Source of the DNA: an uncultured Nitrososphaerales archaeon
GTDB lineage: Archaea > Thermoproteota > Nitrososphaeria > Nitrososphaerales > Nitrososphaeraceae
Length of the DNA stretch: 64,000 nucleotides
Direction: 5' to 3'
Assembly (NCBI GenBank): GCA_963713605.1
Contig: CAVQMO010000001.1
Coordinates: 992,001 to 1,056,000 of the forward strand
A program made the translations under genes and the position numbers. The first letter of the stretch is position 1; each line of letters opens with the position of its first letter. Below, piece after piece: positions 1 through 64,000 of this stretch. The notes beneath the pieces are model-generated. The model was given only the letters and a program-made list of their open reading frames with translations. It made no database searches and was not told where the DNA came from.

Positions 1-168
1 CAATTTTTTGACGATCACCGTGACCTTAGGTTGTATCAGATAAGGCTGAAGGACAGGGGTCTTGAATATCTTAACTCACATAGAGCCGAGTTGTTGAACC
101 TAGTAGAAAATCTAGATGCCAAGATTCGCGCTGGTCCAGTTTCGAGTCAGCAGCCCAACGGTCAATAG
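1..168 (+). CDS. 3' end of an unidentified protein (runs in from the window edge)
   Basis: Frame +1 is open from base 1 (QFFDDHRDLRLYQIRLK...QQPNGQ) to TAG at 166-168; family not recognised. Confidence 0.5.
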   Translation, partial: QFFDDHRDLRLYQIRLKDRGLEYLNSHRAELLNLVENLDAKIRAGPVSSQQPNGQ

Positions 169-278
169 ATATTCTGTGAGGCCTTAATTATGGCCTAAGG
201 ATGCGAACGTGTATGTTTTATTGGTGGCTAAGCAGGGAGTAAGTAATATATTTACTTGTACAAAGTACGTTCACTGGT

Positions 279-1100
279 ATGGGAAGGATATTTTCAGAAG
301 TAAGCGAGAGCGAAATCACAAGAACAATAACTTCGATGTTTAATGATACACTGCAGGAATATTCTCAGACAGATGTAATCGTGATTGGTGCAGGTCCAGC
401 TGGCCTGACTGCTGCCAGGGGGTTAGCTAATAATGGGATAAAAACATTGGTGATTGAACAAAACAATTACCTTGGTGGCGGATACTGGGTTGGAGGTTAC
501 ATGATGAATCCTGTTACCGTAAGAGCACCTGCTCAAATGGTTTGGGAAGAATTGGGGGTTCGGTATAAAAAAATAAATGATAGCTTATACGCAACTTGGG
601 GTCCGGAGGCATGTTCTAAGCTCATTGCCGCAGCATGTGAGGCAGGAGTTCGCTTTTTGCAACTTACAAAGTTTGATGATTTGGTTCTTAAGAACAAGCG
701 GGTAGGTGGCGTTGTTGTAAATTGGATGCCGGTCTCAGCACTTCCAAGAAATATTACATGTGTGGACCCTATTGCCCTAGAAAGTAGGATTGTAGTTGAT
801 GCCTCTGGACACGATTCCGTTGCAGTCAAGAGATTAATGCAAAGGGGTTTAGTTGATTGGAAAGGGATGGACCCGATGTGGGTAGATGGGGGAGAAGATG
901 CAGTAGTAGAAAACACCGCTGAAATATTCCCGGGACTAGTGGCGACGGGCATGTGTGTGACGGAGACATATGGTCTGCCTAGAATGGGACCGACGTTTGG
1001 CTCTATGCTTCTATCTGGAAAGAAGGTTGCAGAAATCGTAACTGACAAACTAAAAGGACTATCTGAATTTCCAAAGGTTAAGGTAAAAAACGCAAAATAG
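279..1100 (+). CDS. thi4: Thi4-family thiazole synthase (Cys-type)
   Basis: GAGPAG dinucleotide motif, GGGYWVGG, ITCVDP, PRMGPTFGSMLLSG. Confidence 0.95.
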   Translation: MGRIFSEVSESEITRTITSMFNDTLQEYSQTDVIVIGAGPAGLTAARGLANNGIKTLVIEQNNYLGGGYWVGGYMMNPVTVRAPAQMVWEELGVRYKKINDSLYATWGPEACSKLIAAACEAGVRFLQLTKFDDLVLKNKRVGGVVVNWMPVSALPRNITCVDPIALESRIVVDASGHDSVAVKRLMQRGLVDWKGMDPMWVDGGEDAVVENTAEIFPGLVATGMCVTETYGLPRMGPTFGSMLLSGKKVAEIVTDKLKGLSEFPKVKVKNAK

Positions 1101-1465
1101 TAAATACAGACCTAGTAGTGAGATATAACAGAGCCGATTAATTCGACGAATGGTCTCACCTTCTAGCATACAGATAGCCTATCCATTTTTATTCTAAGGA
1201 ATATTACAATTGATTTTCATTTCTCCATCTTTTGGTGATGCGCACCAATACCACATGAAGAGATTGGGTAACCAAATCGCATCAATTTGAGCTCTATCGA
1301 AGACCTTAGGTCAGGGCAGCCCATGTCGTGTCAATAAGACCTCGGTGGATCTATTATCGATACAACTGTTAGTATGCTACCCACGGTCTTACGCCAACGA
1401 CGCATACGACAAAACTTCCGAACGAATTATTAACAGGTCGGGTAATCCTTAGATCCTAAAAATCC

Positions 1466-2443
1466 ATGTCCAATGATCCTCGCAGAGGCGAAAACATCTC
1501 TTCTCACAGACCAGAGACATACGAAGTAATAATTATAGGATCCGGACCAGCAGGTTATACCGCTGGGGTTTATACGTCCAGAGCTAAATTGAATACGCTC
1601 CTAATATCAGGATCTTTGCCCGGAGGACAGCTGATGACGACAAGTGAAGTGGAGAATTATCCTGGATTTCCAAATGGAATTTTCGGCCCTGAATTGATGA
1701 TGAACATGCGCCAGCAGGCAGAAAGATTTGGGGCTAAACTTTTAGATGATGAAGTAATGGAGGTCGATTTCAAAAAGAGGCCTTTCGAAATTAAGACCCA
1801 TGGCCAGGAGTTTCGTTGCGAGTCGGTTGTTATATGTACCGGGGCATCACCGCGAAAGCTGGGCTTAAAAGCCGAGCAAGAGTTCGCAGGTAAAGGTATC
1901 TCATACTGCGCAACCTGCGATGGACCGTTTTTCAAAGGAGAAGATATTGCGGTCGTAGGTGGGGGCGATACCGCAATTGAAGAAGCAACCTTCCTTACTA
2001 AATTTGGAAAATCAGTTAAAATAATACATAGAAAGGATTTCCTGAGGGCTAGCAAGATTCTCCAAGAAAAAGCCTTTGAGAACCCCAAGATTGACTTTGT
2101 CTGGGATCATGTGGTATCCGATATTAGCGGCAATAAGAAGATCAACAGTATCTCTGTCAGAAATCTTAGAACTGGCGAGGAAAGGAAGATACCAGTTGGC
2201 GGCCTTTTTGTTGCGATAGGTCACGAACCGAACACATCTATATTTAAGGGCCAACTCGAGCTCGATGATAGAGGTTATATCGTTCTAACTAAGAATACTA
2301 GAACAAGCGTTGATGGGGTATTCGCAGCAGGCGACGTGCATGATCACAGGTATCGTCAGGCGATCACGGCTGGAGGGTTTGGGTGTATGGCGGCGTTAGA
2401 CGTCGAAAGGTGGCTAGTGGGGATTCGAGGTACAGGACTATAA
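1466..2443 (+). CDS. trxB: Thioredoxin-disulfide reductase
   Basis: GSGPAG, CATCDG redox motif, GGGDTA, AAGDV..RQAITA. Confidence 0.97.
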   Translation: MSNDPRRGENISSHRPETYEVIIIGSGPAGYTAGVYTSRAKLNTLLISGSLPGGQLMTTSEVENYPGFPNGIFGPELMMNMRQQAERFGAKLLDDEVMEVDFKKRPFEIKTHGQEFRCESVVICTGASPRKLGLKAEQEFAGKGISYCATCDGPFFKGEDIAVVGGGDTAIEEATFLTKFGKSVKIIHRKDFLRASKILQEKAFENPKIDFVWDHVVSDISGNKKINSISVRNLRTGEERKIPVGGLFVAIGHEPNTSIFKGQLELDDRGYIVLTKNTRTSVDGVFAAGDVHDHRYRQAITAGGFGCMAALDVERWLVGIRGTGL

Positions 2444-2477
2444 TATTCATCGGTTCCTTATTGCATTTGGTTTGAGG

Positions 2478-3486
2478 CTAATCGGCATCGAGCGCGAGCG
2501 ACGGGAGATGCTCTGACTCGGCCAATAATTTTGTAATCTGACTCTCGTCGAACAATTTCAATTGTTGATAAAGAGTCTTGAATTTCCTACCGTCGTCCGC
2601 AAATATGCCTACAATAGAGCCTCCGCTCTTCATTCCTTGTGAAATCTTTACCATGGCCGACATCACTGCACCAGTCGAGGGCCCAACAAATAGCTTTTCT
2701 TTTTCAGCCAATTCTTTTACCATCAAAAATGATTCATCGTTGGTGGCTGTAAACCATTCATCAGCTACATGTTTCCTTCTAAGGAAAAGGTCTGGCATAG
2801 CGGATTCTTCAAAATTCCTCAAACCTTGCAACAAATGATTTCTTTGTGCTTGTACCGCTATGACACGGATATGTGGATTATTTTCCTTCAGAAACGTCGC
2901 TGTGCCAGTGATGGTTCCTCCAGTCCCGCACCCAGTAACAAAATGGGTAACAGTACCGTCGGTTTGTTCCCATATCTCAGGTCCTGTTGCTTCATAATGA
3001 GACAAGAAATTCAGCTTCATTTTCGTATTGATTAGGCATGTAGTATATATCAGGCCTAGGTTTCGAGATAGCCTTCGCAAGGGCTATACTCTGATCAGTA
3101 CCTGCTCCTACCCTTGGGCAAAGATCATCTGTAGTTTCATGTAAACTAGCTCCCAATTTCTTCAAAAGTGATTTGGTCTCTTGACTGACTTTTTCAGGAA
3201 TAACTATCTCAACCTTATAGCCTAGAGCTGTGGCAATCCCAGCCAGAGCGATTCCAGTATTACCTGAGCTAGGTTCGATAATGATACTAGAATCCTTTCT
3301 AAGTAATCCTTTCCTTTCACCATCCTTGATCATCCAATACGCGGGTCTATCCTTTACTGACCCAAATGGGTTGTACCACTCGAGTTTGGCATAGAACCTT
3401 ATGTATTTGGTTGAAAAGGAAGAAAGTTCTACGAGTGGAGTGTTTCCAATACGTTCAGCAACTTTCGCTTGAGCTAAAGTGGCCAT
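2478..3486 (-). CDS. PLP-dependent cysteine synthase family protein (one frameshift near 3010, probably a sequencing error)
   Basis: IGNTPL, NPFGSVKDR (PLP Lys) and EPSSGNTG in ORF 2992-3486; HYEATGPEI and GCGTGGT in ORF 2478-3080. Confidence 0.9.
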
Positions 3487-3490
3487 ACTT

Positions 3491-3739
3491 CTACTTTCCT
3501 TTTTTTATCATAAATTCCAGATCTGGTTTGATCAGGTTTACTGAAAGCAACTCGTGACCATTCCTATTGACCCATCTTGAAATATCTTCTTCAGAAGCAG
3601 GATCGTCAGCGATTACTTTGATTATCTCCCCTTTGGCAAGTCGTTCCATCTCTATTTTGGTTCTGAACACCGGCTCAGGGCAATATAACCCCCTCACATC
3701 AATTGTCTTTGTCGGAGCAATGTCACTTTTGGCACTCAA
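3491..3739 (-). CDS. tusA: TusA/SirA-family sulfurtransferase
   Basis: DVRGLYCPEP motif, ADDP, 82 aa. Confidence 0.92.
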   Translation of the reverse strand: MSAKSDIAPTKTIDVRGLYCPEPVFRTKIEMERLAKGEIIKVIADDPASEEDISRWVNRNGHELLSVNLIKPDLEFMIKKGK

Positions 3740-3806
3740 GGAATAAATTAATTTGAGTTCTCAAGATATTAAATGTTTAGAAACATTCTGACAACGTAGG
3801 AATCTT

Positions 3807-4574
3807 TTATCGAAAAAGGTCATGAGCACTGTCCCTCACTAGCGACTTGGTGGAACTGGTTTCAGTAAAAGAAAATTTATAGCCTCTTACTATTGCTATA
3901 GGCACCTTTTCAGTCTTACCCATTACGAGTTCTGCGGCTGACGCAAGTTCGTCAGCGACTGCAATTTCAGTAATCCTGAGAATATTGCCGTACATATCAG
4001 TTCGCCCTATATCACTCTTTATCGAATCTATACCTGACACTCCAATCGCAACATTTGTCTGTCCCAATCTAAAAGGCCTTCCAAATGTATCTGACACTAT
4101 AACGGCAATATTCATGCCAATCGACTCAGCAATTGCTTGTCTTATTCGTTTAGCAGAGAGATCTGGATCTTTGGGCAACAACAATACAAAGTCGTCTCCA
4201 GGACTACTTACGTTACTTTGATCTATTCCAGAATTCGCACAAATAAACCCATGTCTTGTTTCGGTGATGATCAGATTTTCCGAATACCTAACCAAATTCC
4301 TGGACTCCATGAGAATTGATTCTACAAATCGAGGATCCTTCTTTGTCTTCCTGGCTAGTTCCAGTGCGTGGTTCGACGGTTTCACCTTCGATAGATCTAA
4401 AATTCGACCCTCAGATTTTGAAATAATTTTCTGCGTAACTACCACCACGTCATGATTCTTCATGGATATTTGATTTGCCTTGATTGTCTGCATTATTAAA
4501 CTGGCAATATCGTCACCTCTTGTTACATCCTTCTCCACGGGTATCGGTATAATTTGCAGGGGTTGGACTGACAA
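3807..4574 (-). CDS. cofE: Coenzyme F420-0:L-glutamate ligase
   Basis: QKIISKSEG, ANSGIDQSN, DTFGRPFR, ADELASAAELVMG. Confidence 0.95.
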   Translation of the reverse strand: MSVQPLQIIPIPVEKDVTRGDDIASLIMQTIKANQISMKNHDVVVVTQKIISKSEGRILDLSKVKPSNHALELARKTKKDPRFVESILMESRNLVRYSENLIITETRHGFICANSGIDQSNVSSPGDDFVLLLPKDPDLSAKRIRQAIAESIGMNIAVIVSDTFGRPFRLGQTNVAIGVSGIDSIKSDIGRTDMYGNILRITEIAVADELASAAELVMGKTEKVPIAIVRGYKFSFTETSSTKSLVRDSAHDLFR

Positions 4575-4593
4575 TTATTTTGATCTGTAAAAT

Positions 4594-5244
4594 CTAGATA
4601 TTAGCTAAAACGGCTTTACCGAACCTTTTTTCAAGTAGATTTAATAGAAGCGACAAATCACGAATCTCAATAACCGCATCAGCACTTTCCCTTATTTTAT
4701 CTACTGGGCAAAATCCCACGGTAAAGCCTGCAAGGGCAAAAAGTTTTAGATCATTTGCGCCGTCAACCACAACAACTGTATCTTCTTTTTTAACACCCCA
4801 CTCCAGCAACACATCCTTAATCGCAGTTGCTTTATCAGAAGTTACTCTGACGTTGACATCTTGCAGGACTCCGTTGGAAAAGATCAGCTCATTAGCGAAT
4901 ATTCTATCTAGGCATAACATTTCTTTAAGCCTATCCGTGATTATGGTGAAGCCACCGGAGACAGCGATCAATTTCCACCCGGACCGTTTTAAGGCCTGAC
5001 ATAATTCTACAGCGCCAGGCATAATCTGTAGATTCTGGCCTATCTTCTTGGCATCGCTAAGTCGAATACCTCTTAACGCATGAACCCGTTTTATTAGACC
5101 TTCTTCCCAGTCTATTTCGCCGCGTATCCCCTGCTTTGTAATGTCCCAGATCTCCTTCTCCTTTTCTGGGCCCATAACTTGAGCCAGAACCGGAAGATAC
5201 TCTGCATTCAGAAGAACTCCTTCAACATCAAAGACGACAAGCAT
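4594..5244 (-). CDS. serB: Phosphoserine phosphatase-like HAD hydrolase
   Basis: FDVEGVL motif I, SGGF, DGANDL. Confidence 0.8.
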   Translation of the reverse strand: MLVVFDVEGVLLNAEYLPVLAQVMGPEKEKEIWDITKQGIRGEIDWEEGLIKRVHALRGIRLSDAKKIGQNLQIMPGAVELCQALKRSGWKLIAVSGGFTIITDRLKEMLCLDRIFANELIFSNGVLQDVNVRVTSDKATAIKDVLLEWGVKKEDTVVVVDGANDLKLFALAGFTVGFCPVDKIRESADAVIEIRDLSLLLNLLEKRFGKAVLANI

Positions 5245-5423
5245 CTTAGGAATATCAATCAGACCTCTAATTTTACTATATATTAATTTTGTTTAGAAAA
5301 AAACGTGTAGAAGGATCTCTACACCAGAGATATATTATTATTGAATTAAACATTCGAACAAATCATTGTTATCTGCCATTGAAGGAAAAGCATTATATCA
5401 TGAAATTACTGAAGCATGTATGA

Positions 5424-5717
5424 ATGAATGAAGAAGCGACGGTTGAGACTAAATTCCTAGTTCCCGTGAAACAAGTAGAAAAAACGGTAAAGTTATCGAA
5501 TGATTCAAAAAATGAACTCAAGAGCATTGGAATGATGGACGATAAAGGAAAGTTGAAATTGAAAGGTGTTAGTCCACGTATGCTGAGGCGTATGAAACTC
5601 GAGGCCGTAGACTGTCCTGTACTGCAATGTGAAGTTGGATTTATTCAATGTTATGTCTGTAAGAACTTTCACAGCCGAATATCTGGACAGGTGTACTGCA
5701 AAGGAGAGCCTTTATAG
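5424..5717 (+). CDS. Hypothetical protein with Cys-rich C-terminus (possible metal binding)
   Basis: Clean 97-aa ORF; CPV...CYVC...YC. Confidence 0.7.
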   Translation: MNEEATVETKFLVPVKQVEKTVKLSNDSKNELKSIGMMDDKGKLKLKGVSPRMLRRMKLEAVDCPVLQCEVGFIQCYVCKNFHSRISGQVYCKGEPL

Positions 5718-5760
5718 GTCGCCAAAACTTCATAAATCGATTCTTATCTGCCTTTCATAA

Positions 5761-7223
5761 TTGAAGATACAAAAAGAATACGGGATTACGGCGAAGAAAG
5801 GTGACAATTTAAGCGATTGGTATAGCCAAGTTGTATTAAAAACAGATCTTATCGACTATGGTCCCTCAAAGGGATTTATAGTATTAAAGCCATATGGATA
5901 TTCAATCTGGGAATCGATAAAACAGATTGTTGACATTCGTCTTAAGGATTCTGGCCACCAAAATGCATACCTTCCAACTGTTATCCCTGAAAGTTTGCTA
6001 AGAAAGGAAGAAGTTCACTTCTCGGGATTTAATTCAGAAGTATTCTGGATAACCAAAGCAGGAGATAATCCACTACAAGAAAACCTCGCCTTGCGACCAA
6101 CTTCGGAAGCAATTGCTTATTACCTATTCTCTAATTGGGTTGCCAGTTATAAGGACCTTCCCCTGAAACTTAATTTTTGGAATTCGGCAATGAGGGCTGA
6201 AATAAAGTCCACAAAACCATTTATTCGGAATTCTGAATTTCTTTGGCAGGAGGGTCATACAGTACACGCACGAGCAGCAGAGAGGCAAAAGAGGAGGTTA
6301 GGTTTATACTAGATCTATACGAGAGGATTTTAGCAGATTATTTAGCCATCCCCGTTCTGAAGGGAACCAAAACAAGGAAGGAGAAGTTTGTTGGGGCGGT
6401 CGCGACTACTACGCTTGAAGGCATAATGCCAGATGGGAAGGCATTACAACTGGCTACTTCGCATAATCTCGGTCAAAATTTTTCAGTCCCATTTGACATA
6501 AAGTTTCTCGGTAGTGACAATCTAGAACATTTCGCCTGGCAAACCTCGTGGGGAATATCTTGGCGATTGATAGGGGCTTTCATTATGATCCATGGCGATG
6601 ATCGCGGGCTAGTCTTGCCTCCGAAAATCGCTCCAATTCAAGTGGTCATTGTTCCCATCCATAAGAAGGACCCGTCAAATCAGAATGTTATACCTAAATC
6701 AATGGAACTCGCATCGGAACTGACGAAGGCAGGAATAAGAGTGCATTTAGATACTCGGGATGAATTCACAGCAGGATGGAAATATAACGATTGGGAGAAA
6801 AAAGGTGTCCCCTTGAGAATTAATATTGGACCCAAAGAGGTATTGAGGGAAGAACTAGAAATCGTTAGAAGGGATACATTGCAGAAGGAGACAATTCCAC
6901 TAAGCAGTTTGGTTAAAAGGGTGACAGAATTATTGGATCTCGTTCATACTGGTCTCCTCAAAAAGGCGAGCGAGGCCCTTCGAAGTTGCATGGCCAACGC
7001 AAGCAGCTTTTACCAACTTAAAGAAATGATCCAGAAGCAAGTAGGTTTTGTTTCTGCAGGCTGGTGTGGTGACGAAAACTGTGAAGTTTCCATTAAGGAA
7101 GAAACGGGAGCGGACATACGGCTCATACCTTTTGAAAGCAATAAGACGTGGAATTCCACGCTCAGATGTATTTATTGCGGTAAAAAGGCAGAAACCATTC
7201 CGGTGTTCGCTAAAGCCTACTAA
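5761..7223 (+). CDS. proS: Proline--tRNA ligase, archaeal/eukaryotic type (frameshift near 6270)
   Basis: LRPTSE, EFLWQEGHT, QTSWGISWR, HGDDRGLVLPP, C-terminal AKAY. Confidence 0.95.
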
Positions 7224-7328
7224 ATGCAAGCCCTTTCCGTGTAGGCTATCCCTGTTTGCTTTTGAAACCATTTGCAATACAGATTTTCTGAGGGCAACTA
7301 CTAGATATATAGGTCGTTAGCAGCTTTA

Positions 7329-7997
7329 TTGCGATTGACAACACTAGATTGGCTATTTTCTCTCTTTGATAGTTTTGGATATCTAGGTGTTTTCACAGCG
7401 AGCTTTATCGGAAGTATTATAGTATTTGTGCCCGTGCCCTATTTCCCTGTTTTGGTAGCGGCCGCGCTAAGTGAGCAATTAGACCCGAACTTGATTTCTC
7501 TGGTTAGCGCGTTCGGGGTTTTGCTGGCAAAAATGATAATATTTTATGCAAGTTATTATGGCCGGAGCGTTCTGAGCGACAAGACCAAACAAAGGATGTT
7601 CCCTCTTCAGAAAGTGCTTCGCAGGTATGGAGGATTGGGGGCATTTATAGTTGCCTTAACTCCGATACCAGACGATCTGGTATACATCCCTCTTGGGCTG
7701 GCAAGGTACAGTCCATGGAAATTTGCTATAGCTACGTTCACTGGTAAGTTCATACTTAATGAAATAATTGTATGGAGCTCTGTAATTTTAGGAAGGCCAT
7801 TTATTGAATCATTTATCTCCACAGATATAGATCCCCTTTACCTGACGCTTGGGATTATTGCGAGTGTTGCTGTATTAGTTATTATTGTATACCTTTCAAT
7901 TCGTTTGGATTGGGCGAGAGTAATTGGAAAGTGGTTTCCTTGGGCAGTAGATAGTTCAGATAATGACGATATTCCTAATCAGTCCAATTCGACTTAA
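7329..7997 (+). CDS. DedA/VTT-domain membrane protein
   Basis: Hydrophobic segments; FVPVP, TPIPDD, GK motif. Confidence 0.8.
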   Translation: MRLTTLDWLFSLFDSFGYLGVFTASFIGSIIVFVPVPYFPVLVAAALSEQLDPNLISLVSAFGVLLAKMIIFYASYYGRSVLSDKTKQRMFPLQKVLRRYGGLGAFIVALTPIPDDLVYIPLGLARYSPWKFAIATFTGKFILNEIIVWSSVILGRPFIESFISTDIDPLYLTLGIIASVAVLVIIVYLSIRLDWARVIGKWFPWAVDSSDNDDIPNQSNST

Positions 7998-8408
7998 AAT
8001 AGAAGCGGTCGCATCATAGGTTTGATATGAATTGATGGAATGCCGAAACGAACCCAAGGGTGGTTAGTCAATAATTTAATTTCCATTTTAGGTTAAAGTC
8101 TTATCCTGCAAGTTTCCATGACATAAATTGCTGCCGGCACAAGAGTCTTGACTTTCCAAATATCCCTAAAATTCGAACTATCATAACTCTGATGGGATCA
8201 GCTCAATAACTTTATAACTGATACCAGAGATTTAAAATACATGCAATCAAAATCTCATCTCTATAGCCTATACCTGGCCGACCAAGGTTTACATTTACAA
8301 ACTAATAAGAAGTAGGAAAAATAAACGGGAAAACGAAATATCCGCCTGAAACCATATATCTTAGGAACAAGACCGTAAGAGATAGGATAGTCTTATGGTT
8401 TTAAAAAG

Positions 8409-9216
8409 TTGCAAACGATAGACATTTTGAAGGCTGCCGCTTCTGAGGTTTTCAAGAAGACAAGAAACCTTATTGGTAGGCCAGAAAGCGCCGTGACATT
8501 TGGAAGAGGCGCAGGAGGAGACCTGTCGTCGAAAATAGATTTGGTAGCAGAGAATGCAGGTACCGAATACCATTAGAAAGACTTGAGTTTAGGCCGACAG
8601 TGATTGGAGAAGAGTGCGGCATAATTAAGGGCGGCGATGGTTACTTGGTTATGGACGCCGTAGACGGAACGACTAATGCTACGCGGGGGATTCCATTCTG
8701 CTGCCTGCTCACTAGCGTATGCAACTCATTTCAGCCTTAGTTCAGTGAGTGATGCTATCATAATTGATTTGAACACTGGGGACGTTTACGAATCCTCCGT
8801 AAATAAGGGTGCTTCCATGAACGGTGTCAGACTAAAGATTAATGATAATGATATTCGTGAAGGGGTCAAGGGGCAGAACGAACTTGTTGTCGGAGTTAAC
8901 ATTTCTGGTATGGGTGCCGACAGTATTGAAAAACTCATCAAGATCATATCGAAATGTTTGCACGTTAGACATTTGGGTGCAAACGCACTTGAACTATGTT
9001 TTTTTGCCCGAGGTCTTATTGACATGTATATTGATCTTCGAGGCAAAATAAGAGTGACTGACTTGGCGAGCTGCTTATTTAATTACTAAAGAGGCAGGAG
9101 GGATCCTATTTAACCCTCAAGGTAAATATCTTGACACAGATTTGTCACTCCATAATAGAATATCCTTTATTGCTGCAAAGAATAGAGAATTTTTGCGACT
9201 CTTACAAGAAGGCTAG
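8409..9216 (+). CDS. Inositol monophosphatase / FBPase-family protein (several frameshifts)
   Basis: Manual reading across frames gives GAGGD..KIDLVAE, IGEE, MDAVDGTTNA, RHLGANALELC, D..A..LI.KEAGG; TAG at 9214-9216. Confidence 0.85.
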
Positions 9217-9230
9217 GACAATATGTTCAG

Positions 9231-9333
9231 CGCCCGGGCCGGGATTCGAACCCGGGTCGAAGGAGTGACAGTCCCCCATACTAGACCGGACTTTACAGAG
9301 CTTATGAACGCAGCTCTTCTATACTACCCGGGC
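9231..9333 (-). tRNA. tRNA-Asp(GTC) with 28-nt D-loop intron (approx. 9291-9318, position 15/16)
   Basis: GCCCGGG acceptor stem, GGGGA-CTGTCAC-TCCTT anticodon arm, TTCGAAT T-loop; insert folds as AGAGCT/AGCTCT with flanking 3-nt bulges. Confidence 0.93.
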
Positions 9334-9503
9334 GCGCAAACTCAAGCAGTGAATCTAAAATACTAATTAAAAACGTTTTGCTTGTTGATTTGTAACATGA
9401 GAAAAAAGGAATTCAGGGTACTTATCACCTTATGAATACTCAGGTTGCATGTGCTCATTAGTATATGATTAAATTATAGCCATGCAAAGCCTAACTGTTA
9501 GGT

Positions 9504-9590
9504 GGGCCCGTAGCTCAGCCAGGTAAAGTACCGGACTTTTAACACGTGAAAGAAATCCGGCTGTCTCGGGTTCGAATCCCGACGGGCCCG
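9504..9590 (+). tRNA. tRNA-Lys(TTT) with 13-nt canonical 37/38 intron (9542-9554)
   Basis: GGGCCCG/CGGGCCC acceptor, CCGGA-CTTTTA[intron]A-TCCGG, CTTT/AAAG central BHB helix. Confidence 0.93.
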
Positions 9591-10707
9591 CATTAAGATA
9601 GTCCGAATTCATAATCGATGCTCGTTAGTGAATAAGTTAGCTAAAGACAAAAACAACAGCAATCCCTGAAGAGGAGAGACAAACGTTAGACAAATGGTTT
9701 GAATGAAGCTTTAGGAATTAAAATCACGCGAAACCGTGATCATGAGGAGGTATTTAACCCCAGAAACACATTGTATTTCAATAGTTTTGGACAAAAGAGA
9801 AATCTGCAGAGTGGCTCATCTATGCAAGCTCAAACGTGAATTCTCGCTCCTAAATTCAAGGAGTCCAATATATGCCAGCATCTATTTAGTATTCATACTG
9901 TCGAAAACACCTTCTACATATCTACAAAAAACTATATCAAAATTATTTGTTGAAACACCAGGAACCTAAAATGCTAACTCAAATTTTGCATTGTACTACC
10001 TCACAAAATGTGTCAGACCTCGATTTTTTAGGTTCTTGCTCTCAATGAATCGTACTTTCCCCTTCCCTTAGAGCCTATTTGGCAGGATATTTGGGATGCC
10101 CAACATTGTCTAACTCCGCCGGTGCCTTTTGCTTGGACATTAGCCAAGTGAATAATAGAGAATGGCATAGGATATTATCGCTTCGATTGAAGATTTCTCG
10201 GAAAAAAGGTCAATTACGTTCCCATACATCTAGGTAACAATTTTGCAAATATTACGAATCCTCTTGACACTCTATGTACCTTGCAGACTGATGAGATTTG
10301 CCATCTCTTCTTGTAGAAACATTGAAAAGTCTTGTTAAGTAGTAACATTAAAAGACTTGGTAGAGATTACCCTACGATTATGCGTTGTGGGGCTCAATGC
10401 TGCTGCATTGTTTGCAACCACTGAAGAGACTTTTTAATTGCTTTGTTCAAATCCTTTGAAGTAACTCTTTGATGCTACCTATAACTTGTTGTCTTGAGAG
10501 AGTCAATATCTGTAATGGTTTGCGAATAAAATTCTTGGGCATTCTGAGGATTTACACTCTAGTATTGTCCATAAGTATTTTGAATATTGTCGAGGTAAGG
10601 AGCATCGGAAGAATTAAGTGCACGTAGGATGGCATTCTGAGGGTCAATATGACTGGTCGATAATTTCTCTCGATGCTGAAGTTGCCTATTTATCTGTACT
10701 GGGGTAA

Positions 10708-11709
10708 CTATTGTCGAGTAAACTCAGGCTTTCCTTTGTTCCATGGTACCCGCTTTTCTAAGTAGATGACAATAGCCATGTATAGTAGTATCCATGGAAT
10801 AAACATTATTTCACCGATAACAGAGTGGAATTCTTCCCAACGACTCAAGTTTGAGTTCGGATCTAAAGCGTAAAGAGAAAGTAATGTAATTCGAATACTA
10901 TTCACTACACAAGTCAATAATATTCCTGAAAATAAATAGATCAATGTTCTCTTCCATGGAATGGAAGTCTTAAGTAAAAAAGCGAACATTACGAGGCCAA
11001 AGATAACGATACTGTGAACACCTGCAGAAGGCCAGTAGACCTTCATCACAAATGGGCCATCTGCGCTATACAGCACCAGGGTGTTATTAAAAGCCTGAGA
11101 AGTGAACTCCGTTTGAAGATTTAGTATTTGGCTGATTAAATCGAGAGTTCCTACGTTTAGATTGAGATAGGCGGGAACGAAAAATTGAAGGATTCCCAAT
11201 GTGTCATAAGGAAAGAGAGAATCGAGTAGCAGGATTGTAGCATAGCATATTAGAAATAGTGTAGTAGCTCCTCCGATTCTTATCCAGTTCTTATTACCGA
11301 AAATCAACACAAGGGTTATTACAAAATAAATTGCAAAAATGACATAATCCCACATTAACTTCCAGCTCTCACTTATTAGTACTCCAGCTGACCTTCCCAA
11401 ACCTGAAAGTATATCTGAAGAACCGAAAGATAGACTTAAGAAATATAGTCCAATCAAAATAGCGATGGAAATGAGCATGCTTGTTTCACGGCTTCTAATT
11501 AGAGGCCGCGACCCAAAAATTTCAATCAAAGTAAGAACGGTCGCAATCAAGAAGCCTCCTCTTCCCTCGTTCCACGTGTTTCCGAATGTAGCCGGATAAA
11601 GAACATAAGAAAGCAGAACGGGCCAGAGTAATACAATAATAATTATAATTTGATTGTATCTTTTAAAAATCAGCCCGGCACAGTAAACTTTTACCAGGGT
11701 GTATTTCAT
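10708..11709 (-). CDS. Thaumarchaeosortase (exosortase/archaeosortase family, Ser in place of catalytic Cys)
   Basis: Multi-TM; VYWPSAGVHS, VNSIRI, EEFHSVIGE match the Cys(Ser)-Arg-His exosortase pattern. Confidence 0.88.
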   Translation of the reverse strand: MKYTLVKVYCAGLIFKRYNQIIIIIVLLWPVLLSYVLYPATFGNTWNEGRGGFLIATVLTLIEIFGSRPLIRSRETSMLISIAILIGLYFLSLSFGSSDILSGLGRSAGVLISESWKLMWDYVIFAIYFVITLVLIFGNKNWIRIGGATTLFLICYATILLLDSLFPYDTLGILQFFVPAYLNLNVGTLDLISQILNLQTEFTSQAFNNTLVLYSADGPFVMKVYWPSAGVHSIVIFGLVMFAFLLKTSIPWKRTLIYLFSGILLTCVVNSIRITLLSLYALDPNSNLSRWEEFHSVIGEIMFIPWILLYMAIVIYLEKRVPWNKGKPEFTRQ

Positions 11710-11851
11710 CTGATGTACCTCAGATTAAACAGCAGATAAGGATTTTGCTATTGAAAGATTTCAACCATCGATATAGTTTTGGTTCCTAAGTCAGCACCTA
11801 GATCGCATTCATCCAAATAGTTCAATGACCTATTCTTCAACAGGTAAGCTT

Positions 11852-12436
11852 CTAGCTGCCTCTTGAAACGAGTCTGGCAATTCTCAAAGGCTCAGGAATT
11901 TTTCCTTGGATGATAAAACTATTTAATATATGAAGAGTTTGGACAGGACCTATTCCCCAACTTCGAACATATACCATCATTCCAGTTTTCAGTGTGATAT
12001 TTTCCCGAGTCCCCAAATTCCTATACGCTTCGACTCGTCTGTCTGCTTCAGATTTAGCAAAGTTATGAAAAAATCTGTCTTCAATACCCGGTGAATCTTG
12101 GTATGTTACCCCAATTACGGGTATCCCAGTCGATTCGAGTATTTTTTCTCCAGCGACAACATTGTAAAGGCTTATTATCAAACCATTAATCATAATGCAA
12201 TTGACGTCGTTCCGATTCAATTTCCTGAACAATGATATGATTTGCTTGGTGGCGTCGTCACCTCCAACCAATGTCCTTCCCAGGACAACTCCATCCACTA
12301 TCATGTCACGACGTAAAACAACCCCGCCGAGGGTTGAAAATTTCGAGTACTTTGTGAAGCTCTCCGCGATTCCGAACACACGAACGCCTTTTTTTTCAGG
12401 ATGGATTCTTTTGTGACGTTTTTCGCCGGATATCAT
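11852..12436 (-). CDS. DUF99 family protein (endonuclease V-like)
   Basis: FGIAESF, GGDDAT, NVV, C-terminal IPEPLRIA. Confidence 0.85.
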   Translation of the reverse strand: MISGEKRHKRIHPEKKGVRVFGIAESFTKYSKFSTLGGVVLRRDMIVDGVVLGRTLVGGDDATKQIISLFRKLNRNDVNCIMINGLIISLYNVVAGEKILESTGIPVIGVTYQDSPGIEDRFFHNFAKSEADRRVEAYRNLGTRENITLKTGMMVYVRSWGIGPVQTLHILNSFIIQGKIPEPLRIARLVSRGS

Positions 12437-12677
12437 CGCACCATCTAATATCCAGTCTCCCCATATTAATAGAATCCTTCAGCCAATCGAGCCACTTTTG
12501 TATGCTTACGTAAGTCTATATTCTGATATTATACTAGCAAATAGTACAGAAATTCCACACCACTATACAGTGATATACTGAGACGTATGGTAGTATAGAC
12601 AGTAGGGAATACTCCATGTACACACTATAGTAATGAAGTATATATATAGAACATAGTTGATCCATAACACTTCGTAT

Positions 12678-13506
12678 TTAGACGAACCTCTGAAGATACT
12701 CGTAAGACTTGAAGAGCAGCCTCAATAGGATTATCCTGATAAGTGTACAGTTCAACTGTAATAAAACCTTGATATCCTACCGATCTTATTGCATCAAAAA
12801 TATTCTTAAAGTTGATGGAACCTGTTCCTGGCAATAAATGATTATGCACCCTGTCGCTAGAAATGTCTGCCAGGTGGAAGTGTCCTATATAGTCAGCAAG
12901 TTGATACACAACTTCAGCAGGGTCCTCCCCTACACAAAAAAAATGTCCTAGATCACAATTTATTCCTATACTTTTAGAGTTAAAACTCTTCAGAAATTCT
13001 GTAATTTGCGATGAGTTTTCTATTATTAGTCCAGGCTCTGGTTCAACTAGAATTCTGACTTTTTCGGCCTCAGCTATCTTTACAGCCTGCTCTATGTTTT
13101 TTGCAAACAGCTTTATCAAATCTCTTCTTTCATGTGCATTAGCAGTCTGCGGGCCCCCGCCCTCAGTAGAAATATTTTTTGCTCCCAGGAGCCTGGCTGC
13201 TTTTAAGCAATTGATTGTATGCATCATACGGATTTCTGTAGAATGCATATCCGTTTCTATCCATGAAGGATGGTATACATCATTGATTGCATAGAGTGTA
13301 AATGCATTCAAGTTAGAGACCTTTAGATGTTGTTTTTCCAAAAGGTTATTCAACAATGAAAGACGGTGGTTAGGGAGCAGAGGAGGGAATAAATGCGGAA
13401 CATCACACAGAATTTCAACCCCTTCATACCCGATAGCTCCTATCTCCCTAATAGATTCCTCAAGCGAATACCGCTTGAAGGCATTTGTACTAAATGCTAG
13501 CTTCAT
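12678..13506 (-). CDS. Sugar phosphate isomerase/epimerase (xylose isomerase-like TIM barrel); C-terminal frameshift
   Basis: VEPEP, DLGH, HFHLAD, HLLPGTG, TVELY metal motifs. Confidence 0.85.
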
Positions 13507-13657
13507 GTGCAAATCTTCTCTATGCTTAATAAATCTCTTTACCACCAGCGTAAGCCCAATATATTTGTCTAACTTATGGTTAGGTGGCTATATCTTAAGG
13601 AAGCGCATCACAAAAATATCTGTCTGCAATTAATGTAGGAATCATAGTGAAGAGGGA

Positions 13658-14584
13658 GTGGATCTGGAAATTGAAAACAATATCTTAAATCTCGAGATTG
13701 CTGGCATCTCTCTGAGGAATCCTGTGATTCTTGCATCAGGATTTCTAGGGATATCTCAAGCTATCTTTGAGCGAATTTATGGTGAAGGAGCTGGAGCGGT
13801 TGTTAGCAAATCTATTAGTAGATACCCTATGGAGGGTTACAGAAATCCTACTCTCGTAGTATTGGAGAATAAGAGCTACATCAACGCGGTAGGGCTTTCC
13901 AATCCAGGACACGAGTCATTTTATGAGGAAGTTAGGACAAACGACAAAGTTCCTCTGATGGTGAGCTTAGTTGGGTCAGATCCTTCAGATTTTGAAGTCA
14001 TGACAAGAAAACTCGGTAAGTCAAGAATTATTGGATTTGAAATAAACCTATCATGCCCTCATGTTCAGAAACTAGGAATGGAAGTTGGCGATGATCCGCA
14101 AATGGTGAAATCGATAGTTGAAACCACGAAATCCAATACAACCAAGCCAGTTTTCGTGAAAGTAGGCGTAGGAAATACGAATCTACTTGATATCTCTCAA
14201 GCTGCTATCGACGCAGGCGCCGATGGAATCACAGCGATCAATACAATAAGAGCTATGAAAATTAGCATAGAAAATTTCAATCCTATTTTAAGCAATAAGA
14301 TTGGAGGGTTGTCAGGGAGTTCAATTAAGCCAATCGCTATCAGATGTGTTTATGAACTCTCAAGGAAATTTGATGTACCTATCATTGGGTGTGGCGGGAT
14401 TTCTAATTGGGAAGATGCTGTAGAGTTCATGATCGCGGGTGCGACATCGTTTCAGGTTGGAACAGCGATAGGTTTTGATGGTATGAGTATTTTTAATTCC
14501 ATAAATAGTGGTATAGTCAAATACCTTGAGAAGAAAGGTTACCAGAGTGTGAAGGAACTAATTGGTAGATCGCACAAATACTGA
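13658..14584 (+). CDS. pyrD: Dihydroorotate dehydrogenase, catalytic subunit (class 1B)
   Basis: NAVGLSNPG, EINLSCPH, INT, GGLSG. Confidence 0.95.
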   Translation: MDLEIENNILNLEIAGISLRNPVILASGFLGISQAIFERIYGEGAGAVVSKSISRYPMEGYRNPTLVVLENKSYINAVGLSNPGHESFYEEVRTNDKVPLMVSLVGSDPSDFEVMTRKLGKSRIIGFEINLSCPHVQKLGMEVGDDPQMVKSIVETTKSNTTKPVFVKVGVGNTNLLDISQAAIDAGADGITAINTIRAMKISIENFNPILSNKIGGLSGSSIKPIAIRCVYELSRKFDVPIIGCGGISNWEDAVEFMIAGATSFQVGTAIGFDGMSIFNSINSGIVKYLEKKGYQSVKELIGRSHKY

Positions 14585-15413
14585 TATTCTAAGGTATGCA
14601 CGGATAAAAAGGGTAATCGAAGAGACACCGACCATACGGACTATCGTATTTGAGGATGAGTACAGTATTGCTTCCATGCCTGGACAATTCATAATGGTAT
14701 GGATCCCGCAAGTTGAAGAGCTACCGATGAGTGTAGGGATAGAAAGGTTTGAGGGTAGTAAATTTGCGGCTGTTACTGTCAGAAAATACGGCACTGGTTC
14801 AACAGCACTCTACAAAAAACAAGTAGGGGAACTTATTGGTATAAGAGGCCCTTACGGAAATCACTTTTCGATTCCCGAGAATCTTAAGAACGCGCTGCTA
14901 ATAGGAGGAGGTACTGGGTTAGTACCGCTTGTGAGGTTGTTCAGTGACCTTCTACATGATCGGGTCCAGACTTCGATAATTATGGGAGCAAGAACTAAGA
15001 ACGAGGTACTATTCGAGCACAAGGTTCAGAAGTTGCTAACCGACAATAACCCTAAAGATAGTGTTGCATTTTCAACTGACGACGGAACTTTTGGATTTAA
15101 AGGATCGACGGTGGACTTGGCTGAGTCAGTCCTTGTTTCCAAAAAATTTGAAATAATGTATACATGTGGACCTGAACTAATGATGAAAGGAGTTCATAAG
15201 TTGGGAGAAAGATTTTCTATTCCAGTTGAGGCTAGTCTCGAGAGATACATGAAATGTGCTATCGGGATTTGCGGAAGTTGTTGTATTAGCAACAGATTAG
15301 TATGTCAGGATGGAACAATTTTCAATTCGAATAGCCTGAGACACCTTACAGAATTTGGTGTCAGTTATAGGGATAAGAGCGGACGACCCTCCTACTTCAT
15401 CTCTCAGAGCTGA
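14562..15413 (+). CDS. pyrK: Dihydroorotate dehydrogenase electron transfer subunit
   Basis: PGQF, RGPYG, GGGTG, CGPELM, MKCAIGICGSC 2Fe-2S motif. Confidence 0.93.
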   Translation: MVDRTNTDILRYARIKRVIEETPTIRTIVFEDEYSIASMPGQFIMVWIPQVEELPMSVGIERFEGSKFAAVTVRKYGTGSTALYKKQVGELIGIRGPYGNHFSIPENLKNALLIGGGTGLVPLVRLFSDLLHDRVQTSIIMGARTKNEVLFEHKVQKLLTDNNPKDSVAFSTDDGTFGFKGSTVDLAESVLVSKKFEIMYTCGPELMMKGVHKLGERFSIPVEASLERYMKCAIGICGSCCISNRLVCQDGTIFNSNSLRHLTEFGVSYRDKSGRPSYFISQS

Positions 15414-15659
15414 TAGAAAATGAAATTCAGAAACCCCTCTAGGTATGTTAATTGAATAGAGTCGACATAGTAACTCACATTGGCCTAGAGAAGTTGAATA
15501 CCTCTAAGGTTATTCATCCCTCAATCTCTAGGCCTAAAATAGTTTACCATACAAAGTTCGCTGGAAAAAAGCTCACTATCGATTGTTGAATGGGCGGGCT
15601 AAAAGAAACAAGATGAACTGTGATTCAACCGGCACCTTGGACGCGTACGTTCCATTGGT

Positions 15660-15981
15660 TTAGCCTCGCCTATATCTACGCCTTTTATTCCTGAAAGATC
15701 GTGTTTTCTTTCCAGTCTGTGGAGGCCCACCTCTATGAAATGAAAATCTAAACAATTTACTCCCTGTGGTTCTCTTGATCTGAACATTATCCAGGAGTAC
15801 CTGAAGCGTATGGTGCATCGACTGGGCCAATGAGTTCAGTTACTCTTCCAACCTTCTTACTTTCACCATCGAAGAGGTTTTCGCCAGGTTTCAACACAAT
15901 CCCGTTTCCGACCTTCAATATCATTCGACCACTCTTTGCAATGTGAATTACTTCTCCAGCTTCAATTATTGAAGACATCAC
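15660..15981 (-). CDS. H/ACA RNP Gar1/Naf1-family protein (frameshift near 15800)
   Basis: GEVIHIAKSG...VGRVTELIGPVDAPY; basic tail in the shifted frame. Confidence 0.8.
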
Positions 15982-16060
15982 TTAGATATATCCAGCATTC
16001 ATTTTTTCAGAGACTTCAGTAGCCATAATCACAATTTCCTTAGATATTCTGACACATAAG

Positions 16061-16378
16061 TTATCGTCTTTTTGTTAACTTGGTTCGATTTTGTATTATC
16101 TTTTCTGCTAACGTATTTAGAATATTGGACTTTTTCAAATTTACATTTTTTTCCAACATTACATAACCTGATCTTACATACGGCCTTCTCGGGAACCTCG
16201 CAGTTTCGTTAGTGTTGTCACTGCTTACTGTAAATCCAGCCGATTTGGAAGCATCAACTAATTCTTGAATCGAAGGATCAAAAATAGCCACATGTTTTGA
16301 TACTTTCCTCCCCTTCCTTCGAGATAAATTACGATTAAAATAATCGGTCCATACTATAACATGGTCGTAGTCCTTCAC
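16061..16378 (-). CDS. srp19: Signal recognition particle protein SRP19
   Basis: IVWTDYFN..LSRRKGRKV, FPRRP..SG. Confidence 0.9.
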   Translation of the reverse strand: MKDYDHVIVWTDYFNRNLSRRKGRKVSKHVAIFDPSIQELVDASKSAGFTVSSDNTNETARFPRRPYVRSGYVMLEKNVNLKKSNILNTLAEKIIQNRTKLTKRR

Positions 16379-16427
16379 ACTAAACTCCCTTTCTCTTGAT
16401 AGTCAATAGTACAATATTTAAACTGAA

Positions 16428-16481
16428 ATGATGATGCGCAATTATTTGATACAGTTGATGCTGCGAGAGTGAGGCGTCTGA
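16428..16481 (+). ncRNA. Candidate C/D-box sRNA
   Basis: ATGATGA (C) - 11 nt - TTGA (D') - TTGATGC (C') - 16 nt - CTGA (D), 54 nt, intergenic. Confidence 0.45.
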
Positions 16482-16549
16482 AAGTGCACAGCTATTCCTA
16501 TAGTATATGAAAACTATTTAATACAACCGGTCAATTCTGTCTACACTTA

Positions 16550-17830
16550 TTGAAACAAAAGAGCCAAAGTATCCTAATAATTGGTGGTGGAGGAAGAGAA
16601 CATGCCCTAGGCTGGAAAATTTCTCAGAGCAAACTTGTTGAAAGTGTTTATTATGCTCCTGGAAACGCTGGCACCATAAACAATGTCCAGATTCAACCAG
16701 ATGATTTCGAGAAGTTAGCCTCCTTTGCGCAAAGTAAGAATTGCTTTACTATAGTAGGACCAGAAGCGCCGATCTCTTTAGGGATTGTGGACTACTTTTC
16801 GGCCCGAAATTTAGGGATTTTTGGTCCTTCGTCAAGAGCCGCTAAAATTGAAACAAGCAAATCATTCGCGAAGGACCTGTTGCGGTCAAACGGAATTCCA
16901 ACACCACAATTTGCAACGTTCACGGACTACCAAGATGCAATAGACTACGTGTTAAAGCAATCCGAAGCCCTAGTTATAAAGGCTGACGGTATAGCAGGAG
17001 GGAAAGGTGTGATTGTTTGCGAAAATCAGGAAGAGGCGATCAATGCAATCGAAGAGATGATGATAAAGAGAATTTTTGGGGAAGCTGGTAACCGAATTGT
17101 GATCGAGGAAAGAATTAGGGGACAAGAGGTTTCCATTATCGTTCTTTCAGACGGATCTAACATCAAGGCATTTCCCACGTGTAGAGACTACAAGAATATT
17201 GCCGACGGCAACGTTGGTCCCAACACGGGAGGAATGGGCAGCTTTTCCCCGGTTCCTTACGTCAGCCAAGATATGCAGCGAAAAATCCTTGATGAAATCC
17301 TAAAGCAGACTGTCTCGGTTATGAAATCAAATTCATTGCCGTTTACCGGGTTCCTCTATGCCGGATTAATGATTGACAAGAAGGGCAAAGTAAGCGTCTT
17401 GGAATTCAATGCTAGAATGGGTGATCCAGAATGCCAATGCTTGACGGTAAGGATGGACTCTGATCTATTTGAATATCTCTCCTTCGCAGAGGCAGGAAAA
17501 TTAGACGAGCTTCCACCTCTGCAATGGAAGGACCAGTCTTCAATCTGCGTGGTGATGGCTGCAAGGGGATACCCGTCAAGGTACCAAAAAGGTCAAATCA
17601 TACACGGTTTGAAAAATGTTTATCCGAAAGATATTAACATATTTCACTCTGGTACTACGCAAGATTCATCGGGCAATATAATGACTAGTGGCGGAAGAGT
17701 GCTTTCTGTAACATCACTTGCGTCTAATTTGAGAGAGGCGAGGCAACGCGTTTATGAGGTTGCAGACCAGATTACTTGGGGTGAGAATGGTCAGTACTTT
17801 AGAAAGGATATTGGGATATATTCAATCTAG
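16550..17830 (+). CDS. purD: Phosphoribosylamine--glycine ligase
   Basis: GGGGREHAL, APGNAG, GPNTGGMG, EFNARMGDPE. Confidence 0.97.
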   Translation: MKQKSQSILIIGGGGREHALGWKISQSKLVESVYYAPGNAGTINNVQIQPDDFEKLASFAQSKNCFTIVGPEAPISLGIVDYFSARNLGIFGPSSRAAKIETSKSFAKDLLRSNGIPTPQFATFTDYQDAIDYVLKQSEALVIKADGIAGGKGVIVCENQEEAINAIEEMMIKRIFGEAGNRIVIEERIRGQEVSIIVLSDGSNIKAFPTCRDYKNIADGNVGPNTGGMGSFSPVPYVSQDMQRKILDEILKQTVSVMKSNSLPFTGFLYAGLMIDKKGKVSVLEFNARMGDPECQCLTVRMDSDLFEYLSFAEAGKLDELPPLQWKDQSSICVVMAARGYPSRYQKGQIIHGLKNVYPKDINIFHSGTTQDSSGNIMTSGGRVLSVTSLASNLREARQRVYEVADQITWGENGQYFRKDIGIYSI

Positions 17831-18415
17831 GACGAACGATTGGAAGCCCGTCTCTGTCACGACATTGTCGACCTTCACGTCGTGCCTAGAATGAGGCAGG
17901 AACCGGTTCTTTGTAATCTGAAAATCGAATGCTAGCCCAATTGCCGTCATCTGTCCTTTATTTCTAAGGAAATTATCATAGTAGCCCATTCCGTGACCTA
18001 ATCTATTACCGTGTAAATCAAAAGCGATGCCTGGGACGATCAAAAGATCCATAGCTTTGGAGACGTCAATTTCCGTTCCTTTTGGCTCCAGAATGCCAAA
18101 TTTTCCTTTAAGAAAAGAATTCATACTATACTCATCAATCTCATAAAACTTCATCGATGCTGAATCTATTACCCGCGGCACCGCTATAGTTTTCGTTTTT
18201 CTAAACCCTGCCTCAATGATCATCCGAGTCCTGACCTCTGAACCATGAGCTAGATACACTCCCAATATGTTGGATTCCTCAAAGAAACGGCTTGTAGTGA
18301 ATATTTCTTGTATTTGCTTACTCTTGCTGTGGATTTCAAGTTCAGTTAGCCTATTTCTCTTGGCTAATATTTCGCTTCGCAAGATTCTCTTATTATCAGC
18401 AATGGAAGAGCTCAA
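17822..18415 (-). CDS. 5-formyltetrahydrofolate cyclo-ligase
   Basis: FGILEP, VPGIAFD..GNRLGHGMGYYD, HDVKVD.VVTE. Confidence 0.93.
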   Translation of the reverse strand: MSSSIADNKRILRSEILAKRNRLTELEIHSKSKQIQEIFTTSRFFEESNILGVYLAHGSEVRTRMIIEAGFRKTKTIAVPRVIDSASMKFYEIDEYSMNSFLKGKFGILEPKGTEIDVSKAMDLLIVPGIAFDLHGNRLGHGMGYYDNFLRNKGQMTAIGLAFDFQITKNRFLPHSRHDVKVDNVVTETGFQSFVLD

Positions 18416-18518
18416 AGTGTGCTCAAACCATTAATCAGCTCTGAGCCCCTTTTTTATTGTACTTTAACAGAGACAAACTTCTCTTTTGATATGTAGCCTC
18501 CCTCTCGCTCGATTGATC

Positions 18519-19137
18519 TCAATAGTTGATCTGAACCATCCTTCCAGAAATCTTGACCCTCTTTTCTGTTACCATCTTAACTGCCTCTGGATAGATGAGA
18601 TGTTCATCACTCAGAATGCGATCCGATAAAGTTTCTTCGGTGTCATATGGGAAGACGGGGGTGCTCTTTTGAATGATAATAGGACCGGTGTCTAATCCTT
18701 TGTCGACAAAATGAACAGTGCAACCGCTTACTTTTACTCCGTATTCTAACGCTTGGCGTTGAGCATGTAACCCTGGAAATGAGGGAAGCAATGAAGGATG
18801 GATGTTTAGAATTCTATTTCTAAAGAGGTTGACAAATTCGGGGCTCAATAATCTCATGAAGCCTGCCAAACAAACTAGGCCATTTGTTGAAGATATACCA
18901 TATTTTTGAAGCAGTGTAAGTACCCTTCTTGTCGTACTTCCAACCTTTAAGCTCGTTATTGTCTAGAACTTCTGTATGCACACCAAACTTTTCCCTTGCG
19001 ATCGTAAGACCACCTGCTCCTGGCAGATTTGAAAGAACCAAAACTGGTTCCGCAAGGGGCAATCGCCCCTGCCAGATAGCAGTCAGGATCGCATCCATAT
19101 TACTTCCTCGACCAGATATAAGAATGGCGAGTTTCAT
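18519..19137 (-). CDS. purN: Phosphoribosylglycinamide formyltransferase (frameshift near 18925)
   Basis: ISGRGSN; AGFMRLL, NIHPSLLP, GCTVH, DTGPII. Confidence 0.93.
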
Positions 19138-19184
19138 TAATCAGTTCAGATCAAGTTGCCTGTCAGCTAATATTTATTTAAATC

Positions 19185-20333
19185 GTGGTAGGGCCGGCTG
19201 AGGTCGGATACATGCAACTATTAACATTAAAATACTTCGGCGAAGAATGGGTCAAGGCCTCTAGATTGAGAATCCAAGTTGCAATTAACGAAGGAGTACT
19301 GGCAGTTCAGGTTGGCGGAAAATCCATCTCTTTGGATCCTAAGCGAGACTCTAATTCGGATTTTACGTTTGTCTCACACGCACACACGGATCACCTTGTT
19401 TTGCGGAGAAAGAATAGTAATAGTTCGAGGAAGATACTGGCTTCACAAGCCACTGCCGTAATCGCTAATTCTAGAGGACATGACTTGGAAACACCAATAA
19501 AGACTCCTGAAGAGTACGATCTAGTAGATACAGGACATATTTTAGGTTCCAGAGGTTTTCTGATCCCTGATGAACTTTTTTATACTGGAGACATTTCGAT
19601 ACGTGAACGGGCATTCCTAAAGGGTATAAAACCACCAAAGGCTAAGAATTTGATCTTGGAATCTACTTTTGCTAGACCAGAGTATGTTTTCCCGTCATTG
19701 GAGCAGTGCATTCACGAGACCAATGAGCTTATCTCGAAAATGTATAATCGGGGGATTCCTCTTATTTTAATGGGCTATCCATTGGGAAAGGCTCAACTCC
19801 TCACTGAATTTTTCAGGCATTGGGATCCGTTAATCGTCCATGATTCAGTGGACAAGATGAACTCTGTCTATAGGCAATTGGGGATACCATTGAAAGAAGG
19901 TATGACCTTTTCACAAGCAAGGGAAAGGGGAATGATTCAACGTGGTGTACCTTGGATAATGATATCTCCTTTCATGAGTAGGGGCGCAGATCTTATCAGA
20001 ACCATGAAATCGTGTTGTAGCGCTGTTACAGTCGGCTTTACGGGCTGGGCTACAAGAGCAAGATTTAGACAGGTAATGGGTTTGGATTATGCGATCCCAG
20101 TAAGCGACCATTGTGATTTTAACGAGTTACTTGAAATCGTGAGGTACTGTAATCCTGAAAAAGTGTATACAATTCACGGATTTGCAGATTATTTTGCCAT
20201 GAAACTGCGGGCCATGGGTTACGAGGCAAAGGCTCTCATGGGGCAGAAGAAACGGAAGGGGGAGCATGTACAGCAAATAAAGAAGATACCGCTTTCAAAA
20301 AATCAAAGTCTGATTGATTCGTACTTTGACTGA
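19185..20333 (+). CDS. MBL-fold / beta-CASP nuclease-like protein
   Basis: SHAHTDH, GHILGS, YTGD, ESTF, GKAQ, SDHCD, IHG. Confidence 0.88.
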   Translation: MVGPAEVGYMQLLTLKYFGEEWVKASRLRIQVAINEGVLAVQVGGKSISLDPKRDSNSDFTFVSHAHTDHLVLRRKNSNSSRKILASQATAVIANSRGHDLETPIKTPEEYDLVDTGHILGSRGFLIPDELFYTGDISIRERAFLKGIKPPKAKNLILESTFARPEYVFPSLEQCIHETNELISKMYNRGIPLILMGYPLGKAQLLTEFFRHWDPLIVHDSVDKMNSVYRQLGIPLKEGMTFSQARERGMIQRGVPWIMISPFMSRGADLIRTMKSCCSAVTVGFTGWATRARFRQVMGLDYAIPVSDHCDFNELLEIVRYCNPEKVYTIHGFADYFAMKLRAMGYEAKALMGQKKRKGEHVQQIKKIPLSKNQSLIDSYFD

Positions 20334-20340
20334 ATTTTAG

Positions 20341-21423
20341 CTAGTCGTCTTTCTTATCTTTGAAATACGGTATGACCTTGTTTCCAAACATCTCAATGTT
20401 CTTGAAATAGCCATCGCCCCAGAAGCGTATAATAAAATGGTTAGTTCCGGCTTTGATGAACCTTTCAAGCATTTCTATTACTTCATCTGGTCTGCCCACT
20501 CCGATAGCCGACCTTGCAACACTGTCAGGAATTTTGAGAGCTGCACGTTTCATCTGCTGCATTAATTCGGGTTTGTTCATAGCGTACTCTGTAAAATACC
20601 TTCGAAAGTCAAATTCAGAATCTTGTTCGAGATTATGGACTTTAAGCAGTTCTGGTTTATACAAACTAACTTTCACTGCATTCTTCATCTTATTCCATGC
20701 TTCTTCTCCATCTTCTGTGAAGTATATATCCACGTCGTTAGCGAACTGAAAATCGTCTAGACTCCTCTCGTGTTCCTTCGCCTTTTCTACAATTACCGAA
20801 GCGTGGTGTTTGAAAAGTTCAGGTGTATATCCGATAGGGATCCATCCATCTCCATAACGTGCACACATATCCAATGTCTTTGGTGCTCCAGCTGCAATGT
20901 AAATTGGTGGGCGAGGCTTACGAATGCTCTTTGTCTGGAGGCAGGCATTTATCAGCTTGTAGTAATTCCCATCATAGCTTACACGATTGTCTGGGTCGGA
21001 ATTGAACAATCTTTCGATGACCTCTAGCTGCTCCCTGAATTTTGTCACAGGTTTCTCAAAGTCAATGCCGAAGTCTACCACGTTCTGAGCTTCGCCCGCT
21101 CCTATTCCTAGCATTGAGCGCCCTTTTGTAATCCTATCAAGGGTAATAGTGGATAGTGCAATTGTCGAAGGATGCCTCCTTATAGCATCAGTGACACAAG
21201 TGCCAAGCTCGACATTCTGAGTCACTGCCCCTATTGCCGACAGCATCAACCAGGCGTCATTAACGACCGCGTTCTTCCACTGAGGAACGTTGGAATGATC
21301 CATCATCCAAACGGAATCGTAATTCATTCTGTCCGCCATTTGACAAGCAGTCATTATCTGAGTTTCGTCTAATCCTAGTCTTGCAACGTTTAGTCCTTGA
21401 GTAAATCCAAATTTTATCTTCAT
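20341..21423 (-). CDS. LLM-class (luciferase-like, probably F420-dependent) oxidoreductase
   Basis: DSVWMMDH, LGTCVT, LGIGAG, GDGWIP. Confidence 0.88.
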   Translation of the reverse strand: MKIKFGFTQGLNVARLGLDETQIMTACQMADRMNYDSVWMMDHSNVPQWKNAVVNDAWLMLSAIGAVTQNVELGTCVTDAIRRHPSTIALSTITLDRITKGRSMLGIGAGEAQNVVDFGIDFEKPVTKFREQLEVIERLFNSDPDNRVSYDGNYYKLINACLQTKSIRKPRPPIYIAAGAPKTLDMCARYGDGWIPIGYTPELFKHHASVIVEKAKEHERSLDDFQFANDVDIYFTEDGEEAWNKMKNAVKVSLYKPELLKVHNLEQDSEFDFRRYFTEYAMNKPELMQQMKRAALKIPDSVARSAIGVGRPDEVIEMLERFIKAGTNHFIIRFWGDGYFKNIEMFGNKVIPYFKDKKDD

Positions 21424-21588
21424 TTATGATAATATTCCCCCTTCTAATTCAAAATTTTGGATATGCATATCGTTAGTAGATCCACTAAGCACATGTATTT
21501 AAAAATATTCAAAGCCCTGCTCAGGTAAATCGATTAGTTTCAAAATAACCTTTAAATAATAAAAAAGTTGTTTTTCCTTATCCTCAAA

Positions 21589-21996
21589 ATGTTGCTGCCT
21601 TCAGAAATAGAAGCAAAGTCTCTCATTCCTGCGGTCAGAGCTATTCTAGCAAGAAAACTAACTGGAGAATATGCCATGAAGGAAGAGGTTGTTGCAAAAG
21701 TTCTAGGGGTAACGCAGGCGGCGGTCAGTAATTATGTTCGTGGAACTCGAGGAGACACAGAATTAATGTCTAAACTTAGCCTAGTGGATCAAATAATTGA
21801 AATGATCGATGATATAGCGCGAGATTTGGCATCAAATAAAGCATATACACCTTACACTATGTCGAAATTTATTGAACTCTGCAACTATATTCGTCACTCA
21901 TTAATTATATGTGATATACATCACAATATTGAATCCAACATAGATGAAGGAGTCTGCCAACTCTGTAAGGGAAACTTAATGTCAGGTAGGTTTTAG
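21589..21996 (+). CDS. HTH transcriptional regulator resembling the ThiR N-terminal domain, with Cys/His-rich C-terminus
   Basis: LPSEI...IPAVRA, LGVTQAAVSNY helix-turn-helix, CDIH...CQLC. Confidence 0.8.
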   Translation: MLLPSEIEAKSLIPAVRAILARKLTGEYAMKEEVVAKVLGVTQAAVSNYVRGTRGDTELMSKLSLVDQIIEMIDDIARDLASNKAYTPYTMSKFIELCNYIRHSLIICDIHHNIESNIDEGVCQLCKGNLMSGRF

Positions 21997-22017
21997 CTTA
22001 TGGTTGGGAACTCATCA

Positions 22018-23301
22018 TCATTCTACACTTCGCCTTAAAATCTTTGTAACGAATGGTAGTATTTCAATCCCTTTCATTGATCCTCTGCTCCCTCGCAGAG
22101 ATTCTTTTTCTGTAAATCTATTACTATCGTCTTTTTCAACACCTCCGCCGGTGAACAATACGGGGATAGGATCATCTGTATGCGCCTTTCTTATGCAAGG
22201 TGTCGAGTGGTCGCCTGAAACAATTAGCATTGTTTTTGATACGTCCACATTTTTTAATAAAGTGCCGAAGAAAAGGTTGTCTATTTGTTCTATGCACATT
22301 TTCTTTCCATTTGCATCACCATCATGACCAAATTCATCCGGGCCTTTGATATGTACATATACAATATCCCATTTCTTAATTTGTTCTATACACTTCCTTG
22401 CCTTTTCCTGATACGCGTTAATGTCACCACCCGTTGTGTAGTGCATCCCTGTGATTCTTGATATTCCAACCTCCACTGGCATATCGACCACGGAACCAAA
22501 CTCTAAGCCATACCGCTTTGAAATTGGTTCAATCGAGGGTAAATGATTTCCAGAATCTCGCAACAAAATCGCATTCATCGGCTTCAATCCTTTAGCTGTT
22601 CGACGACTATTTACAGGGTGGTTGGCCAATATTTGCACTACTTGTCTGCTGAATTCATTGATTGCCTGTGCTGAGGTGGCTGCAGACTCACTTTCCTCCT
22701 CCGGTACACTGTCTTGAATCTTCAGGCTTGTGCTATCTCTGGATATTCCTATCCCATTAATCCGATCATATGCAGGATTTGTGTTCGATACCTTAGACGA
22801 GAGTCTAAGAGAAGGATGGCTGAATTTAACGATTACTCGATGCCCTACGCTTGGCTGTAGTGTGACGTTGATATTGTGAGTAATCTTCAGACATTCTTCC
22901 AGTGTCCTGCATATCTCCAGGGCTTCATCGTGTTCAATAATTCTCCCTGCCCTCCTATCGATTATATTCCCTTGCTCGTCAACAGTCGCAAAGTTTCCCC
23001 TTAGGACGAGGTCACCATCCTTAAAATCCATTCCCATGCCCAGTGCTTCTATGATACCACGTCCTGGATATCCAACATCCTTAAAATCGTATCCTAGCAT
23101 GTTAAAAACTGCAATGTCGGATTGGGGGGCAATCCCTTTCCCTACACTTACCACACTTCCCAAACAGCCATTGGAAGTCAACTGGTCTAAATTGGGTGTT
23201 CGCGCTGCTTCTAGCGGAGTAAGTCCTCCAAGTAAAGGATGTGGCAAATCACCCAAGCCATCTAATAAGACATAGATGGCTTTTGAAGAAGCTGGATTCA
23301 A
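22018..23301 (-). CDS. apgM: 2,3-bisphosphoglycerate-independent phosphoglycerate mutase (archaeal)
   Basis: DGLGD, TPLEAA.TPNLD, SD, GRG..EALG, DEFGHDG, GDHSTP. Confidence 0.93.
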   Translation of the reverse strand: MNPASSKAIYVLLDGLGDLPHPLLGGLTPLEAARTPNLDQLTSNGCLGSVVSVGKGIAPQSDIAVFNMLGYDFKDVGYPGRGIIEALGMGMDFKDGDLVLRGNFATVDEQGNIIDRRAGRIIEHDEALEICRTLEECLKITHNINVTLQPSVGHRVIVKFSHPSLRLSSKVSNTNPAYDRINGIGISRDSTSLKIQDSVPEEESESAATSAQAINEFSRQVVQILANHPVNSRRTAKGLKPMNAILLRDSGNHLPSIEPISKRYGLEFGSVVDMPVEVGISRITGMHYTTGGDINAYQEKARKCIEQIKKWDIVYVHIKGPDEFGHDGDANGKKMCIEQIDNLFFGTLLKNVDVSKTMLIVSGDHSTPCIRKAHTDDPIPVLFTGGGVEKDDSNRFTEKESLRGSRGSMKGIEILPFVTKILRRSVE

Positions 23302-23440
23302 TCCTTAAGAACTATATCGAACCAGATTTATTCTTATTGCGCGATAATCATCTGAGGGAAAATATTAAATACATTAAATACAGCAATGGCCGCCTTTTGA
23401 ATAGGGACAATTCTTTGACCTACTTATTATAAGTGCTCGA

Positions 23441-24811
23441 ATGCAATATCTTGTTGCGTTGAAGGTAGCATTGACAATCGCAGGAAGCGACTCTGGAGGA
23501 GGAGCTGGAATACAGTCTGATATCAAGACCTTTTCTGCACTGGGCATTTTTGGTTGCTCAGTAGTTACAGCAATAACATCACAGAATACGTTTGAATTGA
23601 GAAATATATACCCTATTCCTGCTAAGATAGTTTCCGATCAGTTAAGGGCGATTCTATCTGACTTTAAACTGGGCGCCATTAAGATCGGAATGGTATATAA
23701 TGCCGAGATAATGGAAGAGGTATACAAAAAACTTAAGAATGCCAAAATTCCAATAGTTGTAGATCCGATCCTCTCTACTGGAACAGGATATAGCTTGATT
23801 TTCGAAAATGACCTCGAGTATTTTAAGGAATCTATTATTCCCATGTCGTATTTACTTACTCCTAACCTGCCTGAGGCGGAAGCTATTTCTGGAATAAAAA
23901 TTAGATCCACTAATACATTAATCGATGCAGCCAATGCGCTTTTGGATATGGGGGCAACTAATGTGTTGATCAAAGGTGGGCATTCTAATATAACTAGAGA
24001 TATTACAGATTTCCTTCTTACCCAAGATAGACAAGTAGTTAGATTAAGAAAGGAACGAATAGAAATCAATCCGTTACATGGCTTGGGGTGCAACTTCTCA
24101 GCTGCCATAACTGCCGAGCTCGCAAAACAAATTCCGTTAAAGCATGCTTGTCACCTAGCGAATGATTATGTATTCTCAGGCATCACCAATTCGATACACG
24201 TAGGAAAAGGATCTGCAGTAGTTGATCCCTTTTTATTTCTCTATTCGAATTCAGATAAATTCCTCGTCATAAAAGACCTGGATACAGCTGTAACTAATAT
24301 TGAATCAATTGAAAATTTTGGTTCCTTAATACCTGAGACATCGTCCAACATAGCATATGCCATCTCTTGCCCTACAGGGCTATCAGACGTTGCGGCGGTG
24401 GAGGGAAGAATTGCGAAAGTAGGCAATCGAGCGAAGGCCGTGGGACGTATTCATTTCGGAGCATCGAAGCACGTGGGTTCATCGGTCATAAGTTATATGA
24501 AAGTACACCCCCACATTCGTTCTGCCATCAATTTGCGATATGATGAGAAGATTCTTGCGATTTGCAAAAAAAATTTCAAAGTAGCATCATATGATAGGCA
24601 TGCCGAACCTCGGGACAGGAAAGTTACGGAGGGAATGTCCATCCCCTGGGGAATTGAAACGGGATTACGAATGAATCCAAATGCGGACGTCATCTATCAT
24701 TTAGGAGATATGGGAAAAGAAGCAATGATTTTAGTATTTGATAAAAATCCGTCTAGCTTGGTAGGAAAGGTTAACAATATCCTTATCGAGTTCCTTAACC
24801 AATCCTCATGA
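23441..24811 (+). CDS. thiD: Bifunctional HMP/HMP-P kinase - thiamine-phosphate synthase (ThiD-ThiN fusion); probable start TTG 23459
   Basis: [23 protein letters not shown]; ThiN domain with IPE..SN, FGASKH, GKEAM. Confidence 0.93.
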
Positions 24812-24878
24812 CCTGTGGATTATTTTTATGAGCACAGATTGTTAAGTATATACATGACTTATGAAGTGAAGAGATGCT

Positions 24879-25595
24879 GTGAAGGCCGTTATATTGGCAG
24901 GCGGGCTCGGTACCAGACTGCAACCGTACACCTTTTTCATTCCAAAGCCTATGCTGCCTTTGGGCAACAAGCCACTTCTCGAGCATATCATCTCTTGGTT
25001 GACAAACAGAAGCGCCAACAGGATTGATCATGTTGTGATATGTGTAAGCTATCTACATAGAACTATAGAAGATTACTTTGAAGATGGTAGACGATTTGGA
25101 TTGAAGATAGATTATGCTAGAGCAGATAGACCTTTAGCAACGGCTGGCCAGTTAAAGACTGCTGAAAAATTCCTTGAAGACGAGACGTTTGTTTGCCTCT
25201 ATGGCGACTCCATTTATGAATTCGATATTCATAGAATGATTCGCGAACACAGGAAGTCGAAGGCGTTTTTGTCAATGGCTCTGCTTCGCTACAGGACTAA
25301 CCTGAAATACGGAGTAATAGAAGTAGCAGGCAAATCCAATAGAGTATCTTCATGGAAAGAAAAACCTGAAATTACTGGTCTGATAAACATCGGTTGTTAC
25401 GTTATTGAACCAGAATTCTTTAAGCTTGTACCTAAATCCAGTGCATACGGAATGGATGAAGCAGTGAAAAAAGCCCTGGAGGATAAAAAAATAGTTCGAG
25501 GATTCACGATAGATTCAGGTTTTGTAGATATTGGAGATAAGAAGACCTATCTCGATGAGTATAAAAAATTCGTCAAAAAACTGGGAAAAATATGA
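24879..25595 (+). CDS. Sugar-phosphate nucleotidyltransferase family protein
   Basis: LAGGLGTRL, PKPM, YGD, EKP. Confidence 0.9.
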   Translation: MKAVILAGGLGTRLQPYTFFIPKPMLPLGNKPLLEHIISWLTNRSANRIDHVVICVSYLHRTIEDYFEDGRRFGLKIDYARADRPLATAGQLKTAEKFLEDETFVCLYGDSIYEFDIHRMIREHRKSKAFLSMALLRYRTNLKYGVIEVAGKSNRVSSWKEKPEITGLINIGCYVIEPEFFKLVPKSSAYGMDEAVKKALEDKKIVRGFTIDSGFVDIGDKKTYLDEYKKFVKKLGKI

Positions 25596-25885
25596 GCAAC
25601 CAGATGAACATTCTCTAATTTAAGAAAGAGGGATTCTGAAAGTATTGTCGGGCTTTAGTTCTAAACCTTGGAATACTTCATAAGTCTCAGCTTCTCCAAA
25701 CATCCCATCTGTTAGATACTTAATATTGTTTGAAAGGGAGTGAATCTAGACCTATAGATAGACTATTATCTCATAAGTAAAGCTTTATTATTAATAGACA
25801 ATTAGCAATCTCGGGTAGCCGGCTAGGGTGTTCTCACTTTCGATACTATATTAATTTCCAAGCAAAACTGGGACATGAAACAGCA

Positions 25886-26338
25886 TTATTTTTCATAATC
25901 TCTTGCATGTCTGACCCTACTTTGCGGAGCAATTTTGGCAATATAGGCACCCAAAGTTAGTACGCCTATTCCAGCTGCTACAAAAATTTTTGGCGCATAA
26001 TCCAACCCTATTGTTTTGAATTGAATATCAATATCTTGTATCATAGTATCAGCAATCCACATACCCACTATGAGCAGGAATCCTGTCAAAATTAGAATCA
26101 ATCCGGCAAAGGCATTTCTACTTCGGAAAGACAGGCCGAACACCACGCCTGCCAAAATAAGGCTAGGTGCCCCTGAAATTGAGATGGTTTGTGCAAGCAG
26201 TGCTCCCGGGTCGACATCTACATTCGGGCCTTCCCCTTCTGGTCCAACTAAGAATGCATAAAACGAGATCATCATTGATACAAAAAGCCCACCTATTGCT
26301 AAGGCCCCAATAGAGGTCCAGCTTTCTAACTTCGCCAT
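25886..26338 (-). CDS. Hypothetical membrane protein (4 TM)
   Basis: Four hydrophobic segments; ATG at 26338 just after the galT-like stop. Confidence 0.7.
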   Translation of the reverse strand: MAKLESWTSIGALAIGGLFVSMMISFYAFLVGPEGEGPNVDVDPGALLAQTISISGAPSLILAGVVFGLSFRSRNAFAGLILILTGFLLIVGMWIADTMIQDIDIQFKTIGLDYAPKIFVAAGIGVLTLGAYIAKIAPQSRVRHARDYEK

Positions 26339-26363
26339 GTATCGACCAACAACTACAGCAGAG

Positions 26364-27390
26364 TCAGGTAATACCCACAAGTTCTGCCAATTCTTTCCTA
26401 CAGGTCTGCTCCAAGTGTTTCAGCCCCTTTTTCAGGTCCAATCCTATTCACATAAACACCATATCCTCGCTCAAGACCGGACCAAGTGTGGAGCTGCGGA
26501 TAAACTTCTATGTGCCAGTGAATTTGTCTGCTATTTTTCTTTTCAGGCGAAAGATGAAACACTAGATTAAAGGGAATATTGTTAAGCGCTCTTGACAACC
26601 CTCCCAGTGTAGCTCTCAGGATCATCGCTAGTCCGCTTATTTCCTTTTGACTGATCTTAGAAAATGTCGTCATGTGTTTCTTTGGATAAATCCAGAATTC
26701 ATATGGGTAACTTGAGGCCCAGGGACAGAATGCAAGATAAGTATCAGTAGATAATATCTGTCTTGGCCCTTCTGATTCAACGCCAAGTGTTATACAGGCT
26801 GGACAATTTCCGTTTTCGTTCATGAACTTGTGAGCCGCCTCCGCTTCAATCTCTATAACTGGAGGTATAGTGGACAATGTCAGGAGATTCAAATGTGGAT
26901 GGGACGAAGCAGCCCCTGCTGCCATCCCGTCATTGACGTATATGGATACGTAAGTCACTCCCTTTTGAGTGTACAACCATCTCACTCTATCCTGAATAAC
27001 AAGCAGGACATTGGTCCACTGCTCAATCGATATCGAAGACAAATTCGCATTGTGATCAGGTGAGGCTACTACAATCTGATGATAGCCGTAAGCTGGTTCA
27101 CTATAGTGTGGCTTATCTGTGTAATCTACGGCCTCCAAAGTTGTGACAGACGGATTGCTGCTCTGAAACACACGAACGCACCATTCTTCAATTGGACTTT
27201 CCTCAGTATCAGATAACCGCTTAAGTATCCCGTCCTTAGCCACAAGAGCCAAGGTAGCGCGCTCCGTCATTAATTCATTGCCAGGACAGAATGGACAACC
27301 AGACTGTAAATCTGCGTTAGCCGCGTTTTTCATCTGATACGGAAGAATTACAAACTTTTCAAGAACATAGTCTTTTCTTAAATTACCCAC
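26364..27390 (-). CDS. GalT-like HIT-superfamily nucleotidyltransferase (C-terminal frameshift)
   Basis: CPFCPGNE, GYHQIVV.SPDH, AGAASSHPH, HWHIE. Confidence 0.88.
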
Positions 27391-27544
27391 TTACTTCGCC
27401 CTGCCCCTTAAAACGAGGCTAACCTTTTAAATAAAGCTTCTGCAAGCCCAGAGCATAGGCTTTATAATCCAATAACTCCTTGTCCGACTGATATTGCATA
27501 ATATTTCAGTCCAAAACCCACGACCTATTGATCCAAAGAATCAA

Positions 27545-29378
27545 CTACTCAACTGATTTGCTTAAGAATATCTTAATTTCCTGTCCTGAAAGGAAAGCAC
27601 TTATCAGTTTTTTGCCGCTTAGCTGATTTCTTGTCGATCTTCACCCTTGCTTTCTTACCAACTTGGCTATTCAGAACAAAATCATCTTCTACATAGATGT
27701 CGATTGCTTTTCCGACGGCACTGTCGCTGGTCAGAAAAGTGATTGCAGAACCAGCTTCCACAATATCAAATTCGATTTGCTTACCTAAGGCCGGTGTTTT
27801 TGCCTCTACATCGATACCCACCCCGAGAATATTCTCCAATTCGTTTATTGTCGATCCTCCTTTGCCAATCAATCGAGGAATTACCTCCTTATCCACCCTG
27901 ACTTGAATTCTTTTCTCCGACATGATTTTAACTTCTGCTCCCGGATCAAATCTCCTAATTGTATCCTTGATCTGTGCCGCGGCCAGTTTTTTAATAGCAT
28001 CATGTTGAGTCTCCGGTCTCTCCAAACTACCAACATGAACTACTACATTTTCCTCACCGTATGTATAAATTTCATATTCTACTTCCTGTGTTTCAAAATC
28101 CTTGATCTCGACAAGAGGTCTCGCGAGGTCAGGTTCCGACATCCCAGATGGGACCCTAACAGTGAGAGAGATGTCAAACACCTTATTCACTGTTCCATTC
28201 TTGATGAAAATAATCGTGTCTATAATATGAGGGATCATTCCAAGTTCAATTCTTCCTATGAAACGCTGAATTGCATCTAGCGAAGAGGGAGCATGAAGAA
28301 CCCCTATCATTCCGACACCTGCAAGTCTCATGTCTGAAAATACTTCAAAATCTGCCTTCCTTCTGACTTCGTCAAACACTGTATAATCTGGCCTTACTAA
28401 AAGAAGGATATCTACTGCGTTATCAAAACTACCTTCCAAAGGTCCGTATTGTGTAATCTCTTTTTTAACCTGCAAATCTCTCGGAGATTCAAATGTTTTT
28501 ACAATTTTGCTTCTATCAACATAATATTCAGCCAAGCTGCTCGCGAAAGTGCTCTTCCCCGAACCTGGAGGTCCAGCAATCACTATACCTTCAGCTGCTT
28601 CATCTAGCCTATGCTGTAGCTTGCCCGAAAGCTCGATAATCCTGGATTCGGAGCTTCACAATGGGCTTCACCACAGTTATTTCCATGCCATCAGAAAATG
28701 GTGGCCTCGTTACTGCAATTCTGTAGTTTCCATACTGATATACAGTAGCTCCATTTAGGCTAACTTCAACCGTTCCTATTTCTGGATTTCTGCATAGCTC
28801 TGAAATTTCCCTCACAATTGACATTAGTTCATTCCTCTTTGATGGTTTGTCTTCTAGGGTCTCGAGGTGAAAGTTCCCCGGGATACCTCTCTTAGCGACG
28901 GGCAGAACACCTTCTTTCATGTGCACACTCATTGTATGTTCGTCAAAGTACTCTTCAAAGCCCAGTGAAGAGGAGCTGACTGAATACGACGAGGGATGTG
29001 CCAAGTCCGAATACCATAAGCTTCTGCGACCTGAGATTGCACGTAATCTGCAGTCACTAGTGTGGCCTCCTCGATTAAGGCCAACTCGTTGATTATTGCA
29101 TCAATTCGCCCTCGAGTCGCCAAACTAATATCATCGACAGAGGGTCTCTCACCTACAAACTTCAATTCTACATTCAAAGTCTTGCATATACTTCTAATCT
29201 TCTTAATTTCATTCAAACCAATGAAGCCGTACTCCTTATTTGTAGACGCTTGAGATTGCAATTCGTCTAGTACTGCGACTGGGATGATGATGATAGAAAA
29301 GTCAGAACTCTTAGATCTTTCAAGTATTCTAGTAAATTCGCCATCTATTATTGCACTAGTGTCTAGTAATATCTTCAT
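27545..29378 (-). CDS. PIN-domain/P-loop ATPase/KH protein (PINA-type), split by about 3 frameshifts
   Basis: LDTSAIIDG PIN domain; GPPGSGKST Walker A; DEVR; LIGKGG KH motif. Confidence 0.9.
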
Positions 29379-29516
29379 AATAACAGAACCAATCCTTAGT
29401 GAAATAAGGTACATCGTGATGTATTATTATTACGTTCGGTAGGGGAACACACAAGGAAGAAATAATGTCCGATCGATGCGAAAGACTCTTTAAAAAGTTA
29501 GGCGATTTTAGCGATA

Positions 29517-30275
29517 ATGAAGCTTAAGGGCAAGGTAGCGGTAATTACAGGTGCTGCTGGTGGAGTCGGGAAAGCAACCGTCAAAAGGCTTGCGTCTGAA
29601 GGGTGTAAAGTTGTACCGATTGGAAGGAATAGGAAAAGTCTCGATAAAGTTGCTGAAGTGATTCAGGAGAAGAAAAACGTCCTTGCAATTAAAGCAGATC
29701 TTACAAGAGAAGGTGAAGTGATTAGCGCAGCGGAGCAAACAGTATCTAAATTTGAAACAATCGACATTCTGGTTAATAACGCTGGGATAATCAGTGATCC
29801 AACTCCATTTCACCTGATGACTGAGGAACAATGGAACTTGCTTATTAACACGAATCTATTTGGGACTTTTAGAATGACAAAGGCTGTACTTCCATTCATG
29901 CTCAAGAATAAGAGTGGTAGTATTGTCAACATATCCTCTTTGCTGGGAATCAGGGCAATTCCCAACGTACCATTGTCCATATATGGTGTAACGAAAGCAG
30001 GCATAATCATGCTAACCAAAAGTATTGCCGTTGAGTATGGACCGTTTGGTATCAGGTGCAATTGTGTTGTTCCGTCCACCATACAAAGCCCAATTATAGA
30101 TCCTTACTTACAAGATGAAAATGCCCGAAAGTTACTTGAAACTTCGTTCCCTCTGAGGAAGATAGGAACACCAGAGGACATATCAGGGACTGTATCATAT
30201 TTGTGTTCTGGAGATGCAAAATGGGTAACCGGTAGTATTATTACCGTTGACGGGGGGATCTCAGCAAAACAGTAA
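29517..30275 (+). CDS. SDR-family oxidoreductase (FabG-like)
   Basis: TGAAGGVG, VNNAG, YGVTK. Confidence 0.92.
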   Translation: MKLKGKVAVITGAAGGVGKATVKRLASEGCKVVPIGRNRKSLDKVAEVIQEKKNVLAIKADLTREGEVISAAEQTVSKFETIDILVNNAGIISDPTPFHLMTEEQWNLLINTNLFGTFRMTKAVLPFMLKNKSGSIVNISSLLGIRAIPNVPLSIYGVTKAGIIMLTKSIAVEYGPFGIRCNCVVPSTIQSPIIDPYLQDENARKLLETSFPLRKIGTPEDISGTVSYLCSGDAKWVTGSIITVDGGISAKQ

Positions 30276-30356
30276 TAGCTGATATTCGCTGATATTCAGA
30301 AATTGATAAGACTTTCCTTACTAAAGGGGGCATCGAATCGGTCATGTTTTGTTTGC

Positions 30357-30778
30357 TCATATATTTGCAAGTAGTAGCCTCTTTCTCCATTTTCGTACTT
30401 TTGGGATGATCGTATCCATGATTAGCTTGATGAAGATTTTGTATATCAGGATCGAAGGATAGCAATAGCACGTAGTATAAGGTGCTGTTCGCATCCGCAA
30501 TAGGAATTGTTGCTCTTGCAAGACGTTCGAATCGGGAACTCGCGTAGTGGATTCGTCCTAGATGGTATTCCCAGCGTAATCTAGTGGTACTGTCTCGTAG
30601 CTGCTGTGATTGCATACTGTGCTCTTTCTTCATCCGAAAGCAAAGGCTTTAGATCTTGACGCTGTGAGACGGCGAGGAGCTTTCCCTCTTTATCCGATAT
30701 GCCGGCAAACCGGATGGAATCATTTAATGAAATCACTTCATCGCATACCTTTTGAAACAAGTTAGTTTTACGTTTCAT
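30357..30778 (-). CDS. Small roadblock/profilin-like hypothetical protein (2 frameshifts)
   Basis: CDEVISLNDSIRFAGI..EGKL resembles a family expanded in Nitrososphaerota; continues in the shifted frames. Confidence 0.6.
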
Positions 30779-30895
30779 GCCAATAAAAAGGAGCTTTCCG
30801 CGTAATTTGAATTTATCAAATTAAGCCCATCAGTTCATTTTGGAAATTAACACTACCGTTTATTAGTACAACTATTGTCATGATTTAGCATTCCA

Positions 30896-32073
30896 TTGCA
30901 CAATACTACACGAATCTTTCCTCAAAGTCGACCGTCAATTGGAATAATCGGGGGCGGTCAGCTGAGGAAAAATGATTGCACAGGAAGCAAAACGTATGTC
31001 ACTCAAAGTGCATATTCTGGATCCAGATCCAGAATGTCCTGCGTCTTCATTAGCGGATGAGCTGTTTGTAGCCGATTTCAGGGACGAAAATGCTATAAGA
31101 AAGCTCTCGGAGCATGTTGATGTACTGAACTGTACGAAATAGAACTGGCAGATTCGGACGTCCTTATCGATTCTGAGTCGTGCCAAAAAGGCTATCCATC
31201 CCGCTCCCGAGACTCTCAAAATAATTCAAAACAAATTTAGACAAAAGATTTTTCTACAAGAAAAAAATCTGCCTGTGCCCAAGTTTGCATTATTAGACGA
31301 TATTGCCCCTGGCACAAATACAGTCTTTGATCGATTCCCACTAATATTGAAAGCATGCGAAAACTCGTATGATGGAAGAGGGAACCGACTAATTTACAAT
31401 GAGGAAGATATTACAAATGCGGCGAATGAGAAGAGCGTTGAAAAGTGGATGGTAGAGGAATTCATACATTTCAGGAAGGAACTATCCGTCATGGTAGCAA
31501 GAAATGAATCCGGCCAGGTCTCCTCTTTTCCTGTGGCCGAGAACAAACACTCTGACAGCATTCTGGATACCACTCTGGCCCCTGCAAGGATATCCGAGCG
31601 CACAGAAGGGATGGCTCGAGGTATAGCAGAGAGGACAGTAGATTTCTTAAAGGGTTCTGGTATATTTTGTGTTGAGATGTTCCTAAGGTCAGACGGAGAG
31701 ATCCTGAATTAATGAAATTGCCCCGCGACCTCACAATTCAGGACATTATAGTATTGAAGGTTGCTCTATATCTCAGTTTGAGACAGCATATTAGAGCAAT
31801 TTTGAACCTGCCGCTTCCAAAACCTCGACTTAGGTCACCGACAGTAATGGTCAATATTTTAGGACCTAATGCATTTGAAGGGGAGTACGTATATGGATGG
31901 TTTGAATGAGCTCTCTAAGCATAGAAGGGCTGAAATTGCATTTGTATGGCAAACGTGTTTCAAAGCCAAGGAGAAAGCTTGGACATGTAACGATAACAGC
32001 ATGCACTATCTCGGACGCGATCGACAAATCGAAAATAGCAAAGGGTAATTTAAGAATCATGAAGAAGGATTGA
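30896..32073 (+). CDS. purK: N5-carboxyaminoimidazole ribonucleotide synthase (multiple frameshifts)
   Basis: [37 protein letters not shown] across frames; followed by purE. Confidence 0.9.
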
Positions 32074-32080
32074 TGTTGCT

Positions 32081-32590
32081 ATGAATCGCATACTAGTCGG
32101 TATTATAATGGGGAGTGAATCAGATCTCCCTATAATGAAGAATGCCTCCGACGTTCTACTGCAGTTTGAAGTAGAGCATGAGATACGAATCGTTTCTGCC
32201 CACAGGACCGTTCACGAGATGATATCATATGGCGAAAGCGCTAAAGGTAGAGGTTTAGAGGTCATAATAGCTGGAGCAGGAGGTGGAGCTCACCTCCCGG
32301 GCATGATTGCTTCATTGACGCTATTGCCGGTCATAGGTGTCCCCATTAAGGCCTCGAGTCTCGACGGTGTTGATTCTCTTCTGTCGATAGCTCAAATGCC
32401 TTCAGGGATCCCTGTTGCTACGGTCGCCATAAATGGCTCAGCCAATGCTGCTATACTCGCTTGTCAGATACTAGCTATCAAGTATCAGGAAATACTCTCT
32501 AAACTAGAACGGTATCGCTTTGACATGAGGAATAAGGTGATCGCTAGCGCTGAGAAGTTTGAAGAGGAATTTAATACAAAAAGTTCCTAG
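32081..32590 (+). CDS. purE: N5-CAIR mutase
   Basis: [30 protein letters not shown]. Confidence 0.97.
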
Positions 32591-34032
32591 CTTCTTCCCT
32601 TCAACACTGCACGAGATTTAAACAATGGTTTGACTCCCAATGACGAATAATCACCGGTAGGACAAGTAAAGCACAACTCCTCTTCGGGTATATTGATAGC
32701 CCTTGCAAGTGTAGATGTGTTATTGTAAGTGAAGAAATCTGCTCCCAAAGTTCGTGCAACTTTATGTGCAATATCAGTAGTTCTGACTGTGTCTTCCTTT
32801 ACCTGTTGGTATGCCAAGAGTTCTTCCTGAGAAGGAAAATCAATACCTGCATAGCAAGGGTATCGGACTGGTGGATAGGTGACTATCATGCTTATCTTAT
32901 TTGCCCCATATTCTCTAAGCATTTTTATTATTGAGGCAGAACTTGTCCCCCTAACTATGCTATCATCGACGACGACGATATTTTTTCCCCGTATCACGTC
33001 TGCTAACGGAATAATCTCTTTATTTATTTCCACTCGGGTCTGGTGAAAAGGCTCGATAAAGCTTCGCATCGAACCCTTCTTGCTATATCTGTTCTTCATT
33101 AATCCTTCCTCAAAGGGAAGGCCAGTCTTCGAGCGCATAACCAAGGGCTGCCGGGCGGGCTGAATCCGGAACTGGTATCACAAGGTCTGCATCTGGGATT
33201 CTGAATTCTCTTGCCAAGAATTCACCGATACGTTTACGAGCAGCGTAAACGTTGACACCTTCCATAACACTAGCAGGATGCGCAAAGTAAGTGTATTCAA
33301 ATGCGCAATGCGCATGTGGGTTCTCTCTTGCAAAATATTCTGATTTAAGTCCAGACTCGTCGATCCGAAGTATCTCGCCAGGCTCCACGTCTCTGAGCAA
33401 ATATGCCCCTACGGCAGAAAGGGCACAAGATTCTGATGCGACAATGTAAGTGTTTGATGGTTTGTGTAATCCGACAACAAGAGGTCTAAATCCCTTCGGG
33501 TCCCTTGTCGCGTAGACCGACCCGTCACCGGTTAAAAATGTGAAACAGAACGAACCAATCATTTCGTGTCTTAAAATAGTAAGTGCCTCGGTTATGTCCT
33601 TCTTTTCAGCGAGATGACCGGCCAAATGCTGAGCTGCAACCAAAGGTGTCACTCATCGACTGAGGAGTAAAAGAGCAACCACCTACCATTGATGTCAACT
33701 GGTCGACATTTGCAATTGTTCCGTTATGAGCAATACAGAGTTCCTTTACCTTAATCGGCTGTGCATTACTCAACTTACTCTTTCCAGTAGTAGAATAACG
33801 GACATGACCGATAGCTGGCATGAGATTTGTATTTCCTCGTAATCGTAGCAAATTCGTTCGCTGAAGACGATACCAATCCAATTCTTTTTAAAGGAGCTTT
33901 CTGAGGAACTGCCACACCCCAGGCTTCCTGGCCCCTATGTTGTAACGCTCTCAGACAATCAATTGCGAAAGGTATCACATTAATTCTATCCATCGAAAAG
34001 ATACCTACAACACCACAGTTTTCGTGGATCAT
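32587..34032 (-). CDS. purF: Amidophosphoribosyltransferase (3 frameshifts)
   Basis: ENCG N-terminal Cys, [33 protein letters not shown]. Confidence 0.95.
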
Positions 34033-34137
34033 TTAGATCATCAAATACAATCTATCCATTCCCCCACTATAATGCCTTCCAATCATCGGTACTTCTGAAT
34101 GTTAAATAATTGATCATATTCCGAGAATTTTTTGGCA

Positions 34138-36342
34138 TCATATCCTGACATCGGTCAACATGCTCTCAAGAGAATTGTTATAAGCGAGCTTTAATTTTTC
34201 TAAGTGCAAGTTAGCTGAGGATTTGTTGTCCACCACGATATTGAACAGTGTCATTCGATGAATCAGTCTGTATTGCCTATCTTATTGCAATGGACATGGC
34301 TCTTGATATCTCCTAATATTTCAATCAAGTCCTTTGGTCTTTCAGTTGCAACCACATAACGAGAATTGGATTCGGAAAACATAAGGCTGTCTATTCTATT
34401 ACAAGTATTAGATGCCAACGAAATGTCTATATCAAAACCCGTATTTCCATTTATGGCCATCTCAGCCAGGGCTATTGCTATGCCACCCTTGGAGCAATCA
34501 TGAACACGCTTCACAACACCGCTAGATATAAGATTAGAAACTGCCAAAGCGTTTCTCTTGTCCTCGGCTAAGTCGAGCTTGGGAATGTTTCCGCTATCGT
34601 TCTTGTGATACGATAAATAATATTCTGATCCACCCAACTCTTCTTTTGTCTGGCCAATTAAAAATATACTACATCGCGGGTCTAGTCGAGGTCTGGATAC
34701 CTTTTCTAGATTGTGCCCTATACCTATCGCGCCTATTACCGGAGAAGGTTTTATGGGTAAACCATTTTTCTCATTATAAAAACTTACTTTCCCACCTACC
34801 ACAGGTAGAGTAAAGAAATTACAATAGTCCTTAACTGCTGCCACCGCTTGCTGGAATGTCCAGAAGACTTCAGGGTTTTCTGGGCTCCCAAATTGTAAGT
34901 GGTCGATTATCCCTACAGGGGAAGCGCCAGAACAGATCACATTACGAACAGCTTCTGATATACATCCAAGTGTTCCTTGGTATGGGTCGAAATAACATCG
35001 TCTGCTGTTACCATCCATAGAAATTGCAACATATTTTCCGTTACCCAACCGCAGAACTGAAGAGTCGCCTTCTCCTGGTTTTAACACAGTCCGTAACCCA
35101 ACCTCAGAATCGTATTGTTTATAAATCCAGGAACGATTGCAAACGTTAGGGCTACGCAGTAAATCTAGCAAGATTGAGCCAAGGTTCTTTGGTAGATCTA
35201 GTCTAGTAGAATGTTTCCTTATCAAATAAGATGGACGTGTCGATTTTCTGTTCAAAAGTGGGGCACATGTCACAATATTTGCTGGAATGTCCGCTATTAC
35301 TTCTGATTTATACCTAATCTTGATCTTACGACCAGGACAAACTTTTCCAATAATGGAATAGCCCATTTCGTATTTGGCAAATATTTTTTCTAGCGATTCT
35401 CTATTTTCCTTATCCACAATCAAAAGCATTCTTTCTTGAGATTCGGAGATCAAAATTTCTGTCGGACTCATTCCTTCTGCTCGGATTTTAACACAAGAAA
35501 GGTCGACGTCAAAGCCCTTCCCCAAATTGTGGGAAGTTTCTGACAGGCAACATGCGAGACCGCCTCCGCCTAAATCTTTCATTGCTTTAATATATCTATT
35601 CTCAGTTGCCTCCAAGATTGCTTCCATGAGTATCTTTTTTAGAAAAGGATCGGGTATCTGGACTGCTGATCTGTTTTCCTGAACTAACCCAGCAGACGCA
35701 AATGCCGCTCCGTGAATTCCGTCTCTGCCTGTAGACCCGCCTACCAGAAAAAGCAGGTCTCCGATGTCCGCGAAATTCGCAATCATTTCATTTGTCTTAC
35801 TTAGGCCTATACATACCACATCAACCAGACAATAGTTATTGAAGGAGTTATCAAACTCGAGCTCTCCGCCTATGGTCGGAACTCCTATACAGTTGCCGTA
35901 ATCTGAAATACCTCGTACTACATTACGGAGAAGCCAACGTGTATGTTGATTCACCTTTGTGTCGTTACCATTTATGTCTCCGAAACGAAGTCCGTTCATA
36001 AGCGCTATAGGTCTGGTCCCTACCGACAATATGTCTCGAACCACACCGCCAACACCTGTTGCTGCGCCTCCATACGGTTCAATAGCAGAGGGATGGTTAT
36101 GACTTTCAATGCGAACTGTTAGAACAAGATTATCGTCAACTTCGATAATCCCTGCATCAAAGCCGCTATCGATCCCGATTCGGGATCCTGATACAGGCAG
36201 GCGTGAAATATACTTCTTTGACGATTTGTAAGAACAATGCTCGGACCATTCAGGCAGCGACCATTTGCAATTCAGTTTCCGTTGGGTGCCGCTTCAAAGA
36301 TTTTTTCAAGTGTGAGAATTCAGCTTTTGTCAGTGCACTCAA
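34138..36342 (-). CDS. purL: Phosphoribosylformylglycinamidine synthase subunit PurL (several frameshifts)
   Basis: WSEHCSYKSS, ESHNHPS, GRDGIHGA, SESQERM, GGKVSFYN. Confidence 0.95.
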
Positions 36343-36360
36343 TTCTTACACCACAGACCT

Positions 36361-37057
36361 TTACGTCGTTTGTGTATCACCCAAATAATGCACCAGTGAT
36401 TGGAAAATTGTTGAACCATCTATGCTATCGGCCACCGGTGACAATACTCGTTCGGAAGCTCTCTCAGGATGAGGCATCATCCCTACTACGTTTCCTTCAG
36501 GATTGCATATTGCTGCAATCGACTCAATTGATCCATTTGGATTTTCATTCAAAAAGCTCAACACTATTTGATTCTTTTTGTCTTAACTCCTTTATGGTCA
36601 CACCATCTGCTACATACCGGCCCTCACCGTGGGCGATTGGTATCCTTATCTTCTGATTTTTTCGGAACAAATTTGTAAATGGAGTCGTGGCATTCCTAAC
36701 TCTAGCATCAACCCATTTACATACGAAGCTCAAATGTTCATTTTTCACTAAAGCTCCAGGAAGTAAACCTGATTCAATCAATATCTGAAATCCATTGCAA
36801 ATGCCCAATACTGGAACGCCATCCTTTGCTATCTTCTTCACCTCGTGGATTATAGGGCTGTGAGCTGCGATTACTCCAGCTCTTAGCCTGTCTCCATAAG
36901 AGAACCCCCCCGGAAGTACCAGTCCGGAAAAGCCCTCCAACGTTTGTCTGTTATGCCAAATGTATTCGGTTTCTAGATGCATTACTTCAGATAATACGTG
37001 AAACACATCTCGATCACAATTTGTGCCAGGAAATACAATGACACCGATTTTTTTCAT
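36361..37057 (-). CDS. purQ: FGAM synthase glutaminase subunit (frameshift near 36555)
   Basis: [35 protein letters not shown]. Confidence 0.95.
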
Positions 37058-37373
37058 CGTCGGGTTTGTTATTGACTATCTAGTTACGGTTATTTAATGT
37101 GTACTCCTTCTCGTTATCACTTTAGGATGGATATTATGGCATTAGAAATTCTTTTCTACTTTTACGAATCTCGGTTACACTAACCCACAAATAGGCACCA
37201 AATTTCTTGTCAGGTGGTTTCAATGGATCCGTTATTGAGTAGGCAGGTCAGATACTATTATGAAGAGCTTCTTGGGCTAGGAAAATGAGTAATAAGCAAA
37301 GCATTCCTAACCTTGGAATCAACATTTCGGAATATTCTGGAATTTAGAATAAGCTTAGCGGAAAAAGATGGGC

Positions 37374-37667
37374 TCAACCTTTCGAGGAAGATGATGTAAC
37401 TGTGACAACACATTTACTAACGACAGGATTATAGAGCCTTAATTCAGTACATATTTTCAAAACCATTTTCTTGGCTTGTTCTTCAGTTCTTGATTTAACC
37501 AACATATTTACGGTTTTCGAACACCTCACTTCTTCAACTTCACCAAAACCTCCTTTTAGGATTAGATCTTTCAAGATAGTTTCTCCTTCAGGATCGGGGA
37601 GATATTTCTTATTTGCTATCGACACTAGTACTGAGTATTTCTTCTTAGCATTATTGACTTTATTCAT
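37374..37667 (-). CDS. purS: FGAM synthase subunit PurS
   Basis: DPEGETI, LYNPV; upstream of purQ/purL. Confidence 0.88.
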   Translation of the reverse strand: MNKVNNAKKKYSVLVSIANKKYLPDPEGETILKDLILKGGFGEVEEVRCSKTVNMLVKSRTEEQAKKMVLKICTELRLYNPVVSKCVVTVTSSSSKG

Positions 37668-37771
37668 GTCTCATCTCCAGAAGAAAAAACAATAATGCTC
37701 GATGGCAACCTCGGATAATTCTGAAGAACAACTTATTAAATACCTATTGACTAGGTTCACCTAAAAGTACT

Positions 37772-37844
37772 GGTCATGTAGTCAGCTTGGTAGAGCGAAG
37801 GTTTTGTAAACCTTAGGTCGTGGGTTCAAGTCCCACCATGACCT
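37772..37844 (+). tRNA. tRNA-Thr(TGT), atypical (G2-C71; D-stem one base short)
   Basis: GGTCATG/CATGACC acceptor, AAGGT-TTTGTAA-ACCTT, GTGGG-TTCAAGT-CCCAC, T73. Confidence 0.75.
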
Positions 37845-37911
37845 CCTTGCGCCTATAATTTGCTGAAGTAAGTATAAATTGGAATGCTAAGTCTAGCTGA
37901 GGATCAGAACT

Positions 37912-38752
37912 ATGCGCCTTTTGCGCGAGGGCAAGGTTAAAAATATTTTCCAACTGGAGAATGGAAATTTGTTATTGAGATTTAGCGATAGAGTATCAGC
38001 ATTCGACATAAAATTTGAACAGAGAATTCCCAATAAGGGCAAGGTATTATGTAAGTTCGCGAACTTCTGGTTCAATAAGTTGGATGTTGCCAGTCATTTC
38101 ATAGCTATGAGACTAGAAAATGCAATAGAAGTTAGGAGACTATCAATGATTCCGTATGAATTCATCGTTCGCGGTTATTACTATGGATCTATGTTGGAAA
38201 GGTATACTTCAGAAAGCGACTTCAAATCCCTTTTTGGAACGAATTTAACTCTAAAGAAGGCGGCGAAGCTACCATATCCGGTCTTTGAGATAACAACTAA
38301 ATCCGAACAGCATGATGTTCCAGTAGAACGAGACGAGGTCCTAGAATCGGGTATTTTAAGGGGTGGTACTCTTAAGGAGATAGAAGATCTGTCATTAGCT
38401 ATTTACGACACCATGTGCTCCTTAGCAAAACAGTCGGGCTTCTTGATTGCTGACGTCAAACTAGAGTTTGGTTTCGATGAACAGAGTAAGTTAACTCTTG
38501 CGGACTCCATAGGGCCTGATGAGTCTAGAATCTGGCTTGAGAAAGACTACCAACCTGGTCAAACACAAGGAAGCTACGACAAACAGTCTGTTACGAGATT
38601 GGTTAATTGAAATAGGATTCAAACAAGAAATGCTTCGTTTGGCCCCGAGAGGCGAATCCCCTAAGCCACCGAGAATCCCTGAATTTCTAATCAATGAAAT
38701 GAGCGATCGATACATCTACGTATACGAAAAAATCACCGGCGAAAAAATATAG
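37912..38752 (+). CDS. purC: SAICAR synthase (frameshift near 38590)
   Basis: EGKVK, FSDRVSAFD, DVKLEFG, ADSIGPDESR, YDKQ. Confidence 0.95.
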
Positions 38753-38780
38753 CAAAATCAACTCATATTTCGCGCTCTTA

Positions 38781-39200
38781 CTACTCAACAATAATCTTTA
38801 GTTCGGCTACTGTGGCAGGGTTTTGTAGTTTCATTACCAATTCTCTTGGTAAATCGGAGGAAGCTTTGTTGCAAAGTACACACAGGGTCCGAGGGCACAC
38901 ATAGTTACTTTTCCTGATGACAATGTCGTGGTCGTGCGACAATGTTAAACGCTGATCTGTGAAACCACACATCCTAAAGGTCATCTCAGCTACAATAATT
39001 TCAATATTCACCCTCCTCCCGGTCTCGGACAATTTTGCCTTGAACTCCCTATCCAAATCGTTACACGCTTTGCTTGCAGAAACTCCAGCTATACAATCTC
39101 CTTTCGTGCTTAATGATATCGCTTTCGTAATTTCTATCGTCTTGTTGTGGAAGCACCGAATGTTCCTATGACCTAAAAAAGCAACCCTCTCCTCATTCAT
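38781..39200 (-). CDS. DUF371-domain protein
   Basis: GHRNI...H..TIEITK, GDCI, VIRKS, KASSDL. Confidence 0.85.
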   Translation of the reverse strand: MNEERVAFLGHRNIRCFHNKTIEITKAISLSTKGDCIAGVSASKACNDLDREFKAKLSETGRRVNIEIIVAEMTFRMCGFTDQRLTLSHDHDIVIRKSNYVCPRTLCVLCNKASSDLPRELVMKLQNPATVAELKIIVE

Positions 39201-39280
39201 AAAGCAATTTTTGCCTGCGTGATCATATTAGCGACCCAAGGTAAATTTAAATTGAACTCATCTAAGTAGATCAGAATGAA

Positions 39281-40018
39281 TTGTTACCAGCAGCAGCGGG
39301 ATATGATAGAGCTATCACAGTTTTCTCTCCTGATGGGAGGCTTTACCAGGTAGAATATGCAATTGAGACAGTTAGAAGAGGCACTCTTGCAGTTGGATTG
39401 AAGTACAAGGGAGGGGTCATCCTAGCAGTCGAAGAAAAGACACGAAAATTACAAATTTCGAATGTTACCCAGAAAATATTTCAAGTTGATGATCACATAG
39501 GAGTCGCTGCAGCGGGTTATATTCCAGACGCAAGATCACAGGTTGATCATGCGAGATTTTTTGCACAAAGTAACAGGTTGATTTACGATGAACCTGTTGA
39601 TGTTGAGGGCGTTGCTAAGAATATTGCAGACATGGCGCAACAATTTACACAATATGCCGGTGTAAGGCCTTTTGGAGTGGCCCTAATTCTGGCGGGGGTA
39701 GACGAAACTGGTGCGTCACTATATTTGACTGACCCTAGCGGAACCTACATTGGCTACGATGCTGTGGCAATTGGAGCAGGAAGCGATCAGGTTACTGAAT
39801 ACCTGGAAAAAAGTTACAAAATGGACATTAGTCTAGAGGAATGTGGATCTTTAGCGATTGAGTCAATTTATTTGGTAAGCGAAGACAAGAACAGCACCAG
39901 AAATATCAAAATGGCTGTTATTGACACAAATACCAAGACTATGAGGAAGGTGCTTGATGAAGAACTCGAAAGCTATGCCAAATTAGCCAAGCAAAGAGAA
40001 ACTGCTAAGGGCCAGTGA
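39281..40018 (+). CDS. psmA: Proteasome subunit alpha
   Basis: YDRAITVFSPDGRLYQVEYA, RPFGV, DPSG. Confidence 0.97.
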   Translation: MLPAAAGYDRAITVFSPDGRLYQVEYAIETVRRGTLAVGLKYKGGVILAVEEKTRKLQISNVTQKIFQVDDHIGVAAAGYIPDARSQVDHARFFAQSNRLIYDEPVDVEGVAKNIADMAQQFTQYAGVRPFGVALILAGVDETGASLYLTDPSGTYIGYDAVAIGAGSDQVTEYLEKSYKMDISLEECGSLAIESIYLVSEDKNSTRNIKMAVIDTNTKTMRKVLDEELESYAKLAKQRETAKGQ

Positions 40019-40040
40019 ATTAACTAAAAAAGCCTTTGCA

Positions 40041-40709
40041 ATGATCTTGGATTCGCTTATAAAGAAAAACGCACCAAATTTAAAAATTGGCGAGTGGATT
40101 CAAGGTGTACCGACTAATATCGATAGAGAAATAGGTAAAGTCATTGTCGTTGAAGTCTTTCAGGTTAACTGCCCCGGTTGTTTCTTGTACGGCATACCTG
40201 AAGCTATTGCTGTTTATAATAATACTGACAAGAGCGAGGTAAAGGTGTTAGGAGTCTCTACGGCTTTTGAGGATTATGACAAGAATACGTTGAATAATTT
40301 GAGACTACTTCTAACTGAAGGTGAAGTAATCGGTGAAACATTGCGTGCTCTACGAATGTATGGCAGGCTAGAGAATGGAAAAAAGCTACCATATAAAATC
40401 CCATTTCCCGTCGGTATGGACGCCTTAATAAGAAGGTCTGGCAATGTTCAAGAAAGTCAGGTAAAAGGTTTTCTTGAAAAAAACGTAGAGGGTTATAAGG
40501 ACTACGGTGAAAAGGACAAACAGATGCTTTTTGATCGTGCAAAGCATTATCTTGTATCCAAGGATTTCACCGCCTCCACGTTTGAGGATTACAATCTCAA
40601 AGGAACCCCTTCCACTATCCTTATAGATCGAAATGGCTTGGTACGTGATATTGCCTTTGGTGCTGGCGAAGGACTACAATCCAAAGTCGACTTGTTACTA
40701 AAAGAATAG
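40041..40709 (+). CDS. TlpA-like redoxin (thioredoxin fold)
   Basis: FQVNCPGC, GTPSTILID. Confidence 0.8.
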   Translation: MILDSLIKKNAPNLKIGEWIQGVPTNIDREIGKVIVVEVFQVNCPGCFLYGIPEAIAVYNNTDKSEVKVLGVSTAFEDYDKNTLNNLRLLLTEGEVIGETLRALRMYGRLENGKKLPYKIPFPVGMDALIRRSGNVQESQVKGFLEKNVEGYKDYGEKDKQMLFDRAKHYLVSKDFTASTFEDYNLKGTPSTILIDRNGLVRDIAFGAGEGLQSKVDLLLKE

Positions 40710-41558
40710 ATGGAAGCTTCTTTCCCTTCGCTCTCTGTAGCGATCCCCGATTCATCGTTAATCGATTCGAAATCTCTCTTGGAAAAGAGTCTAAGAGTGG
40801 CCCAATTCGCCCGCGCTCTATCTATTTTTCGAGTAGAAAAAGTCTACGTGTATCGTGACATATCTACAACCGTTAAACCGGACGACTTCAAATTAATTAC
40901 GTTGCTTCTTGAATACTTGGACACACCTCAATATTTGAGGAAATTGCTATACCCTAAAATGAAATTGCTACAATTTGCTGGGATGCTACCCCCTATACAA
41001 TCTCCTCATCATAAGAAGTTCCGAAGGGCCTCTGAGATTCAAGGTGAAGAATCTCGAGCGGGGGTTCTACTGAGAGAAAGGGGTTCGTGGGTAGTAGATG
41101 TTGGTCTGGATCGGACCGTTCCTTTTGTAGGTCATACCGAAATTTCGAGAAAGGCAAATTTCAAGTTGCTGGTTAAAAAAGGACAATTGGTCGCCGAAGA
41201 GATTCATGGAAAAGTTAGTTACAGCGAGTACCGGGGCTATCATGTAATTAGTATCCATGCTCTTTCGGAAATCACAAAAAGGCTTTCTGATGTAAAATTC
41301 CTCATTACTTCGCGAAGGGGAAAACCGATATCCCTCATCATTCCGTCCCTCACTAAGAATTTCAAACACATTTCCGAGGTAATATTGGTTTTTGGTTCGC
41401 CACGAAATGACGTGTGGGAGATTGTAAACGAGATTGATGAAAATGTCGTTACTTCATCATTGGCTATCAATATGTTTCCGCTCCAAGGCACCAACACTGT
41501 ACGGTTGGAAGAGGCTTTGTTGGGCTCACTTGCTATAATTAATACCATTCGTCTTTGA
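40710..41558 (+). CDS. Putative SPOUT RNA methyltransferase (DUF171 type)
   Basis: SVAIP.S, EYLDTPQYLRK, FGSP, QGTNTVRLEEA; upstream of rpl3. Confidence 0.88.
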   Translation: MEASFPSLSVAIPDSSLIDSKSLLEKSLRVAQFARALSIFRVEKVYVYRDISTTVKPDDFKLITLLLEYLDTPQYLRKLLYPKMKLLQFAGMLPPIQSPHHKKFRRASEIQGEESRAGVLLRERGSWVVDVGLDRTVPFVGHTEISRKANFKLLVKKGQLVAEEIHGKVSYSEYRGYHVISIHALSEITKRLSDVKFLITSRRGKPISLIIPSLTKNFKHISEVILVFGSPRNDVWEIVNEIDENVVTSSLAINMFPLQGTNTVRLEEALLGSLAIINTIRL

Positions 41559-41645
41559 CTTACCAGTCGGCGAGCTCATGAGCCTCGAATTGTATGTGAA
41601 TTTATATAAATTTATTAAAGGGGTAGGAAGAGGGATGGTCTATCC

Positions 41646-42641
41646 ATGGGCCATAGAAAATATAGCTCTCCACGAAGGGGCAGTGTGGCATTCAGACCTA
41701 GAGCTAGAGCAAAAAGCCTAGAAGCTAGAGTTCGGAACTGGGCCCAAAGTACGGAGACTAAGCCCGTTCTTGGCGCATTTGCCGGGTTTAAGGTAGGAAT
41801 GTTGAGCATCGTCACTGTTGATGATCGAGACAGGACGCCCAACTTCGGCAAGCAGCTGGCAAACCCATCTACATTACTGGCGACTCCTCCATTGAATATT
41901 GTGGGCATACGAGGATATCGAGTCGATTATAGTGGTAGGCATGCATTGTTTGACATAGGATCTCGAGACACAGTTAAGGATCACAAAAAAAAGGTTCAGC
42001 AGGGTTCCTTGGAAGAGGCGATGAGTAAGGCAGAAGGTTATCTCAATAATGTTAGTCGTGTATATGTATTGGTATCAGTCTTTCCTAAAGACGCTGGATT
42101 ATCCCAAAAGAAACCCTATACTTTTGAAATCCAGCTTACGGGCGGCGATACAAAGCAAAACTTCGACTACGCAAAATCGATTATAGGTAAGAAGTTAAAA
42201 GTGAGCGATATATTTCGAACAGGTCAATCGATAGATGTTGCCGGTATTACACGGGGAAAAGGCGTGGAAGGTCCGATTACTCGGTTTGGAGTCAAGAGAA
42301 AGCAGCACAAATCGAGAAAAAGTGTTCGTGCTGTGGGGACACTTGGTCCCATATCTCCAGCAGTTGTGATGTTTACCGTCCCAAGACAGGGTCAACGGGG
42401 CTTTCATCAAAGGATCGAATATAATAAGAGGATATTGTTAATTGGAAACACCTCTGAAGAAGGACTTGACATCAACCGGAAAGGAGGGTTCAAGCACTTC
42501 GGAGCATTAAATGGTGATTTTATAGTTGTTAGGGGTTCTATCCCCGGAGTTCCAAAAAGACTAGTAAAGCTGAGAATGCCAATTAGGCAAAAGAATGCGA
42601 AAATTATCGAACCTAAAATCGTAGAAGTGGTGGTCAAGTAG
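41646..42641 (+). CDS. rpl3: 50S ribosomal protein L3
   Basis: SPRRGS..F.PR, GFKVGM, GKG.EGP..RFG, GFHQR.E.NK. Confidence 0.97.
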   Translation: MGHRKYSSPRRGSVAFRPRARAKSLEARVRNWAQSTETKPVLGAFAGFKVGMLSIVTVDDRDRTPNFGKQLANPSTLLATPPLNIVGIRGYRVDYSGRHALFDIGSRDTVKDHKKKVQQGSLEEAMSKAEGYLNNVSRVYVLVSVFPKDAGLSQKKPYTFEIQLTGGDTKQNFDYAKSIIGKKLKVSDIFRTGQSIDVAGITRGKGVEGPITRFGVKRKQHKSRKSVRAVGTLGPISPAVVMFTVPRQGQRGFHQRIEYNKRILLIGNTSEEGLDINRKGGFKHFGALNGDFIVVRGSIPGVPKRLVKLRMPIRQKNAKIIEPKIVEVVVK

Positions 42642-42642
42642 C

Positions 42643-43449
42643 TTGAAGGCTAAAGTATTAGATCTGGATCGTAGTAATATAGGATCGATAGATTTACCAC
42701 AGGTCTTTCTTACACCATATCATCCTGCAGTTATACACAAAACGTACGTCAGCTTACTCTCGCATTCATTTCAAGCTCAGGGTAGGTATCCCCTTGCAGG
42801 TGAAGTTGTTAGTGCCGAGTCTCGCAATACTGGTTTAGGGATTGCGAGGATTGCAAGGGCGAGGGGACAGGGGTTTCCCAGAGCTGGTCAAGCCGCGGGG
42901 GTTGCAGGGGTAAGACATGGAAGAGTTGCACATCCTCCAGTTTCCTTCAGGAGAGTATACAAGAAGATTAATAAAAAAGAGAAAATCCTAGCACTTTGTT
43001 CTGCAATTGCCGCAACATCAAGGCGTGATCTCGTAAAACGGCGTGGACACGAGCTTCAGGATAGTCTCGAACTACCTCTAATTGTTTCAAATAAGATTGA
43101 ATCAATAGACAAGGCAAATGATCTTAATAATGCATTGATAAAATTGGGCCTGGAGGCTGATTTGGAACGTGCCAAGTCGAAGAGCCGAACGGTGCGCGGA
43201 ACTTCAAGAAGACATGGTAGATCTTCTGGCGTGAGTGTTCTGTTAGTAGTATCTAGGAACAGTAACATCATGAAACTCGCAAGGTCTTTGGCAGGAGTTG
43301 ATGTGAAAGCTGTGAATAATTTGAATGTTATCGACCTATTGCCTGGATCCAAACCAATAAGACTGACAATGTATTCACAGAATGCAGTTGATGCGCTAGT
43401 AAAGTTTAACGGATTCCGCACAAACTTGGAGAGGAAACTGAATGAGTAA
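42643..43449 (+). CDS. rpl4: 50S ribosomal protein L4
   Basis: SAES..TG.GIARI, GRVAHPP, KINKKE. Confidence 0.96.
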   Translation: MKAKVLDLDRSNIGSIDLPQVFLTPYHPAVIHKTYVSLLSHSFQAQGRYPLAGEVVSAESRNTGLGIARIARARGQGFPRAGQAAGVAGVRHGRVAHPPVSFRRVYKKINKKEKILALCSAIAATSRRDLVKRRGHELQDSLELPLIVSNKIESIDKANDLNNALIKLGLEADLERAKSKSRTVRGTSRRHGRSSGVSVLLVVSRNSNIMKLARSLAGVDVKAVNNLNVIDLLPGSKPIRLTMYSQNAVDALVKFNGFRTNLERKLNE

Positions 43450-43738
43450 AGATGTACCTGCAAAGGCTCAGCTCTCAATAGAAGACGCTAGGTCGGTTCT
43501 CATTCAACCATACATTACCGAGAAAACGTTCAATATGATCGAAAAGGAGAACAAATTGGTTTTCATCGTTAGAGAAAGGAGTACAAAGCGATCGATAAGG
43601 GAAGCTATGAATGTCTTGTACGACGCCGATGTGGTAGACATTAACACAGCAAGAACGATCAGAGGTAAGAAGGCTGCCGTAAAGTTCAGCGATCCAAATG
43701 GAGCAAGGGATTTAGCTACGACGTTGGGCTTGGTGTAG
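43442..43738 (+). CDS. rpl23: 50S ribosomal protein L23
   Basis: PYITEK, ENKLVF, GKKA.VK. Confidence 0.95.
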   Translation: MSKDVPAKAQLSIEDARSVLIQPYITEKTFNMIEKENKLVFIVRERSTKRSIREAMNVLYDADVVDINTARTIRGKKAAVKFSDPNGARDLATTLGLV

Positions 43739-43793
43739 GTTCTGTCAGTTCAGTTAGGGTCATTTCCCAGTACGTTTAAAAGTGGAATAAATC

Positions 43794-44219
43794 ATGCAGA
43801 CGGTGATATACGTGGTTAGAGAGTTTAAGTTTAAAGGTTATCTATCTGAACAGCTGCAGGCATTACCTATAGAATCACTTTTGCCACTTTTGAACTCAAG
43901 ACAGAGGCGATCTTTGGATAAAAGAGTGGGCAAATTCATGACCGATGAAAAGAGAAAACTCCGCGAAGAGATTAAGCGAAATAGGGAAGGAAAGTCGACT
44001 GACGAGATAAAAACCCACCTTAGAGATATGATTATTCTTCCGGATATGATCGGAGTGACTATTAAAGTCCATAATGGAAAGGAATTCATTCCAGTAAGTA
44101 TAAGACCAGAGATGGTTGGCCATTACGTAGGTGAGTACTCTATCACTAACAAACGCGTTCAGCACGGAGCTCCTGGAGTAGGTTCATCAAGATCGAGTCT
44201 ATACGTCCCCCTAAAGTGA
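43794..44219 (+). CDS. rps19: 30S ribosomal protein S19
   Basis: KTHLRDMIILP, HNGKEF, GHYVGE, VPLK. Confidence 0.96.
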   Translation: MQTVIYVVREFKFKGYLSEQLQALPIESLLPLLNSRQRRSLDKRVGKFMTDEKRKLREEIKRNREGKSTDEIKTHLRDMIILPDMIGVTIKVHNGKEFIPVSIRPEMVGHYVGEYSITNKRVQHGAPGVGSSRSSLYVPLK

Positions 44220-44226
44220 ATGTATT

Positions 44227-44701
44227 ATGCCAGAGTATGGATATGCTGTAGAAAATTTCGACAAGTCAAGACACGTAAGAGCCTCTATAAGGGACAAGTC
44301 TGCCTCGCATAAGCATGCTAGAGAGGTAGCAGTAGCTATTAGAGGAATGTCGATTGAAAAAGCGCGCCTATTTCTTGAAGATGTGATTGGCAGGAAAATA
44401 GCTGTGCCATACAGAAGATACAATAACGAAGTTGCTCATAGATTTAATATCCGTGATGGCTTTTGCTCAGGTCGATATCCTAAGAAGTGGCCAAAGAAGT
44501 GTTGAAGTTGTTGGACAATTTGGAGGCAAATGCTGAATATAAGGGGATGGATTTGGATGCTTTGAAGATCACAAGTACCGTAGTACATAAAAGTACAAGA
44601 TCAAGAGATTTACTCCTAGAGCTATGGGAAGATCTAGTCCCAAGTACGATACATTGATACATTTTGAGATAGTTGCACAGGAAAAGAGGGTTCATGAATG
44701 A
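44227..44701 (+). CDS. rpl22: 50S ribosomal protein L22 (2 frameshifts)
   Basis: SHKHARE, VPYRRYN, GRYP; NAEYKG and PRAMGR in the shifted frames. Confidence 0.93.
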
Positions 44702-45421
44702 GTGCTATCAATAATGTAATGAAAAATAATTTTAGAAATCTCGAGTTAGACGAGTTTCTTTCGGAAACTCTAAGAGATGCAGGATATGGACGCGTAGATG
44801 TGCAAAAGACGCCAATAGGAACAAGAATCACCTTAAGTGTTACTCGTCCGGGATTAGTGATTGGAAGGAAAGGCACTGGGATAAAAGATTTAACATCAAA
44901 GTTGGAACAAAAATTTGGTTTGTCCAACCCTCAGATCTCTGTCGTTGAACTCGAGGCTCCGGAGCTGAACCCTAAGATTATGTGTAATAGAATCGCACAA
45001 TTGATTGAAAGAGGAACTGCATTCAGAAGGGCCGCAATATGGACAAATAACACGATAATGAATGCAGGTGCTTTAGGCGTTGAGATTACCGTAGCAGGTA
45101 AGCTGAGAAGTGAAAGAGCCCACTTCGAAAAGCACGCTGTAGGTCTAGTACCAAAGAGTGGTGATGTAGGCTAACAAGGTGGTGAGACATGGAGTCACTC
45201 ATGTGCTTACAAAGATGGGATTGATGGGCATACAGTTGAAGATAGCGCTTAAAAACGAAATGCCAAAGGAGTTCGAGATGATAGATTCCGAAACTTCACT
45301 TGTTACTGACAAAACGACGGAAATCCAGAAGCAGGAAAGTACAGTGCAAGCTGGAGGTGAAGACAAAAAGACCGTTGAGGGAAATGTATCTGTAGCGGCG
45401 GAAGGAAAAAACGATGGGTAG
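44698..45421 (+). CDS. rps3: 30S ribosomal protein S3 (one extra G near 45170)
   Basis: KTPIGT, RPGLVIGRKG, FRRA, GKL..ERA, GLMGI. Confidence 0.95.
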
Positions 45422-45621
45422 AATTAAGCTAAAGGTATTACGCGAAATGAACGATAGGGATCTTACAGAGAAACTGGATGAACTAACTTCTGAGTGTAAC
45501 AAAGCTGAGATCTGAGGGTGCGAAAGGCACATTAAAGAAGGAAACAGCGAGTATCAGATGGACCAGGAGGGATATTGCGAGAATCAATACGATACTCACA
45601 GAGAGGGTCGAAAACCATTGA
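45414..45621 (+). CDS. rpl29: 50S ribosomal protein L29 (frameshift near 45495)
   Basis: MGRIKLKVLREM...RRDIARINTIL; operon position. Confidence 0.88.
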
Positions 45622-45884
45622 TAACAAGTGAGAATTTGATTTTCCATGAATTAGTCGGACTCTACGCCCGCACGTTCGATTCTGGTCCATATTCTGGGCT
45701 ATCTGGGTATATTGTTAAGGAAACAAAGAACATGATCACTCTTAGATCTGGTGAGGTACTGAAGAGTTTGCCAAAAAATTGTATTAATATTAGGTTAACT
45801 CTTCCTAATTGCGGTTGCTTTATAAGTGGAAACAGTCTGATAGGGAGACCAGAGGACCGAATTGTAAGGAAGAGCTTGGGATGA
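45618..45884 (+). CDS. rnp1: Ribonuclease P protein component 1 (Rpp29/Pop4)
   Basis: NLIFHELVGL, G.IVKETKNM, GRPEDRI. Confidence 0.9.
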   Translation: MITSENLIFHELVGLYARTFDSGPYSGLSGYIVKETKNMITLRSGEVLKSLPKNCINIRLTLPNCGCFISGNSLIGRPEDRIVRKSLG

Positions 45885-45887
45885 ATT

Positions 45888-46211
45888 ATGGTTAGAAATA
45901 TTGGTATTTCTGTGTCTCCGCCCCGGAGGTCCTGTGAAGATATACATTGTCCTTTTCACGGTAAACTCTCGGTTAGAGGTCGAGTTTTTACCGGTACTTT
46001 AGTTAGTGCTAAAGCTCGAAAAATGGTTGTAGTCGAACATCAATATTCTAGGCCGGTAACAAAATACAAAAGATTTGAAAGGAGCAAATCAAAAATGCAT
46101 GCATATGCTCCCGAATGTATGGATGTAGTTGAAGGAAAACGGGTACGGATCGCAGAATGCCGGCCTTTGACAAAGACGGTTGCTTTTGTGGTGATAGAGG
46201 TGGAACAATAG
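45888..46211 (+). CDS. rps17: 30S ribosomal protein S17
   Basis: CEDIHCPFHG, KYKRFE, ECRPLTKT. Confidence 0.96.
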   Translation: MVRNIGISVSPPRRSCEDIHCPFHGKLSVRGRVFTGTLVSAKARKMVVVEHQYSRPVTKYKRFERSKSKMHAYAPECMDVVEGKRVRIAECRPLTKTVAFVVIEVEQ

Positions 46212-46646
46212 ATGTCCTCTAAGTCAAGAGCTGTTTCGGCAAAAGGCGTGGAGGAATTCAGGCCCTATGTTACAAGAGCACTACCTATGTCTGCTAGTTT
46301 GGTGTGTGCAGATAATACCGGCGCCAAGATTCTTCGCATTGCTCAAGTAAAAAGATTTAAGGGGCGGCATTCCCGTTTACCGTCAGCTGCGGTAGGCGAC
46401 TTTGTAACCGTGACCGTCAAGAAAGGTCCGGCAGAGTTAAGAAAGCAAATTTTTGGCGCAGTAATAATTAGGCAAAAATACCCTGTCAGAAGGTTAAACG
46501 GAAATAGATTAGTCTTTGAAGATAACGCTGCGGTATTGGTCACTCCTGAGGGTGAGATCAAGGGGACAGACATAAAAGGGCCGGTGGCTGCAGAGGCTGC
46601 TGAAAAATGGCCGAGAATTGCAAATTTGGCTGCACTAATCGTTTGA
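46212..46646 (+). CDS. rpl14: 50S ribosomal protein L14
   Basis: CADNTGAK, FEDNAAV, GPVA.E. Confidence 0.97.
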   Translation: MSSKSRAVSAKGVEEFRPYVTRALPMSASLVCADNTGAKILRIAQVKRFKGRHSRLPSAAVGDFVTVTVKKGPAELRKQIFGAVIIRQKYPVRRLNGNRLVFEDNAAVLVTPEGEIKGTDIKGPVAAEAAEKWPRIANLAALIV

Positions 46647-46671
46647 ATGATGAATGGAGTAGAGAAATATT

Positions 46672-47112
46672 TTGACAAATAGATTAATAGGCGTCGTCTC
46701 AAAGAATTTGACAGAACGCATACTGAGGTCTCCTCTTTCGCGTGCCCTTCGGGAAAAATATGGAAGACGCAACTTAAGAGTGATTGCCGGAGATACAATC
46801 AAAGTATTTCGTGGTGAATACAGTGGTATCGAAGGAAAAGTTGAAAAAGTTAACATGAAGCGGGGAAGTCTCGCTATTGAAGGTATTCAAAGAGAAAAGG
46901 TGCGGGGAGGAAATGTAAAGGTGGAAATTAATTCTACTAATGTAGTAATTACCGATTTGGATTTGGATGATAAATATCGACAAGCTCTGATTCAAAGAAT
47001 TCATGAACCAGAGAAAAAAAATCCGAGTGAAAAGAAACATAGAGTTAGGAAACAAACCAAGCGACATTTAATAAATAAGAGAAAGAGTAAAACCAAAGGA
47101 GGAGAGAAATAG
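46672..47112 (+). CDS. rpl24: 50S ribosomal protein L24
   Basis: LSRALREKYG, GDTIKV.RG KOW motif. Confidence 0.93.
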   Translation: MTNRLIGVVSKNLTERILRSPLSRALREKYGRRNLRVIAGDTIKVFRGEYSGIEGKVEKVNMKRGSLAIEGIQREKVRGGNVKVEINSTNVVITDLDLDDKYRQALIQRIHEPEKKNPSEKKHRVRKQTKRHLINKRKSKTKGGEK

Positions 47113-47114
47113 AT

Positions 47115-47834
47115 TTGGCAAAGAAGGGAGGAGATACTACTGTCAAGAGGCAGCGTGCTCCTTCATTTTGGAAAATTAGACGAAAGCAAGGCCAATTTGT
47201 GGTCCGTGCAAGACCGGGGCCCCACCCTAAAGCTATTTGTTATCCGCTTGGGATTCTGCTTAGAGATGTATTAGGAGTCGGTCAGAACATGGACGAAGTA
47301 AAAAGAATGCTCAATGATGGAAAGGTATCTGTAGATGGAGTTGTAAGGAGAAGCATTGGTTGGCCGGTAGGACTAATGGATATTATAGAGCTGATTCCCT
47401 TATCACAGGCCTTCCGTTTAGTACCAAAAAATAGGAATCTCTTGGTCCCAGTTCTTCTTTCAAAACAGACCGAAAAGAGCCTAAAATTGCTAAGGGTAAC
47501 ACTTAGGAAAACGATTAAGGGGAAAAAAACACAATACGGTTTTCATGACGGTAAGACGTTGATTGGGACTGAGCAGTATTCCGTGGGAGATACATGTTTG
47601 GTTGATCTCTTGAATAAAGAGGTCAAGTCACATATGAAATTAGAGAAAGATTCAATTGTCCTTGTTACGAAAGGCGAGAATGCAGGTGCTATTGGAAAGA
47701 TTGAAGAAATTCGTGAGGGCCTTTTCTCATTGCCTAGACGAACGGTGGTTTCATTTGGTGATAGGTCAGTTGATTTACCCGTACAGATGGTCATGTTGGT
47801 CGGTGACGAAGAGCCGATAATTCAGGTGAGTTAA
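47115..47834 (+). CDS. rps4e: 30S ribosomal protein S4e
   Basis: KRQRAP.FW, PGPH, VDG.VR, PVGLMD, HDG. Confidence 0.95.
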   Translation: MAKKGGDTTVKRQRAPSFWKIRRKQGQFVVRARPGPHPKAICYPLGILLRDVLGVGQNMDEVKRMLNDGKVSVDGVVRRSIGWPVGLMDIIELIPLSQAFRLVPKNRNLLVPVLLSKQTEKSLKLLRVTLRKTIKGKKTQYGFHDGKTLIGTEQYSVGDTCLVDLLNKEVKSHMKLEKDSIVLVTKGENAGAIGKIEEIREGLFSLPRRTVVSFGDRSVDLPVQMVMLVGDEEPIIQVS

Positions 47835-48362
47835 ATGGGTACGGATACTTCGAGTTCGGAAAATATTATGAGAAGGATTTCTGTGGGGAAGGTTGTTATC
47901 AACATCGGGGTCGGTAAATCTGGAGAACCTGTTGAAAGGGCTAAGCATGGCTTAGAAGATTTGACTGGTAAAATTCCGAATGTGACAACGGCTAAAAAAA
48001 ATTTGCGAGATTTTGGAATTCACCAAGGAGAACCGATCGGAGCGATGGTGACACTGAGAAGGAAGGATGCAACAGATTTCTTGAAAAGGTGTTTAGAAGT
48101 TAAAGGCAATAAGATGAATATCAGTTCCTTCGATAATTTTGGCAACATTTCTATGGGCATACGTGAACATATAGACATCCCTGGTACGAAATACAACCCA
48201 GATATAGGTATCTTTGGCATGAACGTCTGCGTTAGTTTGGTGCGGCCAGGTTATAGCATTTCCAAGAAAAGAGGTAAGAGTAAGATCGGCAAAGGACACC
48301 GGATTAGTAAGGATGGGGCAATTGAATTCTTTACAAGCGGATTCGGAGTTGAAGTATTATAA
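47835..48362 (+). CDS. rpl5: 50S ribosomal protein L5
   Basis: [28 protein letters not shown]. Confidence 0.96.
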
Positions 48363-48541
48363 TGCCAAAACCAAGAGATTATGAAATTACCAAGAGGAGA
48401 AAAATTGTCCATGGTAAGGGTTCGAGGTGGTGCAAGAGATGTGGTGCGTATAATGGATTGATACAACAGTATAAATTGTTCCTATGTAGACAGTGTTTTA
48501 GAGAAGTTGCCCAGCACTTGGGCTTTTACAAGTACGAATGA
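48362..48541 (+). CDS. rps14: 30S ribosomal protein S14 (Zn-type; 59 aa, absent from the ORF track)
   Basis: Manual translation MPKPRD...[11 protein letters not shown]...[16 protein letters not shown]. Confidence 0.95.
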
Positions 48542-48563
48542 ATGGGAGGATGATAATGGTTAA

Positions 48564-48957
48564 ATGCCAGCATTAAATGTGTTAGCAAATTTGCTAAATA
48601 CCCTATATAATAACGAATCGAGAAGAAAAAAGGAGTGTATTGTTGTGCCTGCGTCTCGATTCACTAGCGAAGTCTTACGTGTTATGCAGAAACATCATTA
48701 CGTCGGCGAATTCGAACAAATTGACGATGGAAGATCGGGGAAGTTTCGTATTCAACTTCTAGTCTGCTATAAACAAATGTGGGATAGTTACTCCAAAGTA
48801 TAGTGTTAGAAAGAATGGCTATCTTGATTGGGAAAGACGATACTTACCTGCATTTAGCATGGGTGTATTGATTGTCTCAACGAGTAAAGGTGTTATGTCA
48901 CATCACGAAGCCCAACAGCTTGGTTTAGGTGGAGTCCTAGTGGGTTATGTGTACTGA
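48564..48957 (+). CDS. rps8: 30S ribosomal protein S8 (frameshift near 48765)
   Basis: [29 protein letters not shown] in the shifted frame. Confidence 0.94.
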
Positions 48958-48976
48958 AAAAATTCCGATTGAGAAA

Positions 48977-49510
48977 ATGAGCGTTGATCTAACAATACCT
49001 TTAGAAGTAACTGTATCCAAAAAAGAAAACCATATTCAAGTTAGTGGAAAGTTAGGAACCCTAAGAAAAGATCTGTCGAAAATTCCGATAAAAGTGGACA
49101 TCGTTCAGGATAGTATTAAAATTTCCTCGTACGGAAAGAGGAAGAGAGATTTTGCGATCATTAACACTGCAAAAAGCATTTTGAACAATATGATCCGTGG
49201 GGTAGAGCAAGGATACACTTATCGATTAAAAATTGTTTTTGCGCATTTCCCCATCTCTGTTAAGGTAAAAGGTTCTGAGGTTCATGTTGAAAATATTTTT
49301 GGTGAGAGAGCACCAAGAATAGCCACGATCGTGGGCAGTAATACAAAAGTGAAGACAAGTGGCGATGACGTATTGGTAACCGGACCGAGTATTGAAGACG
49401 TGTCTCAAACTGCTGCAAATATAGAGTCATCAACAAAGATAAAGGGCAAGGACCAGCGGGTATTTCTCGATGGATTATACATTTATTCTAGAGAACCCGG
49501 AATCACGTAG
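48977..49510 (+). CDS. rpl6: 50S ribosomal protein L6
   Basis: FAHFPI, N.FGER.PR, QTAANIE, KD.RVFLDGLY. Confidence 0.96.
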   Translation: MSVDLTIPLEVTVSKKENHIQVSGKLGTLRKDLSKIPIKVDIVQDSIKISSYGKRKRDFAIINTAKSILNNMIRGVEQGYTYRLKIVFAHFPISVKVKGSEVHVENIFGERAPRIATIVGSNTKVKTSGDDVLVTGPSIEDVSQTAANIESSTKIKGKDQRVFLDGLYIYSREPGIT

Positions 49511-49681
49511 AAACATGTGTTAATCGTAGGGTTAATGTTAGAAATTGGAAGTATATTTATTCCATATATTTCAAATCTCGAGTTTAGAAAGATGTTATTT
49601 ATGGCCAGCATTTCATATGCTAGTAAGTTATTTTGGAGATGTAAAACGGGCTCAAGCATACCTTTTAATTGATTAAGAGGA

Positions 49682-50431
49682 GTGTATCCTAACGTGAAAG
49701 GCGTTATACTTGCTGGGGGATTAGGAAAGAGACTTAGGCCAATCACCGATGAGAGGCCGAAACCTATGATAGAAGTTTCCGACCGACCAATAATCGAATG
49801 GCAAATCAGATGGTTCAAAAATCATGAAGTTGATGAAATTGTCATATGTGTAGGATACCTTAAGGAGCGTATTATTGACTACATCGGAAGCGGAAACAGA
49901 TTCGGTGTAAAAGTAGGTTATGCTGTTGAAGAGGAGCCACTGGGAACTGGAGGAGCACTGAAGAATGCTCGGAGCCTGATCAACAGTTCTAAAGATGAGG
50001 GTTTCTTTATGGTCAATGGTGATATTCTGACCGATTTAGACCCAAATGCTCTAAAGCACACCAAGAATTCTGCACTTGCACTGGTACCATTGAAGAGTCC
50101 ATATGGTGTTATTGAGCTGGACAAGAACGGCCTTGTTACTGGTTTTGCAGAAAAACCACTGATTAATGACAAATGGATTAATGCTGGGGTCTATTTTTTC
50201 ACTAACAGTGTTTTCGATATTCTACCTGACCATGGAAATATAGAAACATCGGCTTTACCCATCATGGCAAAGAATCGAAATTTAAAGGGCGTAACATTTT
50301 CTACTTCTTTCTGGAGATCGGTTGATTCCCATAAAGATATGGACGAGGCTACCAAGGAAATTCAGAGTTCTCAATTAGTTTCGCGAGGTGAGCTAAATGA
50401 ATTCTCGTGGAGGAATCAAGACAGGATATAG
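49682..50431 (+). CDS. Sugar-phosphate nucleotidyltransferase family protein
   Basis: LAGGLGKRL, PKPM, LGTGG, NGD, EKP, NAGVY. Confidence 0.9.
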   Translation: MYPNVKGVILAGGLGKRLRPITDERPKPMIEVSDRPIIEWQIRWFKNHEVDEIVICVGYLKERIIDYIGSGNRFGVKVGYAVEEEPLGTGGALKNARSLINSSKDEGFFMVNGDILTDLDPNALKHTKNSALALVPLKSPYGVIELDKNGLVTGFAEKPLINDKWINAGVYFFTNSVFDILPDHGNIETSALPIMAKNRNLKGVTFSTSFWRSVDSHKDMDEATKEIQSSQLVSRGELNEFSWRNQDRI

Positions 50432-51399
50432 TCTGGGGACATTGCTTTCCATCGACGAGATTTTGAGATTTTCGCGTCTCGCAGATAGCTATAAGAATGT
50501 TCACTCACTGTGGGTACCTGAAACCTGGGGACGAGAAGCATTTATGCACACTTGGGGCGATTTCTCAAGTTGCCCATTATCCGAAATTAGGCACAGCAAT
50601 ACTTAACATATATTCGAGAACACCTTCTACGATAGCAATGGGTGGGGTTACTCTTGATATCCTCTCAAGGAATCGAACCTTGTTGGGGCTAGGGGTAAGC
50701 ACTAGCGGGATCATTGAAGGTTGGCATGGAATAGCCTTCGATAAACCCCTTGCCAGAATGAAGGAGATGATTACTCTCCTTAGGCTCATTTGGACAGGAA
50801 ATCCGGTATCATTCAAGGGAGATTTCTTTAGTGTTTCGAATTTTAAACTCTTGCATTCCCCGCCCCGGACTTCAATTCCCATATTTTTGGCTGCGGTGAA
50901 TCCGCTAATGATAACACTTTCCCTATCGGTTGCAGAGGGTCTACTTCTCTACTTGAGACCCTTTAATGAATTAAGGTCCACGGTTCAGAAGATAAGGAAA
51001 GAAATAACGAGGCCTTTCGAATTGGCTTCAGCCTTCATATGCTCCATTTCTGATGAGTATCCTGATAGGGCAAGAATGCGCGCGGCAAAGACCCTGGCAT
51101 TTTATATTTCAGTGGGAATATATTACAGGACACTCATATCAAACTCTGGTTTCGCGGATGAGACGGATACCATTGTTGAGGAGTACAACAAGCGAGGACT
51201 AGATGCAGCCTCCAAAATTGTTTCTGATAAATTCCTGGACGAAATTGCAATTTGCGGTGATTCCGAACAAGGCAGACGCTCTATGCAAAGATTTATCTCT
51301 GCAGGAATAACACTTCCAATATTACAAATTAATCCTGTAGAAGGAGAGGACACTCAAAAATCCTTCATTAGATTTTTGGAGACTTTTTCGAATGAATAA
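50397..51399 (+). CDS. LLM-class (Mer-like, probably F420-dependent) oxidoreductase (frameshift near 50545)
   Basis: SLWVPE.WGR, LGTAILNIYSRTP, LGLG.S. Confidence 0.87.
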
Positions 51400-52492
51400 A
51401 GTGGCCATCGTGGGCTATGCCACTACTAAATTTCAAAAATTAACAGACAAATCGGTCTACGAATTGGCTTGTGAACCATCAATGGAAGTTTTGAGGTCTT
51501 CAAAAATAACGGCAAATAAGATAGAAGGCGTGTTGTTTTCGAGCTGTTCGCATGATCTTTATGGTGGAGCAATAGCGTCTGAAATGTTAGGCCTAAATCC
51601 CAAAATAACATGTAGGATTGATAATCTTTGTAATTCCGGTACCGTCGCGATATCAGCTGCATATTCATATATTTCTTCAGGACTGTATAATTCAATTTTA
51701 GTAGTTGGTGCAGAGCTGCGTAATAGCCCTGGTTCTAAGCTCATCTGGGATGTATCAAGAGGACATTTTACCTCTCCGATTTACTGGGCATCGGTATTTG
51801 CTAAAATGCATATGCGAAAGTATGGGACAACTGAAGCAGATATGGCAGCCATAGCAGTCAAGAATAGATCATTGTCGGTAAACAATCCGAATGCAATGTT
51901 CCACAAACCAATTTCACTTGAAGATGTATTGAATTCTAGGAAGCTAGTTGATCCAATTAAGTTGCTAGATTGCAGTTCACTCTGCTCAGGAGCTGCTAGC
52001 CTGCTACTTGTCTCTGAGGATCTTGCCAGAACTTTAGATGTTCAACCAGTCTGGATAGACGGAATAGGACAGCAAACCAGCTGTGCAAGCGTAGCGCACG
52101 CTATACCAGAAATATTTAAGAAAGGATCAGGTAAATTAGCAGTGGCACATGCCTATAAAATGGCCAGAATGAAACCCTCAGATATACAAGTTGCAGAAAT
52201 TCATGATGCATTTACAATAATGGAAATCATGGCATATGAGGACTTGGGGTTTGCAAGAACAGGAAAAGGAACATCGTATGCGTTAGACGGAAATATTGCA
52301 GTAAACCCTAGAGGTGGAATTCTCGGATCAGGTCATCCAATCGGCGCAACAGGGATCGCCCAGGTGTGCGAAATAGTATGCCAGTTAAGGCATGAGGCAG
52401 GAGCGCGTCAGGTGGGTGGTTGTAACGTAGGACTAGTTCATAACCTCGCAGCGGCAGGAACCTCAGCAACAATAATGGTCCTTCGATCGTGA
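51392..52492 (+). CDS. Archaeal thiolase family protein (acetyl-CoA acetyltransferase)
   Basis: NLCNSG, EIHDAF, GHPIGATG, HNL. Confidence 0.92.
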   Translation: MNKVAIVGYATTKFQKLTDKSVYELACEPSMEVLRSSKITANKIEGVLFSSCSHDLYGGAIASEMLGLNPKITCRIDNLCNSGTVAISAAYSYISSGLYNSILVVGAELRNSPGSKLIWDVSRGHFTSPIYWASVFAKMHMRKYGTTEADMAAIAVKNRSLSVNNPNAMFHKPISLEDVLNSRKLVDPIKLLDCSSLCSGAASLLLVSEDLARTLDVQPVWIDGIGQQTSCASVAHAIPEIFKKGSGKLAVAHAYKMARMKPSDIQVAEIHDAFTIMEIMAYEDLGFARTGKGTSYALDGNIAVNPRGGILGSGHPIGATGIAQVCEIVCQLRHEAGARQVGGCNVGLVHNLAAAGTSATIMVLRS

Positions 52493-52510
52493 TACTTGGA
52501 GTAGTATTTA

Positions 52511-52876
52511 ATGCGACGGTTTATGAATCAACTAAAAAATGGCACATTTGTAATTTCTTATTGTGCAGCTTGCAAAAAGAAGATTTGGCCACCGTACGAA
52601 AACTGTCCTGCCTGCTATCGTAGAACATCAACAGTAAATGCTGGCAAATTCGGAAGGATCGTCGAATTTAGCAGATCCTGGCTAGAGGAAGGCGGGGTAA
52701 TTGTAGCACTAATAGATATGGATGGGATCTTGTTGTTGGGTACTATTTTAGAAGGACGAGGGATCGCTGTGGGGTCCGCGGTGGAATTGGTAGCCACAGG
52801 AGCATCTTCCGATGGAAAGATCCATTTCCATTTCAGAATACTGGATCGGTTTGATTCATATACTATGAATAAATAA
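52511..52876 (+). CDS. DUF35-type Zn-ribbon/OB-fold thiolase partner
   Basis: CAAC...WPP...CPAC, adjacent to thiolase. Confidence 0.85.
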   Translation: MRRFMNQLKNGTFVISYCAACKKKIWPPYENCPACYRRTSTVNAGKFGRIVEFSRSWLEEGGVIVALIDMDGILLLGTILEGRGIAVGSAVELVATGASSDGKIHFHFRILDRFDSYTMNK

Positions 52877-52893
52877 TGTATCTAAAGTGAGTT

Positions 52894-53254
52894 ATGAGTT
52901 ACGATAGATTTGTCGACGATCGACTCCTTACCAGCAGAGATGCCCTCAACACTACACAGATGAAACTCAAATTAGTGGAAGTCGATGAAGGAGCCAGAGA
53001 TTTCTCACAACGGTTCGGGAAAAGAGTTCTAGTTAAAAAAGTTCTTCTCACGATGAAGTATTCGAAAACAGAGGAGGTGGAAGAAGTAGAACTGGATCTC
53101 TGAGTTACTTGAGAACAAACTGAGAAAGGAACGATTATTCTCTTCCTCAAACAGGTGGGTATCATCAAATGAAATAAAGAATGGATATATAATTGCAAAT
53201 CGACATCTTGATTTGCTTGCCGATGCGATAGCATTAGACATAATATCATTCTGA
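52894..53254 (+). CDS. Hypothetical protein (frameshifted near 53100-53120)
   Basis: MSYDRFVDDRLL... continues as KERLFSSSNRW...ALDIISF to TGA 53252-53254. Confidence 0.65.
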
Positions 53255-53288
53255 CATTGGTGGACATCTGAGTAGGACAATATCAAAG

Positions 53289-53398
53289 CGCCGCTGATCA
53301 GACTCGAACTGATGACCCACTGGTTAACAGCCAGCGAATCTCCAGAGGAGTTTTCCAAACCACGCTAGAATTGCTCTACCATGCTGAGCTACAGTGGC
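53289..53398 (-). tRNA. tRNA-Asn(GTT) with 36-nt non-canonical intron (approx. 53335-53370, position 27/28)
   Basis: GCTC/GAGC D-stem; removing the insert gives a perfect ACTGG-CTGTTAA-CCAGT arm; ATCAG-TTCGAGT-CTGAT T-arm. Confidence 0.9.
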
Positions 53399-53699
53399 GC
53401 AATATTGCATAGCATTATTGGACAAATTAAATGTTGTGTTACACTAAATAATAGGAAATAATTCATCATCTCTCCGAAAGGAGTTAATTGACCTGCATAA
53501 AATCAATAGGAACCCCACCTGTACCCATGATAAAAATGTCGTGATTAAGTTGTCATAACATTATTTGGTCAGACTAGATTGCTTAATTTGTCGATTCTAG
53601 GTAGGGGTTATAGCCAGCAAAATATGGAGTTGTTCATAGCATAATAGGCAAACTACACTGAAGTCTATTCTCTGAATTGTGTTAACAGGGAGGCTTTCA

Positions 53700-53865
53700 A
53701 GACATTATTTGGTCTTTGACGAATTTCGTAAACAATCTGATAATGTCTGACAGTTCAGAAAAGGACCCATTTCTGAATTGTCCAATAAAGAGAACGTTTT
53801 TTTTACTTTGGAAAGCTGGGGAAATTGGGGCTTCGTTTGAAAAGGTGGAGATACCCTTTTTGAAC
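53700..53865. repeat. Cluster of imperfect palindromes (candidate res/recombination site) upstream of a serine recombinase
   Basis: 53700-53748 palindrome; 53749-53782 GACAGTTCAGAAAAGG-AC-CCATTTCTGAATTGTC (14/16 arm match); 53835-53865 GTTTGAAAAGG-N9-CCTTTTTGAAC. Confidence 0.65.
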
Positions 53866-53930
53866 TTTTTGTCTTGGATGGTTGACAATTTGTTTAAATA
53901 ACCTCATAGACGGCTTGCTATAATTAAGTC

Positions 53931-54521
53931 ATGTACGCATTCGCCTACCTAAGGGTTAGTACCGAAGAACAGACTGTTATGAATCAGAAACTTGTTCTAG
54001 ACAAATGGGCTTCAGACCATGATTTTGATATTCTCTCTTATTTCGAAGACTCGTCCGTAAGTGGAAGAATTCCAGCAATTAGGAGGCGTGCTTTCAGGGA
54101 TATGCTCGAGATCATTAAAGCAGATTCCGTAGATGCCATATTAGTATATGAACTTTCCAGAGTCGGGAGAACATTCTGGGATACGCTTGACGCGATAAAA
54201 GCCATTGAAGAATTTGCTCCGTTGATTTCTTGTTCACCACGGGAAACTTTCCTCCAGAGCACTGAACCCAGTGTCAGAAAGTTGATGATAGGCATACTCA
54301 CTTGGGTTGCAGAAAGAGAACGAGAAATGCTGGTCCAACGAACCAAGGATGGTATGAAGAGGGCTAAGGAATTCGGCAAAAGAATTGGAAGGCCACAGGC
54401 GATGATAGATAGGAACATGCTTGTCAAACTGCTTGCAGACAACGCTCCCCGTTCTAGGATTGCAAATGATTTAGGGATTTCGAAAGCGACGCTATATAAG
54501 GAGTTAAGACAAATGCAGTGA
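53931..54521 (+). CDS. Serine recombinase (resolvase/invertase) with C-terminal HTH
   Basis: YLRVST (catalytic Ser), SG...R, LSRVGR, AEREREML..RT..G, GRP, LGISKATLY. Confidence 0.95.
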   Translation: MYAFAYLRVSTEEQTVMNQKLVLDKWASDHDFDILSYFEDSSVSGRIPAIRRRAFRDMLEIIKADSVDAILVYELSRVGRTFWDTLDAIKAIEEFAPLISCSPRETFLQSTEPSVRKLMIGILTWVAEREREMLVQRTKDGMKRAKEFGKRIGRPQAMIDRNMLVKLLADNAPRSRIANDLGISKATLYKELRQMQ

Positions 54522-54557
54522 AAGCTTCTGTATTCTACCATGATTATCACACTTTTT

Positions 54558-55872
54558 TTATAGAAGCCGCTCAACTTTCTCAATAATAAAGCCTATGATG
54601 CTCATTAGGTACTCCAGATTTTTCCTGTCAATGGCGAGTGGAGGGATCAAAACTATTGTATTTCCCAATGGCCTCAAGTAAACCCCCGAATTTAGCGCGG
54701 TTTTGAAGATGAAAGAATCAACAGGTTCGCCCGTTTTCTTTCTTATTGCGTCTATCCCTCGTTTTGAAATGTCTAAACCAGCAAGCATTCCTTTGTGTCG
54801 CACATTGATCACAGCTGGAGAATTCTGAAACCCATACAATCTCTTCCTTATGTGTTTTGATTTCAAAGAAATATCCCGTATTAGACCTCTTTTTCTATAC
54901 AATTTCAAATTAGCAATTGCCGTAGCGCAACCGATTGGATGTCCGGAAAAAGTATGACCATGATAGAGTATAGCTTTTCTATCAAGGAACGATTTAAATA
55001 CTTCAGAATTCGTTAGAGTAACCGCTAATGGCGTGTAACCTGCAGTCAGGGCCTTACCGAAGCAGACGATATCTGGAATTGAATCTTGTTTCAAATATTC
55101 TATCATATTTCCAAGCCTACCGAATCCTGTGGCGATCTCGTCCAAAATGAGGAGAACCCCGTGCCTATTGGACAACTCGGCTATTTTCTTTTGATATCCT
55201 TGTGGATAAATTCTTATCCCACCTGCAATTTGGGCGCCGCTCTCCATTACTACAGCACAGGTCTTCGCAGAAACCTTCTTCAGACAAGATTCGGTTTCCT
55301 CAAGGATCTCATCTAACCCCGATACGGGCTCGCTCAACTTTAAGGAAGGACTAGGGAGTCGAGTCACCTTTGTCAATAGTGGTCTGTAGGCGGAAAAGTA
55401 TCGAGGGACATACCCCACAGACATCGCCCCAACTGTGTCACCATGATAACCATTTCGGAGGGAGACGAAATGTCTCTTTTCCGGCCTGCCCCGATTCTTA
55501 TAATATTGTATGGCCATCTTCATTGCAACTTCTACTGCAGTCGAACCGTTATCTGAATAGAAAACGTGCTCCATCCCTTTAGACAATCTTAATAATTCTA
55601 CTGAAAGTTCTATGGATGGTTTATTTGCTAGACTAAAAAGACTAGAATGTTGAAGCGTACTGATTTGGTTTTTCATTTCTCTGATGATTCTCTTTCTCTC
55701 CGTGACCCCAAACATTGCACCACATACTTGAAACACTGTCAAGGTATTGTCGACCTTCCGAATCTATAAGATGGAACCCCTTTCCTTTCGTTATTATCTT
55801 AGTCGTTGAGCTGTCCCACTGGTACATATCTGTATATGGATACCATATGTGATGCTTACTGGTAAGAGCCAT
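54558..55872 (-). CDS. bioA: Adenosylmethionine--8-amino-7-oxononanoate transaminase (frameshift near 55700)
   Basis: IWYPYT, SSMWCNVWGH, GSTAVE.A.K, YHGDT, DEIATGFGR, GKALT. Confidence 0.95.
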
Positions 55873-55909
55873 ATTGAAATAAAGCATACTTCATTGCTAT
55901 TAAATTTCT

Positions 55910-56591
55910 GTGAAGGGATTATTTGTCACTGGAACCGATACCAATATTGGAAAGACATTCATAGCCTGCACGATAACGAAGGTTCTAAAGGAAAACGGGG
56001 TTGACGTAGGAGTAATGAAACCATTTGCTACTTCTCATAAGCGATACTCTTCAACTTTCAGATCTGAGGATGCATGGAGACTTTCTCACGCTGCCGAAGG
56101 TAGTTGATCCCGATGAATTAATAAATCCTTATTTCTATCAAATTGGAACAGCTCCTTTCCTTGCGGCAACTATGAGCGGAAAGCCAACTCCCAACTTAGG
56201 TTTTGCAGTCAAGAAATTGCGAAGACTTTCAAGGCAACACGAGTTTCTTGTGGTGGAAGGAATTGGAGGGGTTATGGTGCCTATCTCTAAGAAGGAGACC
56301 ATTTTAGATTTTATCAAGATGGTTGGATTTCCTGCCATCATTGTGACGTCGCCCAAACTAGGTACTATAAACCATACACTACTCACATTCCAAGCTTGTA
56401 GTAATAGGAAAATTCGGGTATATGCAATAATCATCAATAAGAATCCCGAAAAAAAATCTAAGACGCAAGACTGCCTCCCATTGTTACTTTCTGCACTAAC
56501 GGGGGTAAAGAGGGTAATTGAAATCCCAAGAATTCGAAACGCTTATACTTTAAAAAACATTGAAAAATTAATTGCAACAGATTCTTTTTGA
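55910..56591 (+). CDS. bioD: Dethiobiotin synthase (frameshift near 56098)
   Basis: FVTGTDTNIGKT, KP, VEG.GG..VP, LGTINHTLL. Confidence 0.95.
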
Positions 56592-56619
56592 TTTTAACTA
56601 GTGATAAAATTAAGCGATA

Positions 56620-56657
56620 AATGATATCTTTCAAAACTCGATATTTGAAATATCATT
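56620..56657. repeat. AT-rich inverted repeat between convergent bioD and bioF
   Basis: AATGATA(TC)TTTCAAA ... TTTGAAATATCATT. Confidence 0.4.
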
Positions 56658-56858
56658 AGATGTTCGGATTTGATTTCCATGACTAAATTCGACCTGCGAT
56701 AATTTTTTGAGATTGGTTACTCGCATAAATCAATATCTTAATTGACAGTCATTATTTGAGCTCAAGCACTTCTGAACCTAACTAACTTAAACGCCTTCTA
56801 CCTATCCGTCCAGATATTTCTAATTTCGAATTCTGAAATATGGAATGAAAATATCTTT

Positions 56859-58058
56859 CTAGATCAATTTCAATCTGGCGGCTGCATATCTGATTGCATC
56901 TAGGACATTCCATATGTCAGCTAGTGTGTGCAAGGCTGAAATGCTAATCCTAATTCTCGACGTGCCCTTCTTGACTGTAGGAAATCTTATGGGTTGGATT
57001 AGGATACCTTTTTTTAACAATAAATTAGAAAACCTGATAGCATTTTTTTCAGGGCCAATCAAGATCGGGATGATTTGAGTCCTAGGCTGGTCAGCAATAA
57101 GACCCATCTTGCAAAGCTCTCCACCGAGAAGTTCTATATTTCGGAACAATTTATCCTGCAAATAACCCCTTCTTACAACCCCTATAGCTGTCATTGCTGA
57201 CACACACAGGTGGCTAGGGATAGATGATGTATATATAAATTGTCTAGATTTGTTTATCAATAGTTCTCGCATCCCTTTGGAGGTGGCAACGTATCCCCCA
57301 AAGCATCCCAACGCTTTGCTCAAGCTACTAATGTGAAAATCTACTCTCGAATTGACGCCAAAATAAGAGGGGATTCCTGAATAGGAACGATCTCTTGGAC
57401 TTCCAAATAAGAAATCACCATGAGCGTCGTCCACGATCACGATTGCATCATGTGAATGACAGATATCGCATATTTTTTTCAAATTTGCAAAATCTCCATC
57501 CATACTAAACACCCCTTCGGTGATCACAATCTTCCTGGGAGATCCCCTGAACCGTTCAATCTTCTGTTCAAGATCATGAATGTCATTGTGCCTAAAAATC
57601 CTGATTTCAGCACCACTTAATCGACATCCGTCTACTATGCTCGCGTGATTAAGCTCGTCACTAAAAATTACACAATCCTTACCCCCTAAAGCTGTAATGG
57701 TGCCAAGATTTGCCATATACCCCGTAGGAAACACCAATGCCGACTGTGTTTTGCGATGAATAGCTAGTACATCTTCTAGACGTTCCAATTCAGGTGTATT
57801 CCCAGTGATGAGCCTCGAGCTGCAGGGAGAAATCTGCCTTAGAGATTTCTTTGTTGTTTGCACTACTTCATTGTGTGTAGAGATACCTAGATAGTCATTG
57901 GAACAAAAGTTCAAAATGTTGTCTTGATAGTTATGTCTAATTCTTACTGACCCATTAAGACTATTATCTATATTTAAGCTTCGATAAAGGTCACAAGATC
58001 TTAGATAGTCAAGCTCTTTTTTCACAAAATCGTAATGGTTACCTTCGGTTGATACCAA
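56859..58058 (-). CDS. bioF: 8-amino-7-oxononanoate synthase
   Basis: NFCSNDYLG, GYMAN, NHASI.DG, FSMDGD, DDAH, SLSKALG, PTV..G..RIR; in the bio cluster. Confidence 0.93.
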   Translation of the reverse strand: MVSTEGNHYDFVKKELDYLRSCDLYRSLNIDNSLNGSVRIRHNYQDNILNFCSNDYLGISTHNEVVQTTKKSLRQISPCSSRLITGNTPELERLEDVLAIHRKTQSALVFPTGYMANLGTITALGGKDCVIFSDELNHASIVDGCRLSGAEIRIFRHNDIHDLEQKIERFRGSPRKIVITEGVFSMDGDFANLKKICDICHSHDAIVIVDDAHGDFLFGSPRDRSYSGIPSYFGVNSRVDFHISSLSKALGCFGGYVATSKGMRELLINKSRQFIYTSSIPSHLCVSAMTAIGVVRRGYLQDKLFRNIELLGGELCKMGLIADQPRTQIIPILIGPEKNAIRFSNLLLKKGILIQPIRFPTVKKGTSRIRISISALHTLADIWNVLDAIRYAAARLKLI

Positions 58059-59016
58059 TATCCTGAATCATTTGCATATCCCTACTTGGATCGTTACCAT
58101 TTGTAGTCAAATATCCTCCCGTAATTATGCCGTTCGCTCCCGCCCTTAAGGCCAAATTGTCGTCATCCCTAAAATATACTTCCCTCCCAGCAGCAATCTT
58201 GATAATCGGGGTTGGCATTAAGAATCTCCATACGGCGATTGTCTTGATTGCATCTATAGGACTAACTCCATGAAGGCTTTCAAAAGGAGTTCCTGACTTA
58301 GGTATTAGAATATTTATTGGCACCTCGTTAGGTGATAAATCTCTAATAGAATATCCAAGCTCTAATCTCTGAATAGTGGTTTCGCCCATACCTATAATTC
58401 CGCCACAACATAGCTCGAGGCCTGCATCTTTAACTATGCGCGCTGTTTTCACTCTATCTGAAAAATCGTGAGTCCTACAAATTTGAGAAAAATATGTTTC
58501 AGATGTTTCTAGGTTGTGATTATATCTCTTTACCCCGATCATTTTCAAACGTTTAGCTCGTTCCTTCGTCATGAAACCCAAAGAAACATTTACATCAATC
58601 TCTAAATACTTCTTTATATGTTCTATTATTTCACATATATAATTGAAATCGCTTTCAGGTGGCGATCTATATGCGCATACTAAACAAAAGCTATTTGCAC
58701 CAGATTCCTTGGCCTTTTGGGCGCGTCCTAATATCGTCTCTTTTGAAAGTAACGGATACTTTTCTATTTTGCTTTCATAAAAAGATGATTGAGCACAGAA
58801 AGAACAGTCCTCCGGACAACTGCCAGACTTTGCATTAAGTAGCATTTCGACGTCTATCAGATCCTCACTAAAATTTCGAGCTATTCTATTTGCAGTTTCT
58901 GCTAAAATTTGGACGTCGGTAGTATTGAAGAGTCGCTCAGCTTCTGGAAGCCGTATTTCAGCCCCTGAATTGACTTTATTCTCCATTTTAGCTATGAACT
59001 CCCCGTCCTCCACCAT
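58039..59016 (-). CDS. bioB: Biotin synthase (radical SAM)
   Basis: NAKSGSCPEDCSFCAQS, YNHNLET, GGIIGMGE, VPIN, GYLTT. Confidence 0.96.
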   Translation of the reverse strand: MVEDGEFIAKMENKVNSGAEIRLPEAERLFNTTDVQILAETANRIARNFSEDLIDVEMLLNAKSGSCPEDCSFCAQSSFYESKIEKYPLLSKETILGRAQKAKESGANSFCLVCAYRSPPESDFNYICEIIEHIKKYLEIDVNVSLGFMTKERAKRLKMIGVKRYNHNLETSETYFSQICRTHDFSDRVKTARIVKDAGLELCCGGIIGMGETTIQRLELGYSIRDLSPNEVPINILIPKSGTPFESLHGVSPIDAIKTIAVWRFLMPTPIIKIAAGREVYFRDDDNLALRAGANGIITGGYLTTNGNDPSRDMQMIQDIGINRR

Positions 59017-59134
59017 TAATATATGGGAGAATACTAAATCATATAATTAACTTTCGGATTCATATGTACAAATCAAGAGCTTTCACAATACGAAATTTGA
59101 AATATTTTAATAATTTTCTATTGTAGAGAATTCA

Positions 59135-59460
59135 ATGAAGGAAATTATTCTGGATATTAAACTCTCAGAAAATGAATATGCTGAAATATCTAAATACCTC
59201 AAACTGCTACCAGCCCCCGTGTTACTGTTCGGGTTAAGATTTGCTTATAAAAGATATATGGCTATCTCTGGAGGCTACTTGTTTCCTGGGAGAAAGAGTA
59301 TCGTTAAAAGAGAAACCCACTTGATAACCAGAGTACAGGCTAAACGTCGACTTAAAAATTGGAAGTCAATGATAAGAATATATCGAGAGAAGAGGCTATC
59401 AGCTATCCAACTATTTCAAGGATAAAGAAACAGTTAATCAAGATTACCTTAGACAATTGA
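59135..59460 (+). CDS. Basic hypothetical protein with HTH-like C-terminus (frameshift near 59395), divergent from bioB
   Basis: ORF 59135-59425; shifted frame reads SYPTISRIKKQL...DN to TGA 59458-59460. Confidence 0.65.
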
Positions 59461-59530
59461 GCTGCGATTTCATCTCAATCTTGTTAAGAACACTTACAAT
59501 TCAATCACTAGACCTTGATTGTATTTCGAA

Positions 59531-60493
59531 CTAGATCCCTCTCTGTGCTACAGGGAATTGCCCACAGAGTTGGCAGTAATTTGAAAGAAAGGAAACACAA
59601 TTTCTACAACCAGAACAGGTCAATTCTGGACAGTCATACCTGTCCTTAAGGGAAAAATTGCGAGCGAAACTTTTAAAGTAGTATAGGTGTTCTTTATCTC
59701 TTACAACTACACCTTTGTCCTTTGCCACGCGGGCCTCTTCGACAAACGAAAAATCATTGCAGTTATTTTCAATAATTTCTCTTATTCTCGTAATGCCAGC
59801 CCCTTCCTCCTGTGCCTGTTTCATTCTCCAACAAATCTCTTCTCCTAGTTCATCTCGAAAACAGTGCCGCAAGGCCAATTTACCCCAAACCATGTTTCTA
59901 TAGAATCCGACCAGTTCTGAGATCGGAATCAATTCTGCTACACGAACTACTTTTTCATTAAGAAAAGGCGCAATGATTTTCACCTTCAGACTCTCCCCTA
60001 GGCTAAATGCTGGGAAGGTCATAATTGCTCTTAAACGTAAAATTTCACTTTCGAGACGTGATGGGTTATCTAAATATCTTTTCAGAAAATTGTAACCAGC
60101 AAATAATTCGTCACCACCGTCACCAGTATAGACACAGTTAAATCCATTAGAATTAGCCACCTCCAAAGCGGCGTATGGAACAACAGAGTTCCGAATTGTT
60201 ATCGGGTCAAATGTTTTTAATGCGACAATGACTTTATCAATCAATCCTAGCACTTCCTGAGTTGAGAGGATTCTCTTTAACTTCTTTCTGACAAATTTGA
60301 GAGCCGCTGCATCAGCATATTTCAAGTCAGGCGCTTCAGAGCCGAATCCAATTGTAATGGAGTACTCGGGCTTACGAATGGCCGTTATGATAGCACTATC
60401 TAGTCCACCTGAGAGTAGGACCGTGTCACAAACTTCATCCCAAATGGAATAGCGAACTGAATCCTTTAACCTTCTGCATTGCATATCCTTCAA
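59531..60493 (-). CDS. Asparagine synthase C-terminal-like ATP pyrophosphatase with C-terminal Cys cluster
   Basis: LSGGLDS, TGDGGDELFAGY, PFL, GKLALR; no amidotransferase domain; CSGC...CQLCG. Confidence 0.85.
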   Translation of the reverse strand: MKDMQCRRLKDSVRYSIWDEVCDTVLLSGGLDSAIITAIRKPEYSITIGFGSEAPDLKYADAAALKFVRKKLKRILSTQEVLGLIDKVIVALKTFDPITIRNSVVPYAALEVANSNGFNCVYTGDGGDELFAGYNFLKRYLDNPSRLESEILRLRAIMTFPAFSLGESLKVKIIAPFLNEKVVRVAELIPISELVGFYRNMVWGKLALRHCFRDELGEEICWRMKQAQEEGAGITRIREIIENNCNDFSFVEEARVAKDKGVVVRDKEHLYYFKSFARNFSLKDRYDCPELTCSGCRNCVSFLSNYCQLCGQFPVAQRGI

Positions 60494-60593
60494 TTGTTAC
60501 AGAATAGGTTGACAGTCACTATATCATTTATTCGAAGTTAGCAATGAAAATCTCTTCCCGAAGTGGATTCGGCGTCATCATTTTATCATTTGA

Positions 60594-60917
60594 TTAGCTC
60601 ACATTACTGTAGACATGATCTCGAGATTTGGGAGAATTTTGTTCGTTTTCAAAGTCTAGAATTTCAGGAACCGAGGGAAGCATCAACACCATCTGTTCAT
60701 ATTTTCTAAGATAGAAAACACCTGATTCAGTCGTTTTATACAGTCCAGTTGTTTCAGAATATTCAATCAGTCCCTTTTCTATTCCAACGGCCAGATACCT
60801 TATTAGTTGTGAGTGTGAAATTGCAGCAGTATTCATTATGCTTGTCTTATATTCCCAACTGCTAGTTGCAGAGCGGAGAATTGAAGCCATAACTTCAATA
60901 TCAGAGCGGTTCTTCAT
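60594..60917 (-). CDS. Winged helix-turn-helix protein
   Basis: NRS.IE.MA.IL, KT.IM, YL...GLI, YKTTE.G pattern. Confidence 0.8.
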   Translation of the reverse strand: MKNRSDIEVMASILRSATSSWEYKTSIMNTAAISHSQLIRYLAVGIEKGLIEYSETTGLYKTTESGVFYLRKYEQMVLMLPSVPEILDFENEQNSPKSRDHVYSNVS

Positions 60918-61158
60918 TGGTATCCGATTTATGAATTGACGTAAGAGAATAAAAAATGGTTTGACAAATTATAACGACAATATGTTTGGATATTTCTTAC
61001 GTTTTTGAGATCTCCCTGTCTCACGCGTCTATAGAGTTTGGTCATGCATCACGAAAATTGGATACTGTGACAATTTTCCAGATTTTAAGGGCTTTACATT
61101 CCAAATCAATGAAGAATGAGAAATACAATTTATATGAACTTCAAATGAATTCAAATTC

Positions 61159-62497
61159 ATGAAAAAGAATGCGATAAAGAAATGCATTAACCCAAAATGT
61201 GGAAAAACTTTCAATATAGTAAGCGAAGCCTATTCATGTTCTTGCAATTCTTTGTTAGATGTTACCTACCTTGACAGACCGAAAAAGGAGTTAATAGAAA
61301 TATTCTATTCACGAAGGAATCACGGTGGAAACATATACAATGAAAGCGGGGTATGGCGTTTTCGCGATCTTGTTAATTTTCTCGGAATTGATACAGAAGA
61401 TTTGAATGAATGCGCAAAAATACTTGTATCTCTCGACGGGGCAGAAGGGAGACTCTCAAAACCATATCGGATGAGTAAAGTTGCAGAATACGTCAACTTG
61501 AAACAGGACTGCCTCTTACTACAGCCAGAGGGCTACAATCCGAGCGGATCATTTAAGGACAATGGCATGTCTACTGCAATAACACACGCGAAAGCTACTG
61601 GCGTGAACAAGATTATCTGTGCATCGACCGGAAATACCTCTGCTTCGGCAGGCAATGTACGCGGCCAACGAAAATATGAGATGTGAGGTTTTTATCCCAA
61701 AAGGAGAAATTGCTGCTGGAAAACTGGGCCAGGCGTTCCAATTTGGTGCCCAAGTAATTCAGGTAGAAGGAAACTTTGATGATGCTCTCAATCAATCGTT
61801 GGCAAAGGTAAATCTCCACAATGGATACACTGTGAATTCTGTGAATCCTTTTAGGTTGGAAGGGCAAAAGACAATAGTATACAGGATTTTAGAGAACCTA
61901 GATTGGAACCCTCCGGACTGGCTAGTATATCCTGGTGGAGCGCTGGGAAATACCGCTAGTTGTGGAAAATGCTTGATGGAGTTATATGATTGGGGATGGA
62001 TTAAGAAGATCCCTCGGATAGTTATTGTGAATTCAAACGGTGCAAATACGTTCTATGAACTAGCAAATGGCAAATTTGAAGGTCAAAAACTTACCTGGAA
62101 TGCTGGAAATTTCGACACCAGTCTATTGAAGAGGTACTATTTCTACAAGGATAGCAAGGGAATACTGCCTAAAACTAGGGCTACGGCGATACAAATTGGA
62201 AAACCGGCAAACATCGCTAAGGCTCTTCGAACGATAGAATTCACAAATGGACTAGTAGTACAAGTCGATGACAGGGAGATGAGTCATGGTATGGCAGTAG
62301 TAGGTCTGAATGGGTTTGACTGTGAAATGGCATCTGGCGCTGTCCCTGCAGGCATCAAATCATTAAGAGAACAAGAGGTGATAAAAAAGGACGATATTGC
62401 CGTAGGGGTGCTAACCGGGAGGCAGAAGGACCCAGCGTTGGCGGTAGAATACCACTCAGACCCAAAAAATAAGTTCGCGAGGCCCCCAATTGTTTAA
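61159..62497 (+). CDS. thrC: Threonine synthase (frameshift near 61652)
   Basis: N-terminal Zn ribbon, [44 protein letters not shown]. Confidence 0.93.
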
Positions 62498-62566
62498 ATC
62501 CATTAAGGCCAACTCCGTTCAATCACAAGTTTGACAGTTCTATGAGCGGATGAGCAGTTACCAAAA

Positions 62567-63494
62567 TCAGCTAATGACCAATATTGTTCCAGTAATCCGA
62601 GCAAGAACCAGAGTCGAATGCATAGCGTCTAACAATCCTTCCGGAACTGCCTTCTTCATCCCTTTTATTGCTTTTAATAAGTAAGGTACCGAAATGAAGG
62701 AGAACAATGAGTAGATTACAACCAGATTTAACGCAAACCCTAGAATGATCAACAAGTAAGGTGATATGAGAAGAATAGGATACAATTTTCGTGCCTGTTC
62801 TTTTCCAAGGCTAATTGCAAGCGTCTTTCTTCCCTTTGACTTATCTGCATCAAAGTCTGGGAAAGACGTTACGAACAGGACACAGCCTGACAGCACTCCC
62901 AATATCATGCCGTTATAAAAAGGAATGAATTCAATCGAATTTGTCAGGACGTAATAGGTGCCAAATACGATAAGAGCACCCTTGATGGCAACAAAAGTTT
63001 CCCCGAGTCCCCAATAAACTAGTCTACTGGAATAGGTGTAAACTGAAAAGACAGACTATTCCTAGAATTACTCCCACTATTGGACCTCTCAATAGAATGA
63101 AGTAAATCCCTATAAGAGATCCGACAACGAGGAATAATAAACCAATAACGTAAACATGCTTTGCCTTAAGAAGACCGCTGGGCAATACTCCTGTACCACC
63201 ACTAAATTTTGTTCGTTTTGTGATTTTGTCTATTCCTTTTACATAGTCCCAATAGTCATTCAACAAGTCTATGCTAAAATGTAAAAATGCTACGCCGACT
63301 AGAATGAGTATAGTGAACGAAATGTTAACCTGGGCTGTCTCATAGTAGACTATAGATACTCCTAAAAGAACTGCTATGATCGATGATAATACAAACCTTA
63401 GTCTTACCACTCTAGACCATGCGTACAAAGAATTCCTAATTTCCATCTCTTTATTGTTTTCACCGAGCCCTTCATTCTTATCGCTAACTTTCAC
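62567..63494 (-). CDS. UbiA/MenA-family prenyltransferase (frameshift near 63055)
   Basis: NDYWD...GID, SGG.G, PDFDADK.KGRKTL; multi-TM. Confidence 0.87.
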
Positions 63495-63544
63495 AAATAT
63501 AAAATAGTGATCACAAAGTAATTGTGATCAAGAGTATAGACATT

Positions 63545-64000
63545 ATGAATTTGGACCTGGCTCATTTGAAGGTCGCCATTGGCGGGTGCGTTTTTGGAAG
63601 GGAGATTAGGAATTTTAAGGAAATTTCTTCAACCCAAGACTACGCTATCACAATTGCCGAAACAGCCCCCTATTGTCATGGTATGGTCGTCATATCAGAA
63701 TCTCAATTATTTGGACGTGGTAGGAAAGGTAAGAGATGGCTATCACCAACTGGAGGGTTATGGTTCTCAGTAATAATCAAGTCTGGCATAAAGACTAGTT
63801 CCAGCATATACCTGTCTTATGCAATGTCGTTGGCAGTGTGTGAAATTTTGGCAAATAATTTCAACGTAGAGGCATGCATTAAGTGGCCCAATGATGTTCT
63901 TATTAGGACACGGAAAGTGGCCGGTATTCTCATAAGCTCGGCGGTTCGTGGCGAGGACTTGGAATACTGTGTTGTGGGAGCCGGAATAAATTTGAATTCA
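63545..64000 (+). CDS. birA: Biotin--[acetyl-CoA-carboxylase] ligase without N-terminal HTH (truncated by window end; absent from the ORF track)
   Basis: Manual translation: SSTQD, Q..GRGRKGKRWLSP.GGL.FS, KWPND, KVAGIL, GAGIN. Confidence 0.95.
   Translation, partial: MNLDLAHLKVAIGGCVFGREIRNFKEISSTQDYAITIAETAPYCHGMVVISESQLFGRGRKGKRWLSPTGGLWFSVIIKSGIKTSSSIYLSYAMSLAVCEILANNFNVEACIKWPNDVLIRTRKVAGILISSAVRGEDLEYCVVGAGINLNS

Follow-up and report, generated by a model that had tools for sequence, protein, structure and literature searches.

Small serine recombinases of the Tn3/γδ resolvase type belong to transposons with a cognate transposase and act on a res site beside the resolvase gene, in which a crossover site with a 2 bp core is accompanied by accessory sites with other spacers. 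In Tn3 res, site I is set apart from the adjacent sites II and III. The spacers of sites II and III are 9 bp apart and that of site I exceeds the one in site III by 3 bp, according to the accessible text of PMC9943657. Sin of Staphylococcus plasmids and, by prediction only, t26-31p of the Thermococcus plasmid pT26-2 are plasmid multimer resolvases, which have one site per replicon. The DNA invertases Hin, Gin and Mpi are also small serine recombinases; they use a 12+2+12 site with an asymmetric core, and two inverted sites flank the segment on which they act. The known chromosomal counterparts are the Xer/dif systems (XerS/difSL, XerH/difH and archaeal xerA/dif), in which one recombinase of tyrosine chemistry is inherited vertically and encoded beside a single site of 28–31 bp in the terminus region. 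To our knowledge, chromosome dimer resolution has so far been credited only to tyrosine recombinases.

The accessible text of PMC8371274 states that archaeal serine recombinases have been seen in transposons and never fully investigated, and that of PMC6563490 mentions thaumarchaeal serine recombinases only for IS607. We found no description of the locus considered here, or of any serine chromosome-dimer resolvase, in the literature searched (including the accessible text of PMC8987985); most subscription journals and supplements fell outside its scope, and the gene may figure there in arCOG or core-genome tables.

The locus lies in a 64,000 nt window of the genome of an uncultured Nitrososphaerales archaeon of the family Nitrososphaeraceae, and all DNA coordinates given below are those of this window. 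It carries a single-copy, vertically inherited serine resolvase gene and one conserved array of sites opposite the origin, and we consider it likely that the enzyme resolves chromosome dimers or unlinks sister chromosomes in place of XerA/dif. The enzyme family itself is known; what we propose as new is a chromosome-resolving role for a small serine recombinase. The protein is a member of that family and neither part of a Tn3 element nor a member of Xer/dif, yet it is placed and distributed like Xer/dif.

The resolvase ORF (53931–54521, plus strand) encodes 196 aa with an N-terminal catalytic domain and a C-terminal helix-turn-helix (HTH). Profile searches bear out the original prediction of an intact enzyme with a catalytic motif and an HTH, with 101 bits against PF00239 (cut-off 23.3) and 21.8 bits against HTH_7, the latter slightly below the cut-off of 23.8. 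In the predicted structure (pLDDT 89), a long helix E is followed by a three-helix C-terminal HTH (helices at residues 113–147, 161–169, 174–181 and 185–195), and the nearest PDB match is Tn3/γδ resolvase, both by sequence (4e-14) and by predicted fold. Fold, domain order and catalytic residues are shared with that enzyme. Residues Y6, R8, S10, Q14, Q19, D40, R77 and R80 are invariant; they include the counterparts (Y6, R8, S10, D40, R77 and R80, unchanged in 52 of 52 cases) of Y6, R8, S10, D36, R68 and R71, the six residues given as crucial in Tn3 resolvase in the accessible part of PMC2794168. Asp67, which the same source describes as non-essential, is replaced by Ser. The gene is the only one in its genome with a PF00239 match. 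Identity as an IS607 serine transposase was considered and ruled out, because the HTH is C-terminal, the neighbour is bioA and not tnpB, and the gene is single copy.

Selection on the gene was estimated in three genera, leaving out pairs that had dS ≤0.05 or were saturated. Median dN/dS was 0.042 (64 of 78 pairs), 0.058 (50 of 78) and 0.079 (23 of 45), and the highest figure was 0.134. Because dN/dS is low and the residues crucial in Tn3 are invariant, the resolvase is, as judged from these sequences, a core gene maintained for catalysis.

Upstream of the gene lies an array of predicted sites. Predicted crossover site I (53753–53778) consists of two inverted 12 bp half-sites around an asymmetric AC core at 53765–53766. 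One base past its end begins predicted accessory site II (53780–53806), with 12 bp half-sites and a 3 bp spacer. The site III region (53835–53890), a predicted accessory and autoregulatory element, has a weakly kept left half and a strongly kept right half (53853–53865), followed by a conserved block that ends in TTGAC directly before the promoter. A TATA-like element assigned to the resolvase gene from its sequence occupies 53893–53900 on the plus strand, and its TTAA is kept at the same spacing. To the left of site I, motif A (53719–53729) is an 11 bp palindrome of different sequence and a candidate site for an accessory protein. This fixed array of motif A and sites I, II and III is present in 48 of 49 aligned loci, and an overlapping set of named loci, from which two with short flanks were dropped, scores for it in 36 of 40. 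The distance of motif A from site I is 23–24 bp in 45 of 48 loci. Site II is separated from the right half of site III by 45–47 bp in 35 of 48, and the shorter gaps mostly lack about 10, 20 or 40 bp, four cases excepted. A further three complete genomes, of genus g2, all carry motif A, site I and site II, with a degenerate site III. In two loci of that genus (L133 and L134), the place of the site III region just before the start codon is taken by a direct repeat in which the end of site II recurs with its flank.

The palindromes alone are marginal, as resampling of the intergenic region gave equal arm scores in 2 of 60 versions for one and 1 of 60 for another, and we judge the array real because it is conserved, not on palindrome scores alone. 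A fixed-score palindrome scan of upstream regions returned few matches, and the conservation became apparent only after alignment. In three soil-type metagenomes there are contigs that cover the whole array and differ from it at few positions, and the array is thus not an artefact of assembly. An Rfam search gave a tRNA as its only match above the gathering score, and a sigma-70 promoter scan, for which the model is ill-suited to archaea, stayed at chance level.

Alignment also sorts out the palindromes in the original prediction. A 34 bp palindrome with core AC (53749–53782, 14 of 16 arm positions matching) is indeed present, and its inner 26 bp are conserved across the family. The same is true of a second palindrome with a 9 bp spacer (53835–53865, 9 of 11), which is strongly conserved in its right half. 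A 49 bp palindrome (53700–53748, 18 of 24) exists as well, and what is kept of it is the central 11 bp; its outer arms vary even within the genus, as does an extra 10-mer half-site at 53671. Site II and a set of flanking 28 bp palindromes described below had been missed. The reading of the upstream region as the enzyme's own res site gains support from the array, which is conserved in 48 of 49 loci with the predicted Tn3-type crossover geometry of inverted half-sites and a 2 bp core beside the gene.

The arrangement differs from that of Tn3 in several respects. Site II abuts site I and has a 3 bp spacer, the spacers of sites I, II and III being 2, 3 and about 9 bp; there is an additional 11 bp palindrome; and the core is asymmetric. 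As had been foreseen, no transposase or integrase gene occurs among the annotated neighbours, which are core genes; unlike Tn3, the gene is chromosomal, single copy and vertically inherited, with no surrounding element. Motif A is placed where a host accessory protein might bind, and the Sin system likewise leaves room for one (accessible text of PMC9943657).

With its 12+2+12 layout, site I may resemble hix of the invertases. Its core reads AC, GT, AA, TT, TC or GA and is symmetric in 0 of 48 and 0 of 36 loci. Such an absence of symmetry no more than hints at a crossover role, because GT looks like a flipped centre and flips from AC to GT can also arise through template switching.

Vertical descent, which had been named as a check of the original prediction, holds for the gene. 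Among 120 genomes of the family (completeness ≥90%, with the source genome and one unpublished genome, G126, counted), 114 carry the resolvase as a single copy. Orthologues were found in 32 of 36 other family genomes and, as one weak, long match, in 1 of 24 genomes from other families of the order. A quick maximum-likelihood tree built from 82 proteins shows the family as one clade with support 100; the 25 labels require 24 changes, which is the minimum, and each genus falls on one side of a branch. This single-copy distribution follows the genera, and a patchy, mobile-like spread was not seen.

Synteny with bioA and a tRNA-Asn gene had been named as a further check. It holds for the bioA-type aminotransferase gene (54558–55742, minus strand), which adjoins the resolvase gene in convergent orientation in most of the family; it does not for the tRNA gene (53289–53398, minus strand), which is adjacent in the source genus only (13 of 13). 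Rfam confirms the tRNA, whose anticodon was read from the sequence as Asn (GTT). Its intron lies at a non-canonical position, and the default tRNA scan misses the gene while the intron option miscalls it. Integration at this tRNA was ruled out, as the resolvase gene lies 5′ of the tRNA and the adjacency is confined to one genus. Elsewhere among the neighbours, rps3, rps8, bioD and a threonine-synthase-like gene are each split over two frames (44698–45421, 48564–48803, 55910–56591 and 61159–62497, respectively), possibly through long-read indel errors. One genome (G023, contig C12, locus L014) is an exception to the general arrangement, with an intact resolvase gene that has neither the array nor bioA and lies on a different contig from the 28 bp palindrome cluster; another palindrome occurs about 125–165 bp upstream of this copy.

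The closest plasmid match to the resolvase is t26-31p of pT26-2 (41.5% identity, 7e-45), compared with 1e-20 for the best bacterial match listed. The accessible text of PMC2926602 describes t26-31p as a putative resolvase whose nearest homologues are archaeal. In the quick maximum-likelihood tree, t26-31p branches beside a clade comprising the source family and families f26, f44 and f53, and its upstream region, with tandem palindromes of similar look, aligns qualitatively with theirs on those palindromes. Viral contigs yielded only one distant relative of the resolvase (31%). The system may thus have begun as a plasmid multimer-resolution cassette related to t26-31p, which would have become fixed in the ancestor of the family inside an older cluster of palindromes marking the terminus.

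Such an ancestry invites the explanation that the locus is a plasmid relic, retained as a regulator or through linkage to the biotin genes and without a role in chromosome resolution. The convergent bioA gene at most loci would suit linkage, and related families manage without the resolvase. We nevertheless find this explanation quite improbable, given catalytic residues invariant in all 52 cases, dN/dS that nowhere exceeds 0.134, and an array that points at the resolvase gene rather than at the bio promoters; the array is absent elsewhere in the genome, and there is therefore no regulon.

Single occurrence of the site bears directly on how the enzyme could act. A site model built from 35 loci outside the source genus scored the window site at 51.7 bits, and the next match in the 4.09 Mb source genome (87% complete) at 4.9 bits, where the maximum in shuffled sequence was 12.2 bits. 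A two-site pattern had exactly one match in five of the six complete genomes and none in the sixth, which has a diverged site II and in which site I was found alone; used as a pattern by itself, site I gave extra matches at the control level. The second site whose existence had been left open in the original prediction was thus found in none of the genomes scanned (the source genome and the six complete ones), and each chromosome holds one site, as in Xer/dif systems and, per replicon, in plasmid multimer resolution. With one site per replicon, the recombinase could act only after replication or on foreign DNA.

The latter option would make the enzyme a host-kept excisionase, integrase or invertase that acts on a partner site in plasmids or viruses, or on an unlike sequence elsewhere, the array serving mainly as an operator. 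Several observations fit this reading: descent from a plasmid gene, overlap of site III with the promoter region, the presence in G023 of the gene without the array, and a top NCBIfam match to the invertase family Mpi (75.5 bits, far under the cut-off of 272). In one genus (L020, genome G025), moreover, the cassette of gene plus site is inverted relative to the tRNA and neighbouring genes. Against it, the genomes scanned hold no second site, inverted or otherwise, of the kind that flanks the segments of Hin, Gin and Mpi; viral contigs hold only the one distant relative; and contigs of four of four metagenomes, which tend to drop rare forms, revealed neither strand switches nor joints at site I. 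It also leaves both the position opposite the origin and the exclusion of XerA unexplained, and we regard it as unlikely.

A conventional xerA with its dif site would have weakened the case for dimer resolution. No genome of the order had a match above the cut-off of the XerA model (0 of 61), compared with 4 of 14 controls. Eight tyrosine recombinase matches in the source genome were rejected as XerA, as they reach at most 77 of the 220 bits needed. The three best XerA-like matches in the family were set aside too, as they lie beside unrelated genes on short stretches.

Across 301 genomes of the phylum, 63 are positive for a resolvase relative and 66 for XerA, and 2 have both, versus about 14 expected; the thresholds were our own (E ≤1e-15 for resolvase relatives and E ≤1e-45 for XerA), and related genomes are not independent. 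Resolvases are nearly fixed and XerA is missing in families f26 (whose relatives carry the name Bathyarchaeia), f28 (which we take to include Pyrobaculum), f41, f42 and f44, and the reverse holds in f22, f30, f35, f36 and f43. In the XerA-positive families, PF00239 genes are patchy, often multi-copy, and match a shorter part of the profile, from which we infer that they are of IS607 type. This phylum-wide exclusion pools proteins of possibly separate systems, because for most distant relatives the family site I model gives no significant match in the upstream region: 6 of 30 reached p ≤0.05, with low scores and several of them inside coding DNA, and we do not count these six as evidence. Neither XerA nor a resolvase relative was detected in 174 of the 301 genomes. 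Family f13 of the same order (presumably Nitrosopumilaceae) has an XerA or PF00239 protein in 0 of 50 genomes, f27 has one in 0 of 11, and the complete f13 genome G188 has no PF00589 match, that is, no tyrosine recombinase. With f13 lacking both, an enzyme of the XerA or resolvase type is not needed by all these archaea.

Families f28, f41 and f51 (L115–L132) have a serine recombinase with an HTH and an added C-terminal zinc ribbon, beside which no array is recognisable. It is single copy and near-fixed in XerA-less families (21 of 22 genomes in f28, 11 of 11 in f41), and is a candidate for the same role.

The position of the array was measured in the six complete genomes, each of which has one pair of origin boxes, beside the main cdc6 gene; the accessible text of PMC5797428 places the origin at origin boxes and a cdc gene. 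From the array to this pair the distances are 168, 143, 161, 174, 170 and 175°, the terminus itself being placed from the origin boxes, and this range compares with 122–180° from oriC for archaeal dif sites (PMC5357621, accessible text). The origin boxes thus bear out a terminus-region location of the kind suggested at the outset in 6 of 6 genomes; the skew terminus that was to confirm it did not emerge, as GC, AT and third-position skews on five contigs of the source genome gave no usable signal. None of 12 control genes stays beyond 110° throughout the five genomes tested. Because gene positions correlate within the two genera (rank correlation 0.79–0.97) and not between them (−0.09 to −0.34), the six genomes amount to about two independent lineages, and a chance of about 0.04 for the array position comes from rough hand arithmetic on about two independent draws. 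The bioA gene and the ribosomal-protein operon share this position, a point against the proposed reading. This large operon (43800–49510) ends at a terminus-region cluster of palindromes in most of these archaea. Ribosomal-protein operons usually lie near the origin, the reverse of the situation here.

The cluster consists of a separate 28 bp palindrome and lends the position of the array independent support. In the window, one copy follows rpl6 (49566–49593), two lie in the gap where bioD and bioF converge with their 3′ ends (56626–56653 and 56814–56841), and a weak copy with two mismatches (12.9 bits) lies upstream of bioB (59078–59105). None of these three strong copies and one weak copy is more than about 5 kb away from the resolvase gene, and together they form the only such cluster in the source genome. 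One tight cluster was found in 22 of 28 genomes searched, where reversed-pattern controls gave 0–2, and the palindrome was not found in six other families searched. In 10 of 10 complete genomes of f13 and f9, both without the resolvase, 150–177° separate the cluster from cdc6, and in two of these genomes it is detached from the ribosomal-protein operon and still opposite cdc6. Because the same cluster lies opposite cdc6 in families without the gene, the resolvase cassette is an insert peculiar to this family within a terminus-region cluster that extends across the order. A CdvB2-like cell-division homologue was noted a few kb or less from the cluster in 11 of 19 stretches (for example, L225, 4312–4965), not including the present window.

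These palindromes raise the alternative that they are themselves the true dif equivalent of ammonia-oxidising archaea, served by an unrecognised enzyme, with the resolvase as a back-up or as a local topoisomerase-like or architectural helper. Their length of 28 bp and 11+6+11 geometry are those of dif, which the array does not have. They form the single cluster described above also in families without the resolvase, and the complete genomes of three ammonia-oxidiser families have them opposite the origin in 16 of 16 cases. About 50 tiny viral contigs (L249–L304, mostly 4.1–4.7 kb) carry one exact copy each, much as dif-exploiting elements do. However, a genome has two to five copies, whose central hexamers are near-symmetric, the clusters share no recombinase-like ORF, and G021, like G188, has the cluster with no PF00589 match. 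In 14 viral contigs examined, the copy is intergenic, mostly between divergent genes, and looks more like a protein docking site. We give this alternative little credence.

We return to chromosome resolution by the serine resolvase itself. In the mechanism that we propose, resolvase dimers would bind predicted sites I, II and III, and Ser10 would cut the core of site I with a 2 bp stagger, while sites II and III together with a host protein at motif A would build the synapse. Binding at site III might also repress the promoter of the resolvase gene. Recombination would take place between the two copies of site I that a chromosome dimer or a pair of linked sisters contains, much as in plasmid multimers; because there is one site on a monomeric chromosome, a pair can come together only once replication has occurred, as a direct repeat on the dimer or on linked sisters. 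The system would share with Xer/dif its single terminus-region site, the gene beside that site, the use of one recombinase and vertical inheritance. Unlike Xer/dif, it has serine and not tyrosine chemistry and an array of about 170 bp with several sites, and it occurs where XerA is missing; unlike that of plasmid resolvases, its proposed substrate is a chromosome of 2.5–4 Mb. The vertical single-copy gene, the conserved site, the missing second site, the missing XerA and the position together favour, at the level of genome sequence, the original idea of a domesticated chromosomal resolvase system.

Direction control is the main gap in this proposal, because Tn3-type filters need negative supercoiling (PMC9943657, accessible text), yet 0 of 5 genomes searched yielded a gyrase A, a further difference of this host from that of Tn3. 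As to partner proteins, archaeal XerA works without FtsK, according to the accessible text of PMC2958812.

On a wider scale, we suggest tentatively, and with less assurance than the role proposed for this locus, that serine resolvases replaced XerA in several archaeal lineages, namely the Nitrososphaeraceae and the XerA-less families that keep one full-length relative. They could have done so with neither gyrase nor FtsK, in a hitherto undescribed terminus domain whose marks are 28 bp palindromes that tiny viruses exploit as well. If the proposal for the Nitrososphaeraceae is true, a new answer will be needed to how a resolvase achieves directionality on a multi-megabase chromosome without gyrase. 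The locus also offers a sequence marker of the terminus in genomes without usable skew. For these globally abundant soil nitrifiers, it supplies a named enzyme with an exact site and a prediction of where the cut falls, and so turns the resolution of their chromosomes into a directly testable question.
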